This document shows, piece after piece, positions 1 through 51,802 of a stretch of DNA of 51,802 nucleotides. The translations under genes and the position numbers were made by a program. Source of the stretch: Escherichia phage vB_EcoS_NBD2. The notes below the pieces were generated by a model. It was given only the letters and a program-made list of their open reading frames with translations. It was not told the DNA's origin and did no database searches. The stretch is taken from the sequence record NC_031050.1, one strand, 5' to 3'. The number at the start of each line of letters is the position of its first letter. Positions within the stretch are counted from its first letter, which is position 1.

Positions 1-9
1 GGGTAACAG

Positions 10-38
10 TTGACAACAACCGCGCTACCAGGCACAAT
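10..38 (+). promoter_or_regulatory. sigma70-like promoter TTGACA-17-CACAAT
   Basis: Hexamers at 10-15 and 33-38, upstream of first + strand gene. Confidence 0.45.
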
Positions 39-69
39 GCAGCCATCCACAACCAAAGGAGAAATAACC

Positions 70-576
70 ATGTCAGAGAGAACGTTAGCAAATATCGTGC
101 GCCACATCGCAACCCAGGCGCTCGCCCATGAAGAGCAGGTGTTGGCCGTGTCATTGCCAGCCATCGTGCAAAACCTCGACCCAGACGGCGCGCCGATGCC
201 AGGCACCGAAGAAATGGATGCAGCCGTTGCCGCGCTCAAAAAGAAGATGACAAAATCATACATCACGATCACCATCAACCGCATGAAGGATGTGCAGGCC
301 GTCAATAAATCTGCCGTCGCCCGATTCTTCACGTGTGACGATCGCGGCGTGGCAATGCTGGAAGTCGGATTTAAGGAAGGCAACACGACACGCGAACGGG
401 GCGCAATCCAAACAGACCGCACGCAGTACAAGCGCGGATATCATGACGGGTTAGACAAGGCGATCGCATTCGTGCCAGATTTCGTGGATTACTCCGACGA
501 GGAAACACTCATCGCTCGCCGCCTCCTGGTGGAAATGCGCGCTCACCTGGCGACGCTCAAGGAAGGTGCAGAATGA
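70..576 (+). CDS. hypothetical early protein
   Basis: ORF 10..576 trimmed to ATG at 70 with RBS aaaggag upstream; the ATG at 10 sits inside the -35 hexamer of the upstream promoter. Confidence 0.55.
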   Translation: MSERTLANIVRHIATQALAHEEQVLAVSLPAIVQNLDPDGAPMPGTEEMDAAVAALKKKMTKSYITITINRMKDVQAVNKSAVARFFTCDDRGVAMLEVGFKEGNTTRERGAIQTDRTQYKRGYHDGLDKAIAFVPDFVDYSDEETLIARRLLVEMRAHLATLKEGAE

Positions 577-779
577 AAAAGCACAGAATCGTTTTAGTCG
601 ATACGGTAACGGCGCTTGGCGATCCGGTCAAGTGGTATGCTGCCCAGGTTCGGGTTGCATTCTTCTGGTGGGTTACGATTCATCACTTTTCACAATTGCG
701 TGATGCGCGTTACTGGTTACACCAGAGCGGGGCAACAAAAAGAATGCTGACGGAAAAAGTGTTAAAGGTAATCGAATAG
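573..779 (+). CDS. hypothetical protein
   Basis: 68-aa ORF, ATGA start/stop overlap with upstream gene. Confidence 0.45.
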   Translation: MKKHRIVLVDTVTALGDPVKWYAAQVRVAFFWWVTIHHFSQLRDARYWLHQSGATKRMLTEKVLKVIE

Positions 780-819
780 CACGAATTGTTAAACGTGCCC
801 GATCTGATTAGGGCATAAT
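777..819 (+). promoter_or_regulatory. motif promoter (TAGCACgaaTTGTTAAAC, 22 nt, CATAAT)
   Basis: Motif 777-794, -10-like 814-819. Confidence 0.55.
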
Positions 820-850
820 GCTTTCACACCAACGAAACGAGGCAACAAAC

Positions 851-1294
851 ATGCAGACTGCAAAACTCTTGGCAATCCTGAAACGCATTGATGACCTGAA
901 CGCACAGATCTTTTCTGGTAGCCTGGAAGGTGACGAACTGACGGCAATCACCAATCACCGCAATCAACTTGCATTGCAGTATATGAACGGTCTGGAAGAG
1001 GTAGAGTTAGTCAAGCCTGGTGAGCGTGTCGTTTCTGGCTTTGCTGCAACCGTCCTGGCAATCCACAAAGAATGCGGAATCCAGTTGCGCTATGCGGCAT
1101 TCATGGCTGATTCATGTGATTACACCATCGTTGGGCGAGGGGCTGAATTCATGGCATGGATTGCCAGCATCAAGGCGAAGTACAAAGAAGCGCATCCAGG
1201 TTGGATGTATGGCGCAGACACGATCGGCAATCAGCACCATTTCACAAGCTATATTGTGTCGGGCGCTTACATGGTCGATAGCACTAATTGCTAA
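851..1294 (+). CDS. hypothetical protein
   Basis: ORF 818..1294, start placed at ATG 851 after RBS aacgagg; preceded by motif promoter 777-819. Confidence 0.55.
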   Translation: MQTAKLLAILKRIDDLNAQIFSGSLEGDELTAITNHRNQLALQYMNGLEEVELVKPGERVVSGFAATVLAIHKECGIQLRYAAFMADSCDYTIVGRGAEFMAWIASIKAKYKEAHPGWMYGADTIGNQHHFTSYIVSGAYMVDSTNC

Positions 1295-1321
1295 AACAAC
1301 AATCAGGGGCTATGCAATAAT
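1279..1321 (+). promoter_or_regulatory. motif promoter (TAGCACtaaTTGCTAAAAC, 22 nt, AATAAT)
   Basis: Motif 1279-1297; -10-like 1316-1321 lies in the loop of hairpin GGGGCTAT/ATAGCCCC. Confidence 0.55.
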
Positions 1322-1350
1322 AGCCCCACACCAAACGAGAAGGAAACACC

Positions 1351-1590
1351 ATGAGCGTCACCATTACGCACACAATGAAAATGCGCGTCGAATCGATGCC
1401 ACTGGAAGCAAGAATCATCGGAGTTTATCAGGGTGATGATCTGGTTGATTTCGTGTTTAAGCCTAATCGCATCGAAGTACACGACGACATAATCACTTTC
1501 CTGGATGCGCACGGCGCACATCGTGGCGAAGGGTTCACGGCGGAGGTGAGCTTTAAGCGCGGAACAATCCTGAAAGTTGAGGTGAAGTGA
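1351..1590 (+). CDS. hypothetical protein
   Basis: 79-aa ORF with RBS gagaagga; preceded by motif promoter. Confidence 0.55.
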   Translation: MSVTITHTMKMRVESMPLEARIIGVYQGDDLVDFVFKPNRIEVHDDIITFLDAHGAHRGEGFTAEVSFKRGTILKVEVK

Positions 1591-1907
1591 TGAAACGATT
1601 TTCACTACTGGCACCAATCGCACTTCTTGCAGCGCTAACCATTGCATTAACCGGATGCGACAACTCAACCCGCGTGCCAGTTGAGCAGCGCGGAAAAGTG
1701 CAGGTTAATACGGCTGAATCAGGCCGCGTGCAGGTTCGCAAGATCAGTGAATTTCGCGACGATCTGGCTTACGATGATTATCGCGGAGTGTACATCATCA
1801 CGGACACCGAAACGGGGCAAGAGTTTATCGGCGTTAGCGGCGTTGGTATCAGTGCGATCGGGCAGCACAATTGCGGTAAAAATTGCTGGCGCAAAGACGA
1901 ACGATAG
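1587..1907 (+). CDS. putative lipoprotein
   Basis: N-terminal signal peptide followed by lipobox-like LTGC; start overlaps stop of upstream gene. Confidence 0.55.
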   Translation: MMKRFSLLAPIALLAALTIALTGCDNSTRVPVEQRGKVQVNTAESGRVQVRKISEFRDDLAYDDYRGVYIITDTETGQEFIGVSGVGISAIGQHNCGKNCWRKDER

Positions 1908-1947
1908 CACGAATTGCTAAAACTCATCATCGGGGCTATGCCATAAT
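1905..1947 (+). promoter_or_regulatory. motif promoter (TAGCACgaaTTGCTAAAAC, 22 nt, CATAAT)
   Basis: Motif 1905-1923, -10-like 1942-1947 within hairpin. Confidence 0.55.
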
Positions 1948-2023
1948 AGCCCCATACACAGCACGGGAGCACAGCGCGATGAATGGCGTCGAGCCTCCCA
2001 CACCAAACGAGAAGGAATAGGAA

Positions 2024-2557
2024 ATGATGTTAGAAATAAAGGCAAGCAAGGTTATCCCTGGGCAGATGATGGCAGTTGTTGGCGAAACCCGAATTGATAT
2101 TCCCGATTGGGTTTATAGCGTGGCGGTAGATGCAGATGGCGAATTGTGGGGCTTCTGCTCAATGGCGGAACCAATGCGCGATGGCGAAGTGTGGAACGAT
2201 CACACCAGCGCCGAACAATCACGCGTTGAGTTGCTGGGAGACTTCAAGGGCGGCGTTGTTGGCTGGGCTGACTCATTGACAGTTATCGATCGCGAGCCGA
2301 AGAAGAAGCCTAAAGCAGATCGCCGCGTGCTTCGTGGTCTGGTTCTGGATAGCATCACGCGCGACGTTGAGGCAGGCGAGTTGGGCGCACGCAATACAGC
2401 GGCAATCATTCGCGATCTGGATGTGGCGACGTTCAACGGCTACACAACGTTAAAGCTTGTGCAGGCATTCGCCCTGGCTGGCTATGATATCCGCAACACT
2501 CACACGATGAAGGCATTCGAAGCCATCGATCGCAAGGTTCAAGAGGCCTGGGCATGA
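2024..2557 (+). CDS. hypothetical protein
   Basis: 177-aa ORF, RBS gaaggaa, preceded by motif promoter. Confidence 0.55.
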   Translation: MMLEIKASKVIPGQMMAVVGETRIDIPDWVYSVAVDADGELWGFCSMAEPMRDGEVWNDHTSAEQSRVELLGDFKGGVVGWADSLTVIDREPKKKPKADRRVLRGLVLDSITRDVEAGELGARNTAAIIRDLDVATFNGYTTLKLVQAFALAGYDIRNTHTMKAFEAIDRKVQEAWA

Positions 2558-2658
2558 GCACGCTCGCACCCATTATCATCACAATCTGCGTGTGCCTCGC
2601 TATCGTCGTGATCTCAAGGCTCATCGTAACGGCTATCCGCATCAAGCGGGATGAATAG
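2554..2658 (+). CDS. small hydrophobic peptide (34 aa)
   Basis: ATG 2554 overlapping upstream stop; translation MSTLAPIIITICVCLAIVVISRLIVTAIRIKRDE is one predicted TM helix; below the ORF-track length cutoff. Confidence 0.35.
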   Translation: MSTLAPIIITICVCLAIVVISRLIVTAIRIKRDE

Positions 2659-2698
2659 CACGAAATGACAAAACGGCTGGCTCACTGATTGGTATACT
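2656..2698 (+). promoter_or_regulatory. motif promoter, degenerate (TAGCACgaaATGACAAAAC, 22 nt, TGgTATACT)
   Basis: Motif 2656-2674, extended -10 2690-2698. Confidence 0.5.
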
Positions 2699-2729
2699 TC
2701 TTTCCATACCAACACAGGAGCCAGTTACC

Positions 2730-2915
2730 ATGCAATACAAAACGATTTACACCCACTGCGGCAAGGCCTTTACAGCTAACGCTGACTCAATCGAATATCT
2801 GCCCTGGTTCGGCGTATGGAAGATGTGGAAAATCACATCAAGCGGATATGAAGAGTACTACCTCCGCAAGATGTATGTTGCCGAAGTCATTGAGCATGAC
2901 GAATTTTTCAACTAA
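2730..2915 (+). CDS. hypothetical protein
   Basis: 61-aa ORF, RBS aggag, preceded by motif promoter. Confidence 0.5.
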   Translation: MQYKTIYTHCGKAFTANADSIEYLPWFGVWKMWKITSSGYEEYYLRKMYVAEVIEHDEFFN

Positions 2916-2955
2916 TCACCAATCAGGGGCGCAAGCCCCTTTCAAGGAATAATCC

Positions 2956-3333
2956 ATGAAACGCATTAAAGTTAAATGCCTGGCAGTTGACCGTTACATT
3001 TCCGAGTTTTACACCCCTGGCAAGTGGTACACCCTGGAAGTTATTGAAAAGCTGGATATTGCCCAGCAGACCCGCGAGATTCCAACCGATCGCGATGGTT
3101 GCTCACTTCGTGTTAGCCGTGAGCGCGGCGACAATTACCGCTATCGTGTTGCGGGCTATGAAGGCACGCTGTTTGACTCGAAGCCGTGGCGCTTCCGCAA
3201 GAAGAATCATTTTTGCGTTGATATCGACTACAGCAAATGCGCTCGCTCAATCCGTCGCCAGGCTCGCAACGTAGCCAAAGAGCTTTATTCGTGCGGCAAT
3301 CTGGAGAAGATCGCGCGCAGCTATGGAAAATAG
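2956..3333 (+). CDS. hypothetical protein
   Basis: 125-aa ORF, RBS aagga. Confidence 0.55.
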   Translation: MKRIKVKCLAVDRYISEFYTPGKWYTLEVIEKLDIAQQTREIPTDRDGCSLRVSRERGDNYRYRVAGYEGTLFDSKPWRFRKKNHFCVDIDYSKCARSIRRQARNVAKELYSCGNLEKIARSYGK

Positions 3334-3373
3334 CACTTTTTGTTAAAACGCCGAATCGGGGTTGCGCTATAGT
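3331..3373 (+). promoter_or_regulatory. motif promoter (TAGCACtttTTGTTAAAAC, 22 nt, TATAGT)
   Basis: Motif 3331-3349, -10 3368-3373. Confidence 0.55.
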
Positions 3374-3404
3374 AACCCCATCAACAACGAACGAGGAAAT
3401 GCAA

Positions 3405-3620
3405 ATGCGCCTTTTATGCACATTCAGCCAAACGAAAAATTTCGTTGCTGGCAAGGAGTACGAAAGCGAAGTTGTACGGCGTTGCGGGATGGATTTCAAC
3501 GAGGTTAAGGGTGAAAGCGGCTTTCCCGTATGCCTTCAGCCTGGCGATAGCGCCCGCGATGTATCAGCTTTTTCCGGTCACAAACTGTTAGCGGACTTTC
3601 AACCAGTAGAGGATCAGTAA
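3405..3620 (+). CDS. hypothetical protein
   Basis: ORF 3237..3620 trimmed to ATG 3405 downstream of RBS gagga and motif promoter 3331-3373. Confidence 0.45.
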   Translation: MRLLCTFSQTKNFVAGKEYESEVVRRCGMDFNEVKGESGFPVCLQPGDSARDVSAFSGHKLLADFQPVEDQ

Positions 3621-3622
3621 TA

Positions 3623-3901
3623 ATGGAACGTTTTATCAAGATCAAATCGGATGGCGGTTATCACCTGGCGGCTGGCATGGAGGGCTGCATTGTTCGCCTG
3701 AAAGATATGCTGGGAGGCTTGGCGGTTGTTCATGCTCCAACGCTGGGGCTTTACTGCAAGCCTGAAAATAGTTTCCTTGCGAAACCTTTGGGCGTAACTG
3801 GCGAGCCTAATGATTACTTTTTCGGCACGGAAATGTATGAAGAGGTTGAAAACCCGTTCGCGCACTGGAATAAGATTAAGGGGGCACCTTGCGCAAGCTA
3901 A
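3623..3901 (+). CDS. hypothetical protein
   Basis: 92-aa ORF immediately after previous stop. Confidence 0.5.
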   Translation: MERFIKIKSDGGYHLAAGMEGCIVRLKDMLGGLAVVHAPTLGLYCKPENSFLAKPLGVTGEPNDYFFGTEMYEEVENPFAHWNKIKGAPCAS

Positions 3902-4131
3902 CCCGCGATGAAGAGCGTTTTAAATCGTGTCTCAAGAAGAGCAAGAGCAAAACCATTCACCTTTCAACGAATGGATCTCAACTCTTCTGGTACTTCAAGG
4001 ATGTTGATCAGACGGGCTGGCATCCTGAAACCATCACGGATCTGATCCGCGATGACCTTATTCAAATCAGGCTCATGGTTGGCGGCGGCGCTGGTGTCGC
4101 ATACTACCAGGGCATAACTTGGAGTAAGTGA
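3889..4131 (+). CDS. hypothetical protein (possible TTG start)
   Basis: ORF begins at TTG 3889 with strong RBS aaggggg 6 nt upstream; no in-frame ATG near the start. Confidence 0.35.
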   Translation: MRKLTRDEERFKSCLKKSKSKTIHLSTNGSQLFWYFKDVDQTGWHPETITDLIRDDLIQIRLMVGGGAGVAYYQGITWSK

Positions 4132-4132
4132 A

Positions 4133-4339
4133 ATGCAGATCTACACATCGCCAGGCGGCGCGCAATATCTTGTTTTTCGCGGGCTGGTATATTTCAAGCC
4201 AGTAGACGGCGGCGAGGTTAGAATGTCAGATATGGGGGTTGGTCGATTCCTTGACCTGATCGCCAAAGGATTCATGACATACAGCCGCACCGTCAACCCA
4301 GCATTAGCGTATAGGCCGGAGCACTGGAAACAGCACTAA
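4133..4339 (+). CDS. hypothetical protein
   Basis: 68-aa ORF directly after upstream stop. Confidence 0.45.
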   Translation: MQIYTSPGGAQYLVFRGLVYFKPVDGGEVRMSDMGVGRFLDLIAKGFMTYSRTVNPALAYRPEHWKQH

Positions 4340-4373
4340 TTGCTAAAACTTGCCCAGGGGCATTTGATAGAAT
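4331..4373 (+). promoter_or_regulatory. motif promoter (CAGCACtaaTTGCTAAAAC, 22 nt, TAGAAT)
   Basis: Motif 4331-4349, -10 4368-4373. Confidence 0.5.
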
Positions 4374-4413
4374 GCCTCTCATCAAGTTAACGCAACCAAC
4401 AAACGAGGCAGTT

Positions 4414-5004
4414 ATGACTATTCAACGATACACAATGCGAAGTGTAAATGGAGAGCCTGAAATGGTGGCTCACGGCGCAGGGGCGTATGTAACCTACGCA
4501 TCACACGCCGAAGAATTGCTCCGCGTACAGGGCGAATTAGACGCCTTAAAAGACGGCTTAAAACGTCAAATTTTCGCGCCACTTGAAAAAGCCATGATGA
4601 ATGCGCTTATTAAAACAGCAATGCAGGCAACGCATACCGTCTACACCGTCAACCCATGCGACAAGCTGACTTCCGAGCGAGTGCGTGAAATTATGGATGC
4701 CCAGATCGGAGCGGGGGTAATCAGCCTGGCGGAAGTTGAAGAGCGCGGTTTCGCAACTGGCGGATTTATGGCAATCCCAATAACACGACCAGATCCAGAA
4801 TCCCTGCTTTGCATCAAATCGGACGCCAAAAGCTTCAAGGCTGGAGAGTCTTACCAGTGCGAGGCCAACAAAGACGGCGCTTTGTTCGTAACGCAAGATG
4901 AATTCGTTTCCGATCTGAATGAAGATGATTACTGGCACGTCACGGACGGCGGCGCGTATTACATCGTCGAAACGATCGCGGGTAATGCCTACTTTAAGAA
5001 GTAG
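4414..5004 (+). CDS. hypothetical protein
   Basis: ORF 4372..5004 trimmed to ATG 4414 after RBS aacgagg; preceded by motif promoter. Confidence 0.55.
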   Translation: MTIQRYTMRSVNGEPEMVAHGAGAYVTYASHAEELLRVQGELDALKDGLKRQIFAPLEKAMMNALIKTAMQATHTVYTVNPCDKLTSERVREIMDAQIGAGVISLAEVEERGFATGGFMAIPITRPDPESLLCIKSDAKSFKAGESYQCEANKDGALFVTQDEFVSDLNEDDYWHVTDGGAYYIVETIAGNAYFKK

Positions 5005-5044
5005 CACTTTTTGTTAAACGGGCACGTGTGCTGACTGGTATCAT
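5002..5044 (+). promoter_or_regulatory. motif promoter (TAGCACtttTTGTTAAAC, 22 nt, TGgTATCAT)
   Basis: Motif 5002-5019, extended -10 5036-5044. Confidence 0.55.
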
Positions 5045-5075
5045 GTGCCCACACCAACCAAATGGAGAGGCACCA

Positions 5076-5705
5076 ATGAATGCACTTTACAGCCATATCA
5101 AGCGCCACATTGAGCAGCGCCCGAACAAGCCAGTTTTCATCTTTGACTTTGACGGCACCTTGTCTGACGGATCGCACCGCCTGGACAGACTGCCAACCGA
5201 AAACCTTCACCTTACTGAATCATGGCAGGAGTTTAACGAGCTTTCGGCATTTGATGCGCCGTTTGAGGACACCATTCAGGTGATGAAGGCTTGTTATCAA
5301 TTCGGCACCGTCATTATTTTGACAGGCCGCAGCGATTCGGTGCTTAATCTTTCCGTTCAATGGTTGCTTGACAATGACGCTGATTATTATGATTTCCTGG
5401 TGATGCGCGAGGCAACCGATAACCGAAAAGACACGATCATCAAAGAAGAGTTTTTGCGCTTCATTGGACTTCATCGCATTACCGCCGCCTGGGATGATAG
5501 CCCGAAAGTTATCGAGCATTTCCGAGGCCTGGGCATCACAACTTATCAGGTTTGCGACTACGGCGACAACGTTCACGCTGGCTTGAAGTCTCACGGAGTA
5601 AGCGAGCTTAAGGCGGAGTGCGATCACATCTGGGAGCGTCACAGCACTGGTGACGATTATTATGATTGCTGCGTCAGTTGCGGCAAATCGAAGGGGATTA
5701 AATAA
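5076..5705 (+). CDS. HAD-superfamily phosphatase (nucleotidase or polynucleotide 3-prime-phosphatase-like)
   Basis: HAD motif I FIFDFDGTL near N-terminus; ORF 5028..5705 trimmed to ATG 5076 after RBS ggagagg. Confidence 0.6.
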   Translation: MNALYSHIKRHIEQRPNKPVFIFDFDGTLSDGSHRLDRLPTENLHLTESWQEFNELSAFDAPFEDTIQVMKACYQFGTVIILTGRSDSVLNLSVQWLLDNDADYYDFLVMREATDNRKDTIIKEEFLRFIGLHRITAAWDDSPKVIEHFRGLGITTYQVCDYGDNVHAGLKSHGVSELKAECDHIWERHSTGDDYYDCCVSCGKSKGIK

Positions 5706-5707
5706 CA

Positions 5708-6325
5708 ATGGCAACCATCATCATTTTGAACGCGCCACCGCGCGCGGGTAAAGACACGATCGCGAGCATTATCAATGAGCAATACGGCTTGCAGGTTGTG
5801 AGCTTTAAAACGCAGATGTTCAACATCGCTCGCGCCATCCTGGGCGGCGCTGATTTCGAAAACCCATTCATGCGGGTTTACAATACCGACGAGAAAGACA
5901 CGCGCAAGCTTGATTGCCTGGGAGGGATGACTTGCCGCGAGTTCATGATCTGGATTAGCGAAACCATCGTGAAACCGAAGTTCGGGAAAAAGCATTTCGG
6001 CTGGCTTATGGCTGACCTTCTCACCGAAATGGAAGCAGATCAGGATCTGACGATTTGCAGCGATGGCGGATTCCCTGACGAAGTGGAGGCGCTTATTGAT
6101 TGCGGTCACAAAGTCAAGCTGGTACGTATGCACCGTGAAGGCTTCGACTTCGGCAATGATAGCCGCGATTACATTAATCTTTCGCCGGAGTATCTCGCGA
6201 AGCCTGGCGTTGAGGTTATGGATCTTAAGTTGCAGCACGGCTCGCCGCAAGATGCAGCCGATACGATCGCCGCAATGTTCGTGCGCCCTCATCATGTCGA
6301 TTGGTCTGATGATATTCCCTGGTAA
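5708..6325 (+). CDS. deoxynucleoside monophosphate kinase-like P-loop kinase
   Basis: N-terminal P-loop NAPPRAGKDT resembling the T4 gene 1 dNMP kinase P-loop (SGKDT); 2 nt after the phosphatase stop. Confidence 0.55.
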   Translation: MATIIILNAPPRAGKDTIASIINEQYGLQVVSFKTQMFNIARAILGGADFENPFMRVYNTDEKDTRKLDCLGGMTCREFMIWISETIVKPKFGKKHFGWLMADLLTEMEADQDLTICSDGGFPDEVEALIDCGHKVKLVRMHREGFDFGNDSRDYINLSPEYLAKPGVEVMDLKLQHGSPQDAADTIAAMFVRPHHVDWSDDIPW

Positions 6326-6326
6326 A

Positions 6327-6369
6327 TAGCACTTTTTGTTAAACCCTCTTCGGAGGGTTTTGTTATAGT
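6327..6369 (+). promoter_or_regulatory. motif promoter overlapping a terminator hairpin (22 nt, TATAGT)
   Basis: Motif 6327-6344, hairpin CCCTC-ttcg-GAGGG 6344-6357, -10 6364-6369. Confidence 0.55.
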
Positions 6370-6400
6370 TACTCCATCGAAACGAAACGGAGCGACGGAA

Positions 6401-6625
6401 ATGATTAAGTCAATCAAAGTTAAGTGCATCAAGTCAACTGGCGGCGCATTCATGAAAGGCCAGATCTACAACGCAAGCATGAGTGATGGGGATTGGTGCG
6501 TTAAAGGGGTTGATGATTACAGCTACACAACGTTACGCGGAATGTGGGGAACTATCTACTATTGCAGCCTTGACCGCAAAGTAAGATTCACCTTTGAACC
6601 AGTAGAAAAAGAGGATTTAGAATAA
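6401..6625 (+). CDS. hypothetical protein
   Basis: 74-aa ORF, RBS ggagcgacggaa, preceded by motif promoter. Confidence 0.5.
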   Translation: MIKSIKVKCIKSTGGAFMKGQIYNASMSDGDWCVKGVDDYSYTTLRGMWGTIYYCSLDRKVRFTFEPVEKEDLE

Positions 6626-6915
6626 TGTCTATGAACGCAATCGCAAATATCACCGTTGACCTGAAAGCAAAGATTCAGTACACGATCCCAGAATCCGGCA
6701 CTTTCCTTTTCGCATGGGCTTACCGCGATCAGCCGTTCGCCGCTACTTATCAATGGCGCTCTGGTGAGCTTGCCGTGATGACGGATTCAGGTTACGAGAT
6801 CGCAGGAGTTGGCGCAGCGGAAGAGTATTACCCGCTTCCAGATCTCAATCGCATCGTTGCTGGCGAAGATACCGCATCAAAATTCATCGCTATCGTGGTG
6901 ATCGATGCAGCATGA
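6625..6915 (+). CDS. hypothetical protein
   Basis: 96-aa ORF, start overlapping upstream stop. Confidence 0.5.
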   Translation: MSMNAIANITVDLKAKIQYTIPESGTFLFAWAYRDQPFAATYQWRSGELAVMTDSGYEIAGVGAAEEYYPLPDLNRIVAGEDTASKFIAIVVIDAA

Positions 6916-7183
6916 AAAGGCCAACATTTCACGAAGCAATGATTATTGCTTTACTTATGCTTACGAGCGCGGCGGCATTACGCGCAATCTTATTCTTCGC
7001 ATTCATACAGGGCGCAAAATGAAAACTTTCCTGATCTTCATGGCTGGCTCAATCATGCTGACAGCAACAACCGAAGGCGTAACGCCGTTAATCGCAGGCG
7101 GCCTTATCGCCTGGGCTTATTACCGCTGCGGGCACGATGACGGATTCAAGGCCGGAAAGCGAAACATCTTAACTGGCAAATAG
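6905..7183 (+). CDS. hypothetical protein, possibly membrane
   Basis: 92-aa ORF with hydrophobic C-terminal half; start uncertain (alternative ATG about 7019). Confidence 0.35.
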   Translation: MQHEKANISRSNDYCFTYAYERGGITRNLILRIHTGRKMKTFLIFMAGSIMLTATTEGVTPLIAGGLIAWAYYRCGHDDGFKAGKRNILTGK

Positions 7184-7223
7184 CACGATTTGTTAAAAGG
7201 GCATTCATCCTGATTGGTATAAT
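7181..7223 (+). promoter_or_regulatory. motif promoter (TAGCACgatTTGTTAAAAG, 22 nt, TGgTATAAT)
   Basis: Motif 7181-7199, extended -10 7215-7223. Confidence 0.6.
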
Positions 7224-7253
7224 GCCCACATCAACCACGTAGAGGAATAAATC

Positions 7254-7715
7254 ATGAAACAAGTTGCAATTTGTACTCACTCAATCACCCGCGATTTCGT
7301 TGTTGGCGAATCGTATGAAATCAAGCCAAAAAACGGCGGGCGCGGCTTTTACGTTGGCGGTAACTGGACGGGCTACGCATACGACAGCGAAACCCCCGAT
7401 TTAATCGACGTGCGCGGCGTTAACAGGACGATTGCCAGCTTCAACAAGGGAATCGCACGCAAGAAAAAAAGCCTTCTCAAAATGCTTGTGCGTGCGCATG
7501 TGGTGTATGCAAAATCGCGTGGATGGGGTGATAGCAAAAACGGCGCTCATAAATCCTGGAGCGGCACGCCATACAAGAGCGCGCACGATTGGGCGCGTTG
7601 CTTTGCCCTGGGCTATGACCTAAAAGCGATTGAGCAGGACGCGGAAGCGGAAGGCCAGCCAGTTGATCAGGAGTTCGTAAACTGGTTCGTTGATGAGCAG
7701 ATGAGTTATTATTGA
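7254..7715 (+). CDS. hypothetical protein
   Basis: 153-aa ORF, RBS agaggaa, preceded by motif promoter. Confidence 0.55.
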   Translation: MKQVAICTHSITRDFVVGESYEIKPKNGGRGFYVGGNWTGYAYDSETPDLIDVRGVNRTIASFNKGIARKKKSLLKMLVRAHVVYAKSRGWGDSKNGAHKSWSGTPYKSAHDWARCFALGYDLKAIEQDAEAEGQPVDQEFVNWFVDEQMSYY

Positions 7716-7740
7716 TTGCTGGCGCGAAGTCCTGCATAAT
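7712..7740 (+). promoter_or_regulatory. canonical sigma70-like promoter TTGATT-17-CATAAT (no motif)
   Basis: Hexamers 7712-7717 and 7735-7740. Confidence 0.5.
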
Positions 7741-7786
7741 GCGGGGCTTCATTCAAGCAACCACAAACCAATCAGAGGAAATCACC

Positions 7787-8218
7787 ATGAAATTACGTTG
7801 CCTTTTTGTTTCAACCTCCATGTATTCCGCCGTAGCCGCTCGCCTGTTTGATGTTGGCGCGGAGTATCTGGCAAAGCCTCGCCCTGGTTCGCAGATTGAG
7901 GCGGTCGATATCATCACCAAAAACCCAGCGCGAGAGGGTAACGTTGTGTTAACCGGATTCGTGAACGAGTACACCGGAAACGTTGACATCGTGGCTGGTG
8001 GTGGAATTGTCGCCACTTTCACAAGTCCGAAGGCATCGCGCCTGGCCAAGTCAGAAAAGCGAGTGCCACACAAAGCAGACGGCACGGGGCAAACTGACAA
8101 GCGCCGTTTCCGCCGCGTTTGCCGCCAGTATTGCAAACTTCGCTTCATCAACCCTGCGTTTACGTGCCCAGAGTCACACCGCCAAATGCAAAAGCTGGCG
8201 CAATTCCACCGCCGATAG
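7787..8218 (+). CDS. hypothetical protein
   Basis: ORF 7712..8218 trimmed to ATG 7787 after RBS agaggaa; preceded by canonical sigma70-like promoter. Confidence 0.5.
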   Translation: MKLRCLFVSTSMYSAVAARLFDVGAEYLAKPRPGSQIEAVDIITKNPAREGNVVLTGFVNEYTGNVDIVAGGGIVATFTSPKASRLAKSEKRVPHKADGTGQTDKRRFRRVCRQYCKLRFINPAFTCPESHRQMQKLAQFHRR

Positions 8219-8258
8219 CACGAATTGCTAAAACTCCCCTGGGGTAAGCTGTTATAGT
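8216..8258 (+). promoter_or_regulatory. motif promoter (TAGCACgaaTTGCTAAAAC, 22 nt, TATAGT)
   Basis: Motif 8216-8234, -10 8253-8258. Confidence 0.55.
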
Positions 8259-8289
8259 TACCCCATCAAAACAAACCGGAGCAGCAAAA

Positions 8290-8520
8290 ATGAAAAATAA
8301 CCCACTGGTGATGATTGTCCGCACAACCAACCGCGTAGAGCCTGACGCTCTGACGCTGAAAGAATGCGGTTTCAAGGTTGGCGATGTCGTTGAAATTGAT
8401 GGTTACTACCGCGACGGAACCGCGAGCACTCACGCAATTCGCGAAGGCCTGGGAATCCGCGTTGGCGACAATATCAGCCTTGAGAGTGACGAGTTTGTTA
8501 TTGTGGAGGGTTCCTTATGA
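8290..8520 (+). CDS. hypothetical protein
   Basis: 76-aa ORF, RBS ggagcagcaaaa, preceded by motif promoter. Confidence 0.5.
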   Translation: MKNNPLVMIVRTTNRVEPDALTLKECGFKVGDVVEIDGYYRDGTASTHAIREGLGIRVGDNISLESDEFVIVEGSL

Positions 8521-8822
8521 TCTGGCTTCACACTTACGGAATCGGCAAGTTCGGGCGCAAGATCCGAAAGAGCATTCACACCAGCGAGCAAGAGGCGCTG
8601 GATTCGCAAAAGGTTTTAGGCGGAACCGTCGAGCGATTCCATAGTGATGCAGACGTTGGCATTGAGAAGATGCACATCACCAACGCCATTAACGACGAAC
8701 TAAGCGAAATTATCGACGATTTCAGCAAGATTGATCCGGCGTTTTACGGCTCAAGCGGTTGGGATTGCAAGAAGTTGCGAGCAATTAACATGGTTAGCCA
8801 GATTATCGAAGGGGATTATTGA
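8517..8822 (+). CDS. hypothetical protein
   Basis: 101-aa ORF, ATGA overlap. Confidence 0.5.
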   Translation: MIWLHTYGIGKFGRKIRKSIHTSEQEALDSQKVLGGTVERFHSDADVGIEKMHITNAINDELSEIIDDFSKIDPAFYGSSGWDCKKLRAINMVSQIIEGDY

Positions 8823-9056
8823 ATGTTCGGACTTAGTGAAGCGCACTGGAACATTGTGAAAAGCCAGGCTCGAAAGCTGAATGAAGCGGTTAAGGCAATG
8901 CCTGAGAAAGACCGCAAAAATGATCGCCTAATGATTGAGGTGATCAGCAAGCACCACGAGCCGATCGCAACACTGATCGAGCGTTTAAAGTTCACCTGGA
9001 CGGCTGGCTACCTTGCTGGGCGAGTTGGAAACAAAACAAATGGAGATTATGAGTAA
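8823..9056 (+). CDS. hypothetical protein
   Basis: 77-aa ORF contiguous with upstream gene. Confidence 0.45.
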   Translation: MFGLSEAHWNIVKSQARKLNEAVKAMPEKDRKNDRLMIEVISKHHEPIATLIERLKFTWTAGYLAGRVGNKTNGDYE

Positions 9057-9262
9057 TGTTCACTCACTTACCGAAGAAGGGCGAAATCATCCGTTGTGAT
9101 TCAGTTGTTGGGGCAGCGCCGTTTATGGTTGGCGTGCAGTACACCGTTGAGCACATCGATCGCAAGTTAGGGCACGTTTACGTATACGGCGACGAGGGTA
9201 ACTTAGAAGCGATCGATTACCCTCATGACGCGTTACACGGAAAGTTTTCAAAAGTTAGTTGA
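9056..9262 (+). CDS. hypothetical protein
   Basis: 68-aa ORF, start overlapping upstream stop. Confidence 0.45.
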   Translation: MFTHLPKKGEIIRCDSVVGAAPFMVGVQYTVEHIDRKLGHVYVYGDEGNLEAIDYPHDALHGKFSKVS

Positions 9263-9358
9263 CGGCATCGGCTCTGATTGGTACATTAGAACCGTAGACG
9301 AAAGAGGCGCTTAGTCGCAACGGGCAGCACGATTGCTGCACTACAATTTACAGCGTCA

Positions 9359-9386
9359 TTGATGGCGCTTTCATTCGGGGCATAGT
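9359..9386 (+). promoter_or_regulatory. candidate promoter for tRNA (TTGATG-16-CATAGT)
   Basis: Hexamers 9359-9364 and 9381-9386, about 38 nt upstream of tRNA 5-prime end. Confidence 0.3.
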
Positions 9387-9423
9387 GGTAAGCCCGCCGT
9401 AGACCCGTAAGCGGCACAAATTC

Positions 9424-9511
9424 GGAAGGATGGCAGAGAGGACGATTGCGCGCGGTTGCTAACCGTGAAGCCGGAAACGGCTCAAGGGTTCGAATCCCTT
9501 TCTTTCCACCA
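9424..9511 (+). tRNA. tRNA-Ser (anticodon GCU), class II with long variable arm, CCA encoded
   Basis: Hand-folded cloverleaf: acceptor GGAAGGA/TCTTTCC (one G-U), U8, D-stem GCAG/TTGC, anticodon stem CGCGG/CCGTG, loop TTGCTAA (U33, GCT, A37), variable arm GCCG-gaaa-CGGC, T-arm AAGGG-TTCGAAT-CCCTT, discriminator A, CCA. Confidence 0.8.
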
Positions 9512-9524
9512 ATCAGAGGGTTAC

Positions 9525-9713
9525 ATGATGGTTTATTCTGTGAAGCTTACGATCCTGTTAATGGGCAGGACTTGCGCATCATGTAAGCAAGAATTCAGTT
9601 GCAGAGTTGAGGCCGAAAGCGAGCAAGACGCAGTGACGAAAGCAAAGGCACTTTCTGGAGCCGATCCAGATTTCAATAAATTTCTCGTTAACTATGTAAG
9701 GGCTAAAAAATGA
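9525..9713 (+). CDS. hypothetical protein
   Basis: ORF 9456..9713 trimmed to ATG 9525/9528 because the upstream part overlaps the tRNA; RBS agaggg. Confidence 0.45.
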   Translation: MMVYSVKLTILLMGRTCASCKQEFSCRVEAESEQDAVTKAKALSGADPDFNKFLVNYVRAKK

Positions 9714-9937
9714 ACGTAGCATTCTTCGTTTTCGGTTTTATCGTGGCGGTTGTCCTGGTGATGTGGCGATCCTTCAAGTGGGTTAAGGCCAAAGCCAGTA
9801 AGGGCGAATATGCCTCTGTTATCTACGATCCAGTAAAGAAAGAGTATCGCGTAACCGGACAGTATGCCGGACTAGCGCAAAAGCTGGCAGATATCAGGGC
9901 AGGCCGACAGCCTGGCGCTATTAAGTACGTTGATTGA
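9710..9937 (+). CDS. small membrane protein
   Basis: N-terminal hydrophobic helix MNVAFFVFGFIVAVVLVMW; followed by intrinsic terminator. Confidence 0.5.
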   Translation: MNVAFFVFGFIVAVVLVMWRSFKWVKAKASKGEYASVIYDPVKKEYRVTGQYAGLAQKLADIRAGRQPGAIKYVD

Positions 9938-9945
9938 TAAACTAA

Positions 9946-9967
9946 CCCGCTTCGGCGGGTTTTTTTA
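9946..9967 (+). terminator. intrinsic terminator (CCCGC-ttcg-GCGGG plus T7)
   Basis: GC stem with UUCG-type tetraloop and T-run 9960-9967 after the early region. Confidence 0.7.
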
Positions 9968-9969
9968 CG

Positions 9970-9987
9970 TCTGCAATCTGGTATAAT
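9970..9987 (+). promoter_or_regulatory. extended -10 promoter TGgTATAAT for late operon
   Basis: TG 9979-9980 and TATAAT 9982-9987, directly after terminator 9946-9967. Confidence 0.5.
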
Positions 9988-10021
9988 GCAACCCTATATT
10001 CACACAATGGAGGGCGGAGCC

Positions 10022-10567
10022 ATGTCACGCCATGAAGATGACGATCAGGACTACACGAGCAAGGCGCAGGAGAAAATTAAAACCGGAAACTTCAAAGCCC
10101 TGTACCTCAAGCAGTACGGCGATATTGCAAACCTCAATCACCGCCACAACTACACGCCGGAGCAGGTGTTTAACCTTGCTGTGCGCTATTTTACGTGGGC
10201 TGAGGAAAACGCTATTAAGGCGGCGGAAACAGCAGCTTTTCAGGGCATTGTTACTGAAAATTTAGTTCACAAGGTGCGCATATTTACGATCAATGGCCTT
10301 TCTCTTTTCACGTCGATCTCAAAGGGCGCTTTCTTGAAGTGGCGCAATGAGCCTGGTTTTTGTGACGTGATGGAGTTTATCGACGGCGTGATCCATGAGC
10401 AGAAATTCCAGCTTGCCGCCAACGGCATCATTAACGCTGGGTTTATCGGAAAAGATCTGGGCATCGACAAGCCAGCAGAGGTGAAGGTTGAAAACAACAA
10501 CACCCTAAGCGCGGTGACAACCGAAGAAGTGAAAGACGCGGTGCGGGATATTCTGGGGGAATTATGA
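10022..10567 (+). CDS. putative terminase small subunit
   Basis: Position immediately upstream of and overlapping terL; ORF 9986..10567 trimmed to ATG 10022 after RBS ggagggcggag; preceded by terminator plus TGgTATAAT promoter. Confidence 0.5.
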   Translation: MSRHEDDDQDYTSKAQEKIKTGNFKALYLKQYGDIANLNHRHNYTPEQVFNLAVRYFTWAEENAIKAAETAAFQGIVTENLVHKVRIFTINGLSLFTSISKGAFLKWRNEPGFCDVMEFIDGVIHEQKFQLAANGIINAGFIGKDLGIDKPAEVKVENNNTLSAVTTEEVKDAVRDILGEL

Positions 10568-12150
10568 TTCTATGGGAAGAGTTGAAGCCAGCGCAAAAGC
10601 TGGCAATCAAGGTGATGAGCGAATCATCTTTCGACAAGCTGATCAAGATCTGGTTCCAGTTGATGCAGGGGCAGAAGTTCCAGGGAAACTGGCACTTTAG
10701 CTTGATGTGCTGGAAGGTTGAGCAGATCATCAGGGGTGAGATTCAGAACGTTATTTTTAACGTCACTCCTGGCTCTGGTAAAACGGAAGTGTTTTCAATC
10801 CATACTCCGATTTACGGGATGATCAACAGCGACAAGGTGCGAAACCTCAACCTTTCGTTTTCTGACAGCCTCGTTAAAGACAACGGCACGCGCACGCGTG
10901 AGATCGTAGGTTCCGACGAGTTCCAGGAGTTATGGCCTACTAAGATCACCAAAGCCAGCGGCGGCGATATCACATCGCTAAACGACAAGGGCAAGGCATG
11001 GCTCACGCTAACATCACGAGCTATCGGCGGGCAGGTAACAGGTAAGCGCGGCGGCTACATGGATGCACCAGGCAAGCCCTGGAAGTTCAGCGGAATGTTG
11101 ATGCTTGATGACCCCGACAAGCCAAAAGATATGTATTCAGCAGTGAAGCGCAAGGCGGCGCACACCCTGCTAAAAAACACCGTTCGCTCACGTCGAATGA
11201 ATGACCGCACGCCGTGCGTAGTTGTGCAGCAGCGCCTACACGTCAACGATTCAACATGGTTTTTGATGAATGGCGGCTTAGGTGGCATTAAGTTTGAGCA
11301 AGTTGTGATCCCAGCGTTAGTGACGGAAGATTACGGCGATACGCTTCCTGATTGGTTGAAAGAAGAGTTTGATCGCGATGTGCTATCGTCCGAGCCTGTT
11401 TACATTGACGGCGTAGCGCACTACTCTTTTTGGCCTGCAAAGGAAAGCGCAGAAAGCTTGCTGGCTCTTCGTGAAGCGGATTTGTACACCTTCGAATCAC
11501 AGTACCAGCAGAAGCCGATCGCCCTGGGCGGAAACGCGTTTAAATCGGAATGGTTCCAGCATTACGGCGAGGGTGAGGGCGCAGACCTTCCGACGCCGGA
11601 CAAGTTCGAATACCTGTTTACAACGGCTGACACCGCGCAGAAAACAGACGAGATTCACGATTACACTGTATTCTGCTTGTGGGGCAAGTACAAAAACCGC
11701 GTTTATTTCATTGATGGCATTCGCGGGAAGTGGGAGGCACCAGACCTCGAAAAAATGGCGTTAGCATTCTATGCCGAATCATTCAGGAAAGCGAAGGAAA
11801 TGAAGGTTGCGATCCGAAAGATTTACATTGAGGACAAGGCGAGCGGCACGGGCTTGATTCAGGCAATCAAAAAGAAATTGCCGATCGACATTACGCCAGT
11901 GCAGCGCGATAGCGACAAAGTAACTCGCGCGATGGATGCGGCACCAATCATGAAGGCTGGGCGTTGCGTATTCCCTGAATCGCACCCAATGCTCACCGAA
12001 ATGGAAGCCGAGCTTGTGGCCTTCACGTTCGATGACAGTCACCCTCACGACGATATTGTTGATAACGTGGTTGATGCTGTTAACTTCGAAATGAACATGA
12101 TTGATGATCCGGTTGAGCGCATGAAGCGGCTGGCGGGTATGAAAAAATAG
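10564..12150 (+). CDS. terL: terminase large subunit
   Basis: 528 aa; N-terminal ATPase Walker A-like TPGSGKTE; size and position before portal. Confidence 0.8.
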   Translation: MILWEELKPAQKLAIKVMSESSFDKLIKIWFQLMQGQKFQGNWHFSLMCWKVEQIIRGEIQNVIFNVTPGSGKTEVFSIHTPIYGMINSDKVRNLNLSFSDSLVKDNGTRTREIVGSDEFQELWPTKITKASGGDITSLNDKGKAWLTLTSRAIGGQVTGKRGGYMDAPGKPWKFSGMLMLDDPDKPKDMYSAVKRKAAHTLLKNTVRSRRMNDRTPCVVVQQRLHVNDSTWFLMNGGLGGIKFEQVVIPALVTEDYGDTLPDWLKEEFDRDVLSSEPVYIDGVAHYSFWPAKESAESLLALREADLYTFESQYQQKPIALGGNAFKSEWFQHYGEGEGADLPTPDKFEYLFTTADTAQKTDEIHDYTVFCLWGKYKNRVYFIDGIRGKWEAPDLEKMALAFYAESFRKAKEMKVAIRKIYIEDKASGTGLIQAIKKKLPIDITPVQRDSDKVTRAMDAAPIMKAGRCVFPESHPMLTEMEAELVAFTFDDSHPHDDIVDNVVDAVNFEMNMIDDPVERMKRLAGMKK

Positions 12151-12159
12151 TTGTATACT

Positions 12160-12186
12160 GGCTGGGCTAATAACCCAGCCTTTTTT
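12160..12186 (+). terminator. intrinsic terminator or attenuator between terL and portal
   Basis: Stem GGCTGGG/CCCAGCC, loop ctaataa, T6. Confidence 0.5.
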
Positions 12187-12200
12187 ATGAGGAAAAAACA

Positions 12201-13523
12201 ATGAGTGCAAAAAACAAACAGCCCAACAAGGTTGTAAGGTCTGACTCATACGATCAGACGTTCAAGAGCGAGCAAACCGCAGGCTCATCAATCCTTACCA
12301 TGTACGATCTCACGCAGTTTTATATTGATGACCCGCTAGCGAGAAAGATTGTTGACGTAATCCCAGAGGAAATGGTTACGCCTGGCTTCGGTCTTGACGG
12401 CATCGCAGATGAGAAGGCCTTTAAATCAACATGGGACTCCCTTCACCTCAACGAGAAGATCATTGAAGCGCTTTGTTGGTCGCGTCTGTATGGCGGTTCC
12501 GCTATCGTCGCCGTTGTTCGCGATAATCGCGCGCTTACTTCACCGATCAGTGATTCAGGCGGCGTGCTTGAGTCGATTCGCGTTTACGAGAAAGACCAGG
12601 TGAAAGTTAAATCGAAGGAGCAGAACGCACGAAACCCGCGCTTTGGCCTTCCGAAGATTTACACCATCAACCCTGGCGACGGCGTGAGCGAATACGATAT
12701 TCATTATTCGCGCCTGTACGTGTTTGACGGCTCGCGAATCCCTGATTCAATCCGCAGACAAAATAACGGCTGGGGCGTTACGGTCTTGAGCAAGAAGCTT
12801 GTTGAATCCATCCAGGATTACAACTATTGCGAAGAGTTGGCGACGCAGCTTTTGCGACGTAAGCAGCAGGGCGTTTGGAAGGCTCGCGGCCTGGCGGATT
12901 TGTGCGATGATGATGAGGGGCGTTTCGCGGCTCGCATCCGGCTTGCACAGGTTGACGATAACAGCGGCGTTGGGCGATCGATCGGGATTGATGCAACGGA
13001 CGAGGAATACGAGGTTTTAAACTCCGATATCAGCGGCGTAGATACCTTCCTTGATAAGAAGATGGATCGCATCGTGAACTATTCCGGCATCCATGAAATC
13101 ATCCTGAAAAACAAAAACGTTGGCGGTGTTTCATCAAGCCAAAACACAGCGCTTGAAACGTTTTACAAGCTAATTGACCGCCGCCGCAACGAAATTTACC
13201 GCCCATTCCTAGAATGGATTATTCCATTTATTATTTCGGATAAGGAATGGAATATTCGCTTTGAGCCGCTATCGGTTCCGAGCGAGAAAGACCAGGCCGA
13301 AACCTTCGGCAAGTACGCCAGCGCAATTAAGGATCTGGTTACTGAGCAGGTTGTTGATCCAGACGAGGCGCGCGATACGCTTGAGGCAGTATCGGACGTG
13401 TTGAAGTTGAAGGCCGGAAGCCCTAAACTACCGCCACGAGATCCGAAGGCAAACGCGCAGGGAAATGATCCTGCATCAATCACACCAGAAGGAAAAAACA
13501 ATGAAGGTGAAACGGATAGTTAA
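12201..13523 (+). CDS. portal protein
   Basis: 440 aa directly after terL, before head morphogenesis genes; RBS gaggaaaaaaca. Confidence 0.7.
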   Translation: MSAKNKQPNKVVRSDSYDQTFKSEQTAGSSILTMYDLTQFYIDDPLARKIVDVIPEEMVTPGFGLDGIADEKAFKSTWDSLHLNEKIIEALCWSRLYGGSAIVAVVRDNRALTSPISDSGGVLESIRVYEKDQVKVKSKEQNARNPRFGLPKIYTINPGDGVSEYDIHYSRLYVFDGSRIPDSIRRQNNGWGVTVLSKKLVESIQDYNYCEELATQLLRRKQQGVWKARGLADLCDDDEGRFAARIRLAQVDDNSGVGRSIGIDATDEEYEVLNSDISGVDTFLDKKMDRIVNYSGIHEIILKNKNVGGVSSSQNTALETFYKLIDRRRNEIYRPFLEWIIPFIISDKEWNIRFEPLSVPSEKDQAETFGKYASAIKDLVTEQVVDPDEARDTLEAVSDVLKLKAGSPKLPPRDPKANAQGNDPASITPEGKNNEGETDS

Positions 13524-14256
13524 AGCGTGGCGCTATCCCGAAGCGAGTGAGCGGCAATTAGGCCGCTCTCTTTCAGAGTTCGCGAGCGATCTGGTTGTTT
13601 TCGCTCGTGACAAGCTGGATGGGATGAAGTTCGACGCTTCCGACGCGGAAATCAATATTGCAGAAAAAGAGCTTGAAGATTACGCAGCAGAATTGCTGGC
13701 GGCTCTGGCGATGGCTCTTCCTGCATTGGCGTTGCAGATCTACAAGTTCAATTCAAAGCAGTGGTATCTTGTGGCGGTATCGGCTGGCGGTTCGAAAAAT
13801 GAAGCGGTTGCGCTTCTGGATCTGTTAGGAGCTAACGCTAACGAGCCGTGGTATCAGGAGAAGCAGCAGCAATGGCTATCACTGACGGAAGCCAGTTACC
13901 GCAAATTAGCAAATGACATTATCGCTGATTGGTCGCAGAACGTAAGGCGTGCAAACATCCAGGCCAAAGGCCGTGACTATGTAGACGAAGTGATTGAGCA
14001 GCGTTACAAGGTTTACACTGGCTGGAGCTACAACAGATCGCGCGGAATCGTCGCTACATGGAACAGCATTCTAATGCGTCAACGCCTTGAAGATGCGGGC
14101 GTGACTCACTACCTCTGGCGTGGTAAACTTGACGAGCGCGAGCGATTAAAGCACTTGCGATGGGAAGGCAAGCGAATTGGCGTTGATAGCGATCACATCT
14201 TCCCTGGCGAAGAATATGGCTGCCGATGCTGGGCAGAGCCGGACTTTACAACTTAA
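13501..14256 (+). CDS. head morphogenesis protein (Mu F-like minor head protein)
   Basis: Position after portal; ORF 13465..14256 trimmed to ATG 13501 (RBS gaagga); overlaps portal 3-prime end. Confidence 0.5.
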   Translation: MKVKRIVKAWRYPEASERQLGRSLSEFASDLVVFARDKLDGMKFDASDAEINIAEKELEDYAAELLAALAMALPALALQIYKFNSKQWYLVAVSAGGSKNEAVALLDLLGANANEPWYQEKQQQWLSLTEASYRKLANDIIADWSQNVRRANIQAKGRDYVDEVIEQRYKVYTGWSYNRSRGIVATWNSILMRQRLEDAGVTHYLWRGKLDERERLKHLRWEGKRIGVDSDHIFPGEEYGCRCWAEPDFTT

Positions 14257-14267
14257 AGGAAATAAAA

Positions 14268-15374
14268 ATGAAACAACGTTTCGATTATATCATGTTAAAG
14301 GCGCATAAGGATGAACACGGGTTTCTCGTTGATACTCCGGTTGTCGCCCGCGTTGGCCTGCAAGAATACACCTTGCCAGATGGAACAATTCAGCGAGAAT
14401 TCCGCCCGCGTCACGAGGTTTTCGCCTGGGATTCACTGGAAAGCTATCGCGGGAAATCAATCACTCTAGGGCACGTTGTAGTAACCCCAGAGAACGCAAA
14501 AAAGGTTACGGTTGGTAACTGCTCCGGCGCGGCGTTTGGCGAAGAGGCAGAAGGGAAGGTGCGCTGCCCCGTCACAATCATGGATGAAAAAGCCATTGAT
14601 GCGGCGGAAAGCGGGAAGGCACCAGAGCTTTCGGTTGGTTATACCGTTGTAGAAATCCATGAAAGCGGCTGGGGTTCAAACCAATCAGGCGAATATATTT
14701 TCAAGCGCGATATGCCGGATGATTATGTGATCCCGTCCGATTGGGTTGAGTTCGACGTTTTGCAAACCCAGATCAGGGTTAACCATTTGGCGATGGTAAA
14801 GAAAGGGCGTGCAGGCGTTGCCAGATTAAACCTTGACGGCTCCGAGGAAATCAAATATGATGAGCCTGTCATTAATTCAAACGAAGAGGATAAACCCATG
14901 TTAGTTAAAATTAAGATCGACTCCGCAGAAGTGGAAGTGTCCAAAGACGTAGCCGACCACATCGCAAAGCAGGACGCAGCAATTGCCGCACATCCTGGTG
15001 CGCTGGCTAAAATTGAGGCAGAGCGTGACGCGTTGCAGGTTAAAGTTGACGGCATCCCCGCCGAAATCGAAAAAGCAGTTGCCGCAGAAAAAACCAAAGC
15101 CGACGAAGCCGCCGCGATCGTACTGATTGCCACGGAAGCTGGCATTAAGTGTGACGGCCTGGACAGCAAAGGCATTAAAGTTGCCTTCATCAAGGAAGTG
15201 CTTGGAATCGACGCAAAAGATAAATCTGACGCTTACGTTGATCAGTCGTTTGAAATCGCCAAAGATTCTGATAAGATGGCACAGAATCGCGCGAAAGTTC
15301 ACGGAGACAGCGCAGAAGAGCGCAACGACGCGGCAAATGACCTGCCAGATCCGCAAGCACGCTTCCGTAAGTAA
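14268..15374 (+). CDS. putative prohead scaffolding or protease protein
   Basis: Between MuF-like gene and capsid gene; C-terminal third is Ala/Glu/Lys-rich coiled-coil-like, typical of scaffolds; ATG 14268 with RBS aaagga. Confidence 0.45.
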   Translation: MKQRFDYIMLKAHKDEHGFLVDTPVVARVGLQEYTLPDGTIQREFRPRHEVFAWDSLESYRGKSITLGHVVVTPENAKKVTVGNCSGAAFGEEAEGKVRCPVTIMDEKAIDAAESGKAPELSVGYTVVEIHESGWGSNQSGEYIFKRDMPDDYVIPSDWVEFDVLQTQIRVNHLAMVKKGRAGVARLNLDGSEEIKYDEPVINSNEEDKPMLVKIKIDSAEVEVSKDVADHIAKQDAAIAAHPGALAKIEAERDALQVKVDGIPAEIEKAVAAEKTKADEAAAIVLIATEAGIKCDGLDSKGIKVAFIKEVLGIDAKDKSDAYVDQSFEIAKDSDKMAQNRAKVHGDSAEERNDAANDLPDPQARFRK

Positions 15375-15384
15375 TATCGAAACC

Positions 15385-15405
15385 GCGCCTTTCGGGGCGC
15401 TTTAA
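15385..15405 (+). terminator. weak terminator-like hairpin
   Basis: Stem GCGCC/GGCGC followed by only TTT. Confidence 0.3.
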
Positions 15406-15433
15406 AATCTATCAAGAAAAAGGAAATAACATC

Positions 15434-15967
15434 ATGGCACTTATCAAAGCATCCTGGACTGTACGCCGTTCCAAAGCATATGCGGGCATGACTCCGGCTG
15501 ATACCTCTCTTTATAACATCGACGGCACTTGCTGCGCTGGCGTGCCAAACCTGAAAGCGGGTGTAATCGTGGCGCTGGACGCAACGCAAAAAGTCGTTGA
15601 CGGTCACAAAGTAGTTACCAACGTGATCGACACTGGCTCGGCAAACCCTAAGCTGGTTGGCGCAACAATCATGTCTCACGCGTACTCGCCGGAAGGTGTT
15701 TACGATGAAGGTTCGGCGGTTAACGTCATGACTCACGGTCGCGCCTGGGTTCTGTGTAAAAAAGACCTCACCGACGAAAACAAAGAGTTTGGCAACCAGG
15801 TCTTTGTTGACGCTGACGGCATCGTTTCAAACTCCGGCGCTGGCGTGATTGGTACTGTTTACACCGCAACTGGCGAATGGTTCAAAACTGACGATGCGAA
15901 TTACGATATCGTCAAGATCCAGATCACCCAAGCGCAATTCCAGCTACCAGCAGCGGGCGGCGCGTAA
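15434..15967 (+). CDS. putative capsid-associated structural protein
   Basis: 177-aa ORF between scaffold-like gene and major capsid gene; RBS aaaaagga; bracketed by terminators. Confidence 0.4.
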   Translation: MALIKASWTVRRSKAYAGMTPADTSLYNIDGTCCAGVPNLKAGVIVALDATQKVVDGHKVVTNVIDTGSANPKLVGATIMSHAYSPEGVYDEGSAVNVMTHGRAWVLCKKDLTDENKEFGNQVFVDADGIVSNSGAGVIGTVYTATGEWFKTDDANYDIVKIQITQAQFQLPAAGGA

Positions 15968-15974
15968 TCCGAAA

Positions 15975-15996
15975 GGAGCCGAAAGGCTCCTTTTTT
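15975..15996 (+). terminator. intrinsic terminator (GGAGCC-gaaa-GGCTCC plus T6)
   Basis: Perfect 6-bp GC-rich stem, GNRA loop, T-run. Confidence 0.7.
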
Positions 15997-16017
15997 ATTA
16001 GCTATCACAAAATCTTG

Positions 16018-16045
16018 TTGACCGTTTAGCAAAAAGTGCTATTAT
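16018..16045 (+). promoter_or_regulatory. strong promoter for major capsid gene (TTGACC-16-TGcTATTAT); contains motif dyad in inverse orientation
   Basis: -35 16018-16023, TG 16037-16038, -10 16040-16045; TAGCA-aaaag-TGCTA at 16027-16041. Confidence 0.6.
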
Positions 16046-16087
16046 GAACGCGTGAACTAATCACTTCAAACAACAAAGGAAATCATC

Positions 16088-17041
16088 ATGACTATGAAAC
16101 TTGATTCATTCGAGAAGAACGAAATCACCCACGGCCTCCGCAAAATGGGCGTTTCGGCAAGTAAGGCAGACGGCCTGGGCATCTGGACTGTAGAGCAGAT
16201 GAAGCAGACCTTAAAGCGCCAGTACGAAGCCGCTTACCCTGAAACCTCCGCGCTGGCGTTGTTCCCTGTAACAACCGAGCTTGCGCCAACAACCCGCATC
16301 TTCGAATATATGAAATTCGATGGCGTGACGATGGCAAAGATTATCGCGGATTATACCGATGACCTGCCAACCGTTGACGCAACGCACAGCCTGGAAACTG
16401 GCCGCGTGCATCGCCTGGGTAACGCATGGTTGATTTCCATTGACGAAATCAAAACAGGTCAAGCGCTGGGCACTAGCCTTTCCGACCGCAAAGCGTCACT
16501 GGCTCGCGAAGGCCATGAATCATTGGTTAATGAACTGGTGTTCCAGGGTTCCAAGCCTCACAAAATTCTATCTGTATTTGATCACCCAAACATCACCCGC
16601 GTAACCTCTGCGGCTGGCGCATGGGCTGACCCTGAGAAGGCATCAGACGAACTGGAAGATCTGATCGCGAAGATGGAAGAGCTTACCAAAGGCAAGCACA
16701 AGATCACCGACATCGTGATCCCGCCGTCGCAGCGTAAATTGCTGGCAAAACGTATGCCTGAAACCACGATGAGCTATTTGCAGTGGTTCGAGTCTCAAAA
16801 CTCCGGCATCACGATTTCTTCAATCTCCGAGCTTGAAGATATCGACGGCATCGGCACTAAAGCTGTACTGGCTTATGAAAAAGATCCGCTCAACATGAGC
16901 ATTGAGATCCCAGAAGCCTTTAACATGCTGCCAATGCAGGCAAAAGATCTGCACTTTAAAGTTCCGTGTACTTCCAAAGCAACTGGCCTGATCGTTTATC
17001 GCCCTCTGACGATTATCATGCTGGTTGGCGTAGGTAAGTAA
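16088..17041 (+). CDS. major capsid protein
   Basis: 317 aa; strong promoter (TTGACC-16-TGcTATTAT), strong RBS aaaggaaatcatc, followed by strong terminator; position in head module. Confidence 0.65.
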   Translation: MTMKLDSFEKNEITHGLRKMGVSASKADGLGIWTVEQMKQTLKRQYEAAYPETSALALFPVTTELAPTTRIFEYMKFDGVTMAKIIADYTDDLPTVDATHSLETGRVHRLGNAWLISIDEIKTGQALGTSLSDRKASLAREGHESLVNELVFQGSKPHKILSVFDHPNITRVTSAAGAWADPEKASDELEDLIAKMEELTKGKHKITDIVIPPSQRKLLAKRMPETTMSYLQWFESQNSGITISSISELEDIDGIGTKAVLAYEKDPLNMSIEIPEAFNMLPMQAKDLHFKVPCTSKATGLIVYRPLTIIMLVGVGK

Positions 17042-17046
17042 TCCGA

Positions 17047-17075
17047 AGCCCCTGATTAATTTCAGGGGCTTTTTT
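17047..17075 (+). terminator. intrinsic terminator after major capsid gene
   Basis: 9-bp stem AGCCCCTGA/TCAGGGGCT plus T5. Confidence 0.7.
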
Positions 17076-17076
17076 G

Positions 17077-17105
17077 TTGACACGAGCGGCACCAGAGATT
17101 ATATT
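17077..17105 (+). promoter_or_regulatory. sigma70-like promoter TTGACA-17-TATATT
   Basis: Hexamers 17077-17082 and 17100-17105. Confidence 0.55.
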
Positions 17106-17150
17106 GAAGCCCTCAAGCAGTTAATTAACCAACCAAAGGAAATCTAAATC

Positions 17151-17417
17151 ATGGCTACTGAAAAACTCATTAAGCTGGAAAACTGCGGCGCTTGCCTCAT
17201 CCGTATCGGCAAGGTTGACGTTGCGCCAGAGGGTAAATTTGAAGTCACCGAAGAGCAGTTAAATTCCCAGGGTATCAAGTACCTCTTCAACCGCGAAGAA
17301 GTGCAGTTTGAGGATAACCCCAAACGAACCCGCGAATTCCTCGCGAAGATTCGCGAAAAGAAAAAGCCCGTCGTTGAAAAATCACTGGCAGAACGCGAAG
17401 AAGGCGGTATCGTCTAA
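17151..17417 (+). CDS. hypothetical protein with its own promoter and terminator (possible decoration or head protein)
   Basis: 88-aa ORF flanked by TTGACA-17-TATATT promoter and an intrinsic terminator. Confidence 0.5.
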   Translation: MATEKLIKLENCGACLIRIGKVDVAPEGKFEVTEEQLNSQGIKYLFNREEVQFEDNPKRTREFLAKIREKKKPVVEKSLAEREEGGIV

Positions 17418-17426
17418 AACCTTCCA

Positions 17427-17452
17427 GGGGCGCTTATGCGCTCCTTTTTTTT
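17427..17452 (+). terminator. intrinsic terminator
   Basis: Stem GGGGCGC/GCGCTCC (one G-U) plus T8. Confidence 0.65.
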
Positions 17453-17469
17453 AACTTGAGGAATTAATC

Positions 17470-17880
17470 ATGAACGAAGAGCAATACGCAGCAGCGGAGT
17501 TTATGCGCAGCCTAGCGCCAGCATTAAAGGGCGTTGATGATGTGACGATTATAGCATGGCTAACGCTTGCCGAAATGTTCGTTTGCCGGAACCGATTCAA
17601 AGCAGACTATCCAAAGGCGCTGGGGCTTTACGCAATGCACCTGATGTTTCTTGATGGCGCAATGAAGAAGGAGGGCGAAAGCATTGAGAACTACTCACGC
17701 AGATTGACAAGCTACACTCTGAGCGGTGAATTTTCTATGAGCTATGGCGCTGCAACTTCAAACACGGACGGGCGGCAGATTACCCAGACACCGTGGGGCA
17801 AGATGTACGATATTCTCAACAAGAAAAAAGGCGGCGGCTTCGGTCTGCTTTCCGGCATTAACAGAGGGTGCGGGCGATGA
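17470..17880 (+). CDS. putative head-tail connector or adaptor protein
   Basis: Position in head-tail joining block between capsid and major tail genes. Confidence 0.4.
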   Translation: MNEEQYAAAEFMRSLAPALKGVDDVTIIAWLTLAEMFVCRNRFKADYPKALGLYAMHLMFLDGAMKKEGESIENYSRRLTSYTLSGEFSMSYGAATSNTDGRQITQTPWGKMYDILNKKKGGGFGLLSGINRGCGR

Positions 17881-18251
17881 TTGATTATAACGAAGTGCAG
17901 AGGCTCACCGATCAGGGAATCGAAGCCTTTTCCGGTGGCGGCTCATTTGAGATCATAATCACTGGCGCTGGCAAGAAGATTGTAAACGGTGAAGAGGTTG
18001 TGATCCCAGAGGTTCGCGGCACTGTTTACGGCGCTGTGCGGGCTATCAGTCAACGATACGTTGACGGTGAAACAATCTTGCAGGGCGACAAGCGCGCCTT
18101 CTTCTCGAACGTAACGCCGATTGAAAACGGGATGATCATCATCCTTGAGGGTAAGCACTGGCGGGTAATCGACAATCGACCAGTAAACCCAACGCAAGGG
18201 CACGTGATCGCATATCGCCCAATCTTGCGAAAGGTGGCATCGCATGGCTAA
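17877..18251 (+). CDS. putative head closure protein
   Basis: ATGA overlap with upstream gene; position. Confidence 0.4.
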   Translation: MIDYNEVQRLTDQGIEAFSGGGSFEIIITGAGKKIVNGEEVVIPEVRGTVYGAVRAISQRYVDGETILQGDKRAFFSNVTPIENGMIIILEGKHWRVIDNRPVNPTQGHVIAYRPILRKVASHG

Positions 18252-18687
18252 CTACCAGATCAGAGAGTTTCATGATTCGGTTGCAAAGTGGATTAAGGCA
18301 TCGCAATTGGGGCTGGAGGATGTTGTCAGGATCATGGTTGCCAACATCCACAAGGATTTAGTTTACGGCTCACCAGTTGACACGGGGCGCTTTCGTGCCA
18401 ACTGGCAGATCACCGCCAACGTGCCGCCGTTCTACGCGCTCAATCAGTACGACAAAGACGGGAAGAAAACCATTGCAGAAGGTAAGCGAATCACAAACGC
18501 CATGCTCACCAGGGGCGCTGCAATAACCACGATTTATTTTTCAAACATGCTGATCTATGCCAATGCTCTTGAGTACGGACATTCGAAGCAAGCGCCAGCA
18601 GGCGTGCTGGGAATCGTGGCAATCCGGTTGAGATCTTACGTTAATAACGCAATTAAAGAGTCGAGGCTAAAAAATGGTATTAGATGA
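18244..18687 (+). CDS. putative neck or tail completion protein
   Basis: Overlapping gene in head-tail joining block. Confidence 0.4.
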   Translation: MANYQIREFHDSVAKWIKASQLGLEDVVRIMVANIHKDLVYGSPVDTGRFRANWQITANVPPFYALNQYDKDGKKTIAEGKRITNAMLTRGAAITTIYFSNMLIYANALEYGHSKQAPAGVLGIVAIRLRSYVNNAIKESRLKNGIR

Positions 18688-19102
18688 TTATGATGTTGAG
18701 GTTTCGGCGCGTAAGGCGCTTGCCTCTTTCGTTGGAGAGCGTTACCCGATCGCCTTTCCGAACTATGATTTCACCGAGCCGGATGATGGTTCAATGTGGT
18801 TAAAGTTCGACTACGTGCCAGTTGATAAGGTCTACAGGTCACTTGATCGCAAGTGCGTAAGCCTGATATCTATGATTCAGATCGGCGTTATCTTCCAGCC
18901 TGGGAGCGGTACGGACGACGCGCGCAAGCTGGCGAAAGAGCTTGTGAATTTTTTCGAAGATGGTAAAATCCTGAATGTGGGTTTTATTTTAAGCGGGGCG
19001 GAAACAAAGCCAACGCTAAAACACAATGCGGGCTGGCTAATCCCTATCCGCTTCACTGTCAGATATGACGAACACCCAGAACGGGAAAACAAAGGAGTTT
19101 AA
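18674..19102 (+). CDS. putative tail terminator protein
   Basis: Last gene before major tail protein. Confidence 0.4.
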   Translation: MVLDDYDVEVSARKALASFVGERYPIAFPNYDFTEPDDGSMWLKFDYVPVDKVYRSLDRKCVSLISMIQIGVIFQPGSGTDDARKLAKELVNFFEDGKILNVGFILSGAETKPTLKHNAGWLIPIRFTVRYDEHPERENKGV

Positions 19103-19103
19103 T

Positions 19104-19778
19104 ATGTCTCTTCCAAATGGTTCAAAGGTATTTATCGAGCGCACCCGCGCGGCGCAGGAAATTACCGCAAGCGCGATCTCCAACGCAGAGAATCCGGTTG
19201 CAACCGTAAATTCAACAACTGGACTTGCAGTTGGTGATTTTGTGCTTGTCACGGAATCCGTATGGGCAGGCCTGAAAAACCGCGTGCTTCGTATCAAAAC
19301 CGTAACCGCAGATACAAGCATCACGCTTGAAGGCGATAAGAGCACGAGCACGGTAAACCTGAACAAATACCCAGCGGGCGGCGCGTCAACTCTGGTTAAG
19401 ATCACCTCCTGGATTGAAATTCCGTGCGTAAGTGATATCGCCAAATCCGGCGGCGAGCAGCAGTATTACACTAAACAGTGTTTATCTGATGACCGCGAAC
19501 GCCAGATCCCAACCTTCAAGTCTGCAACGTCGATCGCGTACACCTTCGATTTCGACTACGCAAACCCCGTGACTGATTTGCTGATTGGTTACGATGAAGA
19601 TGGGAAAACCCGCGCGCTTTACATGTTCGTGCCAAAGGCAAGCTTCCCGATCCGCGCCTTCTCCGGCGTGCCGTCATTCGATGACGTGCCGAACACGGTA
19701 ATGAACGAGGATGAAACAACCATCCTGACAATCTCCCTGGACGGTAAATACGTTCACATGCAGGGCGAAGTTGACTAA
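19104..19778 (+). CDS. major tail protein
   Basis: ORF 19065..19778 trimmed to ATG 19104 after RBS aaaggag; followed by strong terminator; lies upstream of chaperone pair and tape measure. Confidence 0.6.
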   Translation: MSLPNGSKVFIERTRAAQEITASAISNAENPVATVNSTTGLAVGDFVLVTESVWAGLKNRVLRIKTVTADTSITLEGDKSTSTVNLNKYPAGGASTLVKITSWIEIPCVSDIAKSGGEQQYYTKQCLSDDRERQIPTFKSATSIAYTFDFDYANPVTDLLIGYDEDGKTRALYMFVPKASFPIRAFSGVPSFDDVPNTVMNEDETTILTISLDGKYVHMQGEVD

Positions 19779-19784
19779 ACCGAA

Positions 19785-19812
19785 AGGGGGGCATTGCCTC
19801 CCTTTTTCTTTT
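19785..19812 (+). terminator. intrinsic terminator after major tail gene
   Basis: GC-rich stem GGGGGGC/GCCTCCC followed by TTTTTCTTTT. Confidence 0.6.
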
Positions 19813-19852
19813 GTGATTTAATAGCGACTCAATCAAACAAGAGGATTAAACC

Positions 19853-20167
19853 ATGTCTTTCAAAGTGAAACTTTCTGAACGCCTGCCAGATTTCCCGCTT
19901 AACGTTAAATTCCATCTACCCAACGGCGTTGAGGCTGAAATTAAATACACCGTAAAGCACCGCAAGGCGAGTGAAATTCAAGAGCTTTACGCTCGTGAGA
20001 ACATCAAGGATCACGAGTTCATCACGGAAATTGCTTCCGGCTGGGATCTTGAAGATGAGTTTACCCCAGAGAATGCGCAAAAGCTGGTTGATAAATTCCC
20101 AGCGGCGGCGCTGGCACTGACTCAAAGTTACATGGCGGCTCTTGCTGGCGTGCGCGTAAAAAACTAA
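19853..20167 (+). CDS. tail assembly chaperone (G-like)
   Basis: 104-aa ORF immediately upstream of tape measure; ends with slippery heptamer A_AAA_AAC. Confidence 0.65.
   Translation: MSFKVKLSERLPDFPLNVKFHLPNGVEAEIKYTVKHRKASEIQELYARENIKDHEFITEIASGWDLEDEFTPENAQKLVDKFPAAALALTQSYMAALAGVRVKN
20158..20164 (+). other. candidate -1 programmed ribosomal frameshift site A_AAA_AAC
   Basis: Heptamer in zero frame as gtA AAA AAC taa; after -1 slip the frame reads CTA AAG CGG GCT GTA ACG CTG ATG... without stops into the downstream ORF. Confidence 0.6.
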
Positions 20168-20184
20168 AGCGGGCTGTAACGCTG

Positions 20185-20484
20185 ATGTTCAAGCGACAAC
20201 CAACCGATCAGGAATTGGAGGATTACGGTTTAACCCGTGAGGATTACGATAATCAAGATCCTGAAATACTCCTTTTCGATGAATCAATGTATCAGTCATG
20301 GGAAACATTCTGCGCAATGCAAACCCAATGGCGATCGGCTGGCGCTGGTGCTTACGGCCTGGATTATAATGTGTTGCCTATGCTGTTTCGAATCTATAAA
20401 ATAGATGATGAAGAAATGGCCTTAAATGATATTCGCGTGATGGAAGGGGAAGCCCTAAAAGCAATGCGAAAACTTCAATCATAG
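20185..20484 (+). CDS. tail assembly chaperone T-like segment (probably expressed as a G-T frameshift fusion)
   Basis: ORF in the -1 frame relative to 19853..20167, open from the slippery site through 20484. Confidence 0.55.
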   Translation: MFKRQPTDQELEDYGLTREDYDNQDPEILLFDESMYQSWETFCAMQTQWRSAGAGAYGLDYNVLPMLFRIYKIDDEEMALNDIRVMEGEALKAMRKLQS

Positions 20485-20505
20485 CGCCTTCGGGCGCTTT
20501 TTTTA
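20483..20505 (+). terminator. intrinsic terminator before tape measure gene
   Basis: AGCGCC-ttcg-GGCGCT plus T7. Confidence 0.6.
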
Positions 20506-20517
20506 TATGGGGGTTTT

Positions 20518-23217
20518 ATGACCGACCAATACGCAGGTTTGACCCTGGGCGTTGACGTTTCCCAGGTAGACAAGGCGGTTAAATCTCTGGACGCATTCGC
20601 AGAGGCGAACGACAGAGCCGCTAAGGGCGTTGAGAGCTTCGTTGATGAGGAGCAGGTTGCTCGACAGAAGGCCAAGGAGTTCGGCAACGAATTGAAGAGG
20701 CAGGCCAAAGAGTTTAAAAACGTTGAGGCCTCGATTGATCCCACCTTTGCCAAAATGCAGAAGTTGCGCGGCGCGGCGGAGCAATTAGACCAACTCTGGA
20801 AGGCGGGAGTTGTGCCAGATGAGAAATTCTTTATTCTTGGCGAAATCATCGAAAACCAGACCGTAGCACTCAATAAATCTCGCGCAGCGCTGACGGAAGA
20901 GGGTAAGGCAGCAGCAGAGAACGCCAGGAAGAAGGCTACGGCTCAACGCGAAGCTGACAGCTTCATCAAGCAACTGACGGCGCAGGCCAACGCAGCAACG
21001 ATGACCAAAAACGAACTTCTCGAACTTCGAGCGGCGGAGTTGGGAGTTACGGCGCAGGCGGCACCATTAATCGCATCGCTCAACAAGCAAACAAGTGCGC
21101 TGAATCTTTCCGGCCTTTCGGCTGGTCAGTACTCCCAGGCGATGCGAATGCTTCCGGCGCAGATCACGGACGTTGCAACATCACTTGCAGGCGGTATGCC
21201 GATTTGGTTAGTGGCAATCCAGCAGGGCGGGCAGATTAAGGACTCATTCGGCGGCGTGGCGAACACGTTCAAAGTTTTGTTGTCTTTCCTTAATCCGGTT
21301 AACGTTGGGATTGCGGCTACGGTTGGCGCGCTGGGAACGCTGATTTATGCGGTGGTCAAGGCCAAAAGCGAGATCACAGCGGCGCAAAAGGAAGTAACTG
21401 AAACGCTGGGAATGACAGGTGATTACGCAGATAAGCTGGCGTTAAACCTCCGCAACATTTCACAGGCCGCAGGTGAGACAACCGCCGAAACAGCAAAGAC
21501 TTTCATCACCACGAAAGACAGCGCAGAGCAGGCGATTGAAAAGCTTATTGATGTTGGATTTAGTTACGACGAGGCGCGCCGGAAGGTTGAAACTTACAAA
21601 GGATCGTCTAACTTCACCAACCTTAACGCCGACATTGAAGAGCACCGCTTACAGGTGTTAGGCCTCAAAGACGCATGGAGTGACGCGGCGGAAGAGGTGA
21701 AAAACTACTACACTGGAGCGAATGAGGGCAAGCAAAGTGTTGCTTTGGGTGGTGCGATTGATCCTATTATGCGCATTATCGAAAACGCAAAGAACTTGCA
21801 GAAGGAAACGAACCAGGCTCGAATTGAAGGTAACAAGATTGTTAACGACACAATCAATTCAATTAACAAAGAGTACCTGGCATCGAACAAGATCGCGGCG
21901 GCGGAAAAGGCGATTGTAGACGCGAAGAAGCAGGCTAAAATTATTTCACAATCCGGCAATGATGTTGCCATTAAGCAGGCCAACGAGCTTGTCAAGATTC
22001 GCGAAAAAGAATTGAAGCAGGCGCAGGATGCGGAAGCAAAACGCAACAAGCCAAAGAAAACATCAACTGGCGCGATCACAAAATCGCCAACCGAACAGCT
22101 TGATCGTGAGCTTTACACTCTGAAAGCGCAACTTGTGGTTATGCAGCAACACGCGAACATCAACGACAAGATCAGCAACCAGAGAAGGGCGCTATGGGCT
22201 ACAGAGGCACAAATTACCGTGCTTAAAGATACCCAGAGCAAACGAGCGCTAACCAACGATGAAAAGGCGTTGTTAGCGAGTCAAGAGAAAGTGCTTGAAC
22301 TTGCAAAACAGAAAGCGGAGTTAGGCGATCAGATTTTGCAGCAAGAGCAGTTAAACGCGCTGAATGACCAATCGTTGAAATTCGTCATGCAAATGAACGA
22401 AAGCACGAAGGCGCTGAACGACTCGCGAGCGATGGGCAACCGTGAAGCAGAAAGGGCGGCAGAGCGTGCGAAAATCACCTCTGATTACCTTAAAAACGGC
22501 GGCGGCGCTGACGATGAGAATCTCAAGAAGATGATTCAAGCCCAGGATGAATACTACGCCGCAGAAGATGCCAAGCGTGCTGATTGGTTAGCTGGGGCGC
22601 AAAACGCCTTTGCCAACTACGGTGACGCGGCAACGGATATGTATTCAAACGTAGGCAGCATCGCAACCAATGCTCTTAACGGAATGTCAGATATGATGAC
22701 CGATTTCCTTATGACAGGGCAGGCCAACTTTGCAGACTTCGCGAAGTCAATCATTAGCCAGATCATAAAGATGATCACGCAGATGGTTATTTTCAACAGC
22801 ATTTCCGGCATGATGGGCGGCGGAGGCGGTTTCTCATTCGCTAAAGGATCATACGCAACGGGCGGCTACACTGGCGACGGCGGCAAGTATGCGCCAGCGG
22901 GCGTGGTTCACCGTGGCGAGTTCGTTATGACGAAGGAGGCAACGAAGAGAATCGGTGTTGATAATCTTTACCGAATGATGCGCGGCTATGCTTCTGGAGG
23001 TCTGGTTGGTGGTTCTGGTTCAGGCGTTTCGGGCACCAATCAGAGCAGCGGGCTTTTATTGAACATCGGCAGCATTCCGGTTAACATCAATAACGGAAGC
23101 GATCCGGCGGGAATGGAGCAAGGGATCAGGATGATTGTTACGCAGATGATGACGGAAGCTTGCGCGCAGGGTGGCGAAATCAATCGCTTTGTAAATGCTA
23201 AAATGGGGAACGGTTAA
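20518..23217 (+). CDS. tail tape measure protein
   Basis: 899 aa, largely coiled-coil-like, Gly-rich C-terminal segment; sits between chaperone pair and minor tail genes. Confidence 0.8.
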   Translation: MTDQYAGLTLGVDVSQVDKAVKSLDAFAEANDRAAKGVESFVDEEQVARQKAKEFGNELKRQAKEFKNVEASIDPTFAKMQKLRGAAEQLDQLWKAGVVPDEKFFILGEIIENQTVALNKSRAALTEEGKAAAENARKKATAQREADSFIKQLTAQANAATMTKNELLELRAAELGVTAQAAPLIASLNKQTSALNLSGLSAGQYSQAMRMLPAQITDVATSLAGGMPIWLVAIQQGGQIKDSFGGVANTFKVLLSFLNPVNVGIAATVGALGTLIYAVVKAKSEITAAQKEVTETLGMTGDYADKLALNLRNISQAAGETTAETAKTFITTKDSAEQAIEKLIDVGFSYDEARRKVETYKGSSNFTNLNADIEEHRLQVLGLKDAWSDAAEEVKNYYTGANEGKQSVALGGAIDPIMRIIENAKNLQKETNQARIEGNKIVNDTINSINKEYLASNKIAAAEKAIVDAKKQAKIISQSGNDVAIKQANELVKIREKELKQAQDAEAKRNKPKKTSTGAITKSPTEQLDRELYTLKAQLVVMQQHANINDKISNQRRALWATEAQITVLKDTQSKRALTNDEKALLASQEKVLELAKQKAELGDQILQQEQLNALNDQSLKFVMQMNESTKALNDSRAMGNREAERAAERAKITSDYLKNGGGADDENLKKMIQAQDEYYAAEDAKRADWLAGAQNAFANYGDAATDMYSNVGSIATNALNGMSDMMTDFLMTGQANFADFAKSIISQIIKMITQMVIFNSISGMMGGGGGFSFAKGSYATGGYTGDGGKYAPAGVVHRGEFVMTKEATKRIGVDNLYRMMRGYASGGLVGGSGSGVSGTNQSSGLLLNIGSIPVNINNGSDPAGMEQGIRMIVTQMMTEACAQGGEINRFVNAKMGNG

Positions 23218-23219
23218 TC

Positions 23220-23567
23220 ATGGCACTTGATGTTTTTAAATGGTGCGTGCAGGTGCAAAATGGCGGTGGCGTGATGAGCGTCACCAACAATGATCGTGAG
23301 GTGCAATTCGGTAATGGTTTTCGCCAGGTTGCATCTTCCGGCTTTAACACCGAGCGGCGCGAATATCAGATCACATACTTCGGCAAGGATTGGCAAGCGG
23401 TGCGTAAGTTTCTTCGCGATCACAGGCTAAAGCCTTTCGCGTTTACGCCTCCTAGCGACACGATCGGCATCTTCCTATTGAAGCCGGACACGTTGAGCGC
23501 AACGCCGATCGCAAACGGTCAACTTGAAATCAAATGCGCTATTGTGGAACAGTTCACAGCAGCGTAA
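23220..23567 (+). CDS. minor tail protein (lambda M-like)
   Basis: 115-aa ORF directly after tape measure; order M-L-K-I-J. Confidence 0.55.
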   Translation: MALDVFKWCVQVQNGGGVMSVTNNDREVQFGNGFRQVASSGFNTERREYQITYFGKDWQAVRKFLRDHRLKPFAFTPPSDTIGIFLLKPDTLSATPIANGQLEIKCAIVEQFTAA

Positions 23568-23586
23568 AATAAAAGCCTCCTTATGG
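23563..23586 (+). terminator. intrinsic terminator
   Basis: AGCCTCC-ttat-GGGGGCT plus T6. Confidence 0.55.
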
Positions 23587-23612
23587 GGGCTTTTTTATTG
23601 GAGGTCAAAATT

Positions 23613-24374
23613 ATGGCTATGTCTCCCGCATTTGTTAACTGCCTGCAATCACTATACCCAGGCGAGATACTAACGCTAGTCGAAGTTGATGGCACCAAAT
23701 TTGGCGCACAGGTATACCGATTCCACGGCGAAAACATACAGTTCACGCCGGAAGAAATTCTTGCAGCAACGCAGGGCGGAACGCTGCAACCTAAAACGAT
23801 CATGTTCCAGGGTAACGAATACGGCGCGCGCCCGTTCGGTATTTCTGGGATCAGCTTCAATGGCAACGGCAAGGCCGGAAAGCCGCAACTGACGTTATCT
23901 AATATTGATAGCCGAGTTTCCGCACTAATCCGATCCTACAACGGCATGATGCAAGCGAAGGTCAATATCTGGATTACCCAGCGCGATCTATTGGGTGAAG
24001 ATGGAAATGTTTCACCTGGCGACTTCCGAAAGCTGACGTATTACATTGAGCGCCCCAACTTTGTTGATCCGAGCCTTGCCCGCTTTGACTTAACATCGCC
24101 TTACGATATGGATGGGATTATGATTCCTCCACGCATCACGCAAAGCGTTTGTTTCTGGGCGCAGCGCGGCTGGTATCGTTCCGGCAGAGGTTGCGACTAC
24201 AACGGCAATAAGTATTTCGACAAAGACAATAACCCTGTAAGCGATCCATCGCAGGACGTTTGCGCGGGCACCGTTACCGCCTGCAAGCTTCGAAATGGCG
24301 GCAAGAATGGCACTGAGTTTGAGTTGCCTTTCGGCGGCTGTGCGGTTGCTTCACTGATGAGGAAAAACCAATGA
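23613..24374 (+). CDS. minor tail protein (lambda L-like)
   Basis: ORF trimmed to ATG 23613 after RBS ggaggt; C-terminal Cys cluster (CDYNG...C...C...C) as in lambda gpL iron-sulfur region. Confidence 0.55.
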   Translation: MAMSPAFVNCLQSLYPGEILTLVEVDGTKFGAQVYRFHGENIQFTPEEILAATQGGTLQPKTIMFQGNEYGARPFGISGISFNGNGKAGKPQLTLSNIDSRVSALIRSYNGMMQAKVNIWITQRDLLGEDGNVSPGDFRKLTYYIERPNFVDPSLARFDLTSPYDMDGIMIPPRITQSVCFWAQRGWYRSGRGCDYNGNKYFDKDNNPVSDPSQDVCAGTVTACKLRNGGKNGTEFELPFGGCAVASLMRKNQ

Positions 24375-25093
24375 TTCACCCTAAAATCAAGATGGCTATC
24401 TTTGAGCACGCAAAAGAAGAATACCCCCGAGAGTGTTGCGGGGTTGTCACCCAGAAAGGCCGCGTGCAGAAGTATTGGCGAGTCGATAACGTGAGCAAAG
24501 ACCCAGAAAATCATTTTCAGATGGACGCAGTGCAGTATGCCTGCATTGAGGATGACGCGGAGTTAACCACGATCGCAATCGTTCACAGTCATTGCGGCGA
24601 CGGTGCAACCACGCTCCCCAGCGCGCATGACACATGCATCATGAATGAAATGCAAGTTCCCTGGGTTATTGTTAGTTTGCCGGAAGGTGATTTGCGGATT
24701 TGCGAGCCGAAAGATATCCCCCTGATCGGTCGCCCGTGGTCGCTGGGTTCGTATGATTGCTGGGGGCTGGTGATGGCCTGGCACAAAGAGCACGGCGTTG
24801 AATTGAACGACTTCCGCAAGCCTTACGAATGGTGGAAGCCGGAGCACGGCGAAAACCTTTACTTTGACAACTACATCAAAGAGGGCTTCATTGAAACTGG
24901 CAAGGCACCAGAGGCAGGCGATATGGTGATCTTTCAGCTACAGGCCGAAGTTTGGAATCATGCAGGCATTTACGTTGGCGACAACCAAATCCTTCATCAC
25001 GCCTTCGGTAAGCTGTCAAAGACGGATATTTATTCCGGCTGGTATCAAGAGCACACAAAAATGATTTGCCGACACAAGGATCTGAAACTATGA
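24371..25093 (+). CDS. tail assembly protein (lambda K-like, MPN/JAB plus NlpC/P60-like)
   Basis: HSHCGDG (JAB-like H-x-H) and a later Cys/His region (DCWGLV...WHKEHG); position. Confidence 0.6.
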   Translation: MIHPKIKMAIFEHAKEEYPRECCGVVTQKGRVQKYWRVDNVSKDPENHFQMDAVQYACIEDDAELTTIAIVHSHCGDGATTLPSAHDTCIMNEMQVPWVIVSLPEGDLRICEPKDIPLIGRPWSLGSYDCWGLVMAWHKEHGVELNDFRKPYEWWKPEHGENLYFDNYIKEGFIETGKAPEAGDMVIFQLQAEVWNHAGIYVGDNQILHHAFGKLSKTDIYSGWYQEHTKMICRHKDLKL

Positions 25094-25689
25094 ACATTGT
25101 AAAAACAATCAAGCTTTCTGGCTCCCTGGGGAAACGCTTCGGCGTTTTCCACAAGTTAGCCGTTGACTCATACCCCGAAGCGATTCGGGCGCTATCCTCC
25201 CAAGTTGAAGGATTCAAAGAGTTTATGACGAGCGAGATCGGATCACGCATGAACTTTGCAATTTTCGTTGATGGCAAAAACATTGGCGAACACGATGAGC
25301 AAAACTTTGCTTGCGCCCGTGAGGTTCGGATTATTCCAGTGCCAACGGGATCGAAGAATGGCGGGCTTTTTCAAATTGTTGTTGGTGCGGTGATGATGGT
25401 TGCAGCATTCTACACTGGCGGCGCATCGCTGGCGCTAATGGGAACGTTTGCAACGTCTGCCTTCATGATGGGCGGCGCGATGGTTCTGGGTGGTGTTATG
25501 CAGATGATTTCACCGCAGCAGGGCGGCGCAAAGATGGAAATCCAGAGCAGCAAAAATAGGCCTTCTTATGCCTTCGGCGGCGCGGTGAATACCACGGCGG
25601 CTGGAAATCCGATCCCGTTACCATATGGGAAGCGAACGGTTGGCGGCGCTGTATTTTCGGCGGCGAGTATGGCAGAAGATATGGTGTAA
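25090..25689 (+). CDS. tail assembly protein (lambda I-like)
   Basis: ATGA overlap with K-like gene; hydrophobic Gly/Ala-rich C-terminal half. Confidence 0.55.
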   Translation: MNIVKTIKLSGSLGKRFGVFHKLAVDSYPEAIRALSSQVEGFKEFMTSEIGSRMNFAIFVDGKNIGEHDEQNFACAREVRIIPVPTGSKNGGLFQIVVGAVMMVAAFYTGGASLALMGTFATSAFMMGGAMVLGGVMQMISPQQGGAKMEIQSSKNRPSYAFGGAVNTTAAGNPIPLPYGKRTVGGAVFSAASMAEDMV

Positions 25690-25695
25690 TTCAAA

Positions 25696-25718
25696 GCCCG
25701 CCTTGCGCGGGTTTTTTT
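25696..25718 (+). terminator. intrinsic terminator before J-like gene
   Basis: CCCGC-cttg-GCGGG plus T7. Confidence 0.6.
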
Positions 25719-25766
25719 ACGCCTGTATAATGAAACTTCACTAAATAGCACGAAAGGTTAAGCACT

Positions 25767-28700
25767 ATGAAAAATAACATGATAGTGACAGGCCGGAAGG
25801 GTGGAAGCAGCAAGCCGAAAACCCCAAAGGAAATGGAAGATAATTTAATCTCCATTAACAAAATCAAGGTATTGCTAGCCGTTTCAGATGGCGAGTGCGA
25901 TCCAGATTTCTCGCTGAAAGATCTGTATTTGAATGACGTTCCGGTGATCGCGCCATCCGGCGAAGAGAACTACAAGGGAATCATTGCAGAGTTTCGCCCA
26001 GGTACGCAGACGCAGGATTACATTAAGGGCTTCACCGACACCGCCAGCGAAATTACAGTTTCGCGAGTGATTAAGGCCGATAACCCTTACATCATCGCCG
26101 TTACCAATAAAACGCTTTCGGCTATCAGAATCAAGATCCTTGCCCCGCGCATGGTATACACCGAATCCGATGGCGATATGGTTGGCACCAAAGTTGAATA
26201 CGCGGTTGATATGGCGATTGATGGCGCAACTTATCAGCAGGTGTTTAAAGACACGATCGACGGAAAAACAATGTCGGGTTACGACAGAAGCAAGCGCGTA
26301 GACCTGCCAGCTTTCAACGATCAAGTGTTGCTGCGAGTTCGCCGCATTACGGCTGATTCAACGGATGCGCGCCGCGTTGATGAAATTCAGGTTCAGTCTT
26401 ACGCCGAAGTGATTGATGCCAAGTTCCGCTATCCCCTGACGGGTTTAGTTTACGTTGAGTTTGATTCTGAAATGTTCCCGCAGATGCCGAACATTTCCGT
26501 TAAAAAGAAATGGAAACTTGTTAACGTTCCGAGCAACTACAACCCTGTTTTGCGCGAATACGTTGGCACATGGGATGGCGTATTCAAAAAGGCGTGGACG
26601 AATAACCCAGCGTGGGTGCTGTACGATTTGATCACCAATCAGCGCTACGGACTCGATCAAAGAGAGTTAGGCATCGCGGTTGATAAGTGGAGCCTTTACG
26701 ACGCAGGCCGATATTGTGATCAGATGGTTCCAGACGGAAAGGGCGGAACAGAGCCGCGCTATCTTTGTGATGTGGTTATTCAGTCGCAGATTGAAGCGTA
26801 TAACCTCGTGCGCGATATTTGCTCAATCTTCCGAGGTATGAGCTTTTGGAACGGTGAAAGCCTTTCCATCGTGATTGACAGGCCGCGCGAAGCGTCTTAC
26901 ATCTTCACGAATGACAACGTGGTTAACGGTTCATTCTCCTACACTTTCGCCAGTGAAAAGAGCATGTACACCACTTGCAACGTGACGTTTGACGATGAAC
27001 AAAACATGTATCAACAGGACGTTGAAGGCGTTTTTGATCTGGAAGCCTCCGTGCGATTCGGGCACAACCCGACGAGCATCACGGCGATCGGATGCACCCG
27101 CCGAAGCGAAGCAAACCGCCGAGGGCGCTGGATTCTGAAAACGAACTTGCGCAGCACAACGGTTAACTTTGCAACTGGTCTGGAGGGGATGATTCCGATG
27201 ATTGGCGACGTGATCGCAATTGAGGACAACCACTGGAGCAGCGGCAACAAGCTTTCTTTATCCGGTCGAGCGATGGAAGTTAGCGGCCTGCAGGTGTTTA
27301 CTCACTTCCGAGTTGATGCGCGCCCAGGTGATTTCATCATCGTAAACAAGCCTGATGGTAATCCGGTTCGCCGCACGATTTCGAACGTATCGGCAGACGG
27401 CAAAACGATTATGTTGAACGTTGGTTTCGGGTTTGATGTTAAGCCGAACGCAGTTTTCGCCATTGACCGCACAGACGTTACTTTGCAGCAGTACGTTGTT
27501 ACGCAGATCAGCAAGGGCGATGGAAGCGATGAGTTTTGCTATTCAATCACGGCGGTTGAGTACGACCCGAACAAATACGACGAAATCGACTACGGCGTAA
27601 ATATTGATGACCGACCGACAAGCATCGTTGATCCCGACAACATGCAGCCGCCTAAAAACATTCGCGTGTCGTCTTACTCGCGAGTTGTCCAGGGCATGAG
27701 TGTTGAAACGATGGTTATCGGCTGGGATAAGGCACCGTATTCGAGCACTTATGATGTGCAATGGCGCAAGGATAATGGCAACTGGAACAACGTTCCACGA
27801 ACCGCAAACAGTGAAGTTGAGATCGAAGGAATTTACTCCGGCAACTATCACGTGCGCGTGCGGTCAATCTCAAGCGGCGATAACATGTCTCCGTGGTCTG
27901 CGGTTGTATCGGTTGGCTTGACGGGCAAAGTTGGTGAGCCAGCAACACCAATTAACCTGACGGCTACGGATAACGAAGTGTTTGGGATTCGCGTTAAGTG
28001 GGGAATGCCTACTGGATCAGAGGACACGGCTTATATTGAGTTGCACCAATCGCCTGACGGCACGGCGCAGAATGCAAGCCTGTTAACTATGATTCCTTAC
28101 CCGCAGTATGAATACTGGCACTCAATACTTCCGGCTGGCTTCGTTGATTGGTATCGAATCCGCAGTGTTGACAGGATCGGGAATGTTTCGCAATGGACAA
28201 AGTTTGTGCGCGGCATGGCCTCTGATGACGTTGATCAGATCATGGACGTAATCAAGATTGACATTGAAAATTCCGAAGGGTTCAAGGAGCTTGCAGAAAG
28301 CACTATCGACAGCGCAAACAAGATTCGTGAGCAGGCGCAAACTGATATTCAGAACGCACTGGCTAACGATTACAATCTGATCTGGACTCGCAAGCAGAAC
28401 GGCAACCGCAAGGCCGAATACGGCAAGGCAGTTGAGCTTATCGCTACAGAAACAGAGGCGCGAGTTGCAGCAATCGAAGAGCTTAGGGCGAGCATTGGCG
28501 ACGATATCCAGGGGCAGATCATCACGCTACGCGAGGCGATCGCAACCGAGGAAGAAGCGCGAGTGAAAGCGGTTCAACAGCTTGATGTGAAATTCACAAA
28601 CGGCCTGGCAAGTGCAAACGCTAACATCGGCAGGCTTGATGAGGCGGTTGTTAACGAGCAGCAGGCGCGGGCGCAGGCGATCACCTCGCTTGATACGAAA

Positions 28701-29369
28701 TTCACAAAACAGGTTGGCGATCTGCGAACTGAAACGCAAGCGGCTATCACCCGCGTTGACAAGGCAATTGCAGACGAGGCGAGCGCGCGAGCAACGGCGA
28801 TCACTCAAGTTGAAGCCAAGACAACAACGGCGCAGAATACCGCGAACAACGCTAACCAAGCGGCGGGAAATGCACAGAATACCGCTAACCAGGCGGCAGC
28901 AACGGCAAGCCAAAAGCTTGACTCCTGGGTTAATGGCACGTCGATTGGCTCAAGCTATACGTTGAAGCTGGGCGTTAAGTACAATGGGGTTGACTACAAC
29001 GCCGGAATGAATATGCAGTTGGTTGGAACGGCAGCGGCACCGAAAGCGCAAATGCTGTTTGATGTTGACCGCTTCGCAGTGGGCAGAATCAGCGGCGGAA
29101 CGCTGGCGCAATTCCCGTTTGTTATCGAAGGCGCGCAAGTATTCATGCAGTCTGTTTTCATCAAAGACGGCTCGATCACAAACGCGAAAATCGGTAATGT
29201 GATTCAGTCAAACAACTATGTTGCAGGTCAGACAGGTTGGAAGATTGACAAAAACGGTAACTTTGAGCTTAACGGCAAGGCTGGCACAGGCCGGATGGTA
29301 ATTAGCAACAACATCATCCAGATCTATGACGCAAACAACCGCCTTCGTGTTCGTATGGGATTGTGGTAA
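25767..29369 (+). CDS. central tail fibre / host specificity protein (lambda J-like)
   Basis: 1200 aa after the I-like gene; long coiled-coil repeat segment in the C-terminal third. Confidence 0.75.
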   Translation: MKNNMIVTGRKGGSSKPKTPKEMEDNLISINKIKVLLAVSDGECDPDFSLKDLYLNDVPVIAPSGEENYKGIIAEFRPGTQTQDYIKGFTDTASEITVSRVIKADNPYIIAVTNKTLSAIRIKILAPRMVYTESDGDMVGTKVEYAVDMAIDGATYQQVFKDTIDGKTMSGYDRSKRVDLPAFNDQVLLRVRRITADSTDARRVDEIQVQSYAEVIDAKFRYPLTGLVYVEFDSEMFPQMPNISVKKKWKLVNVPSNYNPVLREYVGTWDGVFKKAWTNNPAWVLYDLITNQRYGLDQRELGIAVDKWSLYDAGRYCDQMVPDGKGGTEPRYLCDVVIQSQIEAYNLVRDICSIFRGMSFWNGESLSIVIDRPREASYIFTNDNVVNGSFSYTFASEKSMYTTCNVTFDDEQNMYQQDVEGVFDLEASVRFGHNPTSITAIGCTRRSEANRRGRWILKTNLRSTTVNFATGLEGMIPMIGDVIAIEDNHWSSGNKLSLSGRAMEVSGLQVFTHFRVDARPGDFIIVNKPDGNPVRRTISNVSADGKTIMLNVGFGFDVKPNAVFAIDRTDVTLQQYVVTQISKGDGSDEFCYSITAVEYDPNKYDEIDYGVNIDDRPTSIVDPDNMQPPKNIRVSSYSRVVQGMSVETMVIGWDKAPYSSTYDVQWRKDNGNWNNVPRTANSEVEIEGIYSGNYHVRVRSISSGDNMSPWSAVVSVGLTGKVGEPATPINLTATDNEVFGIRVKWGMPTGSEDTAYIELHQSPDGTAQNASLLTMIPYPQYEYWHSILPAGFVDWYRIRSVDRIGNVSQWTKFVRGMASDDVDQIMDVIKIDIENSEGFKELAESTIDSANKIREQAQTDIQNALANDYNLIWTRKQNGNRKAEYGKAVELIATETEARVAAIEELRASIGDDIQGQIITLREAIATEEEARVKAVQQLDVKFTNGLASANANIGRLDEAVVNEQQARAQAITSLDTKFTKQVGDLRTETQAAITRVDKAIADEASARATAITQVEAKTTTAQNTANNANQAAGNAQNTANQAAATASQKLDSWVNGTSIGSSYTLKLGVKYNGVDYNAGMNMQLVGTAAAPKAQMLFDVDRFAVGRISGGTLAQFPFVIEGAQVFMQSVFIKDGSITNAKIGNVIQSNNYVAGQTGWKIDKNGNFELNGKAGTGRMVISNNIIQIYDANNRLRVRMGLW

Positions 29370-29370
29370 T

Positions 29371-29399
29371 AAAAAAGGAGCCGAAAGGCTCCTTTTATT
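29371..29399. terminator. bidirectional intrinsic terminator (GGAGCC-gaaa-GGCTCC)
   Basis: A-run upstream and T-run downstream of hairpin between convergent genes. Confidence 0.7.
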
Positions 29400-29732
29400 T
29401 TAGATGATTTTGTTGGGATCTGGTAGGTAACGGGAAGTCTGTGATGCGATCATGTCATCGCGCCCCATCTTTCCTTTGCCAAAGGCGAACTTCATGGAGT
29501 AGTTGCCCTGGTCTTTGTAGCACATCACGCTAACGTTTTTTCGAAGGTGCTTATCGAAAATCACGTTGCTTGATTCCTGAATGGTGATTTCTTTATTCTG
29601 GCAATCAAGATTAAAAGTAACCTCGCCAGTTAGTGAGAGGCGGCTTGCATCAACCGGATAGCCAATATTAATGTTTAAAGCCATAGCATTTAAAGGCAAC
29701 AGGAAGAGCACAGCGAGCATGATTTTTTTCAT
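29400..29732 (-). CDS. secreted small protein (candidate superinfection exclusion or receptor-blocking protein)
   Basis: Signal peptide MKKIMLAVLFLLPLNAMA; RBS acgagga; lies just downstream of J on the opposite strand. Confidence 0.45.
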   Translation of the reverse strand: MKKIMLAVLFLLPLNAMALNINIGYPVDASRLSLTGEVTFNLDCQNKEITIQESSNVIFDKHLRKNVSVMCYKDQGNYSMKFAFGKGKMGRDDMIASQTSRYLPDPNKII

Positions 29733-29763
29733 TGGTACTTCCTCGTTTCGTTAAGTTGAAATG

Positions 29764-29806
29764 AGTATAGCCCCATTTGCGGGGCTTGTTTTAGCAATTC
29801 GTGCGG
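29764..29806 (-). promoter_or_regulatory. motif promoter on - strand (CCGCACgaaTTGCTAAAAC, 22 nt, TATACT)
   Basis: Reverse complement of 29788-29806 is the motif; -10 is reverse complement of 29764-29769. Confidence 0.45.
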
Positions 29807-30460
29807 TTAGTTGTAACCCTGGAATTTCGCGTATGGTATTTTGAGGTTTCCGCGACCGTTGAAGATTTCAGAGAAAGAGCGTTGGTTTCTTCTGATCCAG
29901 TATGTCTGCAACTGCGATCCCGTCCAGCGCATGAGGTTGCCGGAATAACCCTGAGTTTCTCCGTCGTCGCTCCATTCACCGTAACAGGCATCCCAGAGAA
30001 AGAAGGGGTTAAAACCTGGAGTCACGGAGGCAACGTTAGCCTCAAGGTTGAATGACGCCGGAACGTCAAGGAATCCCATTATTCGAGGCATTGTTGCGGC
30101 GCTAGCGGCAGTCCAAACAAGATTACCGGAAGCGTCGAATACGTCGAGATAGCCGGACGCAAGCGCCTTGTTTCTCGAAGTCCTGATTATCCTGATTGCG
30201 TTAGTGCTGAACATATCCGCGCCAGGGTAGCCCCACTGGTTATTACCTGTAAACTGAATCCAGGTTAGAAAACCATCCTTGCGCTTATCACCATCGCGAA
30301 GATTGCCAAGGGCTTTAACGTCGCCAAATGGCGTGCTTAGGCTGTAAGCCCCAACGTCAATTAGCGGCTGCGGAGTGTAGACGGAATCAAAGATCGTATG
30401 CTTTTGATCGGAGTTGATCAGGACAACACCAGCGTTATTAAGTACCTCAAAGCCTGACAT
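29807..30460 (-). CDS. hypothetical protein
   Basis: 217-aa ORF, first or second gene of a - strand operon from the 30.8-31.2 kb control region. Confidence 0.5.
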   Translation of the reverse strand: MSGFEVLNNAGVVLINSDQKHTIFDSVYTPQPLIDVGAYSLSTPFGDVKALGNLRDGDKRKDGFLTWIQFTGNNQWGYPGADMFSTNAIRIIRTSRNKALASGYLDVFDASGNLVWTAASAATMPRIMGFLDVPASFNLEANVASVTPGFNPFFLWDACYGEWSDDGETQGYSGNLMRWTGSQLQTYWIRRNQRSFSEIFNGRGNLKIPYAKFQGYN

Positions 30461-30468
30461 AAAGCCCC

Positions 30469-30777
30469 CTAGTTAAACACGTAAACTTCAATGGTAAGAG
30501 TCTGATCAACAAACGGGTTGCTTGTTGGCAGGTAAAGAACATCAACGCCGCCGTTTTTCGTCACGGCTGCATAGCTGGGTTTATACACAGCGCCAGCAGA
30601 TGCCACCATGACAACCGCGAACGAGTTGGCACCAGTCAGCCCAGCTACGTTGAAAGAAACCGCGCGAGTAGTTCGCGGGAATGATATGTTTTGCCGGACA
30701 ACAAAGCGCGTGCTGAAATCGCCAAGATCGACAACCAGGTTTCCGCTTGCATCCCAGGCTTGCAGGCCAGCAGGCAT
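30469..30777 (-). CDS. hypothetical protein
   Basis: 102-aa ORF with RBS ggagga upstream of ATG at 30777. Confidence 0.5.
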   Translation of the reverse strand: MPAGLQAWDASGNLVVDLGDFSTRFVVRQNISFPRTTRAVSFNVAGLTGANSFAVVMVASAGAVYKPSYAAVTKNGGVDVLYLPTSNPFVDQTLTIEVYVFN

Positions 30778-31179
30778 GGTGAATCCTCCATTCGTTTGAT
30801 TAAGTCGAAATCATACACCAGGGCGCAGGAAGAAGCAAAAATAACAGAGCGCCAGTTGTTCTATTTGTTATCGCTTGTTTCAGATTTGCGCCGGACAGTG
30901 TTTTGGCTACTTTTTGCACAGACTCACCCAGTGAAATAATACAATAATATCTATATATAATAAGGGTTTAGTAATAATCATCATTATTATATTACTCTGT
31001 TTGTTATACCTGTTATCGTTGTTTCACTATCTTTCCGTGTATCTGCAAAAATATTACTTGAGTGTTTTGTGTGGGTATTGTGGCAGATGCAAACACACAT
31101 ACCCCCCGCAGAAGGTGAAACATATTGAACAAATAGAACAGCGTTGATATTCAAGCATTTTTCTTGTTGCACGATAGCT

Positions 31180-31216
31180 ATAACAAGAAATAACACTTAT
31201 AACAGAATAAATAACA
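31180..31216. repeat. four direct ATAACA repeats at about 10-bp spacing
   Basis: ATAACA at 31180, 31190, 31199, 31211. Confidence 0.6.
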
Positions 31217-31244
31217 TTGACGAATCAAACCAATCGCGTATACT
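31217..31244 (+). promoter_or_regulatory. sigma70-like promoter TTGACG-16-TATACT for recombination operon
   Basis: Hexamers 31217-31222 and 31239-31244. Confidence 0.5.
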
Positions 31245-31276
31245 CCACCACATCAACCACAAGCGAGGATTTACAG

Positions 31277-32335
31277 ATGACACCTACCAAACCGCAAGCG
31301 GATTTTTTCTGGTTCACAAACGATGAAATGCCGAACGACTTTTATCACGATAAAGAAGCCTGGACGTTCGACTATGTTTCCGGTTCAAGCCTGGGTAAAA
31401 TTCACTCATCATGCCTGGCAAAGTGGCGCTTCGAAGAGAATGAGCCAACGGCGGCGCTGGAGTTCGGCACACAGGCGCACACCAACTTTGAAAGCAACGA
31501 GCTATTCGCATCAACCTACCGACGCGCCCCGTTCGTTGAAGATTTCAAGGATGCTATCACTTCGCAAGCAGCATTCGCGGCTAAATTGAAAAGCTTCGGC
31601 CTGACAGGTACAAGCGGGAAGCAATATCCAGAGCTTTGCAAAATATACGCTGATTGCGGTGAAGATCTTAACGTAATGTGGATTGAAGATCTGATCGCGC
31701 AATCAAAGGCGGCGCACGATGGCGTTGAGTTGGTAAAGGCCGAAGATTATGATGCCTGTGTTTCAATGCGTAAGGTGCTGGAGTCTATACCGGAATACGC
31801 ACAACTCATGAACGATCCGGCAGCGATGCACGAGCTTTCATTGTTCGGCAAAATAAACGGCGTGAACGTCAAAGTTCGCCTGGATTACTGCGCAACAATC
31901 AGCGATCCTGAAATGATTAAGTTGCTGGGCTATAACCCAGAGATTAACCCAGAGATTGTGCTGATTCTTGACTATAAGACAACGACCAGCGCCAACCCTC
32001 ACGAGTTCGATCGAAAGGCGTTTGATCTGGGCTATTACTTGAAGATGGCTTTGCAGCGTGATTTGTTTGTCAATGTGTTTGAAGAAACGCGCCCCGTCGC
32101 AGTTGTCCTACTAACCCAGGAAAAGAAAGCGCCATTCTTGCCTCTGGCTCGACCAATGACGAAAGAGCAGATCATTCACGGGCGCAAGCAGTACATGAGC
32201 GTTATTCACCAGTACGAGATCAGCAGCCGTGATGATGTTTGGCCTTCTTACGCAAACGGCGCGCCATTCGTTCACCTGCAAACGCCGGATTACATCAAGC
32301 GCCAACATCCTGATATTTACGGCGAAAACAAATAG
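31277..32335 (+). CDS. PD-(D/E)xK-family recombination exonuclease
   Basis: Motifs VRLDY and ILDYKTT consistent with PD-(D/E)xK nuclease core; ORF 31217..32335 trimmed to ATG 31277 (RBS gaggat); precedes Erf-like and SSB genes. Confidence 0.5.
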   Translation: MTPTKPQADFFWFTNDEMPNDFYHDKEAWTFDYVSGSSLGKIHSSCLAKWRFEENEPTAALEFGTQAHTNFESNELFASTYRRAPFVEDFKDAITSQAAFAAKLKSFGLTGTSGKQYPELCKIYADCGEDLNVMWIEDLIAQSKAAHDGVELVKAEDYDACVSMRKVLESIPEYAQLMNDPAAMHELSLFGKINGVNVKVRLDYCATISDPEMIKLLGYNPEINPEIVLILDYKTTTSANPHEFDRKAFDLGYYLKMALQRDLFVNVFEETRPVAVVLLTQEKKAPFLPLARPMTKEQIIHGRKQYMSVIHQYEISSRDDVWPSYANGAPFVHLQTPDYIKRQHPDIYGENK

Positions 32336-32403
32336 CACTAAAAGCTAAACAAAAAGAGGCTCATACGGTATAATGAGCCTCAATCAAACAAACAAAGAAG
32401 GTA

Positions 32404-33087
32404 ATGAAAATGCGCACATCAGAAACGTTTTCCACGGTAGCGAAGGCACTCATTGCGGCGAAGGCTGATTTTGCACTTGCTAAAAAGTCTGGGCACAACA
32501 AGCACCTGGGCAACAACTACGCCAACCTTGATGACGTGTTAGAGGCGATCACGCCGTCAATGAAAGAAAATAAATTGATGGTTATTCAATCGACGCTCGA
32601 TCGAAGCACGGAAAAGTTGATGTACATAGAAACGATGATTCTCCATGAATCAGGCGAGTTCATGGCGTTTGAGTATCAGATGCCGATCGAAGGAACGAAG
32701 GCGCAGCAGTACGGATCAACAACGTCCTACGGTCGCCGATATGCACTTTGCGCAGTGCTTGGCATTAGTCAGGCCGATGACGACGCAGAGATCGCAAAGC
32801 GCACCGCATCGGATTACAAGAAACTGGTTGAGGCCTGCGAAGATCTCGAAATGCTGGGCAAGATTCACGCAGACGCACGCAGCAAGTTGAGCGCGGCAGA
32901 ATGGAAGATTGCAGAAGGCCACTTGCAGAAGCGCAAAGCAGAATTGACGGCTGGAGCGCGTCGTGGCTTCCCAGGAAATGCGCATAAGCCAGAGGCGCAG
33001 CCGGAACCGCAGCCAGAAAAACAAGAGCCTAGCCAACCAGAGAAAAAGGTTGTAAACTCCGGTTCTGAAATCGAAAACTTCGGTTAA
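32404..33087 (+). CDS. Erf-like single-strand annealing protein
   Basis: Position between exonuclease and SSB; low-complexity Pro/Glu/Gln-rich C-terminal tail. Confidence 0.5.
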   Translation: MKMRTSETFSTVAKALIAAKADFALAKKSGHNKHLGNNYANLDDVLEAITPSMKENKLMVIQSTLDRSTEKLMYIETMILHESGEFMAFEYQMPIEGTKAQQYGSTTSYGRRYALCAVLGISQADDDAEIAKRTASDYKKLVEACEDLEMLGKIHADARSKLSAAEWKIAEGHLQKRKAELTAGARRGFPGNAHKPEAQPEPQPEKQEPSQPEKKVVNSGSEIENFG

Positions 33088-33130
33088 ATATTAACGGGGG
33101 CGAAAGCCCCCAATCACAGAGGAAAAGAAC

Positions 33131-33598
33131 ATGCCGCACACTATCACTGGCGAGATCCGAAAGGCTCCATACACCAAAGACGGAAGCAACAACAATGGGC
33201 GCTGGAAGATGTACGCCGTTGACCTGTCAGAGCGAATGAAAGTTAAGGTTGAAGGGCAGGAACAGACCGTTTACACCAACTACCGCGCAGTTTTCTTCGC
33301 TAACGAAAACATGCTCTCCTGGTACGATGAAGCGTTCCAGTTGGGCAAGGTTGTTTCAATCTCCTGCGACACGCTGAACATCACCAGCCGAGACAGCAAC
33401 GGCACTGTATACACCACCGCCGAAATGATCCGCCCGCAACTGGTATTTAGTCAACGCGGCGCGCAGCAGCAAAGCGGAGGAAACCATCAGGGCGGGAATC
33501 AGCAGCAACAAGGCTGGGGGCAACCGCAACAACCGCAGCAGCAAAACAACCCGCCACCGAATCGCGGAAATCAGTTTGATGACGATATCCCATTCTGA
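33131..33598 (+). CDS. ssb: single-stranded DNA-binding protein
   Basis: Gly/Gln-rich linker and acidic C-terminal tail ending DDDIPF. Confidence 0.8.
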   Translation: MPHTITGEIRKAPYTKDGSNNNGRWKMYAVDLSERMKVKVEGQEQTVYTNYRAVFFANENMLSWYDEAFQLGKVVSISCDTLNITSRDSNGTVYTTAEMIRPQLVFSQRGAQQQSGGNHQGGNQQQQGWGQPQQPQQQNNPPPNRGNQFDDDIPF

Positions 33599-33606
33599 TG
33601 GGGGTA

Positions 33607-33637
33607 AAAGAAAAGGAGCCTTTCGGCTCCTTTTTTT
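33607..33637. terminator. bidirectional intrinsic terminator (GGAGCC-tttc-GGCTCC)
   Basis: A-rich upstream, T7 downstream, between convergent ssb and tail fibre genes. Confidence 0.7.
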
Positions 33638-35933
33638 ATTTCGCAGTAAGCGCTGCAACCAACGCCTTCAACTCTTCAACATCGCTTTCCAGTTTTTCGA
33701 TCCTTAAATCCTTCTCCTCATCCTTTTTCTTTAACTCCTTGAATGCCTCAACGTAAAGCGCAGATAGGGCAGAATAATCAACGCCCAGAGGTTTTTCTAT
33801 CTCCCTGCATTCCTTATCAAGCACCCCCTTATAATCAGTTTCCGTTACCGCTTCCGGCAGAATCTTTTTAACATCCTGAGCGATAACACCAGCCTTTCTC
33901 ACAGTGTCCTGGATCGTGGTGTGCATTGAATAAGTCACGCCGTTAAGCTGGCAGATCTTATCAAGTGCGCTTACCACTGGCTTAATCCAGAATTTCGCCC
34001 TTTCATCAGACGTACTGGTGAAGGTTGTGGCTCGACATTCACCAGTAGCACCGTTTAGCGTTAACTGCTGACCTGAAGCGCCAGTACCGACGTTATCAGA
34101 TCGCAGGTTAAGCATCTGTGTATCGTTAGAATAGATCACGGCGCGGTTTTTTCCGCTAGTGTTCCGTAACCATAAGTGGGTGTTTGATGTCCCAGCACCG
34201 CCACTAATGTAAACGCTCGATCCGTTAACGAAAAGGTTAGCCGTTTCAGTATCTTTTCCGGCAAGCCTGATTCTGTCGCTAAGAGTTATGTTTGACGAGT
34301 GAGTATAGTTATGGAAAACCATATCATCCGTGGTGTTTGAAGGGTTTCCAATATATCCAGTATTCTTTGATAGATCGTTAAACAAGATATAGTGGGAATA
34401 ACCAGCCGTCGCTGGCCTAATCGCAATAGACGCCTCCGGCGATGAAGTTGCGATCTTTGAACTGTTAAAGTTTACGTCTTGCGCCTCAACAGTCAACCTT
34501 CCCCCACCAATGTAAGTGGAACCCTTAGAGATAATGCTCGTATATCCAGCGTGGAATCTCAAGTTTCCGCCACCAATCTGATCGGAGTTCATTCCGTCGC
34601 AAATTATCCTTGCGTCATAGTCATACTTTCCGCCGTAGTGAAAATCAACGTAAGATGCAACGTTCGGGTTTTTAATCCCAACTTCAATATTCGCTGGGGC
34701 TGGAGTCAAGGAGTTGAATGTTACGTAATTCTCCTCTGTAATGGCTATTGTTCTGGGAACCCCTGCTCCGTCACGCTTAATCCACTCAACAGACCCGTTT
34801 GCGTTTGCTCTGTTTTCGCTTGTTACAATCGTTGTGCCATCAGCCCTGTTTCTCCTGGCAACTAATGATCCAGACGGTGCGGAATCATCACTATTTCGCC
34901 TAATCTCCAAAGCGTTATTAAGATACAGGTTTTGGAATGTTGGGGAGTTACCAACGCCAAGCTCAAGGTTATTCCTTGATGTCTCTTTGTTCGCCACGTC
35001 AGAAAGGTTATTAGCCTTCTTCAACTGGTTATCAGGGTTAGCGCTAGCCGCTCTATCCGCCTCCGTTTTTGCCCGATCCGCTTGCTGCGTTGCCGTGGCA
35101 GCCGATGCCGCCGCAGCAACCTTGCTGGAGTTTGCGTTAGTCTCTGACGTTTTGGCGTTAGTTTCTGACGTTTTGGCAGCAGTTGCAGATCCAGAAGCCG
35201 CACTTGCTGAACCAGCCGCCGCCGTCTGCGATGCCGCCGCAGCAACCTTGCTGGAGTTTGCGTTAGTCTCTGACGTTTTGGCGTTAGTCTCTGACGTTTT
35301 GGCAGCAGTTGCAGACCCAGAAGCCGCACTTGCTGAACCAGCCGCCGAAGTTGCAGAAGATGCAGCCGCAGTGCGAGAAGTTCCCGCCGCAGTTTCAGAA
35401 GCTTTGGCGTTAGTCTCTGAGGTCTTAGCCGCCGTCTGTGATGCCGCCGCCGCCGTCTGTGATGCCTTCGACGCATTCTCTGACGCTTTCGAGTTGGTTT
35501 CAGAGGTTTTGGCGTTGGTCGCAGCGGTGCTGGCCGTTTGTGCATCTGCCTTTACCTGGTTGCCAATTGCAACGATACGCTCCCAATCGAAGTTTTGGAA
35601 AAACTCGATCGCATCTTCGATTACGGTTTCTTTGCTTTGGTAGTAACGTAGCGTTTCCGCCACATCCTGCGCCAGCCCGTCAACTGTGATGGAATCGTGC
35701 AACAAGATCACATACTTCGTGCCAGCCGCCACAACTGCGCCATCCGTAGCAGTTGCCCGCATTTCGGTTGGGCTAACGATTGATGAGATAGTGCAGATCG
35801 TTAGCGGTGCAGTTTGAAAAATCATGGTTGCGCCAACGCGAACAAGAGACAGCTTGTCTTGCCAGTTGGTGCCAACCCCCACAATAACGCCCTGGGCATT
35901 TAGCGAGGCCGTGCCCGTTCTGTAAATAGCCAT
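33636..35933 (-). CDS. tail fibre protein with C-terminal intramolecular chaperone-like domain
   Basis: 765 aa; internal Ala/Ser/Thr-rich repeats (KTSETNA units); C-terminal segment with coiled-coil end (EKDLRIEKLESDVEELKALVAALTAK). Confidence 0.65.
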   Translation of the reverse strand: MAIYRTGTASLNAQGVIVGVGTNWQDKLSLVRVGATMIFQTAPLTICTISSIVSPTEMRATATDGAVVAAGTKYVILLHDSITVDGLAQDVAETLRYYQSKETVIEDAIEFFQNFDWERIVAIGNQVKADAQTASTAATNAKTSETNSKASENASKASQTAAAASQTAAKTSETNAKASETAAGTSRTAAASSATSAAGSASAASGSATAAKTSETNAKTSETNANSSKVAAAASQTAAAGSASAASGSATAAKTSETNAKTSETNANSSKVAAAASAATATQQADRAKTEADRAASANPDNQLKKANNLSDVANKETSRNNLELGVGNSPTFQNLYLNNALEIRRNSDDSAPSGSLVARRNRADGTTIVTSENRANANGSVEWIKRDGAGVPRTIAITEENYVTFNSLTPAPANIEVGIKNPNVASYVDFHYGGKYDYDARIICDGMNSDQIGGGNLRFHAGYTSIISKGSTYIGGGRLTVEAQDVNFNSSKIATSSPEASIAIRPATAGYSHYILFNDLSKNTGYIGNPSNTTDDMVFHNYTHSSNITLSDRIRLAGKDTETANLFVNGSSVYISGGAGTSNTHLWLRNTSGKNRAVIYSNDTQMLNLRSDNVGTGASGQQLTLNGATGECRATTFTSTSDERAKFWIKPVVSALDKICQLNGVTYSMHTTIQDTVRKAGVIAQDVKKILPEAVTETDYKGVLDKECREIEKPLGVDYSALSALYVEAFKELKKKDEEKDLRIEKLESDVEELKALVAALTAK
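35104..35355 (-). repeat. in-frame tandem duplication (2 x 126 bp) inside tail fibre gene, each unit containing a 2 x 21-bp sub-repeat
   Basis: Copy 1 starts 35104, copy 2 starts 35230, near identical; encodes repeated KTSETNA-type units. Confidence 0.8.
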
Positions 35934-35944
35934 TTGTCAATCCT

Positions 35945-35975
35945 TCTGTTTGTTAATAGCACGAATTGCTAAAGG
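35945..35975 (-). promoter_or_regulatory. motif-containing candidate promoter for - strand tail fibre gene
   Basis: Motif TAGCACgaaTTGCTAAA at 35956-35973; on - strand it supplies gTGcTATTAA extended -10-like sequence about 20 nt before the start. Confidence 0.4.
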
Positions 35976-35995
35976 CCATTGTAGCAATGTTTCAG

Positions 35996-36022
35996 GCACA
36001 AAAAAACCCTCCGAAGAGGGTT
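35996..36022 (-). terminator. intrinsic terminator for - strand primase transcript
   Basis: CCCTC-cgaa-GAGGG with A8 on + strand, i.e. T8 after the hairpin on - strand. Confidence 0.6.
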
Positions 36023-36027
36023 TAAAT

Positions 36028-36963
36028 TCACTCCGCAGAGTCAATAAGATCCTGCGCGTTAAATAGTTGCCGCCGCATCCCTGTTTTGAAGTCCGATCCG
36101 TTCGGCACGATAACTTTCAACTCCCGATCATCTGCCATGTAAAGCGTTTGCAGGTCATCAGCAAGGCACGCAACGCGCAATTCCCGCTCTCCCTTGTAAC
36201 GATACGCCACGATCTCAAGGTTGCTTGCATCAGTACAAACCCAGACTTCCTGATTGGTTGCGAAGTTCACCCGCTCGCCATCAGCCCAATCATTCACCAG
36301 GTAGATCGCGCCCTCACTCTCTCCGACTTTTATCACCGCTCCCCGCGTGTAATCCTTTGCAAGAAACGATCGGCTTCCATCCTCGAAGGCAAACATTATG
36401 TTGCACATTTCATCATCAAGGCCGTCATCATGCACCATATGGCACGGCAACGCGTGGATAAACTCATCAGACCCATCAGGACGCGATTTAACTCCTACGC
36501 TGTACGATTCGCCGTATAAACCTTCAAAGACCGTTAGAGGCGTGCTTGAGCGCAATTCTGTGCGGCTCATTACTTCAATGCAGGCCTCGTGATCAATCTG
36601 TTTCCCAAACGTGTAGCCGTTGTCTCTGGTTGCCCGCTTATTTGCCTTAACGCGATACTCTTGCGGAACCTTACCCAGAAAGCGCCCCAGGATGTTAATC
36701 ACTTCACTGTACGGCTCGCCAGTTAAGCGCATCATCCAGCCAATGCCCTTATCCGCTCCGCAACTGTTACAGTAAGCGCCGCCGTCGCCAGGCTCTTCAA
36801 GTTTATCAGTCCAGCGGAATCGGTCTTTACCGCCGCATGACGGGCAACTCTGGTGTTTTTTGTTGAACACGATTGATGGCACGCCGCAAACAGACTGCAA
36901 AGCCTCACGCCAAAGGCCTTTCATGTACGGCAATACTTCTTCTTTCTGAAACATTTCATTCAT
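36028..36963 (-). CDS. DNA primase (zinc-ribbon plus Toprim-like)
   Basis: N-terminal CPSCGGKDRF...CNSCG zinc ribbon followed by an acidic-residue-rich domain. Confidence 0.6.
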   Translation of the reverse strand: MNEMFQKEEVLPYMKGLWREALQSVCGVPSIVFNKKHQSCPSCGGKDRFRWTDKLEEPGDGGAYCNSCGADKGIGWMMRLTGEPYSEVINILGRFLGKVPQEYRVKANKRATRDNGYTFGKQIDHEACIEVMSRTELRSSTPLTVFEGLYGESYSVGVKSRPDGSDEFIHALPCHMVHDDGLDDEMCNIMFAFEDGSRSFLAKDYTRGAVIKVGESEGAIYLVNDWADGERVNFATNQEVWVCTDASNLEIVAYRYKGERELRVACLADDLQTLYMADDRELKVIVPNGSDFKTGMRRQLFNAQDLIDSAE

Positions 36964-37017
36964 TGCTTTTGCTCCGGCAATAAAAAAGGTTGCACCGATT
37001 ATGGCACAACCTCTGGC

Positions 37018-37494
37018 TTATTCTTTAGCTTTTAGTGCTGCCTCACGCTCGCGCTTAATCCGTTTCCATGATGGTTGTTCCGGCTTGTGGGCTAACTCAT
37101 CCTCACGAACCACACGCATCATTTCACGCTTTTTGCATCGCACTGTTAATGGCTTGCCGTTGCCGTCGAAGGTGAGATCTGGTCGGCACCATGTAGCGCG
37201 AAAGCCCTTAGCCCCATTTCGCTTATATGCGTTGTGCGCCTTCTGCGCCCCGCGCGCGGAAATCATGCCGTTTTTAATCCAGATGGTGAGCAGTGAGTTT
37301 GAGATCTTCAACTCACGGCAAACGTTGGCCTTCGAGCCGTAAAACTCGATAAGCATTTCAAGGCGGGCACGCAATCCGGCCTTTACTTCATCTTTCAGAA
37401 CGTAGTAGCCTGTAGGCCGCTTGCGCTTCTTCTTGTCTGCGCCGCGCTGCGTTCCGTTGTTCCCGTTAATGGCTCGCTTGTCAACTTCAATCAT
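37018..37494 (-). CDS. HTH DNA-binding protein, putative transcriptional regulator
   Basis: Predicted helix-turn-helix around ANVCRELKISNSLLTIWIKNG; basic N- and C-termini. Confidence 0.45.
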   Translation of the reverse strand: MIEVDKRAINGNNGTQRGADKKKRKRPTGYYVLKDEVKAGLRARLEMLIEFYGSKANVCRELKISNSLLTIWIKNGMISARGAQKAHNAYKRNGAKGFRATWCRPDLTFDGNGKPLTVRCKKREMMRVVREDELAHKPEQPSWKRIKREREAALKAKE

Positions 37495-37505
37495 AAATCC
37501 CCCGA

Positions 37506-37547
37506 TAGCACTTTTTGTTAAACATTCTATTCGATAGCGTGTATTAT
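37506..37547 (+). promoter_or_regulatory. motif promoter (TAGCACtttTTGTTAAAC, 21 nt, TATTAT) in divergent intergenic region
   Basis: Motif 37506-37523, -10 37542-37547. Confidence 0.5.
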
Positions 37548-37585
37548 AGCCGTAATCGAACGAACCTCAAAGGCATTTAATCACC

Positions 37586-39661
37586 ATGAAAATTAAGAGC
37601 ATCAAGAAACAAATTGCAGAGTTGGGCGAAGCCAAAATAAAGGAAATTCAAGAGGCCTACACCTTCAACGGCGTTGTGCCTTATGCGTATCAATGCGTGA
37701 TGTTTGACGAGATCGGGAAGCGGATCGGAAAGTATCAGCACCCATTCTTTGTTAAAGCCTCCGTATCGGCTGGCAAAACGATTGGCTTCGCGATGGTCTG
37801 CAAGCGCCTTAGCCAGATGATCAGTGATAAATTCCCAAAGGGGTTGCCCGCGATGATTCTTGCGCGCCAGGGCGACATTGTGGCGCAGGATAGCGAAGAG
37901 ATCACAAACTTCGGCGTTCCAAATAGCGTTTACTGCGCAGGCCTAAACACAAAATCGGCATATTTCCCCATTATCGTTGGTTCAGAGGGAACCGTTGCGA
38001 ATGGTCTGTTTAAGGCGCTTGGCGATTTCGTTCCATTCGTGCTGGGCATTGATGAATGCCACCAGGTTGATTGGGAAGATCTTGCAGATTCGATCGACAA
38101 GAAAGAAAGCTATGAAGAAATGAGCCGCCCGAAGGATGAGGCATACATGATTAACGGCGAAGTATGTGAGCCAGGGATCAAGATTTCAAGCCTGCTTGAG
38201 CAGATGAATACCGTTGCACCAGGCGCAGGCCGCGCGCAGTACACCGTAATCATTCGCACCCTGCAAGAGCGCTGCAAGCGCGTGCATGGTAAAGAGCTTC
38301 GCATCTTCGGAATGACGGGATCGGAGTTCAGGGGAACAACCCCCATTCTGGTTGAGAACATGAAACTGCCTGGCTTCTGGCGTGAGCAGGTAACGAACAT
38401 CGACACGAATTATCTTATCGAATTCGGTTCAGTTGTTCCCACTGTGTTTGGCGGCACGGAAGGCCTGGGCTATGACTTGAGCGAGTTTAAGGCATCCGGT
38501 CAGGATGGTACGGCAGACTTTAGCGCAGCCGAAATGAAGAAGATGGAAAAGAAAATCCACGATAACGCCAGCATGACAAAGCGGATCATTGAAGCGGTTG
38601 TGAAGGAGGCTCAAAACAGAAACGGAGTGCTGATCACTTGCTCTGGGCAGCGCCACTGCAAAGAGGCCGCAAGCTATCTTCCACCGGATGCAACTTACGC
38701 CATCATCACGGAAAAGACCGGAACAAAGCAGCGCCAGCAGATTTTAGAGGATGCCAACAAGGGCAAGATAAAGTACATTTTCCAGGTTGTGGCGCTAACA
38801 ACTGGCGTGAACGTTCCATTCTGGGATTTCTCTGTCATACTCCGCAAGATCGGAAGCCTCACCCTTCTGATTCAGTTGCTGGGGCGCGGGATGCGATTGT
38901 TGAAGCCGTGGCAGAAGTTGCCGCCTTATAGCATGGTTAAGGAAGATCACCTTGTTTGGGATTTCGCCGGAACGATGGACGAATTAGGGCAGCTTTACTT
39001 TGATCCGATTCTGGAGGAGGCGCAGTATCAACGCCGATTCGACTCGAAGAAGGAGCCGAAGAAGTGCCCGATTTGCGGAACGGAAAACAGTTTCTTTGCC
39101 CGTCGCTGCATCAAGAAGGATGGGAACGGAAACCGCTGTGAGCACTTCTGGAAGTCTCGCGAGTGTGAAGATCAGATCGATAACCGAACAGGCGAAGTGC
39201 TTGTGAAGGGCTGCGGCACGCAAAATGACATTGTAGCGCGAATCTGTAGGCATTGTGATGTTAGCTTGAAAGATCCTAACGAGAATCTAACAGGCAAGGC
39301 GTACACTAAAAACGATTGGTGCGAAGTGCTTGATTTCAGTGTTGGTCTAACCAGAAATCAAACGGGCATCATCTACACTTACAGTCTGCGTGACAATATG
39401 GGCGTTGAGTTCACGGCCTATGAGAAGTTTTTCCCAGAGTCACAGGCGCAGATTTGCGGCACACTCTGGAAGAAGAAAGGCGTTGAGCCTCACGTTGCAG
39501 ACAGTAGGATCTCAAAGTTAATGGGGGCTTACCGAAGCGCACGGCTAATCATGCAAAACGTGCATCACATCATGAAGCCAGTACGCGTGACACATCGCAA
39601 GAATGGCAAGGGCGAGGATATCATTTCCCGCAAAGACTTTGGTATTGAGGTAAACGTATGA
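37586..39661 (+). CDS. SF2 DExH-box DNA helicase with C-terminal zinc ribbons
   Basis: Walker A SVSAGKT, Walker B/DECH in GIDECHQV, C-terminal CxxC pairs. Confidence 0.75.
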   Translation: MKIKSIKKQIAELGEAKIKEIQEAYTFNGVVPYAYQCVMFDEIGKRIGKYQHPFFVKASVSAGKTIGFAMVCKRLSQMISDKFPKGLPAMILARQGDIVAQDSEEITNFGVPNSVYCAGLNTKSAYFPIIVGSEGTVANGLFKALGDFVPFVLGIDECHQVDWEDLADSIDKKESYEEMSRPKDEAYMINGEVCEPGIKISSLLEQMNTVAPGAGRAQYTVIIRTLQERCKRVHGKELRIFGMTGSEFRGTTPILVENMKLPGFWREQVTNIDTNYLIEFGSVVPTVFGGTEGLGYDLSEFKASGQDGTADFSAAEMKKMEKKIHDNASMTKRIIEAVVKEAQNRNGVLITCSGQRHCKEAASYLPPDATYAIITEKTGTKQRQQILEDANKGKIKYIFQVVALTTGVNVPFWDFSVILRKIGSLTLLIQLLGRGMRLLKPWQKLPPYSMVKEDHLVWDFAGTMDELGQLYFDPILEEAQYQRRFDSKKEPKKCPICGTENSFFARRCIKKDGNGNRCEHFWKSRECEDQIDNRTGEVLVKGCGTQNDIVARICRHCDVSLKDPNENLTGKAYTKNDWCEVLDFSVGLTRNQTGIIYTYSLRDNMGVEFTAYEKFFPESQAQICGTLWKKKGVEPHVADSRISKLMGAYRSARLIMQNVHHIMKPVRVTHRKNGKGEDIISRKDFGIEVNV

Positions 39662-40077
39662 TCACCGATAAAGGCGAATATCTTGAGTATTACCAGGCTA
39701 ACCCGCTGGACACGTGGAAAGAGGACAAACACCAGGTTGATTGCGTGGCATGGCTGCGCTATCACTACCCGAACCTTTTATTCTGGCACACAGTCAACGA
39801 AGGGAAAAAGCATATCAATTCCGCCCTTCGTGATGAGCAGGCGGGGCTAAAAAAGGGCGTGAGCGACTTCGTAATCCTGATTGGTCATCACGATCGCAAG
39901 TACGCATTTGCAGCGATTGAGTTGAAGAGAACCAACAAGAGCGGCAAGGCCAAAGCCTCACCAGTTAGCAAAGAGCAGAAAGCTTTCTTGCTTGACGTTC
40001 GCGAGCGCGGAGGATTCGCGGCGGTTGCATACGGTCTGGATCAGTTTAAATTAGCGATCGAAGATATGTTGAAATAG
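39658..40077 (+). CDS. VRR-NUC domain nuclease
   Basis: 139 aa with D...E.K arrangement (DFVILIG...AIELKR) typical of VRR-NUC. Confidence 0.55.
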   Translation: MITDKGEYLEYYQANPLDTWKEDKHQVDCVAWLRYHYPNLLFWHTVNEGKKHINSALRDEQAGLKKGVSDFVILIGHHDRKYAFAAIELKRTNKSGKAKASPVSKEQKAFLLDVRERGGFAAVAYGLDQFKLAIEDMLK

Positions 40078-40117
40078 CACGAATTGCTAAACACGTGCCG
40101 GAGCAATCCGGCATAAT
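40075..40117 (+). promoter_or_regulatory. motif promoter (TAGCACgaaTTGCTAAAC, 22 nt, CATAAT)
   Basis: Motif 40075-40092, hairpin GCCGGA-gcaa-TCCGGC, -10 40112-40117. Confidence 0.55.
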
Positions 40118-40147
40118 CTCCACATCGAAACCAAATGAGATAAGACT

Positions 40148-40876
40148 ATGAAAGACGTTGCAGACAAAGACACTCATGACGCATTCGTAACCTTCGAACA
40201 GGTTGAGCGTGAGAACTTCATCACAAACGCGCTCGTTCCAGGTTGCGGGCATTATTCGGCGGTCAAGCCGGACACGTTCTATCAGGTTACGGGCAACCGT
40301 TATGCCGGAAGCAAGACGCCGGATGTTGTGCGCGATTTGTGGGCTACCGATCGCGAGCTTATCGGCTGGATGGAAAAGCGTTACGGCAAGTATGACATTG
40401 ACGCGGCAGCGAGCGAAAACAACGCAGTGTGTGAAAAGTTCTACGACGAAAAGCGCAACTGTTTGAAAATCTGGTGGGGCAAAGACAAGCACATCTGGCT
40501 CAATCCTCCGTACTCACATCCCGATCCTTTCGTTAAAAAGGCGATTGAGCAGATGGAGCACGGCAACCAGATTGATATGCTTCTTCCTGGCGACAACTCA
40601 ACGGCATGGTTTGCCGAAGCGCGAGCAAACGCGGCGGAGGTCATCTGGATTGAGGCAGAGATCACAGAGATTGACCAGCAGGAATACTGCCGAACCGGAC
40701 GCCTGGCCTTTATCTCTGGGCTAACCGGAAAACCAGTTGACGGCAATAACAAAGGCAGCGTGATTTTCATCATGCGCGAACTGAAAGAAGGCGAGACACA
40801 ACAAACGCATTACGTTTCCGTAAGCGAGATTTGCCCAGGTGTTAGCCGTAAAAAACCACGCAAGCGGAGTGTTTAA
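40148..40876 (+). CDS. dam: DNA N6-adenine methyltransferase (phage Dam-type)
   Basis: Catalytic NPPY motif in IWLNPPYSHPDPF. Confidence 0.7.
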   Translation: MKDVADKDTHDAFVTFEQVERENFITNALVPGCGHYSAVKPDTFYQVTGNRYAGSKTPDVVRDLWATDRELIGWMEKRYGKYDIDAAASENNAVCEKFYDEKRNCLKIWWGKDKHIWLNPPYSHPDPFVKKAIEQMEHGNQIDMLLPGDNSTAWFAEARANAAEVIWIEAEITEIDQQEYCRTGRLAFISGLTGKPVDGNNKGSVIFIMRELKEGETQQTHYVSVSEICPGVSRKKPRKRSV

Positions 40877-40877
40877 G

Positions 40878-41108
40878 ATGCGAGATCGCAACGTTAGACT
40901 GAATGAGATCGGCCTGAAATGTTTATTTGTTGGCCTTGTTTGCGCACAGCTTGAAATGGCTGGATTCACTGGAGATGCCTTCAAGCTGGCAAACTCTCTT
41001 GATATGAGCTTTGAAGAGATAGCGCCGAAGGATATCATTGAATGGGGCGCGCTAATCGCCAAAGACCTTGAAGAGTTCAAGGCTGAAAACCCCGAAGAGT
41101 TCGAATAG
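40878..41108 (+). CDS. hypothetical acidic protein
   Basis: ORF 40839..41108 trimmed to ATG 40878; acidic C-terminus. Confidence 0.4.
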   Translation: MRDRNVRLNEIGLKCLFVGLVCAQLEMAGFTGDAFKLANSLDMSFEEIAPKDIIEWGALIAKDLEEFKAENPEEFE

Positions 41109-41148
41109 CACTAATTGCTAAACATACCCGCCGCCGTGCGGGTATAAT
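41106..41148 (+). promoter_or_regulatory. motif promoter (TAGCACtaaTTGCTAAAC, 22 nt, TATAAT)
   Basis: Motif 41106-41123, -10 41143-41148. Confidence 0.6.
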
Positions 41149-41179
41149 TATTTCTATACCAACCGAACTGGAGCAGAAA

Positions 41180-41434
41180 ATGAAACGCACTTTCGATTAC
41201 TCAAAAACCGTTAGCACCTACAATTTCACAGAGTCACGCGGCAAAATCTTGATGCCTCACCTTCTGCGCCTGGCGCAATCATGCGCGCGTGAATCAATCG
41301 CCCTGGGTGATAATGGAGGGCTTGACGAGGCGATCGCGGTTGTTTATCTTCGCGCCGCATATGGTCATGAACCAGTTGGCACGCTTGAGCAAATGGCTAC
41401 GGCCTTCAACCTGCATGACGGCACATTATGTTAA
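41180..41434 (+). CDS. hypothetical protein
   Basis: 84-aa ORF, RBS ggagcag, preceded by motif promoter. Confidence 0.5.
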   Translation: MKRTFDYSKTVSTYNFTESRGKILMPHLLRLAQSCARESIALGDNGGLDEAIAVVYLRAAYGHEPVGTLEQMATAFNLHDGTLC

Positions 41435-41664
41435 TCGTTGAGCAGGGCAAGCGAGCCGTTTGGGAGCACATGAAAGAAGCTGGAATGGGCGATGATATCG
41501 CCCTGATCGCCAAATACTTCGACATTAAAGATGTGTGCCTAATCTACAACGGCAAGATGACTTTCATCGAAGAGAGGCCGCGCAAGTCAAACAGGATCGC
41601 AGTTGCAACGCAGCCATCGAAATCACTGGCGGAATATCTGAAAGACGCACGAGGCAAGAAATGA
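41428..41664 (+). CDS. hypothetical protein
   Basis: 78-aa ORF overlapping neighbours. Confidence 0.45.
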   Translation: MLIVEQGKRAVWEHMKEAGMGDDIALIAKYFDIKDVCLIYNGKMTFIEERPRKSNRIAVATQPSKSLAEYLKDARGKK

Positions 41665-41918
41665 ACTTACCAGGCTTGAACTTTGACCCCTTCCAGTATG
41701 CAGAGGTTGAGCGCATAACGGATGGTGATTACAGAAAAATCCCTTTCTCTGATTGGTTGCCGCCTGATTTTGAAGATGTGCTTTGCTCGCGCGGAGGAGG
41801 CTATAAGTTGATGTATTTCAGCCCCGCCACTGGTATGATGGCTACGGCTGAAACAGAAACGGCTGGCGAGTTTATCAACCCGAAAGATCTTGATCACTGG
41901 TTGAAAAAGGTAGCATGA
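41661..41918 (+). CDS. hypothetical protein
   Basis: ORF 41535..41918 trimmed to ATG 41661 (ATGA overlap). Confidence 0.4.
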   Translation: MNLPGLNFDPFQYAEVERITDGDYRKIPFSDWLPPDFEDVLCSRGGGYKLMYFSPATGMMATAETETAGEFINPKDLDHWLKKVA

Positions 41919-41989
41919 AACTAATTTTAGCTATAGTATTGCCTCCCGTAATCGGTTTTATTTTAATGTACTTTATTGTTATGTAAGGA

Positions 41990-43147
41990 TTGAAAATGCA
42001 ACGCAAAATTTCAGATGAGCAGTTAATCGCAGAGCGAGAATCAGGCAAAACACAGCGCCAGATCGCGGAAGAGTACGGCATGAATCAGCGCACAGTTGAG
42101 CAGCGTTGCGCACGCCTGGCGAAGAAAGGCCACGGGCACGGTAACAGCACTGTTAGCCGCCATGTGCCGGACGGGTTCGCAGTAAAGGGCACGTCAACCA
42201 TGATTCGCGCGAATGGCGAAGAGGTGATCCGATGGGTTAAGACCGATCAGGATCGCGAGAAGTTAGCAGCCATGATGGATGCGGCTATTGATGCGTTTTG
42301 CGAAGAGTTGCCGCGAGCAGCAGCACAGCCAGCCCCACTGGTTCACAACTGGAAAGAAGATCAGCTTGCTCTTTATCCGGTCTTTGACCTGCACATTGGC
42401 GCTATGGCTCATAAGCACGAGTGCGGCGAAAACTACAGCACTGACATTTCAGAAAAGGTGCTGGGAGACTTCTTCAACTACGCCGTAAACGTAGCGCCGG
42501 AAGCGAAAAAAGCAGTTCTGTTAATCGGCGGTGACTTCCTTCACTCTGACGGCCTGGACGCTGTAACACCTGCAAGCGGTCACGTTCTCGATCAGGACTC
42601 ACGCTACGCTAAACTTGTGCATGTTGCGATCCGCTCCACTCGCCGCGCAGTTGCAAAAATGCTGGACAAGCACGCAGAGGTTGAGATCCAGATCATCGAG
42701 GGGAACCATGACCAGGCGGGCATGATTTGGCTTCGTGCTGCAATGGCTGCATTCTATGAAGATGAGCCGCGCGTCACCGTTGACGTTAGCCCAATGATTC
42801 TGCACCGGACGAAGTGGGGCAAAACGCTGTTAGGATACACTCACGGGCACACGATGAAGAAAGCAGAAACGCGCCTTGCGGCGATGGCTACGGACTTCCG
42901 CGAAGAGTTCGGCACCAGCAAATACATTTACACCCACTCTGGGCACTGGCACCACCAGACGATCACAGAGGGCACTTTAGGGATTGATGAAGTGCATGGG
43001 CAGTTAGGCGCAAAAGATGCCTACGCAGCGCGCGGCGGCTGGCGCTCATATCGTCAAGCGGCGGTGATCGTCTACTCAAAAGAGTTTGGCGAAATCGGGC
43101 GTTTCGTGTATCGTCCAGAAATGGCAGGAAATAGCACGAAAAGCTAA
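41990..43147 (+). CDS. HTH domain fused to calcineurin-like metallophosphoesterase
   Basis: N-terminal HTH-like ESGKTQRQIAEEYGMNQRTVEQ; metallophosphatase motifs DLHIG, GGDFLHSDG, EGNHD, HGH, GHWHH in order. Confidence 0.6.
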   Translation: MKMQRKISDEQLIAERESGKTQRQIAEEYGMNQRTVEQRCARLAKKGHGHGNSTVSRHVPDGFAVKGTSTMIRANGEEVIRWVKTDQDREKLAAMMDAAIDAFCEELPRAAAQPAPLVHNWKEDQLALYPVFDLHIGAMAHKHECGENYSTDISEKVLGDFFNYAVNVAPEAKKAVLLIGGDFLHSDGLDAVTPASGHVLDQDSRYAKLVHVAIRSTRRAVAKMLDKHAEVEIQIIEGNHDQAGMIWLRAAMAAFYEDEPRVTVDVSPMILHRTKWGKTLLGYTHGHTMKKAETRLAAMATDFREEFGTSKYIYTHSGHWHHQTITEGTLGIDEVHGQLGAKDAYAARGGWRSYRQAAVIVYSKEFGEIGRFVYRPEMAGNSTKS

Positions 43148-43174
43148 ACAATTGCCGGAGTAATCCGGCATACT
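43132..43174 (+). promoter_or_regulatory. motif promoter, degenerate (TAGCACgaaAAGCTAAAC, 22 nt, CATACT)
   Basis: Motif 43132-43149, -10 43169-43174. Confidence 0.45.
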
Positions 43175-43204
43175 CCAGCTATACCAACCAAAGAGGAAAA
43201 CATT

Positions 43205-43312
43205 ATGAAAAAGTTTGTTTTAGGCTACGTAATCCCTTTCGTTCTGGGCGCTGTAGTCACCGCCGCTTTACTTTCCGTCATTCACCTGGCATCAAATTTT
43301 AAAGGGTTCTAA
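43205..43312 (+). CDS. small hydrophobic peptide (35 aa)
   Basis: ATG 43205 after RBS agaggaaaa and motif promoter; one predicted TM helix; below ORF-track cutoff. Confidence 0.4.
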   Translation: MKKFVLGYVIPFVLGAVVTAALLSVIHLASNFKGF

Positions 43313-43313
43313 A

Positions 43314-43490
43314 ATGAAAGTTCGCTGCATTCGGAATGATTCAAAATCACTGCCTTACTATGTCGGAGCAGTATATCGCGCGGTTGATATCGGCGGTATG
43401 TATGAGATCCGCGATGGTCAAGGCTCCGCAATTCACGCGCCGCTTGAAGGTCACTATCTTGAATTTATTCCGATAGAAGAAAAGAAATAG
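43314..43490 (+). CDS. hypothetical small protein (58 aa)
   Basis: ATG 43314 one nt after previous stop; followed by terminator; below ORF-track cutoff. Confidence 0.35.
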   Translation: MKVRCIRNDSKSLPYYVGAVYRAVDIGGMYEIRDGQGSAIHAPLEGHYLEFIPIEEKK

Positions 43491-43510
43491 AATCATCACC
43501 TTACCCAATA

Positions 43511-43534
43511 GGAGCCTTTCGAGGCTCCTTTTTT
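43511..43534 (+). terminator. intrinsic terminator (GGAGCC-tttcga-GGCTCC plus T6)
   Basis: Same stem as four other terminators. Confidence 0.65.
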
Positions 43535-43615
43535 GTGCTTCTCGTTTGTCAAAAAGTGCTGTATTATTGGCCTTACTTAATTAAATCATTGACAACTATT
43601 TCAAAGGGGGATCTC

Positions 43616-43831
43616 ATGCGCGAGGTCATTAACGCTATCACTTCCGGCGCTGGCGGCGCTACATTCACCGGAGTTGCAACGGGGCAGCTAGCCATTGCGT
43701 TCGCAACCTTCGTATTTTTCGTCCTGTTTGGCTTCTGGGGCGCATACTGGAAATACAAAGACAGCAAGGCTATCCGCCAGGCCATTGACGCAGGCGACTT
43801 GCAAACGGCGCTAAAAATCAGGGGTAAATGA
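43616..43831 (+). CDS. holin
   Basis: ORF 43535..43831 trimmed to ATG 43616 after RBS aaaggggga; 71 aa with central hydrophobic helix and charged C-terminus; directly upstream of endolysin. Confidence 0.55.
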
Positions 43832-44319
43832 CGATGAAGAAGATCGCAAGCATGGCATTTGGCGCAGCGCTTGCCGCAACGGTTCCGTTAATCGAAAAGT
43901 TTGAGGATGTCAAATACGATGTTTATTACGATATCGCTGGCATCCCTACTGTGTGCGCAGGCATCACAGGATCAGACGTTATCATTGGTAAGCGGTACAC
44001 GAAGCGCGAGTGTGACGCATTGCTAATGAAGCATTTAGCGGTTGCGAAGGCGGAAGTTGACAAGCAAATCAAAGTTGATGTGCCGGACTCTTTCCGCGCG
44101 GCAATGTACAGCTTCACCTACAACGCAGGCACGGGCGCTTATCGTAAATCAACCATGCTGAAACTCACCAACGCTGGCGATCTCAAGGGCGCGTGTAATC
44201 AGTTGTGGTCATGGGTTTACTTCTACAACCCGAAAACGGGCAAAAAAGAGAAGTCGAAAGGCCTTAAAAATCGCCGTGGCTTCGAATATGAATATTGCAT
44301 GAAGGATCTGAAAAAATGA
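43828..44319 (+). CDS. endolysin, T4-lysozyme-like with N-terminal signal-anchor-release (SAR) segment
   Basis: Weakly hydrophobic Ala/Gly-rich N-terminus followed by E...D...T catalytic pattern ([21 protein letters not shown]). Confidence 0.65.
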
Positions 44320-44735
44320 AAAGGCTTTACAAATTAATCAAGTGGATTTTCATCGGGTTAAGCGCAATTGTCATTTGTGGTTGTTCGGCAACGTCTGCCC
44401 TGACTGGTTTAATCGGCAGCAAGCCAGAAATCAGCGCGCAGGCTGGCGCGGAAAACACGAAACAGACGGTTGGGATCAATGGCAAGGTTGACCAATCCAG
44501 CGAGGTTGAGACAACCATCAAAGATTCAACCGTTGGCAAGGTTGACACGTCTAACGGAAAGAAAACCAGCGCCTCAAGCATAACGGCTGACACCATCAAG
44601 GCCGATAAGATTGAGATCAGGAATCAGGAAGGCGGCGATGTTGCCGGATGGATTGCGCTATCTGGCGTTGTTGGTCTGTTTATTTTGCTGGGCGCGTCTG
44701 CGCTACGGAAACGACGATATGAGAAAGGAGCCTAA
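44316..44735 (+). CDS. unimolecular spanin (T1 gp11-like)
   Basis: N-terminal signal with Cys-containing lipobox-like region (IVICGC) and a single C-terminal TM helix. Confidence 0.55.
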
Positions 44736-44752
44736 CGGCTCCTTTTTTTTAT
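44728..44752 (+). terminator. intrinsic terminator after lysis cassette (GGAGCC-taac-GGCTCC plus T9)
   Basis: Overlaps spanin stop codon. Confidence 0.7.
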
Positions 44753-44946
44753 TTGAATCTCTGCACGAGCAAGATCAATTCCCCATCCTGGTTGCATAAC
44801 GTGTGCTCCATCTTCTTACCCGCCCGCATTGAGGTATTGATCAGAGACAGGAGCGCGGCGTTTAACTGATCTTCAGTCAACCCATGCTCCGCGCTGTACC
44901 GGATCACCTCGTTAATTAGCCCCTGCCTTTCCGAATAATTCCTCAT
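44749..44946 (-). CDS. hypothetical protein
   Basis: 65-aa ORF, last gene of - strand operon starting at 46859. Confidence 0.35.
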   Translation of the reverse strand: MRNYSERQGLINEVIRYSAEHGLTEDQLNAALLSLINTSMRAGKKMEHTLCNQDGELILLVQRFK

Positions 44947-45307
44947 CGCTCAATTTCTCAATATTCATCATTTCCCAGGTGTATCGGTCTTTGTCTCCGC
45001 CATAGCACCTGAAATCAAATTCAAAGGGGCGTTTCTGCGCTCCCTTTGCCCCATACCAGCGATTTTCTCCCCATAAGTAACCCAACCCCATCATCCTTGC
45101 GCAAAACTCCTTAGATGCGCTTGAGGCGAAGAATCTGGGCGTTACTCCAGCGGCGCGGGCTAATCGCTCACACTCACGATGTTTGAAGATGAAAACCGCC
45201 AAATGCTGACGGTTGAATTTTTCGTAAGACTCACAAAAGCGGTAAATGTCAAGAAGAAACATATCATCATCCCAGGAGGCGAGGGTTAACGTAAACTTTA
45301 TCACCAA
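44912..45307 (-). CDS. hypothetical protein
   Basis: 131-aa ORF overlapping 3-prime end of the P-loop gene; alternative start at 45262 just after the upstream stop. Confidence 0.4.
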   Translation of the reverse strand: MVIKFTLTLASWDDDMFLLDIYRFCESYEKFNRQHLAVFIFKHRECERLARAAGVTPRFFASSASKEFCARMMGLGYLWGENRWYGAKGAQKRPFEFDFRCYGGDKDRYTWEMMNIEKLSDEELFGKAGAN

Positions 45308-46859
45308 TCACGCAGCAATAGCCCTTTTCCTCCAGTTGAGGGAGTAGGTGATCTTTGATGCGCGTCATTGTTCCGGCCTGGCCTTCGAACGGCTTCACCT
45401 TTCGCGCCGCCTCATACAGAGAACGGACGTTAACAACCCCTTTAGGCGATCCGCTCTTTGCTCCACGGCTCATTATGTCTAAAAGCTTGTTCATTTCCGC
45501 GTTATCCCCAGCGTGCCCAGCGGCGTTTGCGGAAGATAAATACGTTTTACTCAACTCGTGAAACATAATGATCGCCTCTTGCATCGTGTCTAACTCGATC
45601 TCACGAGACTTTGCCGCCGATCCCTTCTCGCTAAACCAGTTGCGCACAGTATGCAGAACGGATGCGATGCGGATTACCTGCTTGTCAAACTTACCCAGGG
45701 CACCGCGTAACATGGTGTGGGAATACTTGCCGCCGTCTGCAAGGTGAGGCTCCATTTCCTGACGCGCTTTGTTCAGGTAGCGCATACCGGACGGGCTAAC
45801 CGTCAACTTCACATCTACTTCGCTCATGATCGCGTGAACCAGCTTGAAGTAATCGGCCTTTAGGCCTCCATCGATCGGCTCGTAAGTCGATTCGCCTTGC
45901 TCGTTGACGAACTGGCGACGGCCTAAGAAAGACTCCTCACGCACCAACAAGAAACGCTCAGAAACACCGATACCGCGCGCGCCTGCATTCATGATGGCGT
46001 TGATTGTCTCATCTTGGGCGATAACAGAAATGCAGCCCAGCGCAACGAATGACATATTGTTATCCGCGTTAGCACGAGCGATCGACACGTTGCCCGCATC
46101 CCACGCTTTAAGCACCAATTCGCTGTTTGTTTTCTTCGAGCCGTCGCCGTAGGTCATGCCCAGAAGGGAGTTAACGCTTGTTGCTTCGTCCGAGATCACG
46201 GCGAAGTTGCCTTGACGGTTGTTAATGCGCGCCAGGCCTTCTGGTGTGGTATCAGATACCGGAAACACGATATCACAAAGGCGCTCAAGCTTTTCTTCTA
46301 ACTCTTCTTTCTCTTCGAACAGCGCCGCCATATCTGACGGTGATTTCTCCTGCTTCATTTCCTTCGCCAGCGCCGAAAGCTTCGCCATGATCTTCTTTCG
46401 ATCACGCTTGCGGATCTCGTTGAGTCGCTCAGTCTCCGAAATCATTGGAGCAAGGGAGAGTGAGTTGATAGCAGACTTCCCCGTCGATGGAGGCTGACTA
46501 GTGACAACGTAAAGCGCCGTTGGTTGTTGCGTGCCGTGATACTCAACCGTGAAGCGCCCAAGCATCGCAGCGGAAACGCAGCCCAGGAAATGAATATAGG
46601 CCGATGACTCTGGGAACTGCACAGATCGCGCAGCGTTACGCGAAAGCTTGCCCACAACGTCAACATCATTGCCCAGAGAGATCACGGGGTATTTCTCGTT
46701 CCCGTTGTCGATTTCGGTCGGCTCGTTCCAGAACGATTGAGAATGACGATAGCCATTCGCATTGATCGCAACGCGCAGCGGAGTTAGGCCGCTCGTGTTG
46801 GCGATTTCAATGATCTGTTGTGGTGTAAGCGTGTTTGTGTTGAAACCTAAATCAAACAT
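45267..46859 (-). CDS. P-loop NTPase protein of unknown function
   Basis: 530 aa; Walker A-like QPPSTGKS and Walker B-like FAVISDE; RBS aaaggag; motif promoter upstream. Confidence 0.6.
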   Translation of the reverse strand: MFDLGFNTNTLTPQQIIEIANTSGLTPLRVAINANGYRHSQSFWNEPTEIDNGNEKYPVISLGNDVDVVGKLSRNAARSVQFPESSAYIHFLGCVSAAMLGRFTVEYHGTQQPTALYVVTSQPPSTGKSAINSLSLAPMISETERLNEIRKRDRKKIMAKLSALAKEMKQEKSPSDMAALFEEKEELEEKLERLCDIVFPVSDTTPEGLARINNRQGNFAVISDEATSVNSLLGMTYGDGSKKTNSELVLKAWDAGNVSIARANADNNMSFVALGCISVIAQDETINAIMNAGARGIGVSERFLLVREESFLGRRQFVNEQGESTYEPIDGGLKADYFKLVHAIMSEVDVKLTVSPSGMRYLNKARQEMEPHLADGGKYSHTMLRGALGKFDKQVIRIASVLHTVRNWFSEKGSAAKSREIELDTMQEAIIMFHELSKTYLSSANAAGHAGDNAEMNKLLDIMSRGAKSGSPKGVVNVRSLYEAARKVKPFEGQAGTMTRIKDHLLPQLEEKGYCCVIGDKVYVNPRLLG

Positions 46860-46879
46860 TAAAAACTCCTTTGTTGGTT

Positions 46880-46930
46880 CCGGCTAATGTACCGGAACCA
46901 TGATACAGACGTTGTGCAAAAAGTGCTATT
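46880..46930 (-). promoter_or_regulatory. motif-containing promoter region for - strand P-loop operon
   Basis: Reverse complement of 46911-46930 is AATAGCACtttTTGCACAAC; TATCAT-like hexamer follows on - strand. Confidence 0.4.
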
Positions 46931-46932
46931 GG

Positions 46933-47349
46933 TTAGAGATATTTCGCTTCAAAGGTTGTACCGTCTGCGATCGAGAAGCCAACCTCTTCGCGGTACAGAC
47001 TCCAGCGGCAACCATCGTTATCGAAGATGTAACCAGCAACCCCGCCCAGCGCGCGCCCCGTTTCCACCTGGTAACGTTTCCCAACCGTGAAAGACTTTTT
47101 CACGGGGTTTTTGTGATCCAGCGCCATGCACTTGAGGGTTTTCGTTTTCAACTCAACGAAGCGGGCGAACACAGAGCCATCACCATTGGCACCGAAGATT
47201 TCACCGCTAACGCCAACCGAAAGGAAAACTTTGCTCTTTCCGGTTCCGGTTGAAATGTTGCCCTCATCGTCAATGCGCGCCTTGATCAGAGTATTGGCGG
47301 CGAAAGATTTGGTTGATGTTTCGGTTACTTTCAGTTTGATAGTTTTCAT
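46933..47349 (-). CDS. hypothetical protein
   Basis: ORF 46933..47436 trimmed to ATG at 47349 (MKTIKLKV); upstream part overlaps small membrane peptide gene. Confidence 0.45.
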   Translation of the reverse strand: MKTIKLKVTETSTKSFAANTLIKARIDDEGNISTGTGKSKVFLSVGVSGEIFGANGDGSVFARFVELKTKTLKCMALDHKNPVKKSFTVGKRYQVETGRALGGVAGYIFDNDGCRWSLYREEVGFSIADGTTFEAKYL

Positions 47350-47359
47350 GATGAGATCC

Positions 47360-47452
47360 TTATACGATCGCGAAGTAAAGAGTTGTGATGAATCCAAAAG
47401 CCAGCCCAGCCAGAGCAAAGAGAACAGCGCCTCCAACCATTAAATCTGCCAT
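47360..47452 (-). CDS. small hydrophobic peptide (30 aa)
   Basis: Translation MADLMVGGAVLFALAGLAFGFITTLYFAIV; motif promoter upstream; below ORF-track cutoff. Confidence 0.35.
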   Translation of the reverse strand: MADLMVGGAVLFALAGLAFGFITTLYFAIV

Positions 47453-47490
47453 TTGAACCACCTGTTTTGTTGTTTCGTTTCGATGTAGTG

Positions 47491-47534
47491 ATAATAACAA
47501 AACCCGCCGAAGCTGGTTTAACAAAAAGTGCTAT
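47491..47534 (-). promoter_or_regulatory. motif promoter on - strand (22-23 nt, TATTAT-like)
   Basis: Reverse complement of 47515-47534 is AATAGCACtttTTGTTAAAC. Confidence 0.45.
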
Positions 47535-48220
47535 TTTGCGTTAGCCTGGAAAACGGCGCGTGCAAAGCCGCGAGGCGTTAGCGATCGGAGTTGCTTAGTC
47601 TTTGCAGACTTTCCGCCGAGGAACTTCCATCCCCAAAAGAAGTGAATCCCTTCATCATCCGGCAATTCCAGCTTTTTCGGTTGTTCGAAGCCCTCGCCAC
47701 ACCAGATACAAGTTTTCTTCGTGTAGCCATCGCGCAGCGGCATTTTCGGATGCCATGAGCCTTCATCGGCGTTGACGTAATACCCAAAATCGCGAGGGTG
47801 AAAATAGAAGTTTGGCTTGCCCATCATATCTGGATTTGAAAGCTTACCGACCGGATTCTCAATCATCCACGGCACGCCGAACGATTCGCCCAGAGACTTA
47901 ACGATCTTTGCATTCTCCAGGGCATATGCTAGTTCATCCTCTTCGCGGGCATGTTTCGCGCCTGAGTGAGCAAACAGCGTGCAATCTGGGAAGCCGAAGA
48001 TTATCCCAGGTTCAGGAATGCCCAGCAACCCGCATTTAATCTGGAAATCCTTGTCAATCCACATGTTGACGTAATGCAAATTTTCGTGCTGCATCTTCAC
48101 AGCGTACTCGCCATGATTGCCGGAATCCGCGTTGAAGCAGTAGACATGATAACCAGCAGTCGCCCAGGGCAAACCCATGATGCCTGAGCCATCAAACAGT
48201 GACCAAACAACCTTTTTCAT
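47531..48220 (-). CDS. putative DNA methyltransferase-like protein (cytosine-5 MTase-like motifs)
   Basis: Motif I-like LFDGSG, Cys-containing FPDC where PCQ is expected, ENP where ENV is expected; only 229 aa. Confidence 0.35.
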   Translation of the reverse strand: MKKVVWSLFDGSGIMGLPWATAGYHVYCFNADSGNHGEYAVKMQHENLHYVNMWIDKDFQIKCGLLGIPEPGIIFGFPDCTLFAHSGAKHAREEDELAYALENAKIVKSLGESFGVPWMIENPVGKLSNPDMMGKPNFYFHPRDFGYYVNADEGSWHPKMPLRDGYTKKTCIWCGEGFEQPKKLELPDDEGIHFFWGWKFLGGKSAKTKQLRSLTPRGFARAVFQANAK

Positions 48221-48465
48221 TCTGCAACCTCTTCAAATTTAGCAACGCCCAGAATCACCCATCCTGACGGGTAAGCCGTTACAGCCTGCCAACTGCTCGA
48301 CCCGTTCCGGCGCTTCTCGTCACCAATCACGATGGCATCGGCTCCAGCGCGTTCGGCCTCGTAAACCTTCCCCTTCGTGAAGTGGGGCTTTTGCTTCTTA
48401 TCGGTTGGCGACACCGCGCCAGTGCATTTGAGTTTCATACTTCGCCTTTTAAAACGGGATTTCAT
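48217..48465 (-). CDS. hypothetical protein
   Basis: 82-aa ORF in compact - strand operon. Confidence 0.4.
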   Translation of the reverse strand: MKSRFKRRSMKLKCTGAVSPTDKKQKPHFTKGKVYEAERAGADAIVIGDEKRRNGSSSWQAVTAYPSGWVILGVAKFEEVAE

Positions 48466-48682
48466 TTATGCAGTTATTGCAAACCGCGTCAATGGTGCAG
48501 GTGCAGTGATGCACGTAAACAGCAGGGGCGCTGCCGGATGGCGTGCTTTCCGCGTCCATATCCATCGCCCCAAGAGCAACATCTAATTCAACGCAACCGT
48601 AAGCAACCTTGAGCGCCCACTCCGCGTTAAGTCCCGCATCAATCGCCGCGCGGTGACGGCTCCAGAAATTATTTTGCTGCAT
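48449..48682 (-). CDS. hypothetical protein
   Basis: 77-aa ORF, overlaps neighbours. Confidence 0.35.
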   Translation of the reverse strand: MQQNNFWSRHRAAIDAGLNAEWALKVAYGCVELDVALGAMDMDAESTPSGSAPAVYVHHCTCTIDAVCNNCINEIPF

Positions 48683-49031
48683 GTTTTTTAAACTCCCGAA
48701 GTTTAGCCGCGCATGACTTGCTGCATGTTTTGCCCCAGCCTCGCGCGAGGTCTGCTTTTTTCACTGCGTAAACTCGCGGGCACCCAGGAGCCTCGCAGCA
48801 CTTCATTGCATTGCTTTTGCCGTAGCCGATAGGCTTCCCGCCACCTAACGCGATGTGAGTTTCTCGCGGTGAGTCATCCTTCTTTGTTCGCCAGAATTGC
48901 TGCACACTGGCGATCACTTCCCCATCTTCAGACAAGAGGATCAGAACTGCCTTTTCGCCAGATTCTACAACTTCGCACATGTGCTGCTTATCGTCACCGA
49001 ACTTGATGAGTACGCGATCGCCAGCTTTCAT
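48669..49031 (-). CDS. hypothetical Cys-containing protein
   Basis: 120 aa with clustered cysteines (CCEAPGC...CSKSC). Confidence 0.45.
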   Translation of the reverse strand: MKAGDRVLIKFGDDKQHMCEVVESGEKAVLILLSEDGEVIASVQQFWRTKKDDSPRETHIALGGGKPIGYGKSNAMKCCEAPGCPRVYAVKKADLARGWGKTCSKSCAAKLREFKKHAAK

Positions 49032-49032
49032 G

Positions 49033-49260
49033 TTAGCCCCCGAAAGAAACGATGAAGATGTTGTGAGTGTCCAGCGCCTTGATCACTTCCGCTTCGGTGT
49101 AGCGAGTGAGGCCGGAGCCTGGAGTTTTACCTACCACAAACGAACCATCACGGCGGGCAGTAACGCACAGTTGAGTGATGCCGCTTGCGCGATCCATCTT
49201 CACTTTTACTGCGCCAGTTTTCGCCAGGTGAGCCATAATGTTTGCGGTTTTAGTTTTCAT
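49033..49260 (-). CDS. hypothetical protein
   Basis: ORF 49033..49293 trimmed to ATG at 49260 (RBS aaggaaa); motif promoter upstream. Confidence 0.45.
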   Translation of the reverse strand: MKTKTANIMAHLAKTGAVKVKMDRASGITQLCVTARRDGSFVVGKTPGSGLTRYTEAEVIKALDTHNIFIVSFGG

Positions 49261-49291
49261 TTCAGTTTCCTTGTTTGGTTGGTGTGAAAGC

Positions 49292-49336
49292 ATTATGCCA
49301 AATCACGCCGGATTAGTTTTAACAAAAAGTGCTATT
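49292..49336 (-). promoter_or_regulatory. motif promoter on - strand (22 nt, CATAAT)
   Basis: Reverse complement of 49316-49336 is the motif; -10 is reverse complement of 49292-49297. Confidence 0.5.
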
Positions 49337-49571
49337 TCAATTTTATTTCGTTGTACGCGCAGAACTCAATCACGTACTCGCATTCGCTGGGCGACTCACT
49401 ACCTCGAAGCACATCACAGCCGCCCTGACTACCCAGAAACGCTGGGCAGGTGATGCACAACTCACCGCCGCATTTCGATTCAACGATTGACAACCCGTTA
49501 CACCTCCCGCCGCCGAATCGGTGCGGGAAGTCATAGGCCATGCAATCGCAGGTAACTTGCTTCCGCATCAC
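49332..49571 (-). CDS. hypothetical cysteine-rich protein (possible zinc-binding)
   Basis: 79 aa with about 11 Cys including CxC and CxxC pairs. Confidence 0.45.
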   Translation of the reverse strand: MMRKQVTCDCMAYDFPHRFGGGRCNGLSIVESKCGGELCITCPAFLGSQGGCDVLRGSESPSECEYVIEFCAYNEIKLK

Positions 49572-49577
49572 TCCCCC

Positions 49578-49856
49578 TTACGCGGTTTTCTTTGCGATCT
49601 TCCAAGCTTCTTTAAACGCTGGTACGTCGTCGATCTCAATCCAAAAGCCAGAACTCATGCCCTCTTCGTACAGCGGGCAAAGGTCGCAGTATGAGTGCCA
49701 GGTTTTTTCTTCGCCGCCGATTGAAAAGCCAGTGCTCATTGCGCAAAGTGCATCTTCAACACGTTCCAGGCGCTCTGCGTCGTTGTCGTGAATTACGAAG
49801 TTCCATTTGCCGTTATACTCGCTACCCAGATTGATTGATTCGCGTACCAGTTTCAT
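49578..49856 (-). CDS. hypothetical protein
   Basis: ORF 49578..49991 trimmed to ATG at 49856; motif promoter upstream. Confidence 0.45.
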   Translation of the reverse strand: MKLVRESINLGSEYNGKWNFVIHDNDAERLERVEDALCAMSTGFSIGGEEKTWHSYCDLCPLYEEGMSSGFWIEIDDVPAFKEAWKIAKKTA

Positions 49857-49893
49857 TTTGTTGCCCTTTTGTGTGCTTCGTTTCGATGGAGTG

Positions 49894-49938
49894 ATAATAA
49901 CAAAAGCACGAACCGCCGTTTTAGCAATTCGTGCTATT
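49894..49938 (-). promoter_or_regulatory. motif promoter on - strand (22 nt, TATTAT)
   Basis: Reverse complement of 49918-49938 is AATAGCACgaaTTGCTAAAAC; -10 is reverse complement of 49894-49899. Confidence 0.5.
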
Positions 49939-49991
49939 TGATTAAGATCGCGCGCGAAACTTCCGCACCTGGGCAGTTGGCCTTTGACCAA

Positions 49992-50180
49992 TCAGCGCGT
50001 CAATTGCTTTTCGTATCGGTTAAGCTTAATCCAGATCTCACCGTACTTGCGCGCCCACTTGTTCGCACCAGGCCGAAAGAGCGCCTCTGTATCGTACAGG
50101 TGAGAATAAACCCACTTCATGCAGGCTATATGCCGGAGCATCCCCTTGCACTTGCCGCGATTTGTCCAGCGCCTGATCAC
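49992..50180 (-). CDS. hypothetical protein
   Basis: 62-aa basic ORF in - strand operon. Confidence 0.35.
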   Translation of the reverse strand: MIRRWTNRGKCKGMLRHIACMKWVYSHLYDTEALFRPGANKWARKYGEIWIKLNRYEKQLTR

Positions 50181-50422
50181 TCGATCACCTCCACTTCATC
50201 ACTACGGAAGTAGATCGAGAAGTTCCACATATCCGGCCCTTCCATGATTTCAGCCGCCGCCCCGCCATGCTTCGCGCAGTCGTGGAGGTGAATATCGAAA
50301 CCCCACTCCGCGCCCATTGCTTCGCTGTGATACTTCGCCTCAACCTCGAAAGGCTTAAACGGGAACTCTTCATTCCATACGTGAACATAATTTTCGTGAC
50401 CGCCGATTACTTTTACTTTCAT
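50177..50422 (-). CDS. hypothetical protein
   Basis: 81-aa ORF, ATGA overlap. Confidence 0.4.
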   Translation of the reverse strand: MKVKVIGGHENYVHVWNEEFPFKPFEVEAKYHSEAMGAEWGFDIHLHDCAKHGGAAAEIMEGPDMWNFSIYFRSDEVEVIE

Positions 50423-50670
50423 GATGATAGCCCCTTGTTGGTTAGTTGTTCTATAATGTTACAGGTTTTGTTTATGCAATCCGCCTGGGCAGATGCGTTT
50501 CCGCTCGTGTAATCACGCTCGACAAGTATATCATAGGCCTCTTCCGTCCAGTGGATGATTGTTACGGTTGTGATTGGTGCTCCCATTCCATTCGAGCGAT
50601 GTTCGCGCCGGACGTAAAGCCCCAAACGTTCAGCCCTGGCAAGAGCGGCGATTAAGCCAGCATGTTTCAT
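50419..50670 (-). CDS. hypothetical protein
   Basis: ORF trimmed to ATG at 50670. Confidence 0.4.
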   Translation of the reverse strand: MKHAGLIAALARAERLGLYVRREHRSNGMGAPITTVTIIHWTEEAYDILVERDYTSGNASAQADCINKTCNIIEQLTNKGLSS

Positions 50671-50927
50671 AATTCCACCGTTAGAAATTGAACTGCCTTT
50701 TCGATGCACTCACCCTGCGAGCCGTAGAACACAGAGAAACCACGCTGGCAGATTGTCCAGGTGCGCGATCCCTTTGCGGTCTGCTTAATCTCAATGTGAT
50801 TGTAAGGATTGCGACGCACGCACTTGAACGCCCCGACCTTCTCACCCTTGCGCTTCGTACTGTATTTGTCCGTAACGACAATCCCGCTATCCGTTGCCAT
50901 GTCGATTGCTTGCTGAATGGTAATCAT
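50667..50927 (-). CDS. hypothetical protein
   Basis: ORF trimmed to ATG at 50927. Confidence 0.4.
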   Translation of the reverse strand: MITIQQAIDMATDSGIVVTDKYSTKRKGEKVGAFKCVRRNPYNHIEIKQTAKGSRTWTICQRGFSVFYGSQGECIEKAVQFLTVEL

Positions 50928-50931
50928 GATC

Positions 50932-51120
50932 TCACCCTCTGCGCCAGATAGAGGCCTTCGCCCCAAATTCAACAACTTTCAATCGCTGCTCAACTCGCGG
51001 AGTCATCTTGTAAGGCCTCCAGTTGAAGTCCGTTTGAAGAGAGAACCATGACCCGTTAGCGGTCTGGATGAATTGCCCATCTTCGCTAGCGTGACGTGTA
51101 CCAGTGATTTCTTTACGCAT
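50932..51120 (-). CDS. hypothetical protein
   Basis: ORF trimmed to ATG at 51120; first gene of rightward-end - strand operon; motif promoter upstream. Confidence 0.4.
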   Translation of the reverse strand: MRKEITGTRHASEDGQFIQTANGSWFSLQTDFNWRPYKMTPRVEQRLKVVEFGAKASIWRRG

Positions 51121-51156
51121 TTTGTGTGCCTCAGTCTGTTTCGTTTCGATGAAATG

Positions 51157-51201
51157 ATAGTAACCCATCTGCGCTGATCGGTTTTAGCAAAAAGTGCTAT
51201 T
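51157..51201 (-). promoter_or_regulatory. motif promoter on - strand for the right-end early operon
   Basis: Reverse complement of 51181-51201 is AATAGCACtttTTGCTAAAAC. Confidence 0.45.
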
Positions 51202-51217
51202 TATTCGATTGCCCTCC

Positions 51218-51275
51218 ATTATTCCAATTATTCCAATTATTCCGAATATTCCATTCCACCAGAATAATTATTCCA
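51218..51275. repeat. tandem 9-bp ATTATTCCA-like repeats
   Basis: Three consecutive near-perfect units plus degenerate copies. Confidence 0.7.
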
Positions 51276-51301
51276 GATCTCGTTACAGATCAGATCCGAT
51301 C
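51276..51301. other. cluster of four GATC (Dam) sites within 26 bp
   Basis: GATC at 51276, 51288, 51293, 51298, followed by TGAT/GATG-rich tract 51300-51380. Confidence 0.6.
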
Positions 51302-51802
51302 GTGATGATTCGATGCCGCTCCTTTCGTGATTAGATTTGATGAGTTTTGATTGTGATGTGATGAATGATGATGATTGATGACACTAGACCGATTGGTCTA
51401 ATCATTTTTTCGCACCGCACTTTTTGCGCTTGTTATTGTTGTTGTCGTGTGTTTCAATTTCACGCCCTCCGTGGAATCCGAAACGGAATAGTTGTTGATT
51501 AACAAAAATAACACTATACCCTTTTATAGTAAGTAATTAATATATATAGGTTTTTTATATTATATAAATATTGTTGTTATAGATTGTTCTATATGTTTCA
51601 CCATTCACGGGAGATATGTATACATTTTCCGAAAGGAATGGGCATATGATATTGCGCTTCCATTTGGACGGCGTGACGTAGGTATACATATACCCCTCCG
51701 CAAATAGCGGAACAAGGGCAACAGCCGATAACATTCGTCGATAACAAGCGGTGCGCCTGCGCTCGCCTCGCAAAAAGTGTTATAAGGCCGATTATTAACA
51801 AC

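Follow-up and report, generated by a model that had tools for sequence, protein, structure and literature searches.

An HTH-metallophosphoesterase of Escherichia phage vB_EcoS_NBD2 belongs to a persistent T1-like family and may cleave DNA

The window analysed here, i.e., the whole stretch of 51,802 nucleotides of Escherichia phage vB_EcoS_NBD2 (NC_031050.1), is 98% identical to Klebsiella phage vB_KaeD_HazelMika (Vilniusvirus, Drexlerviridae), and a window coordinate equals the HazelMika coordinate plus 9818. In the ORF listing of the window, an open reading frame on the plus strand runs without interruption from 41990 to 43147 and encodes a helix-turn-helix (HTH) metallophosphoesterase (MPE, Table 1). 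An earlier note, made from the sequence alone, had read this frame as a 385-aa protein; the frame has been found to be real, and only the start has to be moved. The TTG at 41990 butts onto the Shine-Dalgarno element, while the ATG at 41996 lies 6 nt 3' of it and is the annotated start in the near-identical HazelMika, so that, as read from the sequence, the ATG is the better start and the predicted product has 383 aa. The gene closes a co-directional block consisting of a helicase, a VRR-NUC-like endonuclease, a Dam methylase, four small ORFs and the MPE gene itself, and is followed on its 3' side by a 35-aa ORF, a DUF7244 SH3-like gene and then the lysis cassette, whose proximity to the MPE gene has been described as conserved in Drexlerviridae (PMC13164509). 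Directly after the stop codon lies a GC-rich hairpin, and in phage T1 a terminator has been annotated at the equivalent place. Rfam and tRNA scans of the gene region have returned no matches. The spacer upstream of the gene comprises 77 nt (41919-41995), in which no sigma-70-like promoter has been found on the plus strand; a promoter of its own, as had been ascribed to the gene, is thus not supported. The nearest promoter-like site is located ~850 nt upstream, ahead of the four small ORFs, and the transcript that carries these ORFs and then the MPE gene probably starts there, as judged from the consensus match; across 37-45 kb, 12 promoter-like sites have been observed vs 7.3 +/- 2.7 expected.

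Table 1. Features of the MPE gene, its product and its surroundings in the window (amino acids in 383-aa numbering).
Feature	Position	Strand	Basis or remark
HTH-metallophosphoesterase CDS (383 aa + stop)	41996..43147	+	ORF; HazelMika start; phrog_704 E = 3e-155; 99.7% identity to HazelMika protein
Shine-Dalgarno AAGGA, 6 nt before ATG 41996	41985..41989	+	read from sequence
N-terminal three-helix HTH, aa 5-45	42008..42130	+	AF2 helices; Pfam hits (sub-threshold); family-level hits; GerE profile hit (non-significant)
Beta-hairpin + helix module, aa 58-102	42167..42301	+	AF2 strands E61-70 and E76-85, helix H87-102; conservation
MPE catalytic domain, aa 120-377	42353..43126	+
Motif I, D131-L-H133-I-G135	42386..42400	+	D, H, G invariant
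Motif II, G179-D180-F-L-H183-S-D185	42530..42550	+	Mre11-like GDxxH; D180, H183, D185 invariant
Motif III, G236-N237-H238-D239	42701..42712	+	invariant
Motif IV, H283-G284-H285	42842..42850	+	H283, G284 invariant
Motif V, G316-H317-W-H319	42941..42952	+	G316, H319 invariant; H317 in >90%
GC-rich hairpin after stop codon	43153..43179	.	no T-run on + strand
Nearest upstream promoter-like site, TAAACA-N18-TATAAT	41119..41148	+	consensus match only
Holin, endolysin, spanin cassette	43556..44735	+	downstream of MPE gene
Pnkp-type HAD phosphatase (phrog_415, Pfam HAD_PNKP)	5076..5705	+	unlinked to MPE gene here
dNMP-kinase-like P-loop protein (phrog_139)	5708..6325	+	third gene of MPE-HAD-kinase string in other lineages

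The NBD2 protein has been found to be a member of an already catalogued family. It is 99.7% identical to HazelMika gp38 (UGO53128, 'putative phosphoesterase'), it matches phrog_704 ('DNA repair exonuclease') with E = 3.1e-155 over aa 3-377 vs positions 2-389 of the 390 in the profile, and its orthologue in phage T1, ST16, occupies the same map position upstream of the lysis cassette; there is no difference of substance to any of the three. By tblastn, the family has been detected in 2,043 of 50,697 phage records (~4% of sequenced phages, several families), including Drexlerviridae, Guernseyvirinae, Dhillonvirus, Casjensviridae-type Rhodobacter phages, and phages of Vibrio, Ruegeria and Flavobacterium. 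An exhaustive phmmer search has yielded 4,689 cluster representatives (clustering at 50% identity), of which 980 have E <= 1e-30, and among the 150 phmmer matches listed the homologue length is mostly 360-440 aa. Members also occur in integrated, lambdoid-like prophages of Agrobacterium and Paraburkholderia. Within Drexlerviridae, the gene is persistent in 508 of 522 (PMC13164509). Accordingly, these matches and counts identify a known persistent gene, present in T1 itself, and not the oddity suggested by the earlier statement that such a fusion is no standard phage function. It is a persistent core gene of T1-like phages, and its usual name, 'DNA repair exonuclease', is a label derived from sequence homology. 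Literature searches for functional or escape-mutant data on any member of the MPE family have found none. The gene is ordinary as a finding in the window, which adds nothing beyond public annotation, and it is a reasonable target for biochemistry.

All five MPE motifs are there in order. In alignment A3, which comprises 116 homologues with 35-92% identity to the query, 22 columns are invariant, among them all metal ligands (D131, H133, D180, H183, N237, H238, D239, H283 and H319) and, furthermore, W80, G135, D185, T191, R203, R259 and D341. Because all metal ligands are invariant in the 116 homologues, the protein is predicted to be an active enzyme. The Pfam model PF00149 (Metallophos) gives 14.3 bits for the single protein vs a gathering cut-off of 21.5 (E = 0.057) and is matched by only 12 of the 116 homologues at E <= 0.01; this low score is no argument against membership in the superfamily, and by its sequences the family appears as a divergent MPE branch outside the Pfam model. 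A first AF2 model, based on close homologues only, was mediocre (pLDDT 73) and has been superseded by the model computed from the 116-sequence A3, which reaches a pLDDT of 89.2 and a pTM of 0.76. This model is composed of the three-helix HTH, a hairpin plus helix (aa 61-102), a linker, and the MPE sandwich, which has the calcineurin-like beta-alpha-beta-alpha-beta double-sheet fold and is followed by no further C-terminal domain. On this prediction, the MPE fold of the NBD2 protein is regarded as certain. The five motifs, the family-level HTH hits and the model thus bear out the architecture that the earlier note had proposed, an HTH fused to a calcineurin-like MPE, and the check it had suggested, HMM and structure prediction with fold search, has recovered the metallophosphatase fold.

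The closest structural neighbours of the model are nucleases, namely the PolD-DP1 exonuclease (score 14.5, 217 residues aligned), Thermotoga Mre11 (14.5) and SbcD (14.4), which are followed by MJ0936 (13.6), LpxH (12.9), other Mre11 structures (12.4-12.9), Rv0805 (12.1) and, at a distance, the PPP phosphatases PP5 and calcineurin (8.5-8.7). Foldseek has likewise ranked Mre11 at the top (E = 3e-8), closely followed by Rv0805 and GpdQ. A search of the single protein against PDB sequences gave no match; the family profile matched Mre11/SbcD as the sole MPEs, at non-significant E-values of 0.3-5, and there its DxHxG and GDxxH motifs align to those of Mre11/SbcD, the GDFLH pairing with 'GDLLH' of Thermotoga Mre11. 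Significant sequence homology to Mre11/SbcD has accordingly not been detected (best profile E = 0.31 vs PDB sequences). NCBIfam has given nothing beyond motif-level matches, and the PADLOC defence-system models 0 families at E <= 1. A PPP-type protein phosphatase resembling lambda NinI has been considered and rejected, as the GDxVDRG and GNHE motifs are absent and the structure disagrees; a likeness as phage-encoded MPEs has otherwise been noted for NinI, the PPP-family phosphatases and the CthPnkp MPE domain.

The N-terminal HTH comprises three helices in the AF2 model (aa 7-15, 20-26 and 31-43). For the single protein, HTH_24, HTH_23, HTH_28 and Sigma70_r4_2 match at aa 13-45, all below the Pfam threshold, whereas at the family level HTH_1 has been found in 52 and HTH_50 in 28 of the 116 homologues (E <= 0.01), and matches of Sigma70_r4 to the HTH are seen as well. 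GerE is among the matches of the family profile against PDB sequences, where it is non-significant. In terms of sequence, the domain is clear across the family, though sub-threshold in the NBD2 protein alone. In the alignment, the HTH sequence is the least conserved part of the protein. The hairpin module that follows is characterised by the pattern PxGxxVKGxST...WVKT with the invariant W80, and is present twice in some homologues (alignments A2 and A3).

Compared with Mre11/SbcD, the NBD2 protein shares the nuclease-type motifs including the invariant motif II His (H183 in GDFLH), but it has no C-terminal capping domain, since the chain ends 64 aa after motif V, and carries the N-terminal HTH and hairpin module in place of the Mre11/SbcD extras. 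The Rad50/SbcC partner gene is absent as well: none is annotated in the near-identical genome, where the unannotated ORFs are all shorter than 230 aa, and the two large ATPases of the phage are helicases. Archaeal PolD DP1, a 3'-5' proofreading exonuclease, is 12% identical to the NBD2 protein; its OB-fold lies N-terminal to the MPE, where the NBD2 protein has HTH and hairpin instead, and neither the DP2 catalytic subunit nor a polymerase is encoded by the phage. On the model, a nuclease subclass of MPE is favoured. Among the functions that the earlier note had listed, a DNA-targeted nuclease is accordingly the option best supported by the Mre11-like motifs, the structural neighbours and the gene context. 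Class III cNMP phosphodiesterases are generic fold matches to which no contextual link to signalling has been found, and to our knowledge neither these enzymes (Rv0805, CpdA) nor GpdQ possess an HTH or the invariant motif II His. The proposed role as a cyclic-nucleotide-degrading anti-defence candidate has therefore gained no specific support, given the HTH, the core-gene status and the generic nature of the class III matches.

Regarding the wider genomic context, the MPE gene changes its position between lineages. It follows the lysis genes in Dhillonvirus and RcExplorer, is located in an opposite-strand island within the tail genes in Guernseyvirinae, adjoins a Tad2-like gene in the Agrobacterium prophage, with a bona fide DNMK nearby, and lies in the Paraburkholderia prophage (L172) two genes ahead of TerL, with a NinG-type region on one side and the terminase genes on the other. 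The map position in L172 is comparable to that of the lambda NinI gene, which is part of the nin region, shortly ahead of the late genes. In 6 loci, the next gene downstream is Q-like. In a comparison of 22 divergent IMG/VR clusters, the neighbourhood proved to be no more than loosely shared, with lysis genes recurring in ~7 clusters and terminase genes in 2; no partner gene conserved across divergent lineages has been found, the recurring neighbours being lysis and terminase genes alone.

A further linkage concerns the HAD phosphatase and the dNMP-kinase-like protein, which are adjacent to each other in NBD2 and remote from the MPE gene. In Webervirus, Kagunavirus and related IMG/VR contigs, the HAD_PNKP gene lies directly 3' of the MPE gene and is followed by the dNMP-kinase-like gene, and in one set of loci 26 of 80 show this MPE-HAD linkage, with both genes on one strand and often overlapping by 4 nt. 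The HAD_PNKP protein scores above the Pfam threshold and has T4 pseT among its tblastn matches; for the dNMP-kinase-like family, Pfam DNMK is matched in relatives. T1 also encodes the pair (ST64 and ST62), and the KanT1 paper reports that the 'exonuclease' is most commonly followed by genes for polynucleotide kinase and dNMP kinase (PMC13164509). Within +/-6 kb of the MPE gene, however, neither gene occurs in any of 80 further environmental loci, and among Salmonella phages the HAD and dNMP-kinase genes have been found in 43 and 39 records vs 373 with the MPE. The two enzymes have therefore been rejected as universal partners, on the contrast of 26/80 and 0/80 loci and on their narrower taxonomic range.

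A precedent for phage metallophosphatases acting on DNA is provided by T5, whose A1, a predicted metallophosphatase, is both indispensable and sufficient for degrading host DNA and cooperates with DNA-binding A2 and with Dmp, a dNMPase (bioRxiv 10.64898/2026.04.02.716235). A1 homologues outside Demerecviridae are ~530 aa long and carry N-terminal HTH domains, and an HTH-plus-MPE design thus recurs in phages. The shared logic consists of a phage MPE, here a putative nuclease, a DNA-binding HTH and a HAD-type nucleotide phosphatase. T5 A1 itself differs in its length of 556 aa, in a motif II unlike that of the NBD2 protein, and as a pre-early gene, whereas the NBD2 gene stands at the end of the replication operon. 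Comparison of A3 with T5 A1 by hhalign has given 13% probability over 19 columns, covering motif III alone, and with an alignment of 50 A1 sequences 19% in the HTH region only; specific homology to A1, A2 or Dmp has not been detected. Because the profile-profile comparison shows none, the T5 parallel is an architectural analogy only.

Taken together, we estimate a probability of roughly 0.6 that the HTH-MPE protein cleaves polymeric nucleic acid. This nuclease reading draws its best support from the family-wide HTH, the Mre11-like motifs I and II, the PolD-DP1/Mre11/SbcD neighbours and the DNA-metabolism gene context. One may postulate that the N-terminal HTH, possibly aided by the beta-hairpin module, would hold the enzyme on duplex DNA, where the Mre11/SbcD/DP1-like MPE would hydrolyse phosphodiester bonds at a dinuclear centre, probably with Mn2+, and release 5'-nucleotides. 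T1-like phages appear to encode neither a DNA polymerase nor nucleotide-synthesis genes of their own, and no polymerase gene is found in the annotation of the near-identical genome; the enzyme would degrade the host chromosome or clear DNA ends, and the nucleotides would feed salvage, with the Pnkp-type HAD phosphatase and the dNMP kinase acting downstream. In this respect, it may correspond in function to the A1 nuclease of T5 together with the DNA-binding A2 that partners it. The role in host-DNA breakdown and nucleotide salvage is put forward tentatively, with less than even odds, by analogy with T5 A1 and with the HAD/dNMP-kinase linkage. Its most specific form, in which the protein would be the long-unidentified host-DNA-degrading nuclease of T1, uniting functions like those of T5 A1 and A2 in a single chain and heading a line of salvage from nuclease over HAD phosphatase to dNMP kinase, is likewise an analogy and appears possible, if somewhat unlikely. 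Against the proposal as a whole speak the missing Rad50/SbcC partner and Mre11 capping domain, the lack of specific homology to T5 A1, and the fact that the HAD and dNMP-kinase genes are no obligatory partners; against the host-DNA role in particular speaks the occurrence of the family in integrated prophages, in which one would not expect the host DNA to be destroyed wholesale.

The same chemistry could instead be directed at the phage's own DNA, with the enzyme trimming or opening ends, flaps and hairpins during recombination-dependent replication, concatemer processing or the preparation of headful packaging, either in concert with the RecE-like exonuclease, Erf, SSB and helicases of the phage or by editing in trans as a 3'-5' exonuclease. 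The structural neighbours are indeed end-processing and proofreading nucleases, the gene stands at the boundary between replication and lysis or terminase genes in Drexlerviridae, Dhillonvirus, RcExplorer and the Paraburkholderia prophage, the core-gene status fits a function in the life cycle (PMC13164509), and in temperate phages, some of which carry the gene, acting on phage DNA is a more plausible role than destroying the host. Since, however, a Rad50-like ATPase and a capping domain are missing, RecE-like and VRR-NUC nucleases are already encoded by these phages, and no partner gene is conserved across lineages, we consider this alternative unlikely, though the most serious competitor to breakdown of host DNA.

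Markedly less probable is an end-healing enzyme with 2',3'-cyclic phosphodiesterase and 3'-phosphatase activity, comparable to the MPE domain of Clostridium thermocellum Pnkp or to lambda phosphatase, which together with the Pnkp-type HAD phosphatase and a kinase would mend tRNA/RNA or nicked DNA after cleavage by defence nucleases of the host. In several lineages, the gene that follows the MPE gene encodes a homologue of the Pnkp phosphatase domain, and MPEs with 2',3'-cyclic phosphodiesterase activity are known (PMC2190708); but the P-loop partner is a member of the dNMP-kinase family (phrog_139) and not of the polynucleotide kinases, the annotation of the near-identical genome contains no ligase, the HAD enzyme would make a second phosphatase redundant, and the HTH suggests duplex DNA as the target.

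Similarly improbable, in our judgement, is an anti-defence role in which the phosphodiesterase would degrade nucleotide immune signals, be they cyclic di- or trinucleotides, cNMPs or molecules derived from ADP-ribose. The opposite-strand island inside the tail genes of Guernseyvirinae and the Tad2-like neighbour in the Agrobacterium prophage would fit such a role, whereas the DNA-binding HTH is kept throughout the family, the invariant motif II His is Mre11-like, no link has been found in the literature, and the gene is core rather than accessory in Drexlerviridae (PMC13164509). More doubtful still is a calcineurin-type phosphodiesterase that, tethered to DNA, would eliminate either a nucleotide immune signal or some small nucleic-acid immune molecule; if true, it would be the first anti-defence enzyme with an MPE fold, and T1-like phages would have it as a core counter-defence. 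The anti-CBASS and anti-Pycsar enzymes known to date have other folds, Acb1 being a 2H phosphoesterase and Apyc1 of the metallo-beta-lactamase fold. Least probable of all is a transcription regulator, e.g., of late or lysis genes, with the HTH as the main worker and a sensory or accessory MPE, as the HTH of sigma-70 region 4, LuxR or LysR type, the recurrence directly ahead of lysis or terminase genes, the place of Q in lambdoid phages, and the Q-like downstream neighbours are outweighed by selection on the catalytic residues and active-site loops with the HTH least conserved, and by the gene coming after the lysis genes in Dhillonvirus and RcExplorer.

The gene of the putative DNA-cleaving MPE belongs to the small set of genes that persist throughout Drexlerviridae, a family whose T1-like phages are used in phage therapy and are known laboratory contaminants, and it has been carried since the T1 genome of 2004 under its homology-based label alone. 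If the enzyme does dismantle host DNA, this would explain the supply of precursors in phages without polymerase and nucleotide-synthesis genes of their own, and the enzyme would be a likely source of the m6dAMP-type danger signals that are sensed by newly described defences such as Metis and similar systems.

Upstream of the gene for the HTH-metallophosphoesterase (HTH-MPE), a promoter-like motif, TAAACA-N17/18-TAxxAT, has been found three times in the window against 0.25 occurrences expected, and a gene start lies just 3' of the sites at 37519 and 41119, the latter being overlapped by a GC-rich hairpin (41124-41145). The longest form of the small ORF at 41535-41918 overlaps the gene before it (41428-41664); because its phrog_4596 match is limited to aa 43-126, translation probably begins at the ATG at 41661. 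Between the HTH-MPE gene and the holin gene, a hydrophobic ORF and a DUF7244 gene have been observed, of which DUF7244 has been described as a standalone SH3-like component of the lysis module (PMC13164509).

Features of the window and of related HTH-MPE loci
Feature	Location	Strand	Remarks
HAD phosphatase gene, Pnkp-type	window 5076-5705	+	Pfam HAD_PNKP, phrog_415
dNMP-kinase-like P-loop protein gene	window 5708-6325	+	phrog_139
tRNA-Ser, anticodon GCT	window 9424-9511	+	single
Promoter-like motif	window 32346-32374, 37519-37547, 41119-41148	+	
Small-ORF gene	window 41535-41918 (longest ORF)	+	phrog_4596 match
Hydrophobic ORF, 35 aa	window 43205-43312	+	
DUF7244 protein, 58 aa	window 43314-43490	+	Pfam E = 4e-29
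MPE island	L003 and L004 (Guernseyvirinae), around 4750-7200	opposite	
HTH-MPE prophage locus L170	10001-14221		Agrobacterium fabrum chromosome
HTH-MPE prophage locus L172	5234-13695		Paraburkholderia prophage

The surroundings of the gene vary among its homologues. The HTH-MPE gene of Webervirus and Kagunavirus, like that of some IMG/VR contigs, is directly followed by an orthologous pair of genes for a HAD phosphatase and a dNMP-kinase-like protein; in the window, where the two genes adjoin each other, and in T1, the pair is not linked to it. The MPE module of Kagunavirus and Jerseyvirus-like phages sits within the tail-gene block as a short island on the opposite strand. In these Guernseyvirinae, the island encodes a small membrane protein and the MPE, followed by the HAD phosphatase with the kinase or, alternatively, by an HNH endonuclease. 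Integrated prophages also carry family members: in L170, genes for a Tad2-like protein, an HD-domain protein, a DNMK-like kinase and an AbiJ_NTD4 protein come after the HTH-MPE gene, and in L172 it is flanked by a NinG-containing region and by terminase and portal genes. Elsewhere in the window, the tRNA-Ser gene is located upstream of the gene for the terminase small subunit, at a distance of a few hundred bases.

Within the protein, a conserved beta-hairpin motif, 'PxGxxxKxxST...G...W.K', follows the HTH and precedes the MPE domain, and it is duplicated in some homologues (P0133, P0159 and P0207; homologue alignment A2, columns about 150-290). An N-terminal HTH has likewise been found in homologues of A1, the predicted metallophosphatase with which phage T5 degrades host DNA, from non-T5-like contigs of about 45-50 kb (P0461-P0503, about 530 aa; Pfam matches HTH_23, HTH_38, HTH_7 and CENP-B_N). 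Consequently, two families without detectable relationship, the T5 A1 homologues and the HTH-MPE family, appear each to have evolved the HTH-plus-metallophosphatase design.

Follow-up and report, generated by a model that had tools for sequence, protein, structure and literature searches.

Organization of the lysis locus

The window, by which we mean the whole stretch of 51,802 nucleotides analysed here, is the permuted whole genome of a Drexlerviridae phage (Vilniusvirus) that the Klebsiella phages vB_KM5a1_KLB19 (PP526029) and vB_KaeD_HazelMika (OL539457) match at ~97% over most of its length. Reading of the sequence placed a lysis cassette of three plus-strand genes at positions 43616-44735, exactly where the sequence-only reading had proposed one, namely a holin gene (43616-43831, 71 aa), an endolysin gene (43828-44319, 163 aa) and a gene for a unimolecular spanin (44316-44735, 139 aa). 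Neighbouring genes are joined by ATGA stop/start overlaps at both junctions, with the endolysin ATG overlapping the holin stop at 43828-43831 and the spanin ATG overlapping the endolysin stop at 44316-44319. A Shine-Dalgarno-like GGGGGA (43606-43611) lies ahead of the holin ATG, while AGGGG (43820-43824) precedes the endolysin start and AAGGA (44302-44306) that of the spanin. The cassette is bracketed by two intrinsic-terminator-like hairpins, one on each side, and the spanin gene is its last gene before the downstream terminator.

Profile searches assigned each product to a phage protein family. The holin matched phrog_2877 over its full length (E 1e-34), the endolysin matched both the Pfam family Phage_lysozyme (PF00959, E 1e-32) and phrog_7 (E 1e-49), and the spanin matched phrog_1804 (Rz-like spanin, E 1e-47); the Pfam search gave no model for holin or spanin, and the NCBIfam search gave no match at the curated cut-off. 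A tblastn search with the spanin returned 1167 phage records, and the order holin-endolysin-spanin was the same in all 18 related loci examined. Given these PHROG and Pfam matches, the number of tblastn records and the gene order kept in 18 loci, the three open reading frames are real genes and not chance occurrences. The earlier naming of their products as holin, SAR-type endolysin and single-component spanin is supported by the family matches, by homology to phage T1 and by the annotation of KLB19.

The module is an ordinary three-gene T1-type lysis cassette, in which a small holin is combined with a lysozyme that exports itself and a spanin made as one piece. Lysis very probably follows the pinholin / SAR-endolysin / u-spanin scheme described for T1-family cassettes (PMC6139136). 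Of 522 Drexlerviridae genomes, 508 have an exonuclease-holin-endolysin-spanin module (PMC13164509). The cassette itself is already known, being annotated in a published phage of 99.6% identity and homologous to the T1 prototype, so that its significance beyond correct annotation is slight: the standard lysis module of the Drexlerviridae is confirmed in a T1-like phage.

The holin

The holin is a homologue of T1 gp13, with which it shares 63% identity. Hydropathy analysis revealed two adjacent segments of unequal strength, of which the first (residues 7-23) is weakly hydrophobic and rich in Gly, Ala and Thr (KD 0.74, 74% G/A/S/T) and the second (residues 25-45) is a strongly hydrophobic TM segment (KD 1.9-2.2, above 2 over 19 residues), followed by a basic C-terminal tail. 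A single residue, Gln24, joins the two segments with no loop in between. Conservation of the first segment is high, and A7, T9, G13, G14, A15, G19, A21, T22, G23 and Q24 do not vary. For the first TM domain of the pinholin S21, the corresponding values are KD 0.21 and 58% G/A/S/T.

Several candidates for additional start sites or regulatory products at this gene were considered. A dual-start (antiholin) motif was sought in the holin gene, which has a single Met start only. An in-frame TTG at 43589 was rejected as an alternative start, because relatives do not keep it in frame, and the upstream ATG that gives four relatives an MVDH/MEDH extension is absent in the window. A 35-aa TM open reading frame at 43205-43312 was dropped as an antiholin candidate, since of the 18 loci examined KLB19 alone has an identical copy and just one other weak match turned up.

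The holin may have a pinholin topology. The holins of TLS and T1 have been proposed as class II pinholins, and the TLS paper gives the holin two TM domains (PMC11447400); the GenBank record of T1 (NC_005833) describes gp13 as a single-TM protein. In view of that record and of the missing loop between the segments, two TM domains arranged as in a pinholin can be proposed for the window holin only tentatively. A BLASTP comparison with S21 68 yielded no alignment (E 22), so that the holin is not placed in the S21 family and its resemblance to S21 is a functional one only.

These same observations would be accommodated if the 71-aa protein were a canonical large-hole holin, or a single-TM holin of N-out/C-in orientation, and the loss of membrane potential occurring as holes form were enough to activate the SAR endolysin. 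TM-grade hydropathy is reached by residues 25-45 only, just one residue separates the two segments, the T1 record assigns gp13 one TM domain, similarity to S21 68 is lacking and SAR endolysins also work with non-pinholin holins, for example those of P1 and N4. We nevertheless regard this alternative as unlikely, because the weak first segment is highly conserved and resembles in composition the SAR-like TMD1 of S21, and because the specialist literature places T1-family holins among the pinholins (PMC6139136, PMC13164509, PMC11447400). The holin is most likely a pinholin, following the literature assignment made for T1-family cassettes (PMC6139136, PMC11447400).

The region upstream of the holin gene

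Upstream of the cassette, at 43314..43490 on the plus strand, lies a gene for a 58-aa standalone SH3-like protein of the DUF7244 family (PF23896, E 4e-29; phrog_4788), a homologue of T1 gp14. A pattern scan located an intrinsic-terminator-like hairpin with a T-run (AGGAGCC-TTTCG-AGGCTCCT; 43510..43535, plus strand) between this gene and the holin gene, and a hairpin with a T-run occupies the same place in all 16 related loci that have a DUF7244 gene, besides the window. The same scan found the second hairpin, GGAGCC-TAAC-GGCTCC, extended by A/T pairs and followed by T8, at 44721..44756 on the plus strand, where it overlaps the spanin stop codon at the convergence with minus-strand genes; a hairpin with a T-run follows the spanin gene in every related locus examined.

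As an intrinsic terminator precedes the cassette, the question arises from which promoter it is transcribed. The sequence-only reading had called the upstream promoter not obvious, and rightly so: a scan of 43530-43615 for consensus sigma-70 promoters was empty. On inspection, the hexamer TATTAT at 43562-43567 has no usable -35 at 16-18 nt, and a perfect TTGACA at 43589-43594 was rejected as part of a holin promoter because only TCTCAT, overlapping the start codon, lies 17 nt downstream. Folding of the leader (43536-43640) gave a structure no better than that of shuffled sequence (z +0.86), and RNAalifold applied to 13 intergenic regions returned only a misaligned terminator stem.

The region does contain two plus-strand blocks, TGTATTAT (43560-43567), which includes the -10-like TATTAT, and ATTGACAA (43588-43595), both of which are candidates for a promoter or regulatory region and are conserved in 9 related intergenic regions. 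The relatives sharing both blocks have holins ~61% and endolysins 44-45% identical to those of the window. We tentatively consider it possible, though doubtful, that the cassette is an autonomous late transcription unit, insulated by a conserved terminator and driven or controlled by a conserved element that departs from the sigma-70 consensus and is made up of TGTATYAT and ATTGACAA (43560-43595). Such an element might serve as a late promoter dependent on an activator, or bind a regulator, and in this way set the timing of lysis in T1-like phages, the late transcription of which is poorly understood. If the cassette is such a unit, the SH3/DUF7244 gene would not be co-transcribed with the lysis genes. 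We found no earlier account in the literature consulted of the terminator and the conserved non-consensus blocks between the SH3 gene and the holin gene, both of which bear on the transcriptional control of lysis timing in T1-like phages.

The terminator between the DUF7244 gene and the holin gene also makes membership of the former in the cassette uncertain. A 2026 paper proposes that the DUF7244 protein has an accessory part in Drexlerviridae lysis (PMC13164509). On this reading the module would have a fourth component, an SH3-like accessory that binds the cell wall and works together with the endolysin. The PF23896 match would agree with this, as would the finding that 188 of 522 Drexlerviridae genomes have the gene, in each case adjoining the lysis module (PMC13164509), and its presence in 16 of our 18 related loci. 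However, the 58-aa protein has neither a signal sequence nor a hydrophobic segment and would accordingly stay in the cytoplasm until lysis, the hairpin with T-run parts its gene from the holin gene in every locus having it, which makes it the last gene of the transcription unit of the exonuclease, and most Drexlerviridae genomes with the three-gene cassette lack it (PMC13164509). We consider the proposed fourth component improbable.

The endolysin

The endolysin is a GH24 (T4-lysozyme-type) muramidase with a SAR-type signal-anchor at residues 6-22. Among proteins of solved structure it is closest to the SAR endolysin R21 of phage 21 (3HDE, E 1e-36; 47% identity), the R21 sequence used in the alignments being identical to 3hde_A; its identity to T1 gp12, a predicted SAR endolysin (PMC11447400), amounts to 61%. 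Residues E26, D35 and T41 align column for column with E35, D44 and T50 of R21 (E-x8-D-x5-T), which confirms the T4-lysozyme-like E...D...T arrangement read earlier from the sequence. For the start codon, position 43834 (Met3) is better spaced from AGGGG but was rejected, and 43828 was kept because homologues conserve the first Met without the second (MTIKK, MSLKN, MRLKN); the choice between the two leaves the hydrophobic segment unchanged.

This segment, as judged by hydropathy, consists of 17 uncharged residues preceded by K4-K5 (KD 1.93, 53% Gly/Ala/Ser/Thr), compared with 23 uncharged residues, KD 2.11 and 63% G/A/S/T for the SAR segment of R21. The N-terminus had been described as weakly hydrophobic and Ala/Gly-rich; the 17-residue run is indeed weakly hydrophobic and rich in Ala, but it is not rich in Gly. 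Residues 1-22 are free of Cys, the first being C43, and a Cys-free, weakly hydrophobic N-terminal segment indicates the class II SAR type, in which control is exerted by refolding and not by disulfide isomerisation. The weakly hydrophobic character of the segment is kept in all 19 family members.

The N-terminal segment is probably a retained, non-cleaved SAR anchor; its sequence by itself is compatible with retention and with cleavage. For 57_3Lys, a Drexlerviridae endolysin of 44% identity, a preprint (10.64898/2026.09.09.750462) reports that SignalP 6.0 flags the equivalent segment and that lysis is inhibited by sodium azide, which acts against Sec export. Cleavage by signal peptidase is conceivable, since the run is short and AXA-like sites, among them A14-L15-A16, lie within it. 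An ordinary cleavable Sec signal peptide, yielding a processed, soluble periplasmic enzyme that is controlled otherwise, would suit the 17-residue run, these small-X-small motifs and the 57_3Lys results, in which the azide effect denotes Sec dependence and is compatible with a cleaved or a retained signal, but it is highly improbable, given that the closest solved relative R21 is a demonstrated SAR endolysin, that candidate cleavage motifs shift position among the 19 family members while the weakly hydrophobic character is conserved, that Ala/Gly/Ser-rich SAR domains carry small-X-small motifs by composition, that an exported, cleaved and active muramidase would cause premature lysis and render the conserved holin pointless, and that curated annotations name such proteins SAR endolysins. 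The enzyme is possibly useful to enzyme developers, as a 44%-identical Drexlerviridae endolysin has been reported to be active on Gram-negative cells from outside.

The spanin

The spanin comprises a lipoprotein signal (residues 1-22), a periplasmic domain (24-108), a C-terminal TM segment (109-130) and a cytoplasmic tail (131-139). Its N-terminus starts with the basic MKRLYKLIK and continues with a hydrophobic stretch and the lipobox I20-C21-G22-C23. The motif ICGC fits the PROSITE PS51257-type lipobox rule, which allows Cys at -2. G22, C23 and S24 are the same in T1, in p111 and in each of the 19 family sequences compared. The +2 residue after the lipidatable Cys23 is Ser24 in the window and in all relatives, and the lack of Asp at this position agrees with sorting to the outer membrane. 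The 85-aa periplasmic part is free of Cys. Residues 109-130 are 22 uncharged residues (KD 2.19 over 19 residues, Hessa-scale sum -0.2 kcal/mol) followed by the basic tail RKRRYEKGA, and a C-terminal TM segment with a basic tail is found in all 19 family sequences. A single-sequence AF2 model, computed with no alignment, predicted with confidence only two terminal helices, at residues 2-33 and 107-137, the latter with a pLDDT of ~76-81, whereas pLDDT was below 50 over most of residues 34-87, too low to confirm the mainly beta-strand periplasmic domain predicted for the T1 gp11 family.

Both the lipoprotein-like signal and the single C-terminal TM helix that had been ascribed to the product of 44316..44735 are therefore present, and the comparison with T1 gp11 made on the same occasion turned out to reflect true homology, going beyond a similar layout: tblastn against the T1 genome gave E 8e-17 over 99% of the length, and the two proteins are 35-36% identical. 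Kongari et al. 2018 assign a protein to the family if it shares 40% identity or more with a member across 40% or more of its length, and by this definition the spanin belongs to the T1 family through its 42% identity, across 87% of its length, to phage e4/1c, a listed member. Judged by its sequence, the product of 44316-44735 is a member of the T1 gp11 family of unimolecular spanins, and it adds a further sequence to this family of as yet unsolved mechanism. Complementation of a lambda Rz/Rz1 defect has been demonstrated for T1 gp11 only (PMC6139136).

Proposed course of lysis

The gene structure, homologies, catalytic triad, lipobox, hydrophobic segments, translational-coupling overlaps and flanking terminators are established directly. 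Nothing contradicts the cassette assignment, and several steps of the following course are inferred only, by way of homology and of the models established for phages 21 and T1. The endolysin would be exported by the host Sec system during its synthesis, and its weakly hydrophobic N-terminal segment would tether the inactive enzyme to the inner membrane. The 71-aa holin would build up in the inner membrane and trigger at a set time, whereupon the membrane potential would collapse. Upon depolarisation, the endolysin anchor would leave the bilayer, and the GH24 muramidase, with E26, D35 and T41, would refold into its active form and degrade the peptidoglycan. The spanin is predicted to be held by the lipid anchor on Cys23 in the outer membrane and by its C-terminal helix in the inner membrane; with the murein gone, it would be free to disrupt the outer membrane, probably via fusion with the inner membrane.

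Comparison with known systems

Compared with S21 68 of phage 21, the window holin has a similarly small size (71 aa versus 68 aa), a weak first segment rich in Gly, Ala, Ser and Thr that is followed by a strong TM segment and a basic C-terminus, and a SAR endolysin as partner. Unlike S21 68, it has no periplasmic loop between the two segments, and its gene carries no dual-start (antiholin) motif.

The endolysin shares with R21 (3HDE/3HDF) and with RrrD of the E. coli prophage DLP12 (4ZPU) the GH24 fold (for R21, 47% identity and E 1e-36), the E-x8-D-x5-T triad in the same columns and a weakly hydrophobic, Cys-free N-terminal segment. However, its N-terminal region is ~9 residues shorter, with nothing equivalent to the linker TGPSGNDG of R21, and the hydrophobic run therefore stops 4 residues before the catalytic Glu, and a 6-residue insertion is found near residues 133-140.

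Phage T1 has a corresponding cassette of gp13 holin, gp12 endolysin and gp11 u-spanin (NC_005833). Gene order is the same, adjacent genes overlap or abut, exonuclease and DUF7244 genes lie upstream and a convergent helicase block downstream, and a terminator follows the spanin gene, annotated in T1 at the equivalent place. The proteins are 63% (gp13), 61% (gp12) and 35-36% (gp11) identical, and lipobox Cys, catalytic triad and hydrophobic segments all align. In contrast, the lipobox reads LSGC in T1 and ICGC in the window, the window spanin is 6 residues longer with a diverged TM segment and tail, an HNH endonuclease gene inserted upstream in T1 is absent in the window, and the region upstream of the holin gene is not alignable beyond the terminator.

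The nearest relatives of the locus are the Vilniusvirus phages KLB19 and HazelMika, whose DNA is 99.6% and 99.1% identical over 43200-44800. They differ from the window by few substitutions only, for example S127A in the spanin of KLB19. The spanin is annotated as a hypothetical protein in HazelMika, whereas in KLB19 the same three genes are annotated as holin, SAR endolysin and U-spanin.

Organization and identity of the lysis cassette

Three consecutive plus-strand ORFs encode the holin (43616-43831, 71 aa), the endolysin (43828-44319, 163 aa) and the spanin (44316-44735, 139 aa), in exact agreement with the span 43616-44735 assigned to a lysis cassette in the sequence-only reading. ATGA stop/start overlaps, the classic layout for translational coupling, were read from the sequence at 43828-43831 (holin/endolysin) and 44316-44319 (endolysin/spanin), and each start is preceded by a purine-rich ribosome-binding site (GGGGGA at 43606-43611, AGGGG at 43820-43824 and AAGGA at 44302-44306, all on the plus strand). 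The cassette is flanked on this strand by an upstream terminator-like hairpin found by pattern scan (43510-43529, with a T-run to 43535) and by a downstream hairpin (44721-44748, then T8) overlapping the spanin stop codon. Both terminators share the stem GGAGCC/GGCTCC (43511-43528 and 44727-44742), as is likewise the case at both positions in many relatives.

Family searches matched the holin over its full length to PHROG 2877 (holin; E 1e-34), the endolysin to Pfam Phage_lysozyme (E 1e-32) and PHROG 7 (endolysin; E 1e-49), and the spanin to PHROG 1804 (Rz-like spanin; E 1e-47). Megablast of 43200-44800 matched two phages, Klebsiella phage vB_KM5a1_KLB19 (KLB19; Drexlerviridae, Vilniusvirus; 99.6% identity) and vB_KaeD_HazelMika (HazelMika; 99.1%), and in KLB19 the same three genes are annotated as holin, SAR (signal-anchor-release) endolysin and U-spanin. 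Together with the homology to T1, these matches bear out the initial calls of a holin, a SAR endolysin and a one-piece spanin. A tblastn search with the spanin returned 1167 phage records, the majority from phages of Klebsiella and Escherichia, with T1 among them (E 8e-17, 99% coverage). For comparison, the cassette was extracted from 18 related loci (KLB19, p111, T1 and 15 IMG/VR contigs), all of which keep the holin-endolysin-spanin order.

As a whole, the window is a phage genome of the KLB19 and HazelMika kind in circularly permuted form. Most of it is ~97% identical to the closest phages, the exception being the first ~5 kb, which is more mosaic. This mosaic region (1-5250) contains small genes and matches the closest phages patchily; HazelMika covers 63% of 1-9938 at 88% identity, and the KLB19 match starts at 5259. 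A tRNA-Ser with anticodon GCT at 9424-9511 (+), detected by ARAGORN and Rfam (50.6 bits), is likewise annotated in HazelMika, KLB19 and the LF82 series.

Endolysin

The nearest solved structures are the phage 21 SAR endolysin R21 (3HDE/3HDF) and E. coli RrrD (4ZPU), both at E about 1e-36. Alignment with R21 (47% identity; comparison sequence confirmed identical to 3hde_A) places E26/D35/T41 in the columns of E35/D44/T50, with the E-x8-D-x5-T spacing of T4 lysozyme, as the proposed T4-lysozyme-like catalytic arrangement had implied. Lys4-Lys5 is followed by a 17-residue uncharged run with a mean Kyte-Doolittle hydropathy (KD) of 1.93 and 53% Gly/Ala/Ser/Thr, compared with 2.11 and 63% in the R21 SAR segment. 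The N-terminus had been described as weakly hydrophobic and Ala/Gly-rich; the hydropathy and six Ala fit this description, but there is only one Gly. All 19 family sequences have a basic N-terminus and a weakly hydrophobic 15-17-residue segment up to a conserved P-L-[IL]-E. Because the run is short and holds AXA-like motifs, a cleavable signal stays a minor rival to a retained SAR anchor. As this N-terminal segment contains no Cys, we assign the endolysin to the R21 type ("class II") and not to the P1 Lyz type. For a Drexlerviridae endolysin with the N-terminus MKQKLLISAATAAAIYIAAP, a recent preprint reports that sodium azide inhibits lysis, as expected if export depends on Sec (10.64898/2026.09.09.750462); this N-terminus matches related locus L009, and the protein is 44% identical to the window endolysin.

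Spanin

At the spanin N-terminus, basic residues lead into a hydrophobic core and then the lipobox I-C-G-C23, with Ser24 directly after it. Since the established Lol rule sends lipoproteins that lack Asp at +2 to the outer membrane, the spanin is predicted to be sorted there. G-C-S is invariant in all relatives examined, which carry LSGC, LTGC, VSGC or LYGC; compared with the family's usual LSGC, the ICGC of the window (44373-44384, residues 20-23), with Cys at -2, is a small peculiarity, probably without consequence, as this Cys would go with the signal peptide. The 85 aa of residues 24-108 are free of Cys, in keeping with the Cys-free periplasmic part that PMC6139136 reports for all u-spanins. 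An uncharged stretch (109-130; 19-residue KD 2.19) precedes RKRRYEKGA, so that the lipoprotein-like signal and the single C-terminal TM helix suggested earlier are both recovered. In a single-sequence AlphaFold model, residues 2-33 and 107-137 form helices at moderate confidence, and the middle is not reliably predicted. Kongari et al. require at least 40% identity across no less than 40% of the length for family membership, and by this threshold the spanin belongs to the T1 gp11 family via e4/1c (42% over 87%). In experiments, T1 gp11 itself complemented a lambda Rz/Rz1 defect (PMC6139136).

Holin

The 71-aa protein can be identified as a holin with confidence. After a short N-terminus (MRE), a weakly hydrophobic, highly conserved segment rich in Gly/Ala/Thr (residues 7-23, KD 0.74) is separated by a single Gln from a strongly hydrophobic one (residues 25-45, KD about 2), and the C-terminal tail is highly charged and net-basic. 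The phage 21 pinholin S21 68 likewise combines a weak, SAR-like TMD1 with a strong, hole-forming TMD2, although the window holin lacks an inter-helix loop, and BLASTP against the S21 sequence found no similarity. The T1 GenBank record describes gp13 as having a "single transmembrane domain". T1-family holins have been classed as pinholins from topology predictions and their SAR endolysin partners (PMC6139136, PMC13164509, PMC11447400), and pinholin is the more likely subtype here.

Transcription and upstream neighbours

A consensus scan found no sigma-70 promoter in the interval from the upstream terminator to the holin, in line with the earlier remark that none was obvious. A perfect TTGACA lies too near the holin start codon to act as its promoter element, and TATTAT in the leader, though plausible as a -10 element, has no accompanying -35. 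No significant RNA structure was found in the leader. The blocks GTGCTTCT, TGTATYAT and ATTGACAA (the latter two at 43560-43595) of the 80-bp leader recur in nine relatives, in which identity to the window proteins is about 61% for the holins and 44-45% for the endolysins. The blocks are absent from T1, which has TTGTGT-17-TAAAAT instead (read by eye). The obvious options for cassette expression are terminator read-through or an activator-dependent promoter; as the blocks are conserved though a consensus promoter is absent, they hint that a regulatory site or a late promoter of non-canonical type lies upstream of the holin.

The gene at 43314-43490 (+) encodes a 58-aa SH3-like T1 gp14 homologue of the DUF7244 family (PF23896, E 4e-29), in which no signal peptide or TM segment was found. 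It is present in 16 of the 18 related loci, and in each of these 16, as in the window, the terminator occupies the same position between this gene and the holin; this separation suggests that the SH3 gene may lie outside the lysis-gene transcript. DUF7244 was proposed as a 'standalone SH3' accessory of the Drexlerviridae lysis module in a 2026 paper (PMC13164509), and such a role is possible but unproven. Between the exonuclease and DUF7244 genes there is a 35-aa ORF (43205-43312, +) whose product is one hydrophobic helix, MKKFVLGYVIPFVLGAVVTAALLSVIHLASNFKGF. KLB19 has an identical ORF, annotated as hypothetical; beyond that, there is a single weak match, to an IMG/VR relative (E 0.0015).

Lysis model and comparison with T1

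Taking the observed sequence features and homologies of the cassette together with work on phages 21, P1 and T1, from which we infer the dynamic steps, the pinholin/SAR endolysin/u-spanin pathway is the best-supported model. Sec would export the muramidase, which would stay inactive and anchored in the inner membrane until holin triggering depolarises the membrane; the freed endolysin would then refold and degrade the murein, and the spanin, already bridging both membranes, would disrupt the outer membrane.

T1 shows the same gene order: exonuclease, (HNH), DUF7244 gene, gp13, gp12, gp11, terminator and convergent genes. In alignments, identity to T1 is 63% for holin/gp13, 61% for endolysin/gp12 and 35% for spanin/gp11. 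The locus corresponds to a textbook lysis cassette of the T1 type, as annotated in near-identical genomes and set out in published work.

Follow-up and report, generated by a model that had tools for sequence, protein, structure and literature searches.

The dcm-like gene and its neighbourhood

The gene under study lies on the minus strand of the window (the whole 51,802-nt stretch of DNA that was analysed), where an ATG-started ORF of 229 codons was found; the plus-strand translation of the same interval contained many stops. Its start overlaps the stop codon of the upstream ORF, and the gene, referred to below as dcm, therefore lies inside a tightly packed leftward operon. The sequence of this overlap suggests translational coupling of the two genes. 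The coordinates of the gene, its motifs and the associated features are given in Table 1.

Table 1. Features of the dcm-like gene, its upstream region and the companion Dam gene (positions in the window)
Feature	Position	Strand	Remarks
dcm-like gene, 229-aa orphan DNA cytosine-5 methyltransferase	47531..48220	-	Compact phage family (PHROG 757)
Shine-Dalgarno-like AAGAGG	48228..48233	-	7 nt 5' of the dcm ATG; read from the sequence
Upstream 82-aa ORF	48217..48465	-	PHROG 4448; its TGA stop and the dcm ATG share ATGA
Motif I LFDGSG, residues 8-13	48182..48199	-	AdoMet-binding loop; PF00145 and hhalign
Motif IV FPDC, residues 77-80	47981..47992	-	Cys80, predicted catalytic nucleophile
Motif VI ENP, residues 121-123	47852..47860	-	Glu121, counterpart of HhaI Glu119
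YTKKT, residues 166-170	47711..47725	-	On the strand of the canonical motif VIII QxRxR
C-terminal conserved block RSLTPRGFARAVF, residues 212-224	47549..47587	-	By sequence, nearest to motif IX (E. coli Dcm: RRLTPRECARLMGF)
Dam-type N6-adenine methyltransferase, NPPY at residues 119-122	40148..40876	+	Pfam PF05869, PHROG 111

At the DNA level the region shared 95 % identity with Klebsiella phage vB_KM5a1_KLB19 and 93 % with vB_KaeD_HazelMika, another Klebsiella phage (Drexlerviridae, Vilniusvirus). In HazelMika the same 690-nt gene is annotated as ‘putative C-5 cytosine DNA methylase’, and a ‘putative DNA adenine methyltransferase’ lies ~7 kb from it. The HazelMika genome annotation contained no further base-modification gene, with no CmoA, TET-type dioxygenase, glycosyltransferase or ligase, and no CmoA or ligase was annotated in the 93-95 % identical genomes. 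The adenine-specific enzyme of the window, which had been recognized by its NPPY motif in a previous reading of the sequence alone (the sequence-only reading), was confirmed as a Dam-type methyltransferase by its match to PF05869 (E 8.6e-59) and by 65 % identity to the Dam of phage T1. The phage has the orphan methyltransferase pair usual in the Drexlerviridae, comprising Dam and a Dcm-like C5 enzyme.

The position of dcm was common to HazelMika, PaulSarasin, KarlJaspers and Pantoea phage vB_PagS_AAS23 (Drexlerviridae, Sauletekiovirus), being in the leftward operon between small ORFs and a gene for a DUF3987 helicase, and no restriction enzyme partner was found in this conserved Drexlerviridae context. 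In phage T1 (NC_005833), tblastn detected no dcm homolog at the syntenic position or elsewhere; the same leftward operon is present in T1 (44105-48674) without dcm, which makes dcm an accessory cassette within the Drexlerviridae and not core equipment. The helicase gene (45267-46859, minus strand) is located two genes downstream of dcm and encodes a 530-aa protein (DUF3987; PHROG 2373 ‘DNA helicase’) that has the same place relative to dcm in HazelMika, PaulSarasin, KarlJaspers and AAS23, and is found in T1 without dcm.

Several small ORFs surround dcm. The 181-nt gap between dcm and the next gene contains a 30-codon ORF (47360-47452, minus strand) with its own GGTGG ribosome-binding site, whose product (MADLMVGGAVLFALAGLAFGFITTLYFAIV) is hydrophobic throughout and is probably a small membrane peptide; at this site AAS23 has an annotated 44-codon ORF (gp51). 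Downstream of dcm, a program-made ORF of 167 codons (46933-47436, minus strand) probably has its true start at the ATG at 47349, giving 138 codons (MKTIKL...), because its PHROG 2684 match starts at residue 33 and because the gene annotated at this place in HazelMika has 417 nt. Two small early proteins of 120 aa (48669-49031, minus strand; PHROGs 22491 and 21416) and 79 aa (49332-49571, minus strand; PHROG 5016) possess, respectively, a cysteine cluster (CCEAPGCP...CSKSC) and several CxxC-like pairs, and both look like zinc-binding motifs. Scanning for promoters and terminators around dcm gave sites no more numerous than in shuffled sequence, and the predicted fold of the intergenic region downstream of dcm was no more stable than those of shuffles. 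A single tRNA-Ser gene (9424-9511, plus strand; anticodon GCT) is present, and is annotated in HazelMika too.

Family, predicted fold and motifs

Profile search and structure prediction, which had been proposed as checks in the sequence-only reading, assigned the protein to a phage methyltransferase family and to the C5 type of methyltransferase fold. The match to PHROG 757 (‘DNA methyltransferase’) had an E value of 8.1e-79 and extended over residues 1-228 (profile positions 13-219 of 247). A large protein collection yielded 2109 homologs, several of which were named ‘DNA cytosine methyltransferase’ by NCBI in enterobacterial genomes, and the gene was found by tblastn in 1483 phage records. 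These were mainly ~50-kb phages of Escherichia, Klebsiella, Salmonella and Shigella, together with 130-166 kb myoviruses and the linear-plasmid prophage phiKO2, and their annotations included ‘Dcm-like C5 cytosine methyltransferase’, ‘C-5 cytosine-specific DNA methylase’ and ‘DNA methyltransferase’. An exhaustive profile search with a threshold of E <= 1e-3 recovered 1781 clusters at the 50 % identity level, and lengths were ~200-260 aa in nearly all of them; the remark that the protein is short for a C5-methyltransferase is thus correct, and applies to the whole family. In one bacterial chromosome the homolog was situated in the early region of a lambdoid prophage, adjoining the integrase, with no restriction enzyme partner near it. 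The gene is an orphan, accessory, phage-borne methyltransferase gene, and its family is already known, being widely annotated and partly characterized.

Sequence comparison with canonical C5-methyltransferases gave little. The protein scored 12.1 bits against Pfam PF00145 (cut-off 22; E 0.13) over residues 6-109 only (profile positions 4-100), and four of 64 close relatives matched this profile at E <= 0.01 (best 3.1e-6). No hit was obtained in a search of NCBIfam, and HMMER searches of the solved structures with the single protein and with two family profiles found no methyltransferase. The family is therefore far from PF00145, and the result of the fold search outweighs this null. BLASTP against E. 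coli Dcm returned only a 10-residue patch at motif IX (7/10 identities), with no similarity to the Dcm recognition domain; the name ‘Dcm-like’ refers to a presumed target and not to sequence kinship.

The AlphaFold model, made with 64 family sequences, had a mean pLDDT of 90.9 and a pTM of 0.89, and a class I methyltransferase fold of the C5 type was predicted. The top Foldseek match was to DNMT3A/B (E 5.5e-8), and among viral structure models the best matches were phage cytosine methylases. Sequence identity to the catalytic domain of mammalian DNMT3A/DNMT3B was 13-16 %. In contrast to the phage protein, the DNMT3 enzymes retain RxR in motif VIII, and their motif X (GRSWSVPV) is clear. DNMT3 enzymes act as oligomers with regulatory domains. 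Two BFVD hits, A0A6J5SE15 (1397 aa) and A0A6J5NPY6 (1126 aa), carry the compact domain inside very large proteins of uncultured phages (26-27 % identity, TM 0.65 for the methyltransferase domain). One of them is annotated as ‘Helicase/UvrB, N-terminal’, which suggests fusions of the compact domain to DNA-translocating modules.

A profile-profile alignment against a four-family profile, built from DNMT3A, HaeIII, HhaI and Dcm sequences checked against PDB entries, gave a probability of 89.8 % and an E value of 1.8e-6. It paired motif I, motif IV (FPPCT/FPCQ), motif VI (ENP/ENV) and the DYG stretch before motif VIII. A narrow profile of HhaI only was mis-registered and non-significant, and the HhaI profile with E. 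coli Dcm alone was still weak, significance being reached only with the four-family profile. When the HMMER family profile was compared with DNMT3A, HaeIII, HhaI and Dcm, only motifs I-IV were aligned (I-VI for Dcm), and the correspondence of motifs VIII-X is consequently not fixed by sequence alone.

The three motifs quoted in the sequence-only reading were all present. FDGSG is intact and LFDGSG was paired by hhalign with the canonical motif I FxGxG. In alignments Cys80, which follows an Asp, falls on the PC motif that HhaI, Dcm and DNMT3A share and on Cys82 of the orthologous enzyme of phages K42 and KarlJaspers, a residue that has been mutated experimentally. ENP keeps the Glu and Asn of the canonical ENV with which it aligns, and Glu121 corresponds to E128 of the K42 enzyme. 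The description of the catalytic motif as atypical stood for the P-D-C of this protein, but this is a trait of the closest subfamily only, as the family-wide consensus of motif IV (FPPCTDLAVSGA) has the ordinary P-P-C.

Conservation was assessed in 79 diverse family members. C80, E121, P123, P142, Y166, K168, T170, W173 and P181 were invariant, and F77, P78, N122, R212, S213, P216 and G218 were conserved in >=90 %. The whole family-invariant set (the motif IV Cys, E-N-P, Y-x-K-x-T, W173, P181 and the R-S-x-T-P-x-G block) is found in the protein studied here. With C80 and E121 invariant, both key positions of the C5-methyltransferase mechanism, its nucleophile and its general acid, are fixed in the family. 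Comparison with the HazelMika ortholog revealed 47 synonymous and six non-synonymous codon differences (pN/pS 0.03); on this codon comparison, selection on the gene is strongly purifying. Taken with the PHROG match and the number of homologs, this places the ORF far outside what chance would produce.

The unusual architecture belongs to the whole family and not to this phage in particular. The protein is 100-240 residues shorter than M.HhaI, M.HaeIII and E. coli Dcm (PF00145), and differs from these canonical enzymes in having no large recognition domain, in reading YxKxT for QxRxR and in missing motif IX or X. The strand that is canonically QxRxR (residues 170-175 in the model) reads Y-x-K-x-T and is preceded by an insert of ~17 residues; we infer the register of YTKKT against QxRxR from the following W-x-G-N-like stretch and from predicted secondary structure. 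Canonical enzymes have an 80-100-residue recognition domain plus motifs IX and X after motif VIII. The protein here has only 54 residues after motif VIII, with a single conserved block. It has no canonical recognition domain, and no GN-type motif X was found by conservation, PSSM or hhalign.

The best hit of the family PSSM in E. coli Dcm was motif IX (z 3.9; RSLTPRGFARAVF vs RRLTPRECARLMGF), and hhalign placed the C-terminal block on motif IX with low local confidence. Assignment of this block to motif X, where Arg212 would replace Gly-Asn in the manner of DNMT3A and CmoX, is less favoured, as PSSM, BLASTP and hhalign all prefer motif IX. If the block is motif IX, the GN-type motif X is absent and the cofactor pocket must close differently. 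The last 25 residues of the model have a helix-loop-helix topology, with which a motif X-like role would likewise be compatible. The likeliest candidates for DNA-contacting segments, residues 149-165 and 183-204, showed 40 and 27 % identity, respectively, with gaps, to the KarlJaspers enzyme.

Ortholog experiments, activity and target

Experimental data exist for two syntenic orthologs. In a preprint on retron Ec86 (Eco1), escape mutants were obtained of phage K42, a 95 % relative of the BASEL phage KarlJaspers, and four out of four were in a 711-bp ‘Dcm-like C5 cytosine methyltransferase’ gene (bioRxiv 10.1101/2023.08.16.553469). Expression of K42 dcm was toxic only with retron Ec86, a C82A/E128A/K175A/K176A mutant of K42 Dcm was inert, and LC-MS showed that 5mC in the msDNA was raised by the enzyme (bioRxiv 10.1101/2023.08.16.553469). 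A Dcm homolog was present in 34 of 35 Ec86-sensitive phages, and defence was lost when CCTGG in the msDNA was changed (bioRxiv 10.1101/2023.08.16.553469). The trigger result is cited as established in later papers.

The K42/KarlJaspers Dcm (Bas06, bas06_0055) is an ortholog of the protein studied here, with 46 % identity over the full length (E 3e-66). KarlJaspers dcm occupies the same place in the leftward operon: small ORFs precede it, the DUF3987 helicase gene follows it, and Dam and the lysis cassette lie to the left. Cys82, Glu128, Lys175 and Lys176 of its product correspond to Cys80, Glu121, Lys168 and Lys169. The KarlJaspers enzyme is of the same size (236 vs 229 aa) but belongs to another subfamily, with FPPC instead of FPDC and an insert before motif VIII that is four residues longer. 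The host of K42 and KarlJaspers is E. coli, whereas the phage here is treated as a Klebsiella phage.

AAS23 gp52 is likewise 46 % identical, syntenic and paired with a Dam-type enzyme, but has FPPC and so differs in subfamily from the FPDC protein. Its authors found no conserved domain in gp52 by BLASTP and identified it only by HHpred. AAS23 virion DNA was resistant to EcoRII and MboI and was reported to be Dcm- and Dam-methylated, evidence that is indirect because the host Dcm could have been responsible. The pairing of Dam with a cytosine methyltransferase is regularly described as anti-restriction equipment in papers on Klebsiella Drexlerviridae. In the BASEL study these genes were abundant in Drexlerviridae, with no simple correlation with restriction resistance. 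No direct methylome of a phage with such a gene was found in the literature, and Korf et al. (2019) contained no relevant information.

Family membership, predicted fold and the ortholog experiments together bear out the proposal that, in addition to Dam, the phage encodes another DNA methyltransferase, one of the cytosine-5 type. Our analysis indicates that the protein is most likely an active orphan C5-methyltransferase, and not a dead relative or a new chemistry. The fuller reading, in which an active orphan AdoMet-dependent DNA C5-methyltransferase with CCWGG as its probable target acts with Dam in shielding the phage from restriction, has somewhat better than an even chance of being right. 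Within it, the CCWGG target is at about even odds, and is an extrapolation, since conservation is lowest in the segments that probably read DNA. We infer that this particular protein is active and that it may confer an anti-restriction benefit; an anti-restriction purpose is the conventional view and is plausible, although the BASEL data give no simple link to restriction resistance. Counting against the fuller reading are the sub-threshold PF00145 score and the HMMER nulls, the Asp-Cys dipeptide, the replacement of the motif VIII arginines (YxKxT), the missing GN-type motif X and the divergence of the likely DNA-reading segments.

Under the preferred reading, the leftward operon of this Klebsiella phage, which is Vilniusvirus-like (T1-like, Drexlerviridae), would direct expression of the enzyme, and no restriction enzyme would accompany it. 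Catalysis is proposed by analogy with C5-methyltransferases in general: the cytosine to be methylated would be flipped out and Cys80 would attack C6. Glu121 would protonate N3, AdoMet bound at the LFDGSG loop would donate its methyl group to C5, and Cys80 would be released by beta-elimination. This chemistry (attack of the Cys on C6, Glu at N3, methyl transfer and elimination) is established for the fold. The enzyme would methylate replicated phage DNA and whatever further DNA the cell contains, the most probable sites being CCWGG of the Dcm type, and with Dam acting at GATC this would provide a shield against EcoRII-type and other methylation-sensitive restriction on entering a new host. The same methylation would be a liability in hosts with retron Ec86/Eco1, where it would be sensed on the msDNA of the retron. 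As such hosts detect methylation of this kind, dcm is a predicted weak point, which is relevant to choosing Klebsiella phages for therapy.

In a possible but clearly less likely reading, the protein is active as a DNA C5-methyltransferase but does not have CCWGG as its target; the true target may be shorter, looser or dimer-requiring. Such a target is conceivable because only ~50 residues are found where canonical enzymes have a recognition domain of 80-100 residues. The 27-40 % identity, with gaps, of the DNA-reading segments to the K42/KarlJaspers type and the lack of similarity to the Dcm recognition domain point the same way, as does the fact that the closest solved folds, DNMT3A/B, read only CpG, with a small recognition loop and as oligomers. 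The assignment of CCWGG in the literature was also made by analogy, the specificity of K42 Dcm having been assumed from E. coli Dcm with support only from the msDNA mutants that lost defence (bioRxiv 10.1101/2023.08.16.553469). Furthermore, the Ec86 work was done in dcm+ MG1655, in which 5mC was low in control msDNA and the retron did not activate itself (bioRxiv 10.1101/2023.08.16.553469). That the host Dcm did not trigger the retron, whereas the phage enzyme did, is awkward for a phage enzyme with identical specificity: either the msDNA hairpin is no substrate for the host Dcm, or the two enzymes prefer different targets or substrates. The resistance of AAS23 DNA to EcoRII argues for CCWGG, however, as do the presence of a Dcm homolog in nearly all Ec86-sensitive phages and the effect of altering CCTGG in the msDNA. 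In addition, Dcm-type methylation (CmCWGG) escapes McrBC, which would favour Dcm specificity in enterobacterial phages. An enzyme that uses the ordinary methyl donor, and whose ~50-residue region reads a non-CCWGG target by a mode unseen in solved C5-methyltransferases, is a tentative proposal of this kind, and is more likely than a version that uses carboxy-SAM.

The suggestion of a different base-modification chemistry was not upheld, given the 5mC made by the tested ortholog and the lack of CmoA, TET or glycosyltransferase partner genes. It is highly improbable that the C5-methyltransferase fold transfers another group here, such as that of carboxy-SAM to give 5-carboxymethylcytosine (cf. 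CmoX), or that it starts a hypermodification. An altered cofactor preference is conceivable because no GN motif X was found and because Arg-Ser is nearly invariant in the sole C-terminal block. The product of the tested ortholog in LC-MS was nevertheless 5mC, and the near-identical HazelMika has no annotated gene for a phage CmoA, ligase, TET or glycosyltransferase. CmoX itself, the DNA cytosine C5-carboxymethyltransferase of Synechococcus phage S-B43 (PDB 8YF3; 333 aa), carries SPPC and Arg350, takes carboxy-SAM by means of an Arg at the motif X Asn, and depends on a phage-encoded CmoA and in many cases on a ligase, whereas no such partner gene is annotated in this genome type. The protein here has FPDC (FPPC in other members) instead of the SPPC used to define CmoX, with no CmoA annotated nearby, and the best sequence reading puts Arg212 in motif IX and not at the motif X Asn. 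DNMT3A also has an Arg at that place (GRSW, read from the sequence) and uses ordinary AdoMet. The specific case of in vivo use of carboxy-SAM from the host CmoA, leaving some 5-carboxymethylcytosine or another non-methyl group on phage DNA, is the most remote of the readings considered. A catalytically dead protein serving as a DNA-binding decoy or regulator, or one with a non-DNA substrate in the manner of a Dnmt2-like RNA m5C methyltransferase, is very unlikely. The earlier wording ‘divergent or inactive’ holds for divergence, but inactivity is disfavoured by the invariance of Cys80 and Glu121, the strong purifying selection and the activity of the 46 %-identical ortholog.

Restriction sites in the window

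The window contained 163 CCWGG and 342 GATC sites, 1.6-1.7x above the expectation from base composition, an abundance that fits protection by methylation. Avoidance of restriction sites in the window is extreme. CCSGG, GGWCC and RCCGGY were absent, GGNCC and CTGCAG occurred once each, and 21 of the 64 hexamer palindromes were missing (~12.6 expected of each), including GGTACC, GGATCC, CCCGGG, GAGCTC, CTCGAG, GTCGAC and TCCGGA. The same pattern of site avoidance was found in HazelMika, whereas T1 lacked only 11 of the 64 hexamers and had 65 CCSGG sites. The annotation is settled: the phage has the methyltransferase pair in addition to a very strong loss of restriction sites, and the two would make up its anti-restriction strategy.

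As a clue to the target of the enzyme, the site statistics were rejected. T1, which has no dcm, does not avoid CCWGG either, and the hosts carry their own Dcm, so the counts are not diagnostic. GCGC (471) and CGCG (359) were found at 2.4x and 1.8x, respectively, the base-composition expectation of 199. These counts matched the trinucleotide expectation, with Markov O/E values of ~1.0 and 0.85, and the excess is therefore a trait of composition and not of selection on the tetramers.

Follow-up and report, generated by a model that had tools for sequence, protein, structure and literature searches.

A right-end block of small leftward genes in Escherichia phage vB_EcoS_NBD2 as a T1-type cluster with a putative SSB-tip mimic

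The block of small leftward genes near the right end of Escherichia phage vB_EcoS_NBD2 (NC_031050.1; the window, that is, the whole stretch of DNA analysed, is 51,802 nucleotides long) is best explained, with a probability of about 0.5, as the counterpart, in this phage, of the T1-type right-arm cluster preceding the replicative helicase, in which a conserved tier supplies accessories of DNA metabolism and one protein, J, mimics the tip of SSB. Judged from sequence, the block appears mostly ordinary, with one good lead. This lead, the only concrete clue to function, is the J tip; it makes a function testable and would point to hijacking of DNA replication or repair, a form of host takeover that the original prediction did not see.

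That prediction described about 11 small leftward genes with overlapping start and stop codons, and both points were borne out. The 11 open reading frames (62–120 aa; 48217–51120, minus strand) each have a purine-rich Shine-Dalgarno (SD) sequence upstream of the start, and for each the annotated frame is the sole one among six with a positive codon-usage score. Overlaps were read at five junctions of the block: ATGA for B/C, C/D and K/methylase, GTGA for D/E, and 14 nt for I/J. Since the longer versions of F, H and A (137, 86 and 78 aa) begin upstream of or within motif promoters, the short versions are taken as the genes. The genes, including the methyltransferase gene L, which lies beyond the block as first delimited and is the final gene of the P3 unit, are as follows.

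50932-51120, minus strand: gene A, 62 aa, basic; SD GAGG, codon score positive in its own frame only; near-orphan
50667-50927, minus strand: gene B, 86 aa; rare
50419-50670, minus strand: gene C, 83 aa, overlapping B; rare
50177-50422, minus strand: gene D, 81 aa, acidic (16 D+E versus 6 K+R), overlapping C; effectively an orphan
49992-50180, minus strand: gene E, 62 aa, very basic (15 K+R), with a GTG start within the overlap with D
49578-49856, minus strand: gene F, 92 aa, DUF5417 (Pfam PF17438), homologue of T4 Frd.1
49332-49568, minus strand: gene G, 78 aa, 9 Cys, phrog_5016
49033-49260, minus strand: gene H, 75 aa, basic, homologue of T1 ST5, phrog_4344
48669-49031, minus strand: gene I, 120 aa, 6 Cys
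48449-48682, minus strand: gene J, 77 aa, acidic, 5 Cys, homologue of T1 ST6, phrog_9323
48217-48438, minus strand: gene K, 73 aa, overlapping the methyltransferase gene, phrog_4448
47531..48220, minus strand: gene L, 229-aa DNA methyltransferase, phrog_757 (E = 8e-79), with a weak Pfam C-5 methylase match

The genome belongs to a Vilniusvirus-like Drexlerviridae phage, and the Klebsiella phages KLB19 and HazelMika are 95–97% identical to it in the block region. The block shows synteny with ST1–ST7 of T1 (H corresponds to ST5 and J to ST6) and is followed by an ST7 homologue and then a helicase, the same as in T1, while in phage SRT8 the order G..H-J-ST7 is kept. Webervirus KL has none of I, J and K, which makes these three genes dispensable in some relatives.

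By its control elements, transcription of the block is arranged in two tiers, where P1 drives A–E and this unit is ended by a hairpin with a U-run inside P2, while P2 and P3 drive F–K and the methyltransferase gene. The three motif promoters of the original prediction were found exactly at the proposed positions, all on the minus strand and with 0 mismatches to the motif ATAGCAC-N4-TGYTAAAAC, of which the window holds 24 copies when up to 3 mismatches are allowed (0.67 expected). The control elements are the following.

51181..51200, minus strand: upstream motif of P1, ATAGCACTTTTTGCTAAAAC, exact match; -10 TACTAT at 51157-51162 and likely start at the conserved CA 51150-51151
49918..49937, minus strand: motif of P2, ATAGCACGAATTGCTAAAAC, exact match; extended -10 TGtTATTAT at 49894-49902, CA at 49887-49888
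49316..49335, minus strand: motif of P3, ATAGCACTTTTTGTTAAAAC, exact match; extended -10 TGgCATAAT at 49292-49300, CA at 49285-49286
49901..49940, minus strand: hairpin and U-run, UUUUGUUAUUAU; terminator-like site 49935-49905 with 13 pairs

A -10-like hexamer (CATAAT, TATTAT or TACTAT) stands 18 nt after each cluster copy of the motif. With its TTGCTA 22 nt away from the -10, the upstream 20-mer does not qualify as a canonical -35 element; it holds a dyad TAGCA-N6-TGCTA centred near -42. P1, P2 and P3 are all classed as extended -10 promoters of sigma-70 type with a phage-specific 20-bp upstream element. The motif promoters are restricted to the outside of the structural module (~9–29 kb) and therefore fit a non-late class; the next one beyond the block has its motif at 47515-47534, with the TAG stop of gene L inside it, and the TAG stop of gene G likewise falls within the P3 motif. 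In RNA folding the P2 hairpin reached -20.5 kcal/mol (z = -6.5; 0/200 shuffles equally stable), and it is probably the intrinsic terminator of the A–E operon, partly formed by the P2 motif itself. The hairpin at P3 was not significant (z = +0.5), and as P3 thus has no terminator, read-through of P2 transcripts past it is possible.

The two tiers differ in conservation. The A–E operon alone is the rare and mosaic part of the block, a pattern usual for counter-defence cargo. Genes A, C and D were not found in KLB19 or HazelMika: A has only weak matches in two ~95-kb phages, C matches phrog_13365 weakly and has weak matches in Enterobacter phage F20 and Hafnia phage yong3, and D has a single marginal alignment in the phage collection (Enterobacter phage Ec_L1, E = 5e-3, 29.5% identity), which begins in C and reaches 35 residues into D. 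Gene B is 93% identical in KLB19 and HazelMika and occurs in 10 phage records altogether, while for E these two relatives are the only records. In the other tier F, G, H and J are found in 448–1417 phage records each. F matches PF17438 end to end (157 bits, cut-off 23.9) in a family of 1417 records with T4-like frd.1 among them, H (448 records) is 42% identical to T1 ST5, and K (141 records) is 99–100% identical in close relatives. All family labels in the block read "unknown function" (PHROGs).

Two proteins of this tier, G and I, had been flagged as Cys-rich and zinc-binding; the Cys richness held and the zinc binding is plausible. Against the 1.2% Cys of the phage's long ORFs the enrichment is 9/78 in G (P = 4e-7) and 6/120 in I (P = 0.003), and homologues retain these Cys positions. 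G carries the signature TCxCxAYxFPHRFGGGxC...CxxC...C...C, in which seven Cys and one His (C7, C9, H16, C23, C38, C41, C51, C63) are invariant among homologues, which makes it a candidate two-zinc protein; its predicted structure (AF2 pLDDT 73.6) had no fold match in a PDB search. The G family comprises 529 phage records (361 clusters at 50% identity), and its members in some other phages end in an acidic ...DDVPF or ...DIPF tip: 9/150 representatives have an acidic run plus [IVL]P[FW], against about 0.2 expected as estimated from residue frequencies, while the G of this phage, like 94% of representatives, has no such tip. In one member of the G family a weak Phage_rep_O match (26.5 bits, under the Pfam cut-off of 28.7) is joined to the G sequence, a fusion that could stem from faulty gene calling. 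Protein I consists of an N-terminal SH3/Tudor-like beta-barrel, a disordered linker, and a C-terminal four-Cys ribbon with a basic helix, where the ribbon residues C79, C84, C103 and C107 are invariant among homologues.

J is a third Cys-rich protein, which the original prediction had left unflagged (5/77, P = 0.002). It is built of a conserved N-terminal domain, a HHCTC...CNNC cluster, and the C-terminal tip ...NEIPF, and its family comprises 452 phage records. All 38 homologue clusters, and T1 ST6 as well, end in [I/F/M]-P-[F/W]; 22 of them end in FDDGIPF, identical at 6/7 positions to the FDDDIPF of SSB. In the alignment I75, P76 and F77 are nearly invariant and the segment before them varies, the last 30 residues of the clusters averaging 24% D+E and 6% K+R. 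Ends of SSB type occur in 3/665 open frames of the window, namely J, the phage SSB (...FDDDIPF) and the dNMP kinase (...SDDIPW), and in T1 on the SSB homologue (ST27) and ST6 only. In the literature the SSB tip is described as a conserved DDDIPF hexapeptide that recruits at least 17 partner proteins (PMC5872125, PMC10018359). On these grounds J may be regarded as a mimic of the SSB C-terminal tip. The tip of this phage's J, CINEIPF, is a weaker version with a single acidic residue ahead of IPF, and it comes straight after the Cys cluster rather than an acidic disordered linker, so that here the proposed mimicry rests on homology and the retained I-P-F.

A mechanism would then run as follows. 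The conserved tier would encode small accessory proteins of DNA metabolism and not classic anti-defence cargo, and J, a short conserved N-terminal domain bearing a copy of the SSB tip (...[D/E]-x-I-P-F) at its extreme C-terminus, would dock in the pocket through which SSB-interacting proteins recognise the SSB tail. Its candidate partners are, on the host side, enzymes of replication, repair and recombination, or, on the phage side, Erf, exonuclease and helicase, and J might compete with or redirect SSB-interacting proteins in infection. G and I would most probably be zinc-stabilised binding modules in the same process, and the trailing methyltransferase L is predicted to shield phage DNA against restriction.

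The compact leftward array, three promoters and two Cys-rich proteins had originally been read as an early block of the kind that carries host-takeover and anti-defence factors; in its full form this explanation makes the whole block an arsenal, each protein being a separate inhibitor and the Cys-rich ones zinc-stabilised. Small genes with their own promoters at a genome end, and motif promoters confined to non-structural regions, suit this idea, as do the mosaic, near-orphan A–E operon, a pattern often seen in accessory counter-defence cargo, the strongly acidic D and strongly basic E, and the predicted co-transcription of a DNA methyltransferase, a counter-restriction function. However, searches of Pfam, PHROGs, NCBIfam, PADLOC and PDB gave no match of any protein to a known anti-defence, toxin, defence or takeover family, being negative or "unknown function", and F, G, H and J are kept in hundreds of phages of several genera, unlike fast-turnover counter-defence genes. 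Being so widely conserved, G and J are not variable cargo, and their breadth would be more in keeping with housekeeping or with an accessory role linked to replication than with strain-specific anti-defence. An arsenal spanning the whole block is a less probable explanation.

Two other explanations concern the tip itself. Its readers may be phage proteins (Erf annealase, RecE-like exonuclease, helicase/primase) rather than host ones, in which case J would serve the replication-recombination machinery of the phage internally, as an adaptor for assembly or regulation. The phage does encode an SSB with the canonical tail, Erf, a RecE-like nuclease, a primase and two helicases, its dNMP kinase also ends in ...DDIPW, a single ST7-type gene separates J from the helicase gene downstream, as it does ST6 in T1, and binding of the SSB tail is known for phage annealases, lambda Red-beta being one reported binder (PMC6393309); but the tip of most homologues is nearly identical to the host tail, so host partners are possible, and the adaptor role stays a tentative alternative. 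Less probable still is coincidence: I-P-F would then serve the structure or stability of a small fold, and the block would simply be a collection of dispensable ORFans without a common theme. The position of this phage's tip directly behind the Cys cluster, its match to SSB in I-P-F only, the relatives that have no J, and the uniform family labels speak in its favour. Nevertheless, the last three residues are kept in 38/38 clusters and in T1, SRT8, KLB19 and HazelMika while the 20–30 residues ahead of them come in two designs unrelated to each other, a pattern that favours selection acting on a free C-terminal tip; the 6/7 match in 22 clusters and the rarity of such ends in this genome, where they otherwise mark SSB, point the same way.

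Among known systems, YacG, a gyrase inhibitor, contains FCSKRC, and the C-terminal domain of I, with CX4C...CX3C and CSKSC, resembles this and other FCS-type zinc fingers; I differs by its additional N-terminal barrel, and its membership in the YacG family was rejected (profile comparison over 7 columns, about 1% probability; no YacG hit in Pfam). F and the Frd.1 of T4-like phage ime09 share 51% identity as well as the CxxC and the C-terminal WKIxKK, but in T4-like phages Frd.1 lies between gene 32 (SSB) and frd, whereas F has its own promoter in the right-end cluster. Like SSB-Ct (...DFDDDIPF), of which the phage's own SSB has the canonical version, the J motif stands at the extreme C-terminus, ends in I-P-F and has acidic residues ahead in most homologues; J is nevertheless not an SSB, as it has neither an OB fold nor an SSB family match, and comprises 77 aa with a helical-looking N-terminal domain and, in this phage, only one acidic residue before the tip.

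The closest likeness at the level of the block is T1 (NC_005833), whose right-end gene block, itself unstudied, consists of ST1–ST7, each annotated as a hypothetical protein, and lies ahead of the ST9 helicase; both blocks share the right-end position, the leftward orientation, and the succession of an ST7 homologue and a DUF3987-type helicase. In T1 homologues of A–G, I and K are not detectable, the ATAGCAC...TTGCTAAAAC promoter motif is missing, and an HNH gene lies inside the cluster. ST6 is 65% identical to J across the N-terminal 46 residues and carries an acidic, Cys-free tail ending in ...DDYIPW, while the J of this phage has the CxC...CxxC cluster in the corresponding place.

The leftward block at the right end of the window is made up of eleven small genes, named here A to K from right to left. 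Each of them scores positively for codon usage in its annotated frame alone when the six frames are compared under a model trained on the long genes of the phage, and each start is preceded by a purine-rich Shine-Dalgarno sequence.

48217-51120, minus strand: genes A to K
47531-48220, minus strand: L, DNA methyltransferase gene (phrog_757), 3' of K
51181, minus strand: motif promoter P1, before A-E
49918, minus strand: motif promoter P2, before F-G
49316, minus strand: motif promoter P3, before H

The original prediction of a compact array of small genes was borne out by 11 ORFs lying head to tail on the minus strand with overlapping starts and stops (ATGA at B/C, C/D and K/L, GTGA at D/E, and 14 nt shared by I and J), and the three motif promoters were recovered with 0 mismatches to ATAGCAC-N4-TGYTAAAAC exactly where they had been placed. 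Both proteins flagged as Cys-rich are so against the 1.2% Cys background (G, P = 4e-7; I, P = 0.003), and J is a third such protein (P = 0.002), which that prediction had not included; the earlier description of the block is accurate. Longer ORF versions of A (78 aa), F (137 aa) and H (86 aa) were discarded because their starts fall upstream of or within promoter elements.

Across 24 homologues of G the residues T6, C7, C9, A11, Y12, F14, P15, H16, R17, F18, G19, G20, G21, C23, C38, C41, C51 and C63 are invariant, and the seven Cys and one His among them would be enough for two putative zinc sites. The profile search of 1.84 billion representative proteins returned 361 clusters at 50% identity, nearly all of them stand-alone proteins of 70-130 aa, and the only domain fusions among the longer representatives are two matches below threshold, one to Phage_rep_O and one to Lar. 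This widespread phage protein family, defined by its eight invariant candidate metal ligands, is not represented in Pfam, and a search for structural relatives found none. In I the disordered linker precedes a C-terminal domain with C79, C84, C103 and C107 invariant in 30 sequences and with an RGWG..CSKSCAAK.R motif on a basic helix, and this domain also stands by itself in further PHROGs and in distant phages. Conserved four-ligand Cys/His sets are thus present in both G and I, which marks the two as putative zinc-binding proteins. The CSKSC segment of I resembles part of the YacG gyrase-inhibitor zinc finger; this link was rejected because profile comparison by hhalign gave a probability of only about 1% over 7 columns, and no Pfam hit was obtained. 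The product of F matches Pfam DUF5417 (PF17438) end to end (profile positions 1-90 of 91; 157.4 bits at a cut-off of 23.9) and is 51% identical to the annotated Frd.1 of a T4-like phage, where frd.1 is located between gene 32 and frd. A full zinc site in F was rejected, as CxxC alone is conserved in T4-type Frd.1, and the literature search on DUF5417 returned no paper.

The C-terminus of J reads ...CNNCINEIPF followed by the stop (window-type tail ...AVCNNCINEIPF). The conserved hexapeptide DDDIPF that forms the C-terminal tip of the bacterial single-strand DNA-binding protein SSB is described in PMC5872125 and PMC10018359 as recruiting at least 17 partner proteins, and in PMC6393309 as bound by phage annealases. 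In the alignment of 20 homologues of J conservation is confined to the first 45 residues and the final three, with a variable segment between them, the residues I75, P76 and F77 being nearly invariant. All 38 homologue clusters end in [I/F/M]-P-[F/W] (variants IPF, IPW, FPF and MPF), and the tip stands at the extreme C-terminus with an aromatic last residue bearing the free carboxylate in J, in 38/38 clusters, in T1 ST6 (...EDVDDYIPW) and in SRT8 gp67 (...GKDYIPW). An acidic, Cys-free tail is found in 24 of the 38 clusters, 22 of which end FDDGIPF, and in 14, including the window type, a CxC...CxxC cluster lies just ahead of IPF. The tip is preceded by N-E in the window's J (one acidic residue) and by D-E or Cys in other clusters, and the tip of the window's J is the weaker variant, which has only E-I-P-F in common with SSB. 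The composition of the tail is no more than suggestive of a flexible linker: the window's J contains STPSGSAP, and D+E make up 24% of the final 30 residues in the family as a whole.

Such ends are rare in the phage. Of the window's 665 open frames with 40 codons or more, only three have an [IVLMFY]P[FWY] end: the phage SSB (33131-33598, phrog_44; ...NQFDDDIPF), J and the dNMP kinase (...WSDDIPW), and among T1 proteins such an end occurs only in the SSB homologue (ST27) and ST6. In the G family 9 of the best 150 representatives possess a C-terminal extension with an acidic run and [IVL]P[FW] (...EEEADDVPF, ...LSDDDVPF and ...ALEDIPF among them), about 0.2 being expected by chance as estimated from residue frequencies.

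The dNMP kinase (5708-6325, plus strand, 205 aa, phrog_139) is 42% identical to T1 ST62 and ends ...HVDWSDDIPW, the SSB-like tip sitting on a C-terminal extension that T1 ST62 does not possess.

J itself falls outside the SSB family: neither Pfam nor the PDB gave a match, its family is phrog_9323, of unknown function, and with 77 aa and no OB-fold match it is not an SSB. Since this is so, we infer that members of the J family carry an SSB-like tip on another, non-SSB scaffold, and by it may engage the proteins that read the SSB tail. Beyond this, we give a probability of about 40% to the reading that the J/T1-ST6 family and the tip-bearing subset of the G family constitute a hitherto unrecognised class of small phage proteins without an OB fold, which would plug into the SSB interaction hub by means of a copied SSB tip. 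Such proteins could be decoys, drawing host enzymes of repair, recombination or restart away from SSB, or alternatively adaptors that bring those enzymes to phage DNA; or J could organise proteins that the phage itself encodes (Erf, exonuclease and helicase). If the shared-tip reading is true, the phage would have at least three tip-bearing proteins, namely SSB, J and the dNMP kinase. J/ST6 occurs in about 450 sequenced Drexlerviridae genomes, and the proposed role of its tip would, if confirmed, be a new phage route into the central DNA-maintenance hub of the host. Non-SSB phage proteins with SSB-like C-terminal tips were not described in the literature searched.

The promoter motif has 24 matches in the window at up to 3 mismatches, with 0.67 expected, and about 22 of them have a -10 element downstream and the same orientation as the genes.

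Promoter sites, minus strand marked (-): 776, 1278, 1904, 2655, 3330, 4330, 5001, 6326, 7180, 8215, 16023(-), 29788(-), 32332, 35956, 37505, 40074, 41105, 43131, 47515(-), 49316(-), 49918(-), 51181(-)

The motif is confined to non-structural regions save for one antisense copy at 16023, and it was not found in T1. The 17 copies with common spacing give the consensus aAATAGCAC-N-aaTTGyTAAAac, 18 nt, (TGn)TATAAT, 5 nt, CA, the -10 consensus being tG.tATAaT with CA 6-7 nt further on; in P1, P2 and P3 the -10 hexamers are TACTAT, TGtTATTAT and TGgCATAAT, each 18 nt past the motif. Judged from sequence, the motif promoters, P1-P3 included, are extended -10 promoters. P1-P3 have no normal sigma-70 -35 element: TTGCTA within the motif stands 22 nt away from the -10, too distant for a TTGACA-like hexamer, which is spaced at 16-18 nt, and none of the three sites was called by a simple sigma-70 scan. 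The 20-mer holds the dyad TAGCA-N6-TGCTA centred near -42, a geometry that would suit a dimeric factor at a class II activator position, and the regulator at 37018-37494 (phrog_2856) is one candidate reader of this dyad.

P2 lies within a strong hairpin (-20.5 kcal/mol, z = -6.5) with UUUUGUUAUUAU immediately after it, a structure that probably ends the A-E transcript. No comparable hairpin was found at P3 in the fold test, so that P2 transcripts can run on into H-K, and the H-K unit reads through into the methyltransferase gene L. The TAG stops of both G and L fall within the ATAGCAC of the next promoter.

Thirteen promoter copies out of 22 have a GC-rich hairpin that covers the spacer together with the -10 (z < -2 against mononucleotide shuffles; the 22 copies average z = -2.9), as at 1298-1335, 1924-1961, 3350-3387 and 32352-32389. 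The stems vary among copies, for example GGGGCTAT/ATAGCCCC, GGCACGTG/CATGTGCC and GAGGCTCAT/ATGAGCCTC. The copies at 6326, 47515 and 49918, with hairpin and T-run, resemble a terminator fused to the next promoter; the other hairpin copies have no T-run, and candidate purposes for them are an RNA processing or stability site or control at the DNA level.

A non-coding AT-rich stretch of 600 nt (51201-51802), 96-98% conserved in the relatives KLB19 and HazelMika, separates the leftward block from the genome end and from the rightward block. In it ATTATTCCA is repeated four times in tandem (51218-51253) and repeats of TGATGA type follow at 51328-51381; there are also several inverted repeats, and degenerate fragments of the motif at 51417-51427 and 51770-51783. 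The stretch could serve as an origin, in packaging or in regulation.

Early expression, host takeover and anti-defence, as originally proposed for the block, are a reasonable prior without any specific match in support. Searches of Pfam, PHROGs, NCBIfam and PADLOC gave no relevant anti-defence or defence family match for A-J, Pfam and PHROGs gave nothing relevant for K, and the PDB search of 8 of the 11 proteins (B, D, F, G, H, I, J and K, as single sequence or family profile) gave nothing significant. H, K and A-E belong at most to PHROG families of unknown function, and around distant homologues of G and J only further small unknown genes were seen. A weak phmmer match of H residues 21-69 to the N-terminal ~50 residues of the archaeal Holliday-junction resolvase Hjc (four related PDB sequences, best E = 0.035) was distrusted and is probably spurious, as H lacks the length of a complete nuclease and the aligned segment is short and Gly/Ser-rich. 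The literature on Vilniusvirus promoters and Drexlerviridae early genes yielded nothing useful.

Over 48000-51802 the closest relatives are Klebsiella phage vB_KM5a1_KLB19 (97% identity) and vB_KaeD_HazelMika (95%), both of Vilniusvirus, family Drexlerviridae (T1-like phages). A, C and D are present in neither of them: C and D together make up a clean indel that falls between B and E (50178-50664 compared), and A is replaced in KLB19 and missing in HazelMika (50935-51140 compared). KLB19 has an additional 76-aa gene between J and K, and the exchanges coincide with gene boundaries. In a collection of 50,697 phage records A, C and D have marginal matches only, B occurs in 10 records and E in KLB19 and HazelMika only.

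Occurrence of F-K in the phage collection
F: 1417 records, T4-like phages among them
G: 529 records, from Klebsiella, Pseudomonas, Bordetella, Serratia and other phages
J: 452 records (T1 ST6 family)
H: 448 records (T1 ST5 family)
K: 141 records
I: 136 records

The P1 operon A-E consists of rare genes and the genes under P2 and P3 are widespread; the flagged Cys-rich proteins are conserved family genes, not variable cargo. The split between hypervariable A-E and conserved F-K with the methyltransferase indicates in which part strain-specific counter-defence genes might be sought and in which part core accessory functions. New here are the operon structure, this division into variable and conserved tiers, the metal-ligand signatures, and the SSB-tip hypothesis for J with its echo in the G family and the dNMP kinase. 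The J/ST6 tip, the G family and the two-operon split provide three concrete handles on genes left blank since the T1 genome was sequenced.

The block is ordinary and of a known kind, with near-identical copies in GenBank recorded as hypothetical proteins and with the layout of T1. Webervirus KL retains the order F-x-G-x-H-methylase without I, J and K, and SRT8 retains G..H-J-ST7. H is 42% identical to T1 ST5, and J is 65% identical to T1 ST6 across its N-terminal domain. The layout of the whole window matches the published T1 genome, in which the counterparts of the right-end leftward block are ST1-ST10.

Layout of the window shared with T1
Left end: small genes, rightward block
Middle: structural genes
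Beyond the structural genes: recombination, SSB, primase, helicase, Dam and lysis region
Right end: leftward block, leading to a DUF3987-type helicase

Follow-up and report, generated by a model that had tools for sequence, protein, structure and literature searches.

A conserved intergenic control region of the T1-like phage NBD2, best read as a packaging start site between divergent early promoters

The right end of the 51,802-nucleotide sequence of Escherichia phage vB_EcoS_NBD2 (the whole stretch analysed here, referred to as the window) is the left and central part of a single divergent intergenic region of about 750 bp, made up of positions 51121-51802 joined to 1-69. We consider this a conserved family control region, and our best reading of it, to which we assign a probability of roughly two in three, is that it would perform two jobs. 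A leftward promoter, PL, and a rightward promoter, PR, would drive the two early operons, while a packaging start site (pac) would serve as the place where the terminase makes its first cut on concatemeric DNA before rightward headful packaging. The cut would fall inside or at the edge of a C-poor, GAT-rich tract at about 51300-51385, with a 9-mer array to the left and a palindrome to the right of the tract acting as flanking protein-binding sites. Earlier publications already describe headful packaging in T1-like phages, the placement of their pac in this untranslated region and a 21-nt repeat. T1-like phages frequently turn up as laboratory contaminants, act as generalised transducers and are considered for phage therapy, yet no definition of their pac site at sequence level exists; our analysis supplies an anatomy open to direct testing.

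NBD2 is a T1-like phage (Drexlerviridae, Vilniusvirus), and positions 51142-51802 match the Klebsiella phages KLB19 and HazelMika, both of the genus Vilniusvirus, at 96-98% identity. In these two relatives the homologous region is found approximately 41 kb inside the record and runs directly into the homologue of the first NBD2 gene. Since KLB19 and HazelMika carry both NBD2 ends joined in mid-record, the ends of the window are contiguous, as the sequence-only reading had considered. The 51802/1 junction is not a physical genome end and lies some 400 bp to the right of the predicted cut. On the left, the region is bounded by the first gene of the leftward operon (50932-51120, minus strand), which has its likely start at ATG 51120, a ribosome-binding site GAGG at 51132-51129 and a frame that is open up to 51168; on the right, it is bounded by the first rightward gene, which starts at ATG 70 and encodes a DUF7174 protein. 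Position 51142 marks a mosaic boundary, to the left of which KLB19 and HazelMika differ in the first leftward gene.

To describe the region across the family, we made a syntenic comparison of ten lineages (NBD2, LF82-10, YP10S2, Phc, T1, TLS, MSK, IME542, BEK2 and P818). The region was found between the leftward early operon and a DUF7174-type first rightward gene, with a length of about 600-900 bp in the family. All ten lineages share one order of elements: the leftward gene, a -10 hexamer with the 21-nt family repeat, a lineage-specific array of short repeats, a C-poor tract, an AT block, further short repeats and the rightward promoter. Depending on the lineage the C-poor tract is G/T-rich or purine-rich, and the AT block that follows it is very AT-rich. 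A sensitive DNA search with the region matched 375 phage records, nearly all of them through its left ~110 bp. Searching IMG/VR for relatives of the DUF7174 protein returned none, and an Rfam scan of 50800-51802 gave only a sub-threshold snoRNA match. Two genomes in the comparison had features of their own. Enterobacter phage Phc has arrays of about nine CGGAGGATT-type repeats in place of the middle of the region, and its rightward promoter is of the marbox type described below. At the end of the YP10S2 record (21657-26515, opposite strand) portal, protease and major capsid genes occur a second time in a lambda-like version, which is odd for a T1-like genome and could reflect a chimeric assembly or an inserted element.

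The placement of pac is supported by the termini of relatives. The T1 record opens inside the homologous tract and annotates a repeat_region at 1..2800, a terminal repeat of 2.8 kb counted from position 1, and the TLS record likewise opens inside the homologous region. For TLS, pac was mapped with a submolar HindIII fragment, at a distance of about 5882 bp from the site, and the final start base was picked only by a weak 6-nt likeness to the P22 pac (PMC11447400); the first HindIII site in the TLS record is at 5876. The start bases of T1 and TLS are set at a resolution of roughly +/-100 bp. For MSK, the forward-strand PhageTerm peak at 36,862 falls in the homologous region just past the purine tract, and the UDF157lw record, which was re-organised to its PhageTerm start, begins 7 alignment columns from the MSK peak. 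In addition, the SU57 paper located the pac of T1-like phages in an untranslated region homologous to that of NBD2. Packaging thus starts within the homologous region in four relatives (T1, TLS, MSK and UDF157lw), and in none of them near terS. With the 12-mer GATTAGATTTGA, which is common to NBD2 and TLS, as an anchor, the TLS start projects to about 51302 of NBD2 and the MSK and UDF157lw PhageTerm positions project to about 51385, where the tract ends on the right. Because the termini of these relatives lie in the homologous region, we predict that the first cut in NBD2 is made between about 51300 and 51385 and that packaging proceeds rightward. The comparison with T1, TLS, MSK and UDF157lw therefore lends support to the sequence-only suggestion of a pac or terminal region at this place. 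The NBD2 small terminase subunit, TerS, matches PF16677 (GP3_package) and is P22 gp3-like.

The tract that would serve as the pac cleavage zone occupies 51302-51384 on the plus strand and contains GATTAGATTTGA at 51329-51340. It had been described from the letters as rich in TGAT and GATG, and counting agreed: between 51276 and 51385 there are 17 GAT against 2.5 expected and 11 TGAT against 0.8 expected. C is scarce, with only 4 in the 70 nt of 51327-51396. In most of the ten genomes the C-poor tract is a compositional outlier and is among the most C-depleted stretches. To the left of the tract lies the array of five ATTATTCCA-type units (51218-51275, plus strand), four of which stand in tandem at 51218-51253 and one at 51267-51275. 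TRF confirmed the tandem 9-mers of the sequence-only reading, reporting 4.0 copies of period 9 with the consensus ATTATTCCA at 51218-51253, to which the separate fifth copy is added. This array is probably a protein-binding array. At the equivalent position LF82-10, YP10S2, Phc and T1 carry TATTCC/GGAATA arrays, and other lineages carry different repeats; the type of repeat showed no co-variation with TerS identity across lineages, and a search of E. coli genomes with the 9-mer array gave no match.

PL lies on the minus strand at 51157-51201, just outside the coordinates given in the sequence-only reading, and its transcript is predicted to start near 51150. It consists of the 21-nt family repeat with a perfect marbox, GCACTTTTTGCTAAA (51197 to 51183), a 20-nt gap that holds one GATC (51176-51179), and the -10 hexamer TACTAT (51162 to 51157), without a -35 element, and it is conserved in all ten lineages compared. 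PR is a canonical sigma-70 promoter, TTGACA-17-CACAAT (10-38, plus strand), which is read across the end junction and precedes the ribosome-binding site AAGGAG and ATG 70 of the DUF7174 gene (70-576). The proposed continuation of the region into a promoter at position 10 was upheld, and this promoter was scored on the 98%-identical KLB19 junction. Back-to-back with PR and pointing leftward into the intergenic region, positions 51791-51802 plus 1-16 contain a promoter-like sequence on the minus strand, TTGTCA-16-AATAAT (10 of 12), after which a degenerate version of the family repeat occupies 51770-51780. A degenerate half of the family repeat, GCACTTTTTGC, is also present at 51417-51427 on the plus strand and points rightward.

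With PL and PR bracketing the region, we weighed whether it could be devoted to transcriptional control, so that the array, the GATC sites and the palindrome regulate PL and PR and packaging starts elsewhere, for instance near terS at 10 kb, since many headful phages place pac in or near that gene. The palindrome does have the geometry of an operator within a promoter spacer, and one GATC is located in the PL spacer. However, the GATC cluster described below sits 80-120 bp upstream of the PL start and thus outside the core promoter, no role in a promoter is apparent for the C-poor tract, and the four independent terminus placements in relatives are all within the region and none is near terS. 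We regard an exclusively transcriptional role as improbable, and favour a region that contains both the early promoters and pac.

The element in PL is one of many. By the published definition of the marbox, gcannwwntgnnaaa (PMC12052159), the window holds 21 perfect 15-mers, PL's included, against 1.1 expected. They are located on the plus strand at 779, 1281, 1907, 2658, 3333, 4333, 5004, 6329, 7183, 8218, 35959, 37508, 40077 and 41108, and on the minus strand at 16039, 29804, 43559, 47531, 49332, 49934 and 51197. In 17 of the 21 (PL and 16 others) a strong, often TGn-extended -10 hexamer follows exactly 20 nt downstream, and in these 17 promoters the start codon is about 72 nt from the start of the marbox, with an orientation that is always that of the downstream gene. 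The marbox is in forward orientation, overlaps the -35 position and is centred near -40, which is the geometry of class II promoters. In E. coli micF, a structurally characterised class II promoter (PMC8811837), we found the same 20-nt spacing between marbox and -10 as in PL, and the mar marbox was verified in the E. coli K-12 sequence. All ten Drexlerviridae genomes contain perfect marboxes, at 11-22 per genome. Copies of the 21-nt repeat had been described in TLS, T1, Rtp and Rogue1, and as late as 2024 the repeat was still given without a known function (PMC11447400). Judged by its sequence and spacing, the family repeat is a class II promoter element of the MarA/SoxS/Rob type.

A binder encoded by the phage itself was considered for the marboxes and dropped, as no MarA homologue was detectable by tblastn in the ten phage genomes. 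This absence points to host proteins as the activators, most likely Rob/MarA/SoxS, or RamA when the host is Klebsiella. A conserved regulator of the phage, encoded at 37018-37494, gave no sequence match in Pfam or PDB; a single-sequence model of it reached a pLDDT of just 44 and was unusable, and the predicted helices suggest a single HTH motif. Several of the marbox promoters carry additional structure. At about 1304-1325, 1930-1951, 3356-3377 and 8241-8265 an inverted repeat spans the -10 region, and its arms vary between copies while their complementarity is kept (GGGGCTAT/ATAGCCCC, GGGGTT/AACCCC and GGGGTAA/TTACCCC). Other marbox promoters have a terminator-like hairpin between marbox and -10, as at 6346-6365.

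At the right edge of the tract, the promoter-like sequence ATGACA-16-AATCAT (51378-51405, plus strand) has as its spacer the palindrome TAGACCGATTGGTCTA, which has 6-bp arms around a non-symmetric 4-bp centre. The near-palindrome of the sequence-only reading is thus real, but it had been placed at 51386-51401 and actually occupies 51385-51400. As a promoter the surrounding sequence scores 9 of 12, and the count of such matches in the region is no higher than in shuffled sequence. The palindrome itself is the 16-bp TAGACC-N4-GGTCTA of NemR operators, exact at 51385-51400, an identity that the sequence-only reading had not recognised. In E. coli K-12 the corresponding sequence, TAGACCGACTGGTCTA, starts 30 nt and ends 14 nt before the nemR start codon and differs from the phage site at one central base. 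The exact phage 16-mer was found at 120 or more loci in bacterial genomes. A NemR-like TetR gene was present in 71 of 125 loci screened (120 bacterial and 5 viral contigs), starting within 100 bp of the 16-mer in about 48 of them. In at least 20 Enterobacterales, among them K. pneumoniae, Raoultella, Kluyvera and Leclercia, the 16-mer lies 14-31 nt from the start of a NemR orthologue of 72-82% identity. In Tlsvirus genomes two NemR-type operators overlap immediately next to the PL repeat (TLS 49791-49820), the second of them varying symmetrically in both arms (TAGACCGTTTGGTCTA and TATACCGTTTGGTATA). Neither the rest of the window nor the control regions of the remaining lineages contained another copy of the 16-mer, and a search of IMG/VR with the E. 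coli-type NemR box gave only five unrelated contigs.

The name "NemR box" reportedly goes back to Umezawa et al. 2008, and we take the autoregulated nemRA-gloA operon to be the host system to which the operator belongs. NemR is a repressor of nemA and gloA that responds to electrophiles and bleach (PMC8693949). We looked for a phage protein specific to NBD2 and TLS as binder of the palindrome and found none, and we therefore considered host NemR. The palindrome is an exact copy of a NemR-type operator, and host NemR is the likely binder by virtue of this identity. NemR would bind in the spacer of a weak rightward promoter, where it could repress that promoter beside pac, act architecturally at pac or be titrated by replicating phage DNA.

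The palindrome is also followed by a T-run (51405-51410), and we asked whether the two could form an intrinsic terminator of a short plus-strand transcript. A terminator scan does return a 6-bp stem, a 4-nt loop and ATCATTTTTT, but with 3 GC pairs this is a weak stem, and shuffled sequences yield about as many matches of this kind (0.6 expected). Folding of 51300-51415 was no better than that of shuffled sequence (z = 0.11), the same 16-mer is found in Tlsvirus genomes without the T-run, and in bacteria it is the operator directly upstream of nemR. A terminator is very unlikely, and an operator remains our reading of the palindrome. A structured RNA spanning the GAT tract and the palindrome was likewise dropped, as the folding resembled that of shuffled sequence.

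Between the array and the tract lie four GATC (Dam) sites, AGATCT, AGATCA, AGATCC and CGATCG, with starts at 51276, 51288, 51293 and 51298. They had been singled out from the letters as four sites in 26 bp (51276-51301), and they proved to be the densest GATC cluster in the window, with four sites in 30 bp being reached by only 1 of 200 dinucleotide shuffles. The overall GATC density of the region is not raised (5 sites against about 5 expected), so that the clustering alone is unusual. The window does encode its own Dam methylase, as the sequence-only reading had stated: the gene at 40148-40876 matches PF05869 with E 8.6e-59. Among the ten whole genomes compared, seven have a Dam homologue, and in these GATC occurs at 1.0-1.7x the mononucleotide expectation. 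In five of the seven (NBD2, TLS, P818, LF82-10 and YP10S2) the densest GATC cluster of the genome falls within this region of about 700 bp, which is 1.4% of the genome; of the two exceptions, T1 has a pair plus one site and Phc has no cluster. In all three genomes that lack Dam (MSK, IME542 and BEK2), GATC is found at 0.3-0.4 of expectation and there is no cluster. GATC was described in the TLS paper as most concentrated in the helicase gene (PMC11447400). By our own count, 49856-49883, which adjoins pac, is the sole place in TLS with three GATC within 30 bp.

The position of the cluster relative to the tract is not uniform. It lies to the left in NBD2 and TLS, and to the right, at the mapped cut, in P818, LF82-10, YP10S2 and T1. 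The triple GATC of P818 sits in the exact columns of the MSK and UDF157lw PhageTerm termini, and in LF82-10, YP10S2 and T1 GATC directly follows the purine tract. The earlier idea that these sites could be regulated by methylation draws support from this comparison across genomes, in which a GATC cluster goes with carriage of Dam, and the pattern suggests Dam-gated packaging as in P1. Through the four sites, methylation by Dam would control whether the DNA is recognised or cut, restricting packaging to fully methylated DNA. Any role of the cluster would be regulatory rather than essential, because the relatives without Dam package their DNA without any GATC cluster. The association would also offer a reason for T1-like phages to carry a Dam methylase.

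To the right of the palindrome, the 100 bp with the highest AT content in the genome (51495-51594, GC 0.16) form a candidate DNA-unwinding or bending element, and an equivalent AT block was seen in all lineages compared. It is followed by an inverted repeat, GGGAGATATGTATAC / GTATACATATACCCC (51609-51696), which has 58 bp between its arms and is partly conserved in LF82-10, and by two direct copies of CGATAACA 13 bp apart (51726-51746, plus strand), at a position where other genera have lineage-specific short repeats. The AT-rich segment had been claimed to share sequence words with a control region at 31 kb. The AT-richness is confirmed and a shared 11-mer and 12-mer do exist, but the sharing does not exceed that of random 1-kb segments (p about 0.09). 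The 31-kb region (30934-31260; GC 0.21 over 100 bp) is a second AT-rich divergent control region, lying between the tail genes and the recombination genes. It is the second AT-richest stretch of the genome and resembles the right half of the end region in composition, not significantly in words.

We know of no replication origin in T1-like phages, and the region could in principle be one, with the 9-mers as iterons, the GATC sites under Dam/SeqA control like those of oriC or P1 oriR, and the AT block as the site of unwinding. The TLS paper found no origin (PMC11447400). Consistent with an origin, the AT-richest 100 bp of the genome are flanked by lineage-specific short direct repeats, an arrangement conserved in all lineages, and the GC skew switches sign where the window ends meet. 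However, divergent transcription explains the switch of sign equally well, the 31-kb region is likewise AT-rich and divergent, and no initiator gene is adjacent. The only DnaA-box-like site is single and has one mismatch; there are no long iterons, the repeats being 8-9 bp, and the short 9-mers are about 220 bp from the AT block. The physical evidence from relatives, moreover, all concerns termini and not replication. We consider it unlikely that the region as a whole is an origin. An origin confined to the AT-rich right half would be compatible with pac lying to its left, and the AT block with its adjoining short repeats could be an origin or a bent promoter region. For the region as a whole, pac with divergent early promoters remains the preferred reading.

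More tentatively, and with less than even confidence, the region of about 750 bp can be viewed as a hub by which a virulent phage reads three host systems, through PL and about 20 further marbox promoters responding to Rob/MarA/SoxS, the NemR operator, and a Dam-dependent first cut. If so, host Rob/MarA/SoxS (RamA in Klebsiella) would stand in for a -35 element, a phage promoter or packaging site would respond to electrophile stress or NemR would be titrated as genomes multiply, and in the Dam-dependent cut the phage would have arrived at the P1 mechanism by convergence, using an unrelated terminase. The links to NemR and MarA/SoxS/Rob could explain a dependence of infection on host physiology and, if they hold, might be used to control or engineer T1-like phages. 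The literature searched contained no earlier publication that recognised the repeat as a marbox, described a NemR operator in a T1-like phage, or associated GATC clusters with pac in Dam-encoding lineages.

Compared with the systems from which these elements are known, the NBD2 region is closest to the pac regions of T1 and TLS. It shares with them the synteny, from a leftward operon of small genes to a DUF7174-type first rightward gene, and the order of PL repeat, repeat array, GATC sites, GAT-rich tract, AT block and PR. The repeat arrays differ, consisting of ATTATTCCA in NBD2, two NemR operators in TLS and TTGCA/TGCAA plus TATTCC in T1, as do the GATC sites, of which NBD2 has four, TLS three and T1 two plus one. 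The NemR operator is found to the right of the tract in NBD2 and to the left of it in TLS. Relative to its host counterpart, which has the context TTGCAT-[operator]-TACAGT, the phage copy has the same geometry, ATGACA-[operator]-AATCAT. Unlike the host operator, however, it is a non-coding phage site beside pac, with no nemR nearby and with promoter hexamers that are not homologous. The marbox promoters differ from host class II promoters in that 21 near-identical copies occur in one 52-kb genome, and in that the conserved repeat (ATAGCAC...TAAAAC) is longer than the host consensus.

Finally, NBD2 resembles P1 in having GATC sites clustered at a spacing of about one turn or half a turn beside the cleavage zone, together with a Dam methylase of its own, and its pac may work like that of P1. 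In P1, 4+3 TGATCA/G hexamers stand on both sides of the cut and of an IHF site, inside pacA, whereas NBD2 has a single one-sided cluster of other hexamers at an intergenic site. Searches found no TGATCA/G hexamer in the NBD2 cluster and no match to the IHF core WATCAANNNNTTR in the region; TLS, unlike NBD2, does have the P1-type TGATCG and TGATCA. The terminases are also unrelated, being of the PacA/PacB type in P1 and P22 gp3-like in the TerS of NBD2. With one cluster, no TGATCA/G hexamers, no IHF core and a P22 gp3-like TerS, the NBD2 pac is therefore not a member of the P1 pac family, even though the two may share a mode of action.
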